A stretch of DNA of 25,761 nt from Bacteroidales bacterium (GTDB taxonomy: Bacteria > Bacteroidota > Bacteroidia > Bacteroidales > VadinHA17): NCBI GenBank assembly GCA_046706585.1, contig JBJKPH010000463.1, positions 1-25,761 of the forward strand. Reading direction: 5' to 3'. Shown here in pieces: positions 1 to 25,761 of this stretch (position 1 is its first letter; each line of letters opens with the position of its first letter). A program made the position numbers and the translations under genes. The notes under the pieces were generated by a model that did not search any database, had not been told where the DNA came from, and saw only the letters and a list, made by a program, of their open reading frames with translations.

Positions 1-217
1 TACTAATAATTAGCCTGTGTTTAATTCATCTGCTGCCTTCCTGTAATTACAATACATCTGCAGACAGTGCTTCCGTTAAAGCATACTTCGCTTTCAATTG
101 TTCCTTTAGCAAGTGGTTCGGCTTTAACCGTTACAACAGGCATCGGCTCTTCGTCTGCAGATGTATTGTTATTACAGGAAGGCAGCAGATGAATTAAACT
201 CAGGCTAATTATTAGTA
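1..217. repeat. Long inverted repeat (1-65 vs 153-217), probable fold-back chimera at the sequence end
   Basis: The reverse complement of 1-65 matches 153-217 at 63/65 positions, with an 87-nt spacer; the left arm runs exactly to base 1. Confidence 0.9.
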
Positions 218-233
218 ATAATGATTGTTTCAT
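21..233 (-). pseudogene. N-terminal fragment of an efflux RND periplasmic adaptor (MFP)-like lipoprotein, truncated by the inverted repeat
   Basis: Lipoprotein signal ending LPSC, then PVVTVKAEPLAKGTIESEVCFNGSTV, typical of MFP N-termini; starts 4 nt after the tolC stop. Residues after ...STV come from the inverted copy, so the truncation may be artefactual. Confidence 0.65.
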
Positions 234-237
234 CTAA

Positions 238-1530
238 TTAATAATTAAGGTAATTATAGGAATTGATCAAGAATTGCTTTTCTGATTTAAGCAGAAGTAA
301 TTCCTGCTTATTCGCTGATATATCCTGAAGCAGGTTTTTAAAATCCATTACCGATGCTTCCCCAATACTTAACTCTTTTGAGTATGCATCATATAGTTTG
401 CCATATGTAACGGCCTGTTTTTCTGTCAGCATTATTCTCTCATCAACCGATTCAATCTGTTCCAGTATCTTGTTTTTGTTGATCTCATTCTGCGTCATGA
501 AATGATTCTTGTTGAATTCCAGGGTCTGCAGGTTGATAGCCGATCGTTTCCTCTGTATATCCCGCTGGTTTCCGTCAAAAATATTCCAGGTAAAAGAAAG
601 ACCGGCACTTATTCCGAACCTTTTAGGAGATGGCAGGTAGGCAGCATTTAGCCCGGCATCAGCGAACAGATCAAGTTGTGGCTTATACTTCAGTTCATCA
701 ATAGCCTGCTCTGAAAGTATATCCAGGCTGTCGAGCCTGAACCCGACGAGGAATCCGGATGTTGCTGAAACCTCTTGATCTATCGTAATATCAATATCCT
801 GTAATCTTACAATGGATGTGTCGGATATTCCACAAACAAGGTTCAGATCAAAAAGATTCGAGGCATATTCCGACTGTTGCGATTTATGTTCAAGGTTATA
901 ATTCTCCAGTTCGATCTGCATCAGCATAAGGTCTGTCTGCTTATATATTCCGTTAACTACCAGTTTCTGCAGCAATCTGTATTTTTCTTCAAGCTCCCTG
1001 ATAAGCGACCGGGTATTTTCTGCCTCTTTTGCCGATTTAGTACAAAGAAGATATTGATAGGCCACTACCTGGTTCAATTCATGTTCGGTAAGAGCTATAT
1101 CATTTTCATTTATCTGTTTTGATATGTCTGCCTTATTTGAATATACTTCAAGTTTGGATGCCGCCAGTAGTGGCTTTCTGACAGAAACCATAGCCGTGTA
1201 ATTACCTCCGTCGGTAATAGCCAGATCGTGACCGATATAATTCGTTGCGTTCTCTGATGCCAATTGAAACCTGGTTTTGTTATTGTCCATTGAAACAATC
1301 GGAGAAAATACAAATCCCGATACCAGATTTATTTCAGGTTTATACAGTATCCTGTTCATCTGCTCCAGATCAAGGGATACGATCGCGTTTTCATTGTTTG
1401 CCTGGTTAATCAAAGGACTGTTCGCCCGGGCCTGTTCAATATAGTAGCCAAGATCCCTCTCCTGGGCATTAACGGACAAAGAACCTGTAATTACAAGGAG
1501 TATAGAAATTACTGTTTTTTTCACCTTCAT
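238..1530 (-). CDS. TolC-family outer membrane efflux protein
   Basis: 430 aa, signal peptide (VNA-Q), helical repeats, YKPQLDLFADAG and GLSFTWNIFDG beta-strand motifs of the OEP family; upstream of an MFP-like gene. Confidence 0.85.
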   Translation of the reverse strand: MKVKKTVISILLVITGSLSVNAQERDLGYYIEQARANSPLINQANNENAIVSLDLEQMNRILYKPEINLVSGFVFSPIVSMDNNKTRFQLASENATNYIGHDLAITDGGNYTAMVSVRKPLLAASKLEVYSNKADISKQINENDIALTEHELNQVVAYQYLLCTKSAKEAENTRSLIRELEEKYRLLQKLVVNGIYKQTDLMLMQIELENYNLEHKSQQSEYASNLFDLNLVCGISDTSIVRLQDIDITIDQEVSATSGFLVGFRLDSLDILSEQAIDELKYKPQLDLFADAGLNAAYLPSPKRFGISAGLSFTWNIFDGNQRDIQRKRSAINLQTLEFNKNHFMTQNEINKNKILEQIESVDERIMLTEKQAVTYGKLYDAYSKELSIGEASVMDFKNLLQDISANKQELLLLKSEKQFLINSYNYLNY

Positions 1531-1567
1531 TAATTATGATTTGATATGAATCTAAAACCCCATTATA

Positions 1568-1575
1568 CAAACCTA
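1568..1575 (-). promoter_or_regulatory. Bacteroidota -7 promoter element (TAGGTTTG) for the tolC operon
   Basis: Matches TAnnTTTG, 37 nt upstream of the tolC ATG; no TTTG -33 element at 19-21 nt spacing. Confidence 0.5.
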
Positions 1576-1654
1576 TTAAAAATATTCAATTTGTTAAGGC
1601 TGTACTTTACGGTTGTGTAGCATATTTTAGGGGGGAAGTTTGGATTAAATGCGT

Positions 1655-1662
1655 TATTTTTG
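1655..1662 (+). promoter_or_regulatory. Putative -7 element (TATTTTTG) for the two-component operon
   Basis: TAnnTTTG match 23 nt upstream of the response regulator ATG. Confidence 0.45.
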
Positions 1663-1685
1663 AAGTTCTTAATTATCGATAAGGT

Positions 1686-2366
1686 ATGAGAGTATTGCTG
1701 GTTGAGGATGAGAACGAGCTTGCACAATCGATAGCATCCTATCTCAGGAAGAATGAGAAGATCGATTGCGATATGGCCGAAAATATGGCACGTGCGACCG
1801 AACTGGCCGATCTTTATGATTATGACTGTTATATTGTGGATATCGGGCTTCCCGACGGAAGCGGACTTGACCTGATAAGGATAATTAAAGAAAAGGACAA
1901 TAAGGCAGGAATAATAATCATTTCGGCAAGGGACTCAATAGACGACAGGATAACCGGGCTGAATATCGGAGCCGACGACTACCTTGTAAAACCTTTCCAC
2001 CTTTCGGAACTGAACGCAAGGCTTTATTCACTGGTAAGGCGGCTGAAGTTCGACGGGAACAGTGTTTTCGTGATAAACGAGATCTCGGTCGATCCGCAGA
2101 GCAGAAGCGTACGAATACATGATGAAGCTCTCGACCTGACAAAGAGTGAATATAACCTTTTGCTGTACTTCATTACAAACAAGAACCAGGTAATATCAAA
2201 AACATCTATTGCCGAACACCTTGCCGGTGAATATGTTGACATACTTGATTCGCTCGACTTTGTGTACCTGCATATTAAAAACCTGAGAAAGAAAATGATA
2301 GCAAAAGGTTGCAATGATTATATTAAAACTGTTTACGGTGTCGGTTATAAATTCGAGGTAGAATGA
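1686..2366 (+). CDS. OmpR/PhoB-family response regulator
   Basis: Receiver motifs LLVEDE, IVDIGLPDGSG (phospho-Asp), ISA, GADDYLVKPF; winged-helix C-terminus IKTVYGVGY. Confidence 0.95.
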   Translation: MRVLLVEDENELAQSIASYLRKNEKIDCDMAENMARATELADLYDYDCYIVDIGLPDGSGLDLIRIIKEKDNKAGIIIISARDSIDDRITGLNIGADDYLVKPFHLSELNARLYSLVRRLKFDGNSVFVINEISVDPQSRSVRIHDEALDLTKSEYNLLLYFITNKNQVISKTSIAEHLAGEYVDILDSLDFVYLHIKNLRKKMIAKGCNDYIKTVYGVGYKFEVE

Positions 2367-3667
2367 AGTTGCTTACCAAAACAAGCATTCTTATTATTAC
2401 TGTCAGTATATTTATTTTCTGGGCGGGCAACATTGTTTTTTTCTACATTTCCAGGGAGATGATCAATAAATATATCGATTCAGAGCTGGAAACACAGATG
2501 AATTTTGTGGATGCCCAACTCGACCTGGCAAACAGCGGATCGGGAGAAATAACTGTTCTTGACAAGATATCGGTCACAGATGTTGATATAGATGAGATCA
2601 CAACACCGGTCTTTAAGGATACTGTATTGTTCAGTTTTGCCGATCAGCATTACATCCCTCACCGGGCACTTACCTTTTATCACAAAACCAATAACCGTTA
2701 CCAGGAAATTACCATATATAAATCGCTGCTTGCGTCGGACAAACTTATCGAGAGGATCTCCGTATCGTCGATCATTCTCCTGATATCATTTATTGTAATG
2801 ATATATTTCCTTAACCGTTACATCTTTGCAAATGTCTGGTCGGAGTTCTCCGCCAGTCTGATGAGGGTGGAGGATTATGACATAAAAAGCTCTGTGAGCC
2901 TCGAACTGCCCGACTCGGATATTGATGAGTTCGATAAATTGAACAGGGTTTTGCTTGAAATGGTTGACAGGATCCAGTCTGACTACAGAAGCCTGAAAGT
3001 ACTTACTGCCAACACATCGCATGAAATTCAGACACCACTTGCAATAATCAGGAATAAGGCAGAGATCCTTATGCAATCAGAAAATCTGGGAGAGCCGGAG
3101 ATGGAACTTCTGGGATCAATTCTTTCAACCACCGAACGGCTTTCGAAACTTAACCAGTCATTATTACTGATTGCCAGGATCGAAAATCATCAGTTTGAGG
3201 AATCCGAAATGATCAGTTTACCATCTGCCATTGAAAAGAATATTAGTAATCTTGACATCCTGCTGGAGGAAGAAAATATAAAGATAAACCAATCACTGGA
3301 AGATTGCCCGGTAATTATCAACCCGGTCCTGCTTGATGTTCTGATCTCCAACCTGCTGAAAAACGCCATCACGCACGGTGAAAAAGGCCATGTGATAGAT
3401 GTCGGAATAAGATCATGTGTTTTGTCTGTTTCGAATGCCGGGGAACCGCTTTCGTTCCCATCAGAGTTTCTTTTCAAGCGTTTTTTCAAGGGATCGGGCA
3501 AAAAGGGTAGCACCGGGATCGGACTTGAGATCGTTCGCAAGGTGTGTAATTATTATAAAATAGGGGTTAGACATGCTTACGATGGTGGCATTCACACTTT
3601 CATGGTCGATTTCTCATCAATATCAGAAGCGGACAGAAGTAGTGAAAATGGAAATAAAAAAAGCTAA
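2363..3667 (+). CDS. Membrane-bound sensor histidine kinase
   Basis: Two TM segments, H-box SHEIQTPLAII, N-box NLLKNAITH, F-box FKRF, G2 GIGL; ATGA overlap with the response regulator. Confidence 0.95.
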   Translation: MKLLTKTSILIITVSIFIFWAGNIVFFYISREMINKYIDSELETQMNFVDAQLDLANSGSGEITVLDKISVTDVDIDEITTPVFKDTVLFSFADQHYIPHRALTFYHKTNNRYQEITIYKSLLASDKLIERISVSSIILLISFIVMIYFLNRYIFANVWSEFSASLMRVEDYDIKSSVSLELPDSDIDEFDKLNRVLLEMVDRIQSDYRSLKVLTANTSHEIQTPLAIIRNKAEILMQSENLGEPEMELLGSILSTTERLSKLNQSLLLIARIENHQFEESEMISLPSAIEKNISNLDILLEEENIKINQSLEDCPVIINPVLLDVLISNLLKNAITHGEKGHVIDVGIRSCVLSVSNAGEPLSFPSEFLFKRFFKGSGKKGSTGIGLEIVRKVCNYYKIGVRHAYDGGIHTFMVDFSSISEADRSSENGNKKS

Positions 3668-3670
3668 GAG

Positions 3671-4114
3671 ATGCACGGGATATATCCATATTTCATAAAA
3701 TTTCATGTGATATTCAGTGTAATATTCCTGATAACAATTGTATATATTTCAATCAGGTCGATAACCGGCTGGATTAAAAAGAGGGAATATGGCAAAACAG
3801 AAGACCGCCTAAGAAAGATCTATTTATACCTGCTGTATACCGACCTGCTGCTTGGAATTATTCTTTACTTTTTTCTTCAGAAACCGGCCGAGACAATCAC
3901 CATGGAACAGGCCATGACCTTTTCAAACCTCAGGTTCTGGGCAATAAGACATTTCTCCAATGTAGTCTTTGTGGTGATCCTTTGTACAACCGGTAATTTA
4001 CTTATCAGGAGCACTACATTATCAGGGAAAAAATTCAAGTACACTGTCTTTTATTTCGGGATATCTACTGTAATTATTATCATTTCGGTCGCCCTGTTTG
4101 CCCTAAGAAAATAA
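3671..4114 (+). CDS. Four-TM membrane protein resembling a Bacteroidota family often labelled cytochrome B-like; function unknown
   Basis: 147 aa, four hydrophobic segments, DLLLGIILYF and LRFWAIRH motifs; starts 3 nt after the kinase stop. Confidence 0.7.
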   Translation: MHGIYPYFIKFHVIFSVIFLITIVYISIRSITGWIKKREYGKTEDRLRKIYLYLLYTDLLLGIILYFFLQKPAETITMEQAMTFSNLRFWAIRHFSNVVFVVILCTTGNLLIRSTTLSGKKFKYTVFYFGISTVIIIISVALFALRK

Positions 4115-4291
4115 TTTAAATCTTTTTTTTGCGCGCCATATGGCTGTCGCACAGCACATTATGTCTAGATGTGCAAATTATTGTCATATCATCAGATTTT
4201 CTACAGGATTGGAGTATATTTTTGAACCGAGATAATAAGAGAAGAGCTGCCTTGAGAAAGCAGTAAGATAATTTCACATAGTAGCAGAATC

Positions 4292-4328
4292 AAGTAACAT
4301 TTAAGCAGATGTTACTTTTTTCTTTTTT
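4292..4328 (+). terminator. Possible intrinsic terminator
   Basis: AAGTAACAT (4292-4300) / ATGTTACTT (4309-4317) 9-bp stem followed by a T-rich tract; the stem is AT-rich, so it may be weak. Confidence 0.45.
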
Positions 4329-4340
4329 AGTCCCCCACCC

Positions 4341-4550
4341 GTTAGTCGCAGATCTCCAAATCCGGACCAACAATAAAAGCTCGTTAGTCGCAGATCTCCG
4401 AATCTGCGACTTTTGTGTTTCATACCATTTAATTGTAGTTGGGGTCGAGATTACAAATCTCGACCAACAAAATGGTCCGGATTCGGAGATCCGGACCAAC
4501 GTAAAGGGGGGAGATCCGGACCAACGTAAAGGGGGGAGATCCCGATCAAT
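4341..4550. repeat. Cluster of REP-like palindromic elements plus a 25-bp tandem repeat
   Basis: Perfect stems AGTCGCAGAT/ATCTGCGACT (4386-4411), GGTCGAGAT/ATCTCGACC (4443-4465) and TGGTCCGGAT/ATCCGGACCA (4473-4498); hybrid copy at 4341-4371; unit GGAGATCCGGACCAACGTAAAGGGG repeated ~2.3x (4485-4542). Lies between convergent genes. Confidence 0.8.
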
Positions 4551-4553
4551 ACC

Positions 4554-6683
4554 TTAACTCAGTGCTTCCAGCACTCTTTCGGGGGTCATGGGCAGCTGCC
4601 ACAGTCTTGCCCCGGTTGCGTCGCAGATAGCATTTGCCACCACTGCGCCCATATTTATTATTGCAGGCTCGCCTCCGCCCTGGGGTGGCTCATCCTGTTT
4701 ATCCATAAATACCGATTCTATTTTTGGAAGCCATGAGAATCTCGGAAGTTCGTATGTGTCAAAATTGTTCGTTTTGATCATTGCCCCTTCATACTCGATA
4801 TCCTCGCTCAGGGTATAGCCCATACCCATTGTCACACAACCCTCGATCTGGAGTTTTGCTCCCTCGGGGTTAACCACCAGGCCCATATCCTGTACACACA
4901 CAACCCTGATAACCTGAACATGTCCTGTCTTCCTGTCAACTTTTACTTCGGCCATCAGCGCCACATAGGTTCCGGCATCTATTCCGCACGCAACACCCAC
5001 TCCATGATCAGCAGGCAGGTTATCCCTCTTCCCGAACTTTTCATTTACGGTTTTTACCACTCCGGTCATCTTCTCATCTTTCAGGTTCATCAGACGGAAT
5101 TTGACAGGGTCGATACCCACTTTCCGGGCCATTATATCGATCTGCGATTCACGCGCAAACGAGTTTGTATTATTGGCAGGAGCTCTCCATGCCCCCACTG
5201 CGAACGGGTGGACTGAAGACCTTCCGCTCCAGCCCGGTCCGTGTACTTTTGTCACATGGTTCGGGATATCATAGAATTGCTGTGATCCCCTTTCGCCTGC
5301 GCAAAAGACGCCATAATCCCAGTAAACGATCTTTCCTTCTTTGGTCACACCCGAACTGATCTTCACAACACCTGCAGGCCTGTAAGTATCATAAAAGAAT
5401 TCTTCCTCCCTGGTCCATGCAACCTGCACCGGTTTTCCAGTGATCTTTGCCAGCCGCGCTGCTTCAATAGCCTGTCCTCCTGCGCTTTTGCCGCCGAACC
5501 CGCCTCCGACAAAGATCTGCATTACATGTACATTTTCGGATTTAAAACCCAGGGCATTTGCCACCTGGTCTTTTAACGGGAACGGGGTTTGCGTTGATGC
5601 CCAAACCGTAGCTTTCCCGTTTTCAACAACAACTGTTGCGGTATGCGGTTCCATAGGAGAATGAGCTACATACCCGTCGAGGTACTTACTTTCAACAAGT
5701 ATTTCAGATTCTGCCCTTCCTTTGCCGAGATCTCCCCCGTTTGCTACAGAATCTCCGTCGGGAGCATTCTTCAGGATATAATCGAAAATTGTTTTCTCAT
5801 TTATCTCCGAGGATGGTGTATCAAAGTCGGCTTTTATCATTGTAACCGCCCCGGCTGCCACGTCGGGAGATTCGTGAAGGACAGCAATCAGGCCCTCCTG
5901 ATTCACCACTTTAAGACCATCAATCTTTTCTACTGCCGACAGATCAACGCTGACCAGCTTTGAGTCGTGTGAAGGTGGTCTGAGGAGCCGGGCATACAAC
6001 ATCCCCGGCAGGTGAATATCTCCGGCATATTTTGCCTTCCCTGTTACTTTCTCGTGTGAGTCGCGGCGCATATAGTCTTTTCCCATTACCCTGAGTTCTG
6101 AAGGAGCTTTAACAGGTACATCGCCATCAATGATTTTTGCAATTTTCTGTCCTTTTGCCAGTTCGGCATAGGTAGCCATTTTAGCGGGTTGTCCTTTAAC
6201 AGATACTACACCGTCGACGGCCTGCAGTTGTTCCCCGGGCACCTTCAGTTTATCAGAAGCTAGTTTAATCAGGGTGGCTCTTGCTTCGGCTCCGGCAGCC
6301 CTCAGTGGTGGACCAAAAAATCTGGTCGACATCGATCCGAAAGTTCCCATGTCCCATGGGCAAAGATCGGTATCGCCCATAACCATTTCTATATTTTCGA
6401 CCGTTACATCGAGCTCATCTGCCAGCATCTGGGCCAGTGAGGTAATAACCCCCTGCCCCATCTCGATCTTTCCTGTAAACAGTTTGACCATACCCGTTTC
6501 TTCCACGAGGAGGTAAGCATTAAAGTCGGAAGGCATGCCACGCTGGGCCATAAGTTCACTGCTGCCGACTGTAAAAGCCACTACTATCCCACCACCGAGA
6601 TATTTAAGAAAATCCCTCCTGTCGATATCGGCGGGTGATTTTATGTCTTTAAAATCCTTTTTCAGGTACCTGTCGTTTTTCAT
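4554..6683 (-). CDS. Xanthine dehydrogenase family molybdopterin-binding subunit (IorB-like) with Tat signal
   Basis: RRDFLK twin-arginine motif; GKIEMGQG, DLCPWDMGTFGS, KVTGKAKYAGD, GGGFGGK and the catalytic GGGEP motif. Confidence 0.92.
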   Translation of the reverse strand: MKNDRYLKKDFKDIKSPADIDRRDFLKYLGGGIVVAFTVGSSELMAQRGMPSDFNAYLLVEETGMVKLFTGKIEMGQGVITSLAQMLADELDVTVENIEMVMGDTDLCPWDMGTFGSMSTRFFGPPLRAAGAEARATLIKLASDKLKVPGEQLQAVDGVVSVKGQPAKMATYAELAKGQKIAKIIDGDVPVKAPSELRVMGKDYMRRDSHEKVTGKAKYAGDIHLPGMLYARLLRPPSHDSKLVSVDLSAVEKIDGLKVVNQEGLIAVLHESPDVAAGAVTMIKADFDTPSSEINEKTIFDYILKNAPDGDSVANGGDLGKGRAESEILVESKYLDGYVAHSPMEPHTATVVVENGKATVWASTQTPFPLKDQVANALGFKSENVHVMQIFVGGGFGGKSAGGQAIEAARLAKITGKPVQVAWTREEEFFYDTYRPAGVVKISSGVTKEGKIVYWDYGVFCAGERGSQQFYDIPNHVTKVHGPGWSGRSSVHPFAVGAWRAPANNTNSFARESQIDIMARKVGIDPVKFRLMNLKDEKMTGVVKTVNEKFGKRDNLPADHGVGVACGIDAGTYVALMAEVKVDRKTGHVQVIRVVCVQDMGLVVNPEGAKLQIEGCVTMGMGYTLSEDIEYEGAMIKTNNFDTYELPRFSWLPKIESVFMDKQDEPPQGGGEPAIINMGAVVANAICDATGARLWQLPMTPERVLEALS

Positions 6684-7162
6684 AGCTCGTTCCCTCCTTT
6701 TATTTCTGCTGCTGCAGTCTGGATTGCCTTAACAACTCTCAGGTGTGATCCGCAGCGGCAAAGATTGTCATCCATCCCTTCGATTATCTCATCATAGGTC
6801 GGATCGGGATTCTTAGCCAGAAGACCGTAGGCTGTCAGAATCATACCGGGCGTGCAATAACCGCATTGTAAAGCATCATTGTCGACAAATGCCTGTTGCA
6901 GGAAATGAAGCTCGTTGCCATTAGCAAGGCCTTCAATAGTTCGAATATTTTTCCCTTCAACCTCGCTCATCGAAACCGTGCATGATCTTACCGGTTCCTT
7001 GCCGATAAGTACAGTACATGAACCGCAAAAGCCCATTCCGCAACCAAATTTCGTTCCGGTAAGGCCAAAGTTATTTCTCAATACCCACAACAGGGTATAT
7101 TCCCTGTCGAGGTTAAACTCCACAGGTTTTCCATTCAGGTTAAAACGAATGATCTTAGCCAT
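6680..7162 (-). CDS. (2Fe-2S)-binding small subunit (IorA/CoxS-like)
   Basis: GTKFGCGMGFCGSCTV...C and QCGYCTPG...NLCRC cluster motifs; ATGA overlap with the Mo subunit. Confidence 0.95.
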   Translation of the reverse strand: MAKIIRFNLNGKPVEFNLDREYTLLWVLRNNFGLTGTKFGCGMGFCGSCTVLIGKEPVRSCTVSMSEVEGKNIRTIEGLANGNELHFLQQAFVDNDALQCGYCTPGMILTAYGLLAKNPDPTYDEIIEGMDDNLCRCGSHLRVVKAIQTAAAEIKGGNEL

Positions 7163-7766
7163 GTTTTTTAATATTATTTAGTTCTTTTTCATACTCTTCC
7201 CTGATATCTATATCTTTCAGTATATCTTCTTCTTCCACTTCCACTTCACAGGTCTCTTTCCTGTGCCTCTCCATGAAGGTTTTAAGATTCTCTTCATCGT
7301 GCATTGACAGTATTTCCCCGAAATAATCCCTTCCTATCAACACCGGGTGTCCCCTCCGTCCTTTGAAAACAGGAACCAGGATCCCCCGGGCAGATGCTTT
7401 TTCACATCCTACTATTTTATCGATCACTTCGCTGGTTATCATTGGCTGGTCGCCCAGCATCACCAGGGCCGAACCGGCCTGCTGCGGAAGCGCCCCGATA
7501 CCTTTTTTCACGGATGTGAACATCCCCTTTTTGTAAGATTCATTGTATACTTTCACGGGGTCATGGTCCAATAGAGCCTGTTCTATTCTTTCGTGACCGG
7601 AACCAGTAACCACCACTGTTCCGCCGACGGCAGACCTGGCACATTCGTCGACCACTTTCCCGATCATTGTTGTATGACCAAAAGGTAAAAGCAGTTTCTG
7701 CTTTTTCATTCTCGTTGACTCTCCGGCAGCAAGAATAACTGCCCATGTTTTTACCCTGTCCCTCAT
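7155..7766 (-). CDS. mocA: Molybdenum cofactor cytidylyltransferase (MocA-like nucleotidyltransferase)
   Basis: ILAAGESTRM, KLLLPF, LGDQP, GHPVL and DID motifs; located inside an Xdh-family operon. Confidence 0.8.
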   Translation of the reverse strand: MRDRVKTWAVILAAGESTRMKKQKLLLPFGHTTMIGKVVDECARSAVGGTVVVTGSGHERIEQALLDHDPVKVYNESYKKGMFTSVKKGIGALPQQAGSALVMLGDQPMITSEVIDKIVGCEKASARGILVPVFKGRRGHPVLIGRDYFGEILSMHDEENLKTFMERHRKETCEVEVEEEDILKDIDIREEYEKELNNIKKHG

Positions 7767-8809
7767 CCGTCTGACTCTTTGCGTGTAACAATCAGCTCGG
7801 CAGCAATACTAATGGCAATCTCTGCAACAGTTTTCGAAGGGATCGGCAGGCCGATCGGGGCGTGTACCCTGTCGAACTGATCTTCTGTGGCCCACCCCAT
7901 TTCAAGGAATCTGTTCCTGATAAGAGAGATCTTGCGCTTGCTTCCTATCATTCCAATATAGGCAGCACCAGAAGCGATACAGTGCCTCAGTGCCTTTGCA
8001 TCGCCTGTATGTGTGGTCGTCATTATTACTATATAGGTGTTATCAGTAATTCTGAGCGCTTTCACCGCCTCCTCCAAATCCCCGACTATTATCCCTGCTG
8101 CATCAGGGAATCTTTCTTTATTTGCATATCCTTCCCTGTCGTCGATCACCGTAACATTAAAATCAAGGAGTGCTCCGATATGAGCAAGCGACTGTCCTAT
8201 GTGTCCTGCTCCCACTATTACAAGCTCAGGTGTGGGGTTAAGCGGCTCGACAAAAATCAATCTGTCATCCTTTTCCAGCAACAAGGGGTTCCTGCTATCA
8301 ATTGCCCCGTTAACCAGTGCTTCAAATCCGTGTATATCCGAACCGGCAACCAATGATTCCATATTGTCGCCCGGATACCATTTCCTTTCCACAACAACCT
8401 TCTCATTGCTTATACCGGAGATACTGCTTACAAGTACTCCCCACTGTCCGGCTGAAAGGGAACGGCCGATCGTTGCAAACAATTCTGAATCACCGGAGCA
8501 TCCCGGATCGAGCAGCACCAGGACCTTCCCTCCGCAAATTGCACCGTCAGCTTTGGCTATATCGGAATTCAGTTCATATGTAAACAGTGTGGCACTGTCA
8601 TTTTCAGACATTTTTGCAGCTTTGGCCTGCGATTCAAATTCAAGAACACCGCCGCCCAGCGTTCCGGCAACAATTTCCTTTCCTGAAAAGATTGCAGCCG
8701 CACCCGGTACCTGCGGAGACGATCCCGAGGTTTTCAGGATTGACCCTAAAACATACGACCCCTGAGGGTCATCCCCGGCTGTAAGATGTTTGATAAGTTT
8801 ATTTAACAT
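7763..8809 (-). CDS. xdhC: XdhC/CoxI-family molybdoenzyme maturation factor
   Basis: GSSPQVPGA, GTLGGG, ICGG in the N-domain; VGAGHIG, VIDDR, YIGMIGSKRK, HAPIGL, EIAISIAAE in the C-domain. Confidence 0.9.
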   Translation of the reverse strand: MLNKLIKHLTAGDDPQGSYVLGSILKTSGSSPQVPGAAAIFSGKEIVAGTLGGGVLEFESQAKAAKMSENDSATLFTYELNSDIAKADGAICGGKVLVLLDPGCSGDSELFATIGRSLSAGQWGVLVSSISGISNEKVVVERKWYPGDNMESLVAGSDIHGFEALVNGAIDSRNPLLLEKDDRLIFVEPLNPTPELVIVGAGHIGQSLAHIGALLDFNVTVIDDREGYANKERFPDAAGIIVGDLEEAVKALRITDNTYIVIMTTTHTGDAKALRHCIASGAAYIGMIGSKRKISLIRNRFLEMGWATEDQFDRVHAPIGLPIPSKTVAEIAISIAAELIVTRKESDG

Positions 8810-8992
8810 GATATATTATCAGCATACATTGCAAGATATAAATATTCTACCAGTTACAACCTTAAACCCGGCCGTAAAATCTTCGAAAGGAAACCATACA
8901 TATTGCTTCGGGTATAATTTTTGATATTGTAAATAATATTTTTCTTGCGTAGCTTGTAATCGTAAATATTCCTAAAAACAAATCTGTATAAA

Positions 8993-9415
8993 ATGAAAAA
9001 GACGATTCGCATATCAGCCTATATCCTGCTGACGCTCACCATTATATCCCTTTCCGGATGTGAAAAGGACAGAATGACCCTGCTCACAGATGGTCAGTGG
9101 AATTTCAAGAATCTTACAACCGATAGCGACAACAGCGATATAAAGACTCTTATTGCACTTGGCAAAGCAGTTCTGGTAGACGGAACCCTGGATTTCTCTG
9201 ATGACGGAACCTATGAGATGGCTTCTCCTCTTATTGATACAGAAACAGGGACATGGAAACTCACCGGGGAAACACAGCTGCTTAGAACACCCGATGGAGA
9301 AACAAATGGAGTTCCGGCTTCCATTGACAAACTCAAGAAATCAGAACTGGTTTATATTGAGACTTACGTTTATAACGATATAACATATTCAGCGATATAT
9401 ACCTGGGTAAGGTAA
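8993..9415 (+). CDS. Lipoprotein with a lipocalin-like beta-barrel; function unknown
   Basis: Lipobox LSGC, LLTDGQWNF (G-x-W), LDFSDDGTY and GTWKL motifs. Confidence 0.7.
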   Translation: MKKTIRISAYILLTLTIISLSGCEKDRMTLLTDGQWNFKNLTTDSDNSDIKTLIALGKAVLVDGTLDFSDDGTYEMASPLIDTETGTWKLTGETQLLRTPDGETNGVPASIDKLKKSELVYIETYVYNDITYSAIYTWVR

Positions 9416-9475
9416 ACAACGTTATCGCAGGATATTCAGGCCTGGTATTTTTCATCTGAGCCGGAATTACACCTG

Positions 9476-10057
9476 TCAGATAAGATCACATGCATCAGCA
9501 GGCATCCAGTGTGCATCTTTCCCGTCCCATTTTACATTGCAACCTATCGGATTGGTTACGGGGACAGATACTTCCTTTCCTGACACCAATTCACCAAGAG
9601 CCCGGTCAAGGTCGTTTACTGATATTTCTGATGCGTTCCTGGGGTTGTCGACGCCCCTCCCGGTATAAACCAGTTTTCGTTCTTCGTTAAAAACATAGAA
9701 ATGTGGTGTTCTCAGGGCTCCGTAACTTTGGGCTGTTTCCTGTGTTTCGTCGTAAAGGTACAACCATGGGAATTTATGCTCATTCATCCTTGCCACCATA
9801 TGATCGTAATCATCTTCAGGATAAGTGTTCGGGCTGTTCGAGTTAATCCCTACAAATTCCACTCCGGAGGATTTGAATCTTTCAACAGTTTTACGTGTTA
9901 CCTCATCTGATCCGATCACATACGGACAATGGTTACATGTAAAAAAAATCACAAGGTTTTTGCTGTTGCTGAAATCTTCCAGCGAAAAGTATTTACCCGT
10001 TGTCGACCTGAGGTTGAAACCAGGTGCTTTGTCGCCAATCTGTAATGTAAAAGCCAT
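9476..10057 (-). CDS. Thioredoxin-fold redoxin (AhpC/TSA, peroxiredoxin-like family)
   Basis: [15 protein letters not shown] (CxxC), [27 protein letters not shown]. Confidence 0.9.
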
Positions 10058-10145
10058 GATCTCTAAAGTATTATTAATTGTTCATTAAACAAGGTGCGTT
10101 TTAAAATGTTTTAATCTAACAGGAATTTATAATTTATCAAAAATT

Positions 10146-10742
10146 ATGGTGACAAATAAAATATACCCGGAAGATCCGTTTGTCCTTTTCAGAAACTGGT
10201 ATTCGCCCGTAGTTGAGGCCGGCACTGAAAAGAGCAATGCTGTGGCTTTATCTACAGCTTCACCGGGGGGCAGAGTATCATCGAGAATGGTTCTGCTCAG
10301 GGGGTTCGACACCCGGGGATTTGTTTTTTTTACCAATTACAAGAGCAAAAAGGGTCTCCACCTGGATTCAAATCCTAACGCTGCCCTGCTTTTTTACTGG
10401 CCCGCCTTCTGGAGGCAGGTGAGGGTTGAGGGGCTGGTGATTAAAACAGGTCCGGGCGAGTCGGACAATTACTTCTCCGAACGACCCAGGGGGCATCAGA
10501 TAAACGCATGGGCCTCATCACAGAGCGAAGAGATCAATGGCCTGCAACAGTTGGAAGTTGCCACAGAAAAACTCGAAAACGATTTTTCAGGAACAGAAGT
10601 CCCACGACCTTCATACTGGGGTGGTTTCAGGCTGATACCCACACTGTTCGAATTCTGGCATGAGGGTAAAGACCGGTTCCATGAAAGAATAGAATATAAC
10701 AAAAGGGATGGCAAATGGTCGGTGAGGATCCTTGCTCCTTAA
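10146..10742 (+). CDS. pdxH: Pyridoxine/pyridoxamine 5'-phosphate oxidase
   Basis: SSRMVLLR, FFTNYKSKKG, RQVRVEG, YFSERPRGHQINAWAS, WGGFRL, EFWHEGKDRFHER. Confidence 0.95.
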   Translation: MVTNKIYPEDPFVLFRNWYSPVVEAGTEKSNAVALSTASPGGRVSSRMVLLRGFDTRGFVFFTNYKSKKGLHLDSNPNAALLFYWPAFWRQVRVEGLVIKTGPGESDNYFSERPRGHQINAWASSQSEEINGLQQLEVATEKLENDFSGTEVPRPSYWGGFRLIPTLFEFWHEGKDRFHERIEYNKRDGKWSVRILAP

Positions 10743-10788
10743 AATCACATGGTGCTTTATTGATTTTAATTCTTCTTTCCTGCCGGTA

Positions 10789-11229
10789 TCAGCCTTTTTT
10801 CTTAATCTCCCGGGTAAAATTGGTGAAATACCTTATGCTTGACAGAAACAGGGCCAGGCCTATTGCAAGGTAGATAACGGACAAGTATTTACGTGGAATA
10901 TGAGAATGTCTCAGGGTTATTCCAAGGGTCATCATTACCGCCACCAGGAAGTAGCTTTTCCATGACATAAAAGCAAAAGCACAGGGTCTTGGATCCATTG
11001 GCCCGATCCTTCCCAGGTTTTTATCAACAACTCTCAGGAATCCAAACCGGTGGACAACCAGGGCAAAAACAATTCCTGCCAGAAAAAAGTACCATACAGG
11101 TTCAGAATAAGAAATCAGCCATACGACGGCCATTGAGCACATCATTATTCCAATGGCGCTCCACAGGAATCCGGCGATCAGCAGCAGAAAGGATTTTTTT
11201 ACGGACGGTTTGAACCGGGAAAGATCCAT
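10789..11229 (-). CDS. Conserved hypothetical four-TM membrane protein (start re-called to MDLSRF..., 146 aa)
   Basis: Four hydrophobic segments; the 33 extra N-terminal residues of the ORF track span a hairpin and look non-coding. Confidence 0.75.
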   Translation of the reverse strand: MDLSRFKPSVKKSFLLLIAGFLWSAIGIMMCSMAVVWLISYSEPVWYFFLAGIVFALVVHRFGFLRVVDKNLGRIGPMDPRPCAFAFMSWKSYFLVAVMMTLGITLRHSHIPRKYLSVIYLAIGLALFLSSIRYFTNFTREIKKKG

Positions 11230-11236
11230 ATTATCT

Positions 11237-11275
11237 AAATTTAAAGAACAGGCCCGTTTTTTCCCGGGCCTGTTC
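11237..11275 (-). terminator. Intrinsic terminator-like hairpin downstream of the M16 peptidase
   Basis: 11-bp perfect stem GAACAGGCCCG/CGGGCCTGTTC (11246-11275) followed on the minus strand by TTTAAATTT. Confidence 0.6.
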
Positions 11276-11352
11276 CATGTTGTCTGTTTTTGCTTCCCCC
11301 TCCCTTTTTCAGCCGGCGGACACGGCAAGAGGAAAGTCTTTGAATTTCAATT

Positions 11353-14166
11353 TTATTGCTTCACAAGTATAGGATTGCCGAAACCTATGTTCTTCAGTGG
11401 TTTAAGCTGTGTTGCCGCATCTCCTACCACAACATAGTACATCCTGCCGGGGTCGAGATATTTCCGGGCAATTTCTTTGTGCTTCTCTATAGTAAGGCCC
11501 TTAACGAAATTCTCTTCCTGTTTAACATAATCAACCGGCAGACCATAAGTGCTGATATCATCGATCATGCCAATAAGACCGCGTAATGTTTCGAACCTTC
11601 TTACATTGCCTTTAATTATTGCATCACGTGTAAAGTCGATATATTCCTGCGGTACTCCTTCGCGGTATTTTTCCATCTCCGTTTTAAAGATATTAACTGA
11701 CTCTTCTGTTGAGTTTGTCCTAACCATAGATGAAGCCCTGAATATCCCATAGTTTTTGGCTCCCCTTACAGATGAGCTTGCACCGTAGGTAAAGCCTTTT
11801 TCTTCCCTCAGGATAGTGTTAAATATACCCGAGAGTGATGCTCCTCCCAGCTTATGGTTAACAACTGTCAGGGGATAAAAATCAGGATTGCCTCTTGCTA
11901 TTGTCGGTGTTCCGATCGTGATTATCGATTGCTTGGCACCGGGTACGTCAACAAAATAGATCTTCGATTCTGCCGGTGGCTGAGGAGCAGTGAATTCAGG
12001 CATTTTCACCTCTTTGGGCTGCCATTTTTCGCTCAGTGATGAGAATGCATTTACAACCCTGTCCTTGTCAATATCTCCTGCTACGAGGATCTTTGAAACC
12101 GAGGGTGAAAAATTGGCATTATAGTAATCTTTAAGATCTTCGATGCTGATTGCCGGCACTGTTTCCTCTGTGCCCGATACTTCCGTTGCAAGGATATTAT
12201 TTTCACCAAAGATAAGTTTATTGAAGGTTGTTGATGCCAGGCTGTTCGGGTTAGCCTTATTCCTGTTGAACCCGCTTTCTATCCGTCGTTTGGCGAGTCC
12301 GAATTCCTCGGCATCCCACCTTGGCTCTAGCAGCATTTCTTCAACAAGGGCAACTGTTTTTTCAAAATTCCTGGTCATTGTGCTGACACTCACCGAAATA
12401 TCCTCGTTCCCTGCTGATATTCTGATAGAAGCGCCAAGCAGATCAATAGCATCTTCCAGTTCTTCCGGTGTTTTGTTTTTGGTGCCTGAATTAAGCATTG
12501 TAGCCACAAGGTTTGCAGTTCCTGCTTTTTCAGGGTTGTCGAGCATATGGCCTCCTTCGATCACCAGTGTATAGTTAACAAGCGGAAGCTCATCCTGTTT
12601 GATCCCCCATATGTTAATGCCGTCTGACAATGATGCTGTCCACACATCCGGAATAGTCAGTTCGGGATCGGGGCCATAGGGAGGTTTTACCGTCCTGTCA
12701 AATGTTGTTGGTGACTTAACAATTTCCTCATCATCAACACCTTCGTAAACAACTTCCGCAGCGTTGGATAGATCTTCTTCGACAATTCCTGCATTGACAG
12801 AATTTTCGGCTATCAGTTCGACCTGTCCTTTGGGAACAAAGCTTGTGGCAACATATGGCTTGCCTTTAATGTATTTTTCATAAACAGCCATTACATCGTC
12901 AACAGTTACTGCAAGGGTATTTTCCAGGTCCTGCTTATAAAATTCAGGATTGCCGGTAAATGTATTGTAATCGGCAAACTGGCGTGCTTTACCCGACACG
13001 CTGCTGAATGAGTTATAATAACTTGTTTCCTCTCCGGCCTTTATCTTTTCAAGGTCTGCATCTGTAATCCCGTCCTTTTCAAACTTATCGAACCCTTCGA
13101 AGATTGCTTTTTCCACTTCTGCAAGGCTTACTCCCGGGTTTGCTGAAACAGAGACCGTAAAGGTTCCTGCCAGTTCCTGCGAGCGGTTTGAAGCTCTTAC
13201 CATAGAGGTAAGCTTTTTATCTTTTACAAGCACCTCGTATAGTGGAGCGGTCTTGCCCGAAGAAAGGATCTGACCCAGGTAATTCAGGGCATAATAATCT
13301 TTCGAATAGCGTTCAACGGTTGGGAAAACCATTGTAAACTGGGCTGTCCGGGCAAAATTGTCTTCATGGTAAAGCTTTTTGGTCTCTTTGAGAGTTACCG
13401 GCATTGGTTTTCTCTTTTCCACCTTGTTCCCTGCGGGAAGGGAGCCGAAGTATTTTTCTACAAGGGCCTTCATCTCATCGATATCAAAATCTCCGGCAAT
13501 GGCCAGTGTTGCATTATTAGGCACATAGAATTTATCATGGAATGCCTTTACATCTTCTACAGAGGCAGAAGTGAGGTCTTCCATCTTGCCAATAACCGTC
13601 CAGCTATAAGGATGTCCCTGGGGGTATAGTGTTCTTGCAATCAACTCCTGGTTAAAACCATAAGGTGCATTATCAACGCTTTGGCGTTTTTCATTCTGTA
13701 CTACATTCTGCTGGTTAACCAGTGCCGATTTTGTTACTGTGTTGGTAAGGAATCCCATGCGGTCAGACTCCATCCAGAGGACCATTTCAACAGCATTTTT
13801 GGGAACTGTTTCGTAATAATTCGTCCTGTCGTTGTTGGTACTTCCGTTAAGTGTTCCCCCGGCCGATGTAATGTTCTTGAAATACTGGTCCTGAGGAACG
13901 TTTTCTGATTCCTGGAACATCATGTGCTCGAAGAGATGCGCAAAACCGGTTTTCCCTGGTGTTTCACGGCTTGATCCCACATGATATACTATTTCAACTG
14001 AAATAATGGGATCCGATTTGTCCTGGTGGAGGATCACCTGAAGTCCGTTTCCGAGAGTATATTTCTCGAAATTGACCTTCAGATCTCCTTCTTTCTGTTT
14101 CCCGCCGGTGCAGGAAATCATTAATACCAGGAGAAACGAAGCGATAAAGAAGATTTGTTTTTTCAT
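11353..14166 (-). CDS. M16 family (pitrilysin/PqqL-like) zinc peptidase, lipoprotein
   Basis: GFAHLFEHMMF inverted zincin HxxEH motif, NGSTNNDRTNYYE, WMESDRM; two tandem M16 halves; lipobox MISC. Confidence 0.92.
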   Translation of the reverse strand: MKKQIFFIASFLLVLMISCTGGKQKEGDLKVNFEKYTLGNGLQVILHQDKSDPIISVEIVYHVGSSRETPGKTGFAHLFEHMMFQESENVPQDQYFKNITSAGGTLNGSTNNDRTNYYETVPKNAVEMVLWMESDRMGFLTNTVTKSALVNQQNVVQNEKRQSVDNAPYGFNQELIARTLYPQGHPYSWTVIGKMEDLTSASVEDVKAFHDKFYVPNNATLAIAGDFDIDEMKALVEKYFGSLPAGNKVEKRKPMPVTLKETKKLYHEDNFARTAQFTMVFPTVERYSKDYYALNYLGQILSSGKTAPLYEVLVKDKKLTSMVRASNRSQELAGTFTVSVSANPGVSLAEVEKAIFEGFDKFEKDGITDADLEKIKAGEETSYYNSFSSVSGKARQFADYNTFTGNPEFYKQDLENTLAVTVDDVMAVYEKYIKGKPYVATSFVPKGQVELIAENSVNAGIVEEDLSNAAEVVYEGVDDEEIVKSPTTFDRTVKPPYGPDPELTIPDVWTASLSDGINIWGIKQDELPLVNYTLVIEGGHMLDNPEKAGTANLVATMLNSGTKNKTPEELEDAIDLLGASIRISAGNEDISVSVSTMTRNFEKTVALVEEMLLEPRWDAEEFGLAKRRIESGFNRNKANPNSLASTTFNKLIFGENNILATEVSGTEETVPAISIEDLKDYYNANFSPSVSKILVAGDIDKDRVVNAFSSLSEKWQPKEVKMPEFTAPQPPAESKIYFVDVPGAKQSIITIGTPTIARGNPDFYPLTVVNHKLGGASLSGIFNTILREEKGFTYGASSSVRGAKNYGIFRASSMVRTNSTEESVNIFKTEMEKYREGVPQEYIDFTRDAIIKGNVRRFETLRGLIGMIDDISTYGLPVDYVKQEENFVKGLTIEKHKEIARKYLDPGRMYYVVVGDAATQLKPLKNIGFGNPILVKQ

Positions 14167-14254
14167 TTCTATTAAGGTTTAATTTGGTTTCAGTATAAAA
14201 ATACAGGCCTTTCTCCCCGGGGGATCAACCGGTATGTTACAGGTTATGCATAAC

Positions 14255-14542
14255 CTATATATTGGCCAGCCGGAATGGTTTAATATCAATCTCTTTCCAT
14301 ACGCCGCCTGTAATATACGGCTCGTCTTTCAACATTATGTCAAGAGATTCCCGGTCGGGAAATTCGTAAAGGACAACCGACCCGATCATTTCCCCGTTAT
14401 CACCAAGTATTGCCCCGCCCCAAATAAAGTTCTTTGATTTCTTCAGATCCCGTACGTTTTCGAGGTGTGTTCCCCTTACTGCCATTCTTCTTTCGGTGGC
14501 TCCGGGATCCCTGCCGTCGTAAGCCGTAAGAATAAACTGCAT
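14255..14542 (-). CDS. YciI-family protein (start re-called to MQFILTAYD..., 95 aa)
   Basis: RMAVRGTHL, GGAIL, GSVVL, DEPYITGGVW; a -7 element at 14571-14578 lies within the longer ORF's 5' extension. Confidence 0.85.
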   Translation of the reverse strand: MQFILTAYDGRDPGATERRMAVRGTHLENVRDLKKSKNFIWGGAILGDNGEMIGSVVLYEFPDRESLDIMLKDEPYITGGVWKEIDIKPFRLANI

Positions 14543-14570
14543 ATTACTCTGTTCTGGTTTAATACAATAC

Positions 14571-14578
14571 CAAATATA
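14571..14578 (-). promoter_or_regulatory. -7 element (TATATTTG) for yciI
   Basis: TAnnTTTG match 28 nt upstream of the re-called ATG. Confidence 0.5.
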
Positions 14579-14767
14579 GGAAGGTTCCCGGATATTTTTC
14601 ATTTTGGTGATATTTTAACATTTTTTAATCTTTCGCGGGACTGTTTTTTTTCTTTATTCTTTCAACACCATGCGATCGTGTCAGTTATCCGGCCGACCAA
14701 CTTTGGTATCTGTCCAATAACAAATCGCCACATTTCCCGTTATTCTGGTAAATGATACGATTATTTC

Positions 14768-14775
14768 TACCTTTG
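14768..14775 (+). promoter_or_regulatory. -7 element (TACCTTTG)
   Basis: TAnnTTTG followed by C, 30 nt upstream of the ATG at 14806. Confidence 0.6.
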
Positions 14776-14805
14776 CCTCCTGAAAAACCGAACAGATAAT
14801 CAGTT

Positions 14806-15726
14806 ATGGAAAATACCAGCATGAACAATACAGGAAGTGACAATACCGGACAGGCCGGACAAAAGAAGAAATCACCTGTCGGTCTGTTTGTTCTGGCAGG
14901 AATCCTGGCCATTGCACTCATTGGAATGATAGTTTCATATTTTATCCAGAAGAATAACATGATAGAAATGGAACAGATACTTACAGAGGAAAAGGATTCG
15001 CTTACACATGAGCTGGTTCTTATGATAGAGGCTTACGACACCCTTAAATCAGACAATGACACACTGAATGCCCAGCTGACCATTGAACAGGAGAAAATTG
15101 AAAGGCTGCTGGCAATAAATGCCTCCAATGCCCAGGTTATAAGAACCTATAAGAAAGAAATCACGACCATGCGTGAGATAATGAAAAGCTATATCGTGCA
15201 GATAGATTCACTTAATACACGAAACAAGATCCTTGTAGCCGAGAACTCTCAGATAAAGGAACAGATAACAAAGGTCGAGAGGTCGAACCAGGAGCTTTCA
15301 CGAGCAAGGGAAGAGCTCTCTTCAAAAGTTGAAATAGCACGTGTTATCCAGGCAAAAGATATTGTTCCCCAACCCCTTAACAAGAAAAGGAAAGAGACCG
15401 ACAGGATTGATCGAATGGTCAACCTTATGGTCTGTTTTACTCTTAGGGAAAATCCGATTGCAGAGGCTGGTAAAAAGACAGTATTAATGAGAGTTTTAAG
15501 GCCCGACGGACTGGTTGTTACCACATCGCCGGACAATCTTTTCGAATATAACGGAGAAACGCTTATATACACTGAAAGCAGAACTGTTGACTATCTTAAT
15601 CAGGATGTCGAACTCTGTATCTATGTTGACAATAACGGAGATTTTATCGAAGGAAATTATACTGTTGAACTTTACCTTGAGGGATCGCTTATCGGTACGG
15701 GAGAGTTTATCCTCAAGTCGCGTTAG
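14806..15726 (+). CDS. Hypothetical single-pass membrane protein with a long coiled coil and a beta-rich C-terminal domain
   Basis: TM after a KKK motif (VGLFVLAGILAIALIGMIVSYFI), heptad-rich helix over roughly aa 50-175, C-terminal beta-strand pattern (VCFTL, YTVELYLEG). Confidence 0.75.
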   Translation: MENTSMNNTGSDNTGQAGQKKKSPVGLFVLAGILAIALIGMIVSYFIQKNNMIEMEQILTEEKDSLTHELVLMIEAYDTLKSDNDTLNAQLTIEQEKIERLLAINASNAQVIRTYKKEITTMREIMKSYIVQIDSLNTRNKILVAENSQIKEQITKVERSNQELSRAREELSSKVEIARVIQAKDIVPQPLNKKRKETDRIDRMVNLMVCFTLRENPIAEAGKKTVLMRVLRPDGLVVTTSPDNLFEYNGETLIYTESRTVDYLNQDVELCIYVDNNGDFIEGNYTVELYLEGSLIGTGEFILKSR

Positions 15727-16853
15727 CCCATCATAAATTCGGAGATAATATTATCGGAAATCATTTTCCCCTGCCGTGTAAGGACAAGATGTTTATCGGT
15801 ACTGAGCTCAACCATACCATACTTCATGAATTTGGATGCAATATTCATAAGGTAATCACGAACCTCTTTTGAAAAGTTGTTCTCTACATATACCGGATCG
15901 ATACCCCACATTGTTCTCATACTGGTCATCACATATTCATTATATATCTGGCTTGTTTCAAGGATCTCCTTTTCGAAAGGCAATATGCCTGATGAAAGAG
16001 ATTTAATATATCCTTCTGTATCTGATATGTTCCACTGCCTGCTGTAACCGTTATACGAGTGAGCCGACGGACCAAGCCCAAGATACCTCACTTGTCTCCA
16101 GTAATTAGTATTATGCCTTGATATATATCCGTCACGGCACAGGTTAGATATTTCATAGTGTATGAATCCGTTCTGATCGGCTTTTTCAACCAGCATGTTA
16201 AATTGCTGTTCACTCTCTTCTTCCGGTATTTCACTGAGCTGATTTGAGGCAGCCATTTTACCGAATAGTGTTCCCGGTTCTATTGTGAGGTGATATGCTG
16301 AAATATGTTTGATCTGTGGGAGAAAGCTCTTTTCAAGAGTTTTTTCCCAGTCTCCTGTACTCATTCCCGGGATTCCATATATCAGATCGATCGAGAGATT
16401 GTCGAAACCCGCGGCAGCAGCCTGTTCAATTGCCTGTTGTGCCTGCCCGGCATTGTGTCTGCGGTTAAGCATTTTCAGTATTTCGTTGTCCCATGACTGG
16501 ACACCAATGCTGATCCTGTTGATCCCTTCGTTCAGCAATTCAGAAAAATATCCTTTCGTAGAATCGTCGGGGTTTACTTCGATGGTCACCTCGGGAGAAC
16601 CGGATATATTAAAGTCAGACCTGATTGCCGAAAGGAGTTTTTTTATTCCCGGCACAGGCAATACCGAAGGGCTTCCTCCTCCAAAATAAATTGTTTCTAT
16701 CAATTCACTGCCAAGGTATTCCCTCTGCAGACAGATCTCCTTCAGCAGGGCATCAAGGTACAATTCTGTCCTTTCATGTTCAGTTATCTTGTAAAAGTCA
16801 CAATAATGACACCTTGTCTTGCAAAAGGGTATATGAACATATATCCCCGCCAT
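15723..16853 (-). CDS. hemW: Radical SAM heme chaperone HemW (HemN-like)
   Basis: GIYVHIPFC, CKTRCHYC (CxxxCxxC), TIYFGGGSPS, RISIGVQS, HISAY, YEISN, HNTNYW, YLGLGPSAHS. Confidence 0.9.
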   Translation of the reverse strand: MAGIYVHIPFCKTRCHYCDFYKITEHERTELYLDALLKEICLQREYLGSELIETIYFGGGSPSVLPVPGIKKLLSAIRSDFNISGSPEVTIEVNPDDSTKGYFSELLNEGINRISIGVQSWDNEILKMLNRRHNAGQAQQAIEQAAAAGFDNLSIDLIYGIPGMSTGDWEKTLEKSFLPQIKHISAYHLTIEPGTLFGKMAASNQLSEIPEEESEQQFNMLVEKADQNGFIHYEISNLCRDGYISRHNTNYWRQVRYLGLGPSAHSYNGYSRQWNISDTEGYIKSLSSGILPFEKEILETSQIYNEYVMTSMRTMWGIDPVYVENNFSKEVRDYLMNIASKFMKYGMVELSTDKHLVLTRQGKMISDNIISEFMMG

Positions 16854-16866
16854 CTATTCCGGATTT

Positions 16867-17307
16867 TCAGATGAGGATATCGTTTGATCTCTTTGCCGTA
16901 CTTACCAGGTTCTGAACCGATTTGTCAAGAAACAACCTTTCGATCTTCATCCGTGATTTAACATAATCTTCATGCAGTGCACAGGCTATCTTATCCTTGT
17001 CTATACTCCTGCAGTTATCGTTATGCAGCAGGCATTTCGAAAAAACATCATCTCCGTCGATAGCCTTAACAACTTCAAGAAGATGTATCTCTTTAGGATC
17101 GCGACTAAGTGAAAAACCGCCGTTTGGTCCCTTTGATGAACTTAGTATTTTCTGTTTTGCCAGCGACTGCAATATTTTAGCCAGGAAAGGCATTGGCAGG
17201 TCAAGGTCTTTCGATATTTTTCTGATACCTATCTTTTCGCCGTTTTTGCTGTTCCCCGCCAGGTATACAACTGCCCTTAATCCGTATTTACATGTATTTG
17301 AAAGCAT
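16867..17307 (-). CDS. Rrf2-family transcriptional regulator with putative Fe-S ligands
   Basis: YGLRAVVYLA, FLAKILQSL, SSKGPNGGF; C92-x6-C99-x9-C109-x2-H112. Confidence 0.9.
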   Translation of the reverse strand: MLSNTCKYGLRAVVYLAGNSKNGEKIGIRKISKDLDLPMPFLAKILQSLAKQKILSSSKGPNGGFSLSRDPKEIHLLEVVKAIDGDDVFSKCLLHNDNCRSIDKDKIACALHEDYVKSRMKIERLFLDKSVQNLVSTAKRSNDILI

Positions 17308-17757
17308 TTATACTTTTTTTAATGGTATTTTGTCTATCCTTCTCTTATGCCTTCCTCCGTCGAAAGGAGTCAGCAAAAAAGTTTTAACGATCAGGATAGC
17401 TTCAGGTCCTGAAATGAACCTGCCCGGGAGAGAACAAATATTTGCGTCGTTATGAGCTCTGGCCAGCCTGCTGATATCTTCATTCCAGCATAATGCAGCT
17501 CTTATACCCTGGTATTTGTTCGCAGTAATATTCATACCATTACCACTTCCACATATTGTTATCCCAATATCATATTTGCCGCTTTCGACAGCCCGTGCCG
17601 ACGGATGCGCATAATCAGGGTAATCAACACTCTCCTCTGAAAAACACCCGAAATCCTTAACTTCGTAGCCCTGATTAATAAGAAAATCCGAGATTTCTTC
17701 TTTAAGTCTGAATCCAGCATGGTCGGACGAAATGGCTATTTTCTTGATATTTAACAT
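17308..17757 (-). CDS. rpiB: Ribose-5-phosphate isomerase B
   Basis: SDHAG, SVDYPD, ICGSGNG, ANKYQGIRAA, ARAHNDAN, FDGGRHKRR. Confidence 0.95.
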   Translation of the reverse strand: MLNIKKIAISSDHAGFRLKEEISDFLINQGYEVKDFGCFSEESVDYPDYAHPSARAVESGKYDIGITICGSGNGMNITANKYQGIRAALCWNEDISRLARAHNDANICSLPGRFISGPEAILIVKTFLLTPFDGGRHKRRIDKIPLKKV

Positions 17758-18283
17758 TTTGTGGTTTTAAGTACATATTAACATAAATATACCAACAAAA
17801 ATATCGCTATCTGATCAGAAATTGAAATTTTTTGACCCGTAAAACAAAAACAATCTGTAATGGTAAAATGTTTATTCTTTGGAAGACTATATGTAAAAGA
17901 TACAGAATGTCACAATTTGTGAATAACCTGTTATTCCAACTCTTGAAAAATCATTAATTATTTCCGTATTACAGGAGAAGTAAAATTTCTTTAATTGTCA
18001 ACACAACTTTTTATTAGATAATATCAAATATTAAACCTTCTTTCAACATCAAAAACATTAATTTTGTCATTACCTCTATCTTAACATTCAGCAATGAACA
18101 ATTGTTAATAATAGCGGTAATACCCTCTGGATAAAAACGGTATAATTTTTGAACTGTTGATAACCTGTTTTAAGAATTTTAATATACAATATTACAAGAC
18201 AAATCATATTTTTCTTCCAACACTTTCAACAGCATATAAACATCATCATATATAAGATTTATACTTAAATAATAATATTTCAG
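17758..18283. other. Candidate chromosomal replication origin (oriC)
   Basis: Gene-free and AT-rich, with DnaA-box-like 9-mers: TGTGAATAA 17918-17926, TTGTCAACA 17995-18003, CTTTCAACA 18040-18048, TGTTAATAA 18103-18111, TCTGGATAA 18126-18134, TGTTGATAA 18155-18163, CTTCCAACA 18214-18222, CTTTCAACA 18223-18231; AT-rich tract 18232-18283. Confidence 0.7.
17796..17803 (-). promoter_or_regulatory. -7 element (TATTTTTG) for rpiB-rrf2-hemW
   Basis: TAnnTTTG match 38 nt upstream of the rpiB ATG. Confidence 0.5.
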
Positions 18284-19279
18284 ATGTTAAAAACTGCTCC
18301 AGATTTATATAAGGGATATATCAATGAAAAAATTGATCCTTCAATTGATATAAAGGAGGAAATTAGCAAACTGAGGAAAGAAAAGAATGCAGTTATACTG
18401 GCTCATTATTACCAGACCGGAGATATACAGGACATAGCAGATCATGTTGGAGACAGTCTGGCTTTGTCGAGAAAGGCAGCTGAAGTAAAAGCCGATATTA
18501 TTCTTTTTGCCGGAGTGCATTTTATGGCCGAAACAGCAAAACTTCTCTCACCTGATAAAAAAGTACTTATTCCCGATCTGAATGCTGGTTGTTCTCTTGC
18601 TGACTCGTGCGATACAAATGAATTCAGGCAATTTGTTGAGGAGAATCCGGGGCGCACTGTAATAACTTATGTTAATTCAACTGCAGAGATAAAAGCATTA
18701 AGTGATATAATTTGTACTTCTTCAAATGCTTTCAAGATAGTTGAATCACTTCCGGAAGACGAAAAACTGATTTTTGCACCCGACAGGAACCTGGGAAATT
18801 ATATTAAGAACAGGATAAGCAGGGATATGCTTGTTTGGAACGGTGCTTGTCATGTACATGAGGAATTTTCACTTGAAGAAATAGTTAAACTAAAAAAGGA
18901 AAATCCTGATGCCGGCATAATTGTACATCCTGAATGTGAACTTCCTGTAAGGATGGTTGCCGATTTTATCGGATCTACAGGAGCGTTGCTGAAATACGTC
19001 ATAAAGAACGAAAAGCAGAAATATATCGTTGGAACAGAACCCGGTATAATACACCAAATGAAAAAATCATGTCCCGGCAAAATATTCATTCCGGCTCCGC
19101 CAAAGGACTCAACGTGTGGATGCAGTGAGTGTAATTTTATGAAACTTATAACTTTGGAAAAGATTTATAATACTCTGAAATTTGAACAGCCGGAAGTGAT
19201 ACTTGATAAAAAACTGATTGAAAAAGCAGCAAAACCAATTTGGAGAATGCTGGAGATGTCAGAGAAACTGGGTATTTAA
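18284..19279 (+). CDS. nadA: Quinolinate synthase A
   Basis: AVILAHYYQ, GDSLAL, AGVHFMAETAK, AGCSLA, YVNSTA, CTSSNA, CHVH, HPEC, GSTG, GTE, CSECNFM. Confidence 0.97.
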   Translation: MLKTAPDLYKGYINEKIDPSIDIKEEISKLRKEKNAVILAHYYQTGDIQDIADHVGDSLALSRKAAEVKADIILFAGVHFMAETAKLLSPDKKVLIPDLNAGCSLADSCDTNEFRQFVEENPGRTVITYVNSTAEIKALSDIICTSSNAFKIVESLPEDEKLIFAPDRNLGNYIKNRISRDMLVWNGACHVHEEFSLEEIVKLKKENPDAGIIVHPECELPVRMVADFIGSTGALLKYVIKNEKQKYIVGTEPGIIHQMKKSCPGKIFIPAPPKDSTCGCSECNFMKLITLEKIYNTLKFEQPEVILDKKLIEKAAKPIWRMLEMSEKLGI

Positions 19280-19283
19280 TATT

Positions 19284-20843
19284 ATGAAGCAGAGATCCGT
19301 TATATTATTGATTTTATTTCTTTTTATACCACTGTTCGCAGATGGACAAACAGCACAGCTGACCGACGGATTTCATGTTTTCAAGTATCCAAATGGTTCA
19401 ATATCAAGCGAAGGGAATATAAGAAACGGTAAACCTGATGGTTACTGGAAAAGTTATTATGTTACAGGAGTCCTGAAATCGGAAGGGAAAAGAAGAAATT
19501 ACTTACTTGACAGTGTATGGATCTTTTATACTCAAACAGGAGATACACTGGAGAAGATACAGTATCTGTACGGTAAAAAAAGTGGTTATTATTACAGGTA
19601 TAAAAGAGATAATATTTATGGACTGTATATCTGGTCAAGGGAATTATTTGTAGGAGATAAACGGGAAGGTCGTGCATATCTTTATTATCCTGATGGTGCA
19701 GTAAAACAAACAATCCCATATTTTGACGGAAAGAAGCAGGGCTTGTCGAAAGAGTATGATAACAACGGCATGATTATTACTCTGTATGAATATAATAATG
19801 ATTTCCTTATATCAAGGGAAAAAATAAACAGAACAGATGCAGAAGGATTAAAGCAGGGAGACTGGAAAGAGTTTTATGATAACGGTAATATAAAAGCTGA
19901 GATGACCTACCGTGATGATAAATTGCACGGGTATTACAAGGAGTATAATGAAAAAGGTATTCTTACCCTGACAATGCTTTATGACGACGGGAACCTTGTT
20001 GAGGATAATGTTTCTGATGATCCTGAAATTGAGATTGTTAACAGGTATGATGATCAGGGCAGGCTTATATACAGTGGTCCGTACAAACAGGGCACGCCTG
20101 TAGGGATCCACCGTGAATACAATCCTTTGGACGGAACTATTACCGGATCCTATGTCTATAATGATGAAGGAGTAAAAGTTTCGGAGGGTATTGTGAACGA
20201 AGCCGGAGAAAGAACAGGCAAATGGAAGGATTTCTATCCTGAAGGCGGAGTTAAGGAAGAGGGTGAGTATATTGATAACAGGAGATCAGGAACATGGAAG
20301 TTCTATAGCCGGGAAGGAAAAGTAGTACAGTCGGGTGGATACAGGAACGGAAGGGAAGATGGTGTGTGGGATTGGTATTACGATGACGGATCATTACTAA
20401 GGGAAGAGGAATACTATCAGGGAAGAAGAGATGGAAATTACATTGAATATTCAAAGGAGGGAGAGATAATAAGTAAGGGTCAGTATGCAGATAGTGAAAA
20501 GAACGGTGAATGGATCACAAGTGTTGGCGATCACAGTGAAGAAGGAAACTATATTATCGGGCTCAGAGATGGTTTGTGGAAATATTTTGACAGTGATGGG
20601 AATATTACTTTTAAGGGAAATTACGTCCAGGACAACCCCGATGGATATCAGACACTATATTTTGAGAATGGCAAGGTAAAGGAAGAGCGTTACTATGTTA
20701 TGGGCATTAAGCAGAGAACCTGGAAGAAATATGATGAAGAAGGAAATGTAATTATGACAATTTCTTATCGCGACGACATTGAAAGAAGAATAAACGGTAT
20801 TAGGATCAACCTGCCAGAAAGTGATGTTAAACTGATAAAATAG
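19284..20843 (+). CDS. Secreted MORN-variant (MORN_2/YwqK-like) repeat protein (start re-called to MKQRSV..., 519 aa)
   Basis: Signal peptide then many ~24-aa repeats of the form G-x-W-x-x-Y-Y-x-x-G-x4-G-x-Y; ATG 4 nt after the nadA stop. Confidence 0.85.
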   Translation: MKQRSVILLILFLFIPLFADGQTAQLTDGFHVFKYPNGSISSEGNIRNGKPDGYWKSYYVTGVLKSEGKRRNYLLDSVWIFYTQTGDTLEKIQYLYGKKSGYYYRYKRDNIYGLYIWSRELFVGDKREGRAYLYYPDGAVKQTIPYFDGKKQGLSKEYDNNGMIITLYEYNNDFLISREKINRTDAEGLKQGDWKEFYDNGNIKAEMTYRDDKLHGYYKEYNEKGILTLTMLYDDGNLVEDNVSDDPEIEIVNRYDDQGRLIYSGPYKQGTPVGIHREYNPLDGTITGSYVYNDEGVKVSEGIVNEAGERTGKWKDFYPEGGVKEEGEYIDNRRSGTWKFYSREGKVVQSGGYRNGREDGVWDWYYDDGSLLREEEYYQGRRDGNYIEYSKEGEIISKGQYADSEKNGEWITSVGDHSEEGNYIIGLRDGLWKYFDSDGNITFKGNYVQDNPDGYQTLYFENGKVKEERYYVMGIKQRTWKKYDEEGNVIMTISYRDDIERRINGIRINLPESDVKLIK

Positions 20844-20852
20844 CGATCCCCT

Positions 20853-21875
20853 ATGGGAGACCAGATTAACCTGAGAAAAGAACCGATATCACAGACAGAT
20901 ACGGAGTTTGAAAAAAAGCTGAGACCACTCTCTTTCGGGGATTTCAACGGGCAGAACAGGATCGTGGAAAATCTCAGGGTTTTTGTTACAGCTGCAAACC
21001 AGAGAGAAGAGGCACTTGATCATGTTCTCCTTCACGGACCTCCGGGGTTGGGAAAGACTACTCTGGCAAACATTATTTCAAATGAGCTGGATGTGGGACT
21101 GAAAGTAACATCCGGTCCGGTGCTTGACAAACCAGGTGATCTTGCCGGGCTTCTGACATCACTTGAGGAGGGGGATGTTCTCTTTATCGATGAAATACAT
21201 CGCCTGAGTCCTGTTGTGGAGGAGTATCTATACTCGGCCATGGAGGATTACCAGATTGATATTATGATTGACAAGGGGCCCAGTGCCAGGTCTGTACAAC
21301 TTACCCTGAACCCTTTTACACTGATAGGAGCAACAACCAGATCGGGTTTGCTTACCAGTCCTCTGAGGGCCAGGTTCGGAATAAAAATGCACCTTGAATA
21401 TTATGATACAGAAGTTCTTAAGGGAATAGTTAAGCGTTCTGCAGGAATTCTTGATATATCTATCGATGATAATGCTGCCCGGGAGATTGCATACAGGAGC
21501 CGCGGAACACCAAGGATAGCAAATGCTTTACTCAGAAGGGTCAGGGACTTTGCCCAGGTGAAGGGAAACGGGAATAGTGATATAGATATTACACGATATT
21601 CACTTGAGGCCCTTAATATCGATAAGCACGGTCTGGATGAGATGGATAACAAGATACTGAATGTAATAATTGAGAAATTCAAGGGAGGCCCGGTCGGACT
21701 AAACACCATTGCCACTGCAGTAGGTGAAGAAAGCGGTACTATTGAGGAAGTTTATGAGCCATTTCTTATTAAGGAAGGTTATATCAAAAGGACACCGCGT
21801 GGCAGGGAGGCTACTGAAAATGCTTATAAACATCTTGGAAAACATAAATTAGGAGATACAGGTTTATTGTTTTAA
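20853..21875 (+). CDS. ruvB: Holliday junction branch migration helicase RuvB
   Basis: [15 protein letters not shown] Walker [10 protein letters not shown] Walker B, GATTRSG, RGTPRIA, YEPFL, RTPRGR. Confidence 0.98.
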
Positions 21876-21876
21876 T

Positions 21877-21907
21877 TTTGCGAAGTTTTGGTGAATAATT
21901 ATATTTG
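21877..21907 (+). promoter_or_regulatory. Complete Bacteroidota primary-sigma promoter: TTTG-N19-TATATTTG
   Basis: -33 TTTG at 21877-21880 and -7 TATATTTG at 21900-21907 with a 19-nt spacer. Confidence 0.7.
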
Positions 21908-21950
21908 GAAACTTTTTCTGCAGAAAAAGATAAATACTTAAATATAGATT

Positions 21951-22124
21951 ATGAAAGCGTTACTAAAGATAATCGGGATTGTTTTTGTTATTGCAGGAGT
22001 TGTACTTCTGGCTTATTCCGAATTTTCAAAAATTGAAAGCAATACTATTCTTATCTGGAGCGCAGGATTAGTTATTGCAGGTCTGGTGGCTTATATTATC
22101 ACCAACAGAATATTCGAGACCTGA
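21951..22124 (+). CDS. Small two-TM membrane protein, 57 aa (absent from the ORF track)
   Basis: MKALLKIIGIVFVIAGVVLLAYSEFSKIESNTILIWSAGLVIAGLVAYIITNRIFET; two hydrophobic helices with a short loop; A-rich leader; own promoter. Confidence 0.75.
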   Translation: MKALLKIIGIVFVIAGVVLLAYSEFSKIESNTILIWSAGLVIAGLVAYIITNRIFET

Positions 22125-22157
22125 AAATATTTACAGGGTCAGGGGGTTTCACTCTCT

Positions 22158-22868
22158 TCAACCGAAGACATTACTTATTTTTTCAAGCATCTTCTTATTA
22201 AGGATCCTGATCTTTCGGCCGTTCAGTTCGATAAGTTTATCTGATCTGAACTCAGAGAGAAGTCTTATCACTGATTCGGTAGCAGTACCGACTATATTAG
22301 CCAGCTCTTCCCTTGTTAGTGAAATTCTAAGGTAATTCTGTTCATCTACGCCAAAGTCGTTAATAAGATGCAGAAGGACCTCAGCAAGCCTTTCCCTTAC
22401 CGTTTTCTGGGCTATATCTGTAATATATGAATTTGCCTCACCCAGTTCATGGCATGTCATTTTCATTACTTCCATGGCAAAGGTGGGATTTTCCCTGACA
22501 AAATTAATCAGGACATTTGACGGAATAAAGCATACGGAAGCCTCTTCAATAACTTTGGCTGATGTACATGCAGGCTCATTGCTTAGTACCGAACGGTAGG
22601 AAATGATATCACCCCTTCTTGCGAATCTTATTATTTGTTCCTTACCATCAATTCCTGTCTTGAATATTTTAATAATACCCTTGTTAATACAGTAAAATCC
22701 ACTTATCCTGTTGCCCTCGGAATAAAGAATTTCGCCCCGTGAAAAGTGTCTGAACTCCTTCTCATAGTTGATGATCTCTATCTCATCGCGGGAGAGGTTT
22801 TTAAATACCGAACCCGACTCAATTGCACAATGATCACAAAAAGGGATATAGATTTCTTTTTGTTTCAT
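22158..22868 (-). CDS. Crp/Fnr-family transcriptional regulator with an N-terminal CxxC
   Basis: cNMP-binding fold (GEILYSEG, GIIKI, GKEQI), TVRERLA, HTH TREELANIVGTATESVIRLLSEF. Confidence 0.92.
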   Translation of the reverse strand: MKQKEIYIPFCDHCAIESGSVFKNLSRDEIEIINYEKEFRHFSRGEILYSEGNRISGFYCINKGIIKIFKTGIDGKEQIIRFARRGDIISYRSVLSNEPACTSAKVIEEASVCFIPSNVLINFVRENPTFAMEVMKMTCHELGEANSYITDIAQKTVRERLAEVLLHLINDFGVDEQNYLRISLTREELANIVGTATESVIRLLSEFRSDKLIELNGRKIRILNKKMLEKISNVFG

Positions 22869-22948
22869 CAGGATTAATAAAAGTGATTTTTGGTTTAATT
22901 TTATACCTTAGTCTTACAAAGAAAATAAAAATTAATCGATTCTTTAAT

Positions 22949-23377
22949 ATGGCAGAGCGAGTAAACGTTCAATTAAAGGAAAACCTATCGTTCGAGGTGA
23001 ATGTAGATGGTCATAAACTTATGATTGACAGCTCACCAGAAGCAGGGGGGACAAATAAAGGTCCGAAGCCCAAGAGTTTAATGATGGTTGCTCTTGCAGG
23101 GTGCACAGGAATGGATGTGGCCTCCATTCTCAGGAAAATGAAAATTGCTTTCGACGATCTTCAGATTGAGGTGGAAGGAACCCTCACGGAGACACACCCC
23201 CGGCATTTCGAGGAAATGAAGATAATTTACATCCTTAAGGGTAAAAACATACCGTATGAGAAAGTCGAAAAGGCTGTAAATTTATCACAGGAGAAATATT
23301 GTGGTGTAAGCTTCAGCTACAGGGAGTCGATGAAGATCTCCCATGAAATAAGGATAAACGATACGAAAACGGATTAG
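22949..23377 (+). CDS. OsmC/Ohr-family protein (YhfA-like; start re-called to MAERVN..., 142 aa)
   Basis: GPKPKSLMMVALAGCTGMDV and EKYCGVS two-Cys motifs; the longer ORF overlaps the divergent Crp start. Confidence 0.88.
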   Translation: MAERVNVQLKENLSFEVNVDGHKLMIDSSPEAGGTNKGPKPKSLMMVALAGCTGMDVASILRKMKIAFDDLQIEVEGTLTETHPRHFEEMKIIYILKGKNIPYEKVEKAVNLSQEKYCGVSFSYRESMKISHEIRINDTKTD

Positions 23378-24417
23378 AAAGCTGACCGGAACTGCTCAAG
23401 AAAGCGTATATCATTTTCAAAATAGAGGCGAAGGTCATTAACCTGGTATTTAAGCATTGTAACCCTCTCAATACCCATTCCAAAGGCATAACCGGTATAT
23501 TTTTTACTATCTATTCCACAATAGTCGAGTACGTTGGGGTCGACCATGCCACACCCGAGAACTTCAAGCCAGCCGGTATGTTTGCATACGTTACAACCTT
23601 TGCCCCCGCAGATAGTGCAGCTTACATCCATTTCGGCCGATGGTTCGGTAAACGGGAAGAATGAAGGTCTTAGCCTGATAAGTGTATCTTTTCCAAACAT
23701 CTCCCTGGCAAAGAAAAACAGCGTTTGCTTAAGATCGGCAAAAGAGACATTTTCATCGATATATAAACCCTCAACCTGATGAAATATACAATGTGCCCTG
23801 GCCGAAATGGCTTCGTTCCTGAAAACCCTTCCTGGTGAAATTGTCCTGACAGGCGGTTTCTCCGATTGCATTACCCTTACCTGTACCGATGAGGTATGTG
23901 TGCGCAGGAGTATATCGTCGCGATTGCTTTCGTCAGCAGATTTGCGATCGATATAGAATGTATCCAGCATATCACGGGCCGGATGTTCAGGAGGAAAGTT
24001 CAGGAGGGTAAATACATGATCATCATCTTCTATTTCAGGGCCTTCAGATATTGTAAAACCGAGCCTTGAGAATATACTGATTATTTCATTCCGAACTATT
24101 GAAAGAGGATGACGGGTACCTTTGAAATATGGTATTCCGGGACGTGTAAGATCCTGGTGTGTTCCCGGCGATGTCTCTTCCCCGGTTATACTATTTTTGA
24201 ATGACTCCAGTCTGTCCGCTGCCAGTGTTTTAAGATTATTGATTAGCAGCCCCAACTCTTTTTTCTGTTCGGCAGGGACCTGACGAAAATCATTGAAAAG
24301 AGATGTAATAACACCCTTTTTACCCAGGTATCTGATCCTGAAAGTTTCAACTTCTTCCTCTCCTGACGGGTTGAATGCCTTAATCTCCTCTTCTATTTTC
24401 CTGATTCTTTCGATCAT
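23374..24417 (-). CDS. pheS: Phenylalanine-tRNA ligase alpha subunit
   Basis: GTRHPL, LNFPPEHPARDMLDTF, LLRTHTSSVQ, PGRVFR, FHQVEG, FPFTEPSAE, GCGMV, AFGMGIER. Confidence 0.98.
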   Translation of the reverse strand: MIERIRKIEEEIKAFNPSGEEEVETFRIRYLGKKGVITSLFNDFRQVPAEQKKELGLLINNLKTLAADRLESFKNSITGEETSPGTHQDLTRPGIPYFKGTRHPLSIVRNEIISIFSRLGFTISEGPEIEDDDHVFTLLNFPPEHPARDMLDTFYIDRKSADESNRDDILLRTHTSSVQVRVMQSEKPPVRTISPGRVFRNEAISARAHCIFHQVEGLYIDENVSFADLKQTLFFFAREMFGKDTLIRLRPSFFPFTEPSAEMDVSCTICGGKGCNVCKHTGWLEVLGCGMVDPNVLDYCGIDSKKYTGYAFGMGIERVTMLKYQVNDLRLYFENDIRFLEQFRSAF

Positions 24418-24433
24418 CTTTTGGCCGTTTTGA

Positions 24434-24464
24434 CAAAGATATAAACTCCCGGGCTATTTACGAA
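24434..24464 (-). promoter_or_regulatory. pheS promoter: TTCG-N19-TATCTTTG
   Basis: -7 element at 24441-24434 and a near-consensus -33 at 24464-24461; 16 nt upstream of the pheS ATG. Confidence 0.6.
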
Positions 24465-25308
24465 CCACTTTTGCTTTTTGTATTATCACCGGTTCAACAG
24501 GCCTGTTATTGGAAGGATCGGTCTTAACTTCGGATATGGCTTCGACAACATCCATACCTTCGACCACTTCTCCGAAGACCGTATACTGCATGTCGAGGTG
24601 AGGTGTTCCTCCCACAGTTTTATATATTTCACGTCTTTCGGGGCTGATAACAAAAGGTTTCATCTCCGCAATCTCGTCGTACGCGAGCATTGATGCTGCC
24701 TGCTGTAATTCGGCATCACTCATCTTATCCCCGGTTTCGGCCATCCTTTTTCGTTCGGCATTGAGGTATTTATAAAAAACAGCCTGTTTCAGACCGGCAT
24801 CAACCCTTTTTTGTATTACGTCGAGTTGCATGTCGGCTGTTACCGTGTCACCCGTACCTGTAACCTGATCTTTGAAAACCTGGCCCTCAACAATATAGAA
24901 CTGGGTACCAGATGAATTCCGCAACGGATTATAACTGTCTCCGGTACGGGCTGCTGCAAGCACACCTTTTTTGTGAAAATGCCGGGGTAATATTTCGGCG
25001 GGAATGGTATATCTATACTTTTTGATGTAGGCAGACGAAGTATCTCCTTTTGTTGACGGATCACCGGCCTGGATCATAAAACCGTCGATGATCCTGTGAA
25101 ATGCAATACCATCGTAGAATTTATCTTTTACCAGTTTGATAAAATTATCACGATGACCGGGTGTATCGTTATAGAGTTTAACCTTTATATCGCCCATATT
25201 GGTTGTAAGGAGGACATAATATTCCTTTTCTTCACCATTTTCGGAACAGGATGTCAGAAATATATTTGCCTGTAATAAAAATAAAAAGAGGAGAAGCAGT
25301 CGTTTCAT
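24454..25308 (-). CDS. Cyclophilin-type peptidyl-prolyl isomerase, lipoprotein, with a helical insertion (start re-called to MKRLLL...)
   Basis: Lipobox LTSC; TNMGDI, HRDNF, FHRIIDGFMIQAGD, HKKGVLAAAR, SSGTQFYIV, TPHLD, YTVFGEVVEGMDVV. Confidence 0.92.
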   Translation of the reverse strand: MKRLLLLFLFLLQANIFLTSCSENGEEKEYYVLLTTNMGDIKVKLYNDTPGHRDNFIKLVKDKFYDGIAFHRIIDGFMIQAGDPSTKGDTSSAYIKKYRYTIPAEILPRHFHKKGVLAAARTGDSYNPLRNSSGTQFYIVEGQVFKDQVTGTGDTVTADMQLDVIQKRVDAGLKQAVFYKYLNAERKRMAETGDKMSDAELQQAASMLAYDEIAEMKPFVISPERREIYKTVGGTPHLDMQYTVFGEVVEGMDVVEAISEVKTDPSNNRPVEPVIIQKAKVVRK

Positions 25309-25352
25309 TTCATTAATGTTATATAATTTTATAATTTTCACTCTCGGGTCAA

Positions 25353-25360
25353 CAAATATA
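25353..25360 (-). promoter_or_regulatory. -7 element (TATATTTG) for the cyclophilin gene
   Basis: TAnnTTTG match 44 nt upstream of the re-called ATG. Confidence 0.5.
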
Positions 25361-25403
25361 TAAAACTTTGTTAATTAATATTTTTAGCTGCTGTTCCAAT
25401 AAA

Positions 25404-25761
25404 TTGAAACCCTCAAAGTACCTGATATATGCCGTACTGTTATTATCAGCCTCCGGTATTACAGGGTCTTACGGTCAGGGTACCGGTCTTGTGCTCAGCG
25501 GAGGCGGGGCTAAAGGTCTGGCACACATTGGTGTGATAAGGGCGCTGGAAGAGAACAATGTAAAAATAGATTATATTGCCGGCACATCGATCGGGGCGAT
25601 CATCGGATCTCTGTATGCCATGGGCTATAGCCCTGATGAGATGGATTCGCTTGTAACTTCCGAAGAATTTATCATGCTGACCAGGGGAGAGACAGAAAAG
25701 AACCTGAAGTTCAGTTTTCAGGATAACGACGCTGATGCCACAATGGCTAAGATCAATATTA
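25404..25761 (+). CDS. Patatin-like phospholipase, N-terminal part (runs off the window end; probable TTG start)
   Basis: Frame from TTG 25404: signal-like N-terminus, [41 protein letters not shown] (GxSxG nucleophile elbow). Confidence 0.9.

Follow-up and report, generated by a model that had tools for sequence, protein, structure and literature searches.

Known origins and the gap upstream of nadA

In Bacteroidetes the chromosomal replication origin (oriC) is commonly located far from dnaA (PMC4755523). Pelliciari et al. 2021 (PMC8287927, supplement) tabulated unwinding modules for origins listed in DoriC; in three cases, Prevotella (Xylanibacter) ruminicola, Chitinophaga pinensis and Niastella koreensis, the module lies next to nadA, on its upstream side. 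The candidate examined here is the gap between the divergent genes rpiB and nadA on a 25.8-kb contig (C463) of a Bacteroidales bacterium; this entire contig is called the window below. The initial annotation had proposed the gap as an oriC remote from dnaA and had recommended a comparison with DoriC. The position of the three listed modules supports an origin here: because they map upstream of nadA, the gap is, as judged from this shared position, the ortholog of catalogued origins, which are themselves predictions.

The oriC listed for P. ruminicola 23 (DoriC ORI93030288), itself only a prediction, lies directly upstream of nadA, as in the window. Its module was found by exact match in six Xylanibacter/Prevotella genomes, each time directly before nadA, and extends to the inferred nadA start in the one locus checked. 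Like the window, it combines two adjacent boxes, a short spacer, a top-strand trio run (ATCATA...) and an AT-rich tract, and one of its boxes, TTATCAAGA, has A at position 6, as do most boxes of the window (such boxes are termed A6 below, and those with C at this position C6). The trio run of the module likewise opens with 3'-TAG, reading 3'-TAG TAT GAT-5' (window, 3'-TAG TAG TAT-5'). The two loci differ in their other flank, where loci of the P. ruminicola type have no rpiB within 8 kb. In addition, C6 boxes predominate at the Xylanibacter origin (7 vs 3), whose DnaA has Ser435, whereas the window's boxes are mostly A6.

The origins predicted in DoriC for C. pinensis DSM 2588 (ORI93020100) and N. 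koreensis GR20-10 (ORI95030423) belong to a different order. In ten Chitinophagaceae loci their modules precede nadA by 55-85 bp, and they share the tandem-box, spacer and trio layout of the window. Their boxes, however, are mostly canonical at position 6 (TTTCCACA, TATTCACA), those of the window being mostly A6; their trios read 3'-GAT TAT CAT-5', and DnaA keeps Thr435.

The oriC of Bacillus subtilis resembles the layout proposed for the window, with a box pair, a trinucleotide repeat with central A and an AT-rich tract (PMC6669920, PMC8287927). DnaA-boxes 6/7 form the platform there, and the central A of the trios stands on the DnaA-bound strand. The B. subtilis origin differs in adjoining dnaA, in its TTATCCACA-type boxes and 3'-GAT-5' trios, and in having been tested experimentally; the trios of the window read 3'-TAG-5'. 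Within the Bacteroidota, the DoriC-predicted oriC of Cytophaga hutchinsonii was confirmed by replicative oriC plasmids (Xu et al. 2012, as cited in PMC3531139) and is the only experimentally confirmed prediction of this kind that we found cited. C. hutchinsonii belongs to a different class, and its listed box, TTATCTAAA, differs from those of the window.

Lineage-specific DnaA boxes have been described in cyanobacteria (TTTTCCACA), in Thermotoga (a 12-mer) and in epsilonproteobacteria (T5 boxes) (PMC10225481, PMC5043019). In these cases the box consensus and the helix-5 residues of DnaA shift together within the lineage, and DnaA positions 435, 438 and 439 are named as variable (PMC5043019). 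Unlike in those lineages, the position affected here is position 6 (C to A), inside the TnCACA core.

The rpiB/nadA gap and its DnaA-box-like sites

The window is the longest of the 501 contigs of a metagenome-assembled genome (MAG) of 2.87 Mb that is 85% complete. The relatives of its NadA place the host among the uncultured Bacteroidales. The gap (Table 1) has a GC content of 25% (contig, about 0.41) and lies between nadA and rpiB, the latter being the first gene of an rpiB-Rrf2-radical SAM string. No ORF longer than 41 aa and no terminator were found in the gap, and it gave no Rfam match at E<=1, on which ground an ncRNA or riboswitch identity was rejected. Coordinates, GC content and the Pfam matches of both flanking genes agree with the initial description of a gene-free, AT-rich gap of 526 bp between divergent rpiB and nadA, and the absence of dnaA, dnaN and gidA reported with it is borne out across the whole contig. 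The Asp codon counts (GAT:GAC) given at the same time were reproduced for the gene at 14806 (6:9) and for ruvB (19:4); for pheS the count is 15:6 instead of the reported 16:6.

A dnaA gene was not found in the 85% complete assembly itself, whose sole Bac_DnaA match, of 23 bits, lies in an ORF of 242 aa. Full DnaA is encoded in all nine relatives examined. In relatives, by which remoteness from dnaA was judged, dnaA lies on a different contig or, in one case (G041), 591 kb off on the same contig.

Eleven DnaA-box-like 9-mers are carried by the gap. They include every box named in the initial annotation, which had counted at least eight, each at its place, and it was also right that a single site, TTATTCACA, matches the E. 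coli consensus TTWTNCACA. The scores in Table 1 refer to a lineage position matrix derived from 31 non-redundant orthologous gaps, and conservation to a seven-sequence alignment (A1). In A1, the nadA-proximal 250 bp contains conserved blocks, among them the abutting pair at 18214-18231, while the larger part of the gap is not alignable. The AACA core of the box at 18040-18048 is invariant (columns A288-A291), and the box at 18155-18163 is conserved. The boxes CAATGAACA and TTATTAACA (18092-18111) are arranged head-to-head with 2 bp between them, forming a near-palindrome (I13) and a conserved block. Near rpiB, 'ATACCAAC', in the region of ATACCAACA, aligns in 5 of 7 sequences. The gap also contains a 15-nt direct repeat (family D4), with copies at 17918-17932 and 18155-18169.

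Table 1. Candidate features of the rpiB/nadA gap and the two flanking genes (window positions; bits refer to the lineage matrix)
Feature	Position	Strand	Remarks
rpiB (ribose-5-phosphate isomerase B)	17308-17757	-	Pfam LacAB_rpiB 1.3e-56; left flank, reads away from the gap
Gap, candidate oriC	17758-18283		526 bp, without genes
Box ATATTAACA	17775-17783	+	6.7 bits; near rpiB
Box ATACCAACA	17789-17797	+	8.5 bits; conserved in the closest relatives
Box TTATTCACA	17918-17926	-	sole match to E. coli TTWTNCACA; CCTGTT extension to 17932
Box TTGTCAACA	17995-18003	+	weak; 2 mismatches to TTATCCACA; 5.3 bits
Box CTTTCAACA, first copy	18040-18048	+	8.1 bits
Box ATCTTAACA	18078		weak site
Box CAATGAACA	18092	+	10.1 bits; left half of head-to-head pair
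Box TTATTAACA	18103-18111	-	10.3 bits; right half of head-to-head pair
Site TTATCCAGA	18126	-	<=1 mismatch to E. coli box; outside lineage matrix
13-mer GGTATAATTTTTG	18139-18151	+	12/13 positions invariant in seven relatives (A1 columns 382-394)
Box TTATCAACA	18155-18163	-	14.0 bits, top score; 1 mismatch to TTATCCACA; CCTGTT extension
Box CTTCCAACA	18214	+	6.9 bits; abuts second CTTTCAACA copy
Box CTTTCAACA, second copy	18223-18231	+	13.3 bits; abuts CTTCCAACA in tandem
Spacer	18232-18241		10 bp, between last box and candidate trios
Candidate DnaA-trios ATCATCATA (top strand)	18242-18250	-	bottom strand 3'-TAG TAG TAT-5'
Proposed duplex-unwinding element	18251-18283		AT-rich tract reaching the nadA start codon
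nadA (quinolinate synthase)	18284-19279	+	Pfam NadA 4.8e-121; right flank

Box spelling in the lineage

The consensus refined on the lineage reads tTAT[T 0.58, C 0.24, G 0.16]AACA[A/G] and matches the DnaA box at 7 of 9 positions. Across the 31 orthologous gaps, the 8-mer TATTAACA (box positions 2-9, as for the following ones) was observed 60 times against 4.9 expected, a 12-fold excess. The corresponding values, observed against expected, were 13 and 1.35 for TATCAACA, 10 and 1.3 for TATGAACA, 2 and 0.39 for TATCCACA, and 2 and 1.35 for TATTCACA. C6 forms are rare in these gaps. In each of four regions of 320-400 kb, TTAT[CT]AACA clusters most densely at the gap. Judged from the orthologous gaps, A at box position 6 is a real trait of the lineage. 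The initial annotation had described the boxes as non-canonical and of the type TTWTCAACA; the A at position 6 stands, and position 5 prefers T, not C.

The same spelling can be recognised in lists derived from DoriC, which give the Odoribacter box as TTATTAACA and the P. gingivalis box as TTTTCAACA, these A6 boxes being scored as mismatched E. coli boxes (PMC8287927, supplement). No description of TTATTAACA/TTATCAACA as a DnaA box of Bacteroidales came to light in our literature search. The search motif TTATNAACA would detect such origins better than the E. coli box.

The neighbourhood of dnaA was considered as an alternative origin and rejected: the 600 bp preceding dnaA, taken from five relatives, contain only one to three variant boxes and no dense cluster. 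With so few boxes there, autoregulation adds no independent confirmation that DnaA reads the motif.

A putative unwinding module beside nadA

The boxes CTTCCAACA and CTTTCAACA at 18214-18231 are adjacent, and most orthologous gaps have the same tandem pair (..AACAn followed by TATTAACAG) at 50-80 bp before nadA. The period-3 A's of the candidate trios that follow are invariant in A1, and ATCAT(C/T)AT is found again in the majority of orthologs and also in the module of P. ruminicola. According to the rule for the basal unwinding system, a box with no more than 2 mismatches, or a tandem pair, is followed after a spacer of at most 16 bp by three or more NAN trios, (NAN)x3, on the correct strand (PMC8287927). 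When boxes are spelled as in the lineage, the tandem boxes, 10-bp spacer and three trios of the gap conform to this rule, which is permissive; the proximal box of the pair has 3 mismatches to the E. coli motif. The gap departs from the trio consensus nearest the box, 3'-GAT-5': its trios have the reading 3'-TAG-5', and conservation is limited to the central A.

Within the gap, duplex stability over 40 bp is lowest at 18249-18289 (-38.2 kcal/mol; mean over the gap, -45.6). At the sequence level, the gap thereby has a candidate for the AT-rich unwinding element expected of an oriC, a tract of low stability directly after the tandem boxes. The whole putative module (18214-18283) occupies the stretch directly before the nadA ATG (18284), a position shared with Prevotella and Chitinophagaceae.

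The 13-mer GGTATAATTTTTG lies outside this module and may be a nadA promoter element or a site for an accessory protein. The -7 promoter consensus of Bacteroides is TAnnTTTG. The 13-mer deviates from it by one position, as judged by eye.

Gene order and strand asymmetry in relatives

We searched 41 genomes of the host's family and order and recovered 19 nadA loci, its own and those of 18 relatives from several families of the order. The divergent rpiB/nadA pair was present at all 19, with a gap of 390-670 bp and 13-31% GC, and it was also found in 13 further named Bacteroidales/Bacteroidia MAGs. The nadA-adjacent synteny that the initial annotation had proposed to look for in Bacteroidales is thus kept at every locus examined.

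A GC-skew minimum at the gap had likewise been anticipated. A whole-genome test on the host's own skew is impossible because the window is the entire 25.8-kb contig of a 501-contig MAG; for the cumulative minimum of this contig, at 18,300, the divergent genes are a confounder. Over 20 kb, a replication coverage gradient would be below 1% and unmeasurable. The test was run on long contigs of relatives that keep the rpiB/nadA gap, with the locus in the middle of a 400-kb stretch. The cumulative minimum fell inside the gap in G013:C5 (minimum 297,570; gap 297,537-297,928) and in G043:C1 (322,439; 322,125-322,620), and 0.5 kb off in G041:C3 (963,997; gap ending at 963,487), three contigs of over 1 Mb. 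It was 3.5 kb off in G042:C6 (477,393; 480,857-481,275), where the skew is strongly positive from the gap on, and 4 kb off in G025:C20 (263,773; about 259,300-259,900). In G031 and G002 the skew is only broadly consistent with an origin at the gap, being flat over the 30 kb preceding it in G031, and G027 gave no usable skew around the orthologous gap. The minimum is thus at the anticipated place, or within 0.5 kb of it, in three relatives and 3.5-4 kb away in two.

As the minimum of a random walk favours the ends of a window over its centre, the three hits within 0.5 kb are not an artefact of centring. Moreover, the skew shift persists when plus-strand and minus-strand genes are taken separately, in all four large contigs, so the skew is not an effect of gene strand. 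Genes point away from the gap in 3 of 4 relatives (58-63% on the left, 63-79% on the right).

The gap as a probable replication origin and alternative readings

The conserved synteny, the skew minimum of relatives, the box cluster and the orthology to DoriC-listed origins all support the oriC reading of the initial annotation, and we estimate at about 0.88 the probability that the rpiB/nadA gap is the chromosomal replication origin of its Bacteroidales host. Read in this way, it is an ordinary DnaA-type oriC, less novel than first implied. DnaA would bind about ten variant boxes (tTAT[T/C/G]AACA) distributed over 17775-18231. The tandem pair at 18214-18231 would serve as the DnaA platform of the basal unwinding system and seed a DnaA-ATP filament onto the trios at 18242-18250, and this filament would open the least stable AT-rich tract, at 18251-18283, against the nadA start codon. 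Forks would then depart both ways, co-oriented with rpiB and nadA.

Alternatively, the gap could be only a divergent promoter/operator region, the 9-mers being the operator of a transcription factor (Rrf2 or an NAD regulator) and not DnaA boxes. Two divergent operons do need promoters in the gap, an Rrf2 regulator is encoded in the rpiB string, and the 13-mer at 18139-18151 is nearly invariant and promoter-like. Nine sigma-70-like matches were also counted, against 5.2 +/- 2.4 in shuffles, a difference that is not significant in a scan that does not model Bacteroidetes promoters and is uninformative. However, this reading leaves unexplained both the 400-kb skew minimum at the orthologous gap of several genomes and the switch in gene orientation. 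Nor does it sit well with a motif sharing 7 of 9 positions with the DnaA box, or with a module that adjoins nadA without rpiB in Prevotella and Chitinophagaceae, where it is catalogued as oriC. One gap can house promoters as well as an origin, and evidence for the former does not exclude the latter. We regard a purely regulatory gap as very unlikely.

A slightly less likely reading still is that the origin lies a few kilobases off and that the box cluster titrates DnaA or has a regulatory role, in the manner of datA or DARS. The minima of G042 and G025, 3.5-4 kb from the gap, and the 30 kb of flat skew before the gap in G031 would agree with it. Cumulative minima, however, drift by kilobases with the local gene strand, and three genomes place theirs inside the gap or at most 0.5 kb away. 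The gap is in addition the densest box cluster of each 320-400 kb region and shows the full layout of boxes, trios and AT-rich tract.

It is scarcely credible that the 9-mers are chance products of AT-rich DNA in a gap without special function. A-rich box variants are indeed likelier by chance at 25% GC, and the assembly has two more windows with comparable counts. Nevertheless, the gap contains 7 lineage-matrix sites scoring 8 bits or more; 1000 Markov-1, composition-matched shuffles of the gap gave 1.06 +/- 1.05, and none of them reached 7 (0/1000). Sites with at most one mismatch from TTATCCACA number 3 in the gap (genome-wide rate, 0.17 per 526 bp), and only 7 loci in the 2.87-Mb assembly have 3 of them. 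When a denser cluster of DnaA boxes was sought elsewhere, a possibility raised in the initial annotation, the gap tied as the densest 500-bp window of the assembly for the lineage matrix, the other top window being in C150. This competitor (C150:6301) and the top window for the E. coli box (C285:6301) were rejected as origins, both being inside coding sequence. The 12-fold excess of TATTAACA across the orthologous gaps and the conservation of box positions in the alignment also speak against chance. The gap thus holds, in non-coding DNA, a DnaA-box cluster above chance, most of whose boxes are A6 variants.

That the skew switch marks a replication terminus is equally hard to credit: a change of skew sign alone can mark either end of a replichore, but a cumulative G-C minimum with skew negative on the left and positive on the right has the polarity of an origin (G-rich leading strands), genes diverge from the gap, and DoriC puts oriC at the orthologous site.

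With the gap read as oriC, nadA, or the rpiB/nadA pair in the host's family, would be a reliable origin marker in Bacteroidales and Chitinophagaceae, usable in fragmented MAGs where skew cannot be computed. The indicator-gene table of Ori-Finder 2022 has no Bacteroidota-specific gene, and no mention of nadA as a marker of the origin came up in our literature search. An origin anchored in this way should improve peak-to-trough growth estimates from metagenomes; the general picture of bacterial initiation is left unchanged. An extension to a phylum-wide nadA-origin rule was rejected, on sparse sampling: the skew of a Polaribacter chromosome switches elsewhere than at nadA or dnaA, in a flavobacterial assembly that is a MAG and may be misassembled.

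DnaA residue 435 and box position 6

The base-contacting positions of DnaA are 399, 423, 432-435 and 438-439 (PMC5043019), and its helix 434-451 reads TnCACA (PMC5742627), a core that includes box position 6. When aligned to E. coli domain IV (PDB 1J1V), the DnaA proteins of four related Bacteroidales show A or Q for P423, K for R432 and A for T435, and keep R399, D433, H434, L438 and H439. A6 boxes probably go with these changes in the recognition helix (Ala for Thr at 435, and those at 423 and 432).

Four Bacteroidales with DnaA Ala435 have 5-10 A6 boxes and 0-1 C6 boxes at the origin. Ala435 is not phylum-wide. Chitinophaga and Niastella have Thr435, with 2 A6 and 8 C6 boxes in the former and a mixed set of 3 A6 and 2 C6 in the latter; Xylanibacter and Pedobacter have Ser435, with 3 A6 and 7 C6 boxes and a mixed set of 4 A6 and 1 C6, respectively. 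The covariation of residue 435 with box position 6 is suggestive only, at n=9 and confounded by phylogeny and GC content. Tentatively, and with a little less than even odds, we propose that Bacteroidales DnaA prefers TTATTAACA/TTATCAACA over TTATCCACA through Ala435 (with A/Q423 and K432), box and initiator having co-evolved at a nadA origin shared across the Bacteroidota, with C6 kept where residue 435 is Thr or Ser. Such a shared origin, with C6 boxes alongside Thr/Ser435 and A6 boxes alongside Ala435, would provide a natural experiment on the recognition helix that reads TnCACA.

Sequence elements within the rpiB-nadA gap

An extended repeat of 15 nt, TGT(G/T)(A/G)ATAACCTGTT, was found to be common to two of the DnaA-box-like 9-mers of the candidate origin (window 17918-17932 and 18155-18169). 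The string 'ATTAACAGG' was also searched in the orthologous gaps lying between rpiB and nadA in related genomes, and it was recovered in 10 of them against 0.2 expected, a strong enrichment. Recognition at the boxes may accordingly involve a unit of more than 9 bp, or else a composite of one box and a half-box.

In the alignment of the gap from seven family members, the 13-mer GGTATAATTTTTG (18139-18151) is invariant at 12 of its 13 positions within otherwise fast-evolving surroundings. Read by eye, this element departs from the Bacteroides -7 promoter consensus at one position; it could act as the promoter of nadA, or an accessory protein of the origin could bind there. Just to the right of the candidate origin, the leading strand carries a packed head-to-tail string of three genes (18284-21875): nadA, one for a MORN-repeat protein of 541 aa, and ruvB.

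Search for dnaA and comparison with Polaribacter

The assembly to which the window belongs (G000) gave a single Bac_DnaA match, of 23 bits (L001, G000:C416:1140-1439). It lies in a 242-aa ORF, which could encode an Hda-like or other AAA+ protein instead of DnaA, and the genuine dnaA is apparently missing from the assembled contigs. In the chromosome of a Polaribacter MAG (G044:C1), the skew, sparsely sampled (L220-L239), changes sign near 0.45-0.75 Mb and at about 1.6-1.7 Mb, and at this sampling no switch coincides with dnaA (1.137 Mb) or with nadA (2.335 Mb). The origin of this flavobacterium may be located elsewhere, or its assembly may be rearranged.

Other genes of the window

Four ORFs of 140-306 aa lacked a Pfam match at the thresholds used.

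Coordinates of the ORFs without Pfam match and of the molybdopterin cluster
Window	Strand	Feature	Content
3671-4114		ORF without Pfam match at the thresholds used	
4554-8809	-	Four-gene cluster	Molybdopterin-binding oxidoreductase subunit, 2Fe-2S subunit, MobA-like nucleotidyltransferase, XdhC-type chaperone
8993-9415		ORF without Pfam match at the thresholds used	
10789-11328		ORF without Pfam match at the thresholds used	
14806-15726		ORF without Pfam match at the thresholds used	

The molybdopterin cluster could have been horizontally acquired, since its GC content (46-51%) is above that of the remaining contig (~40%).
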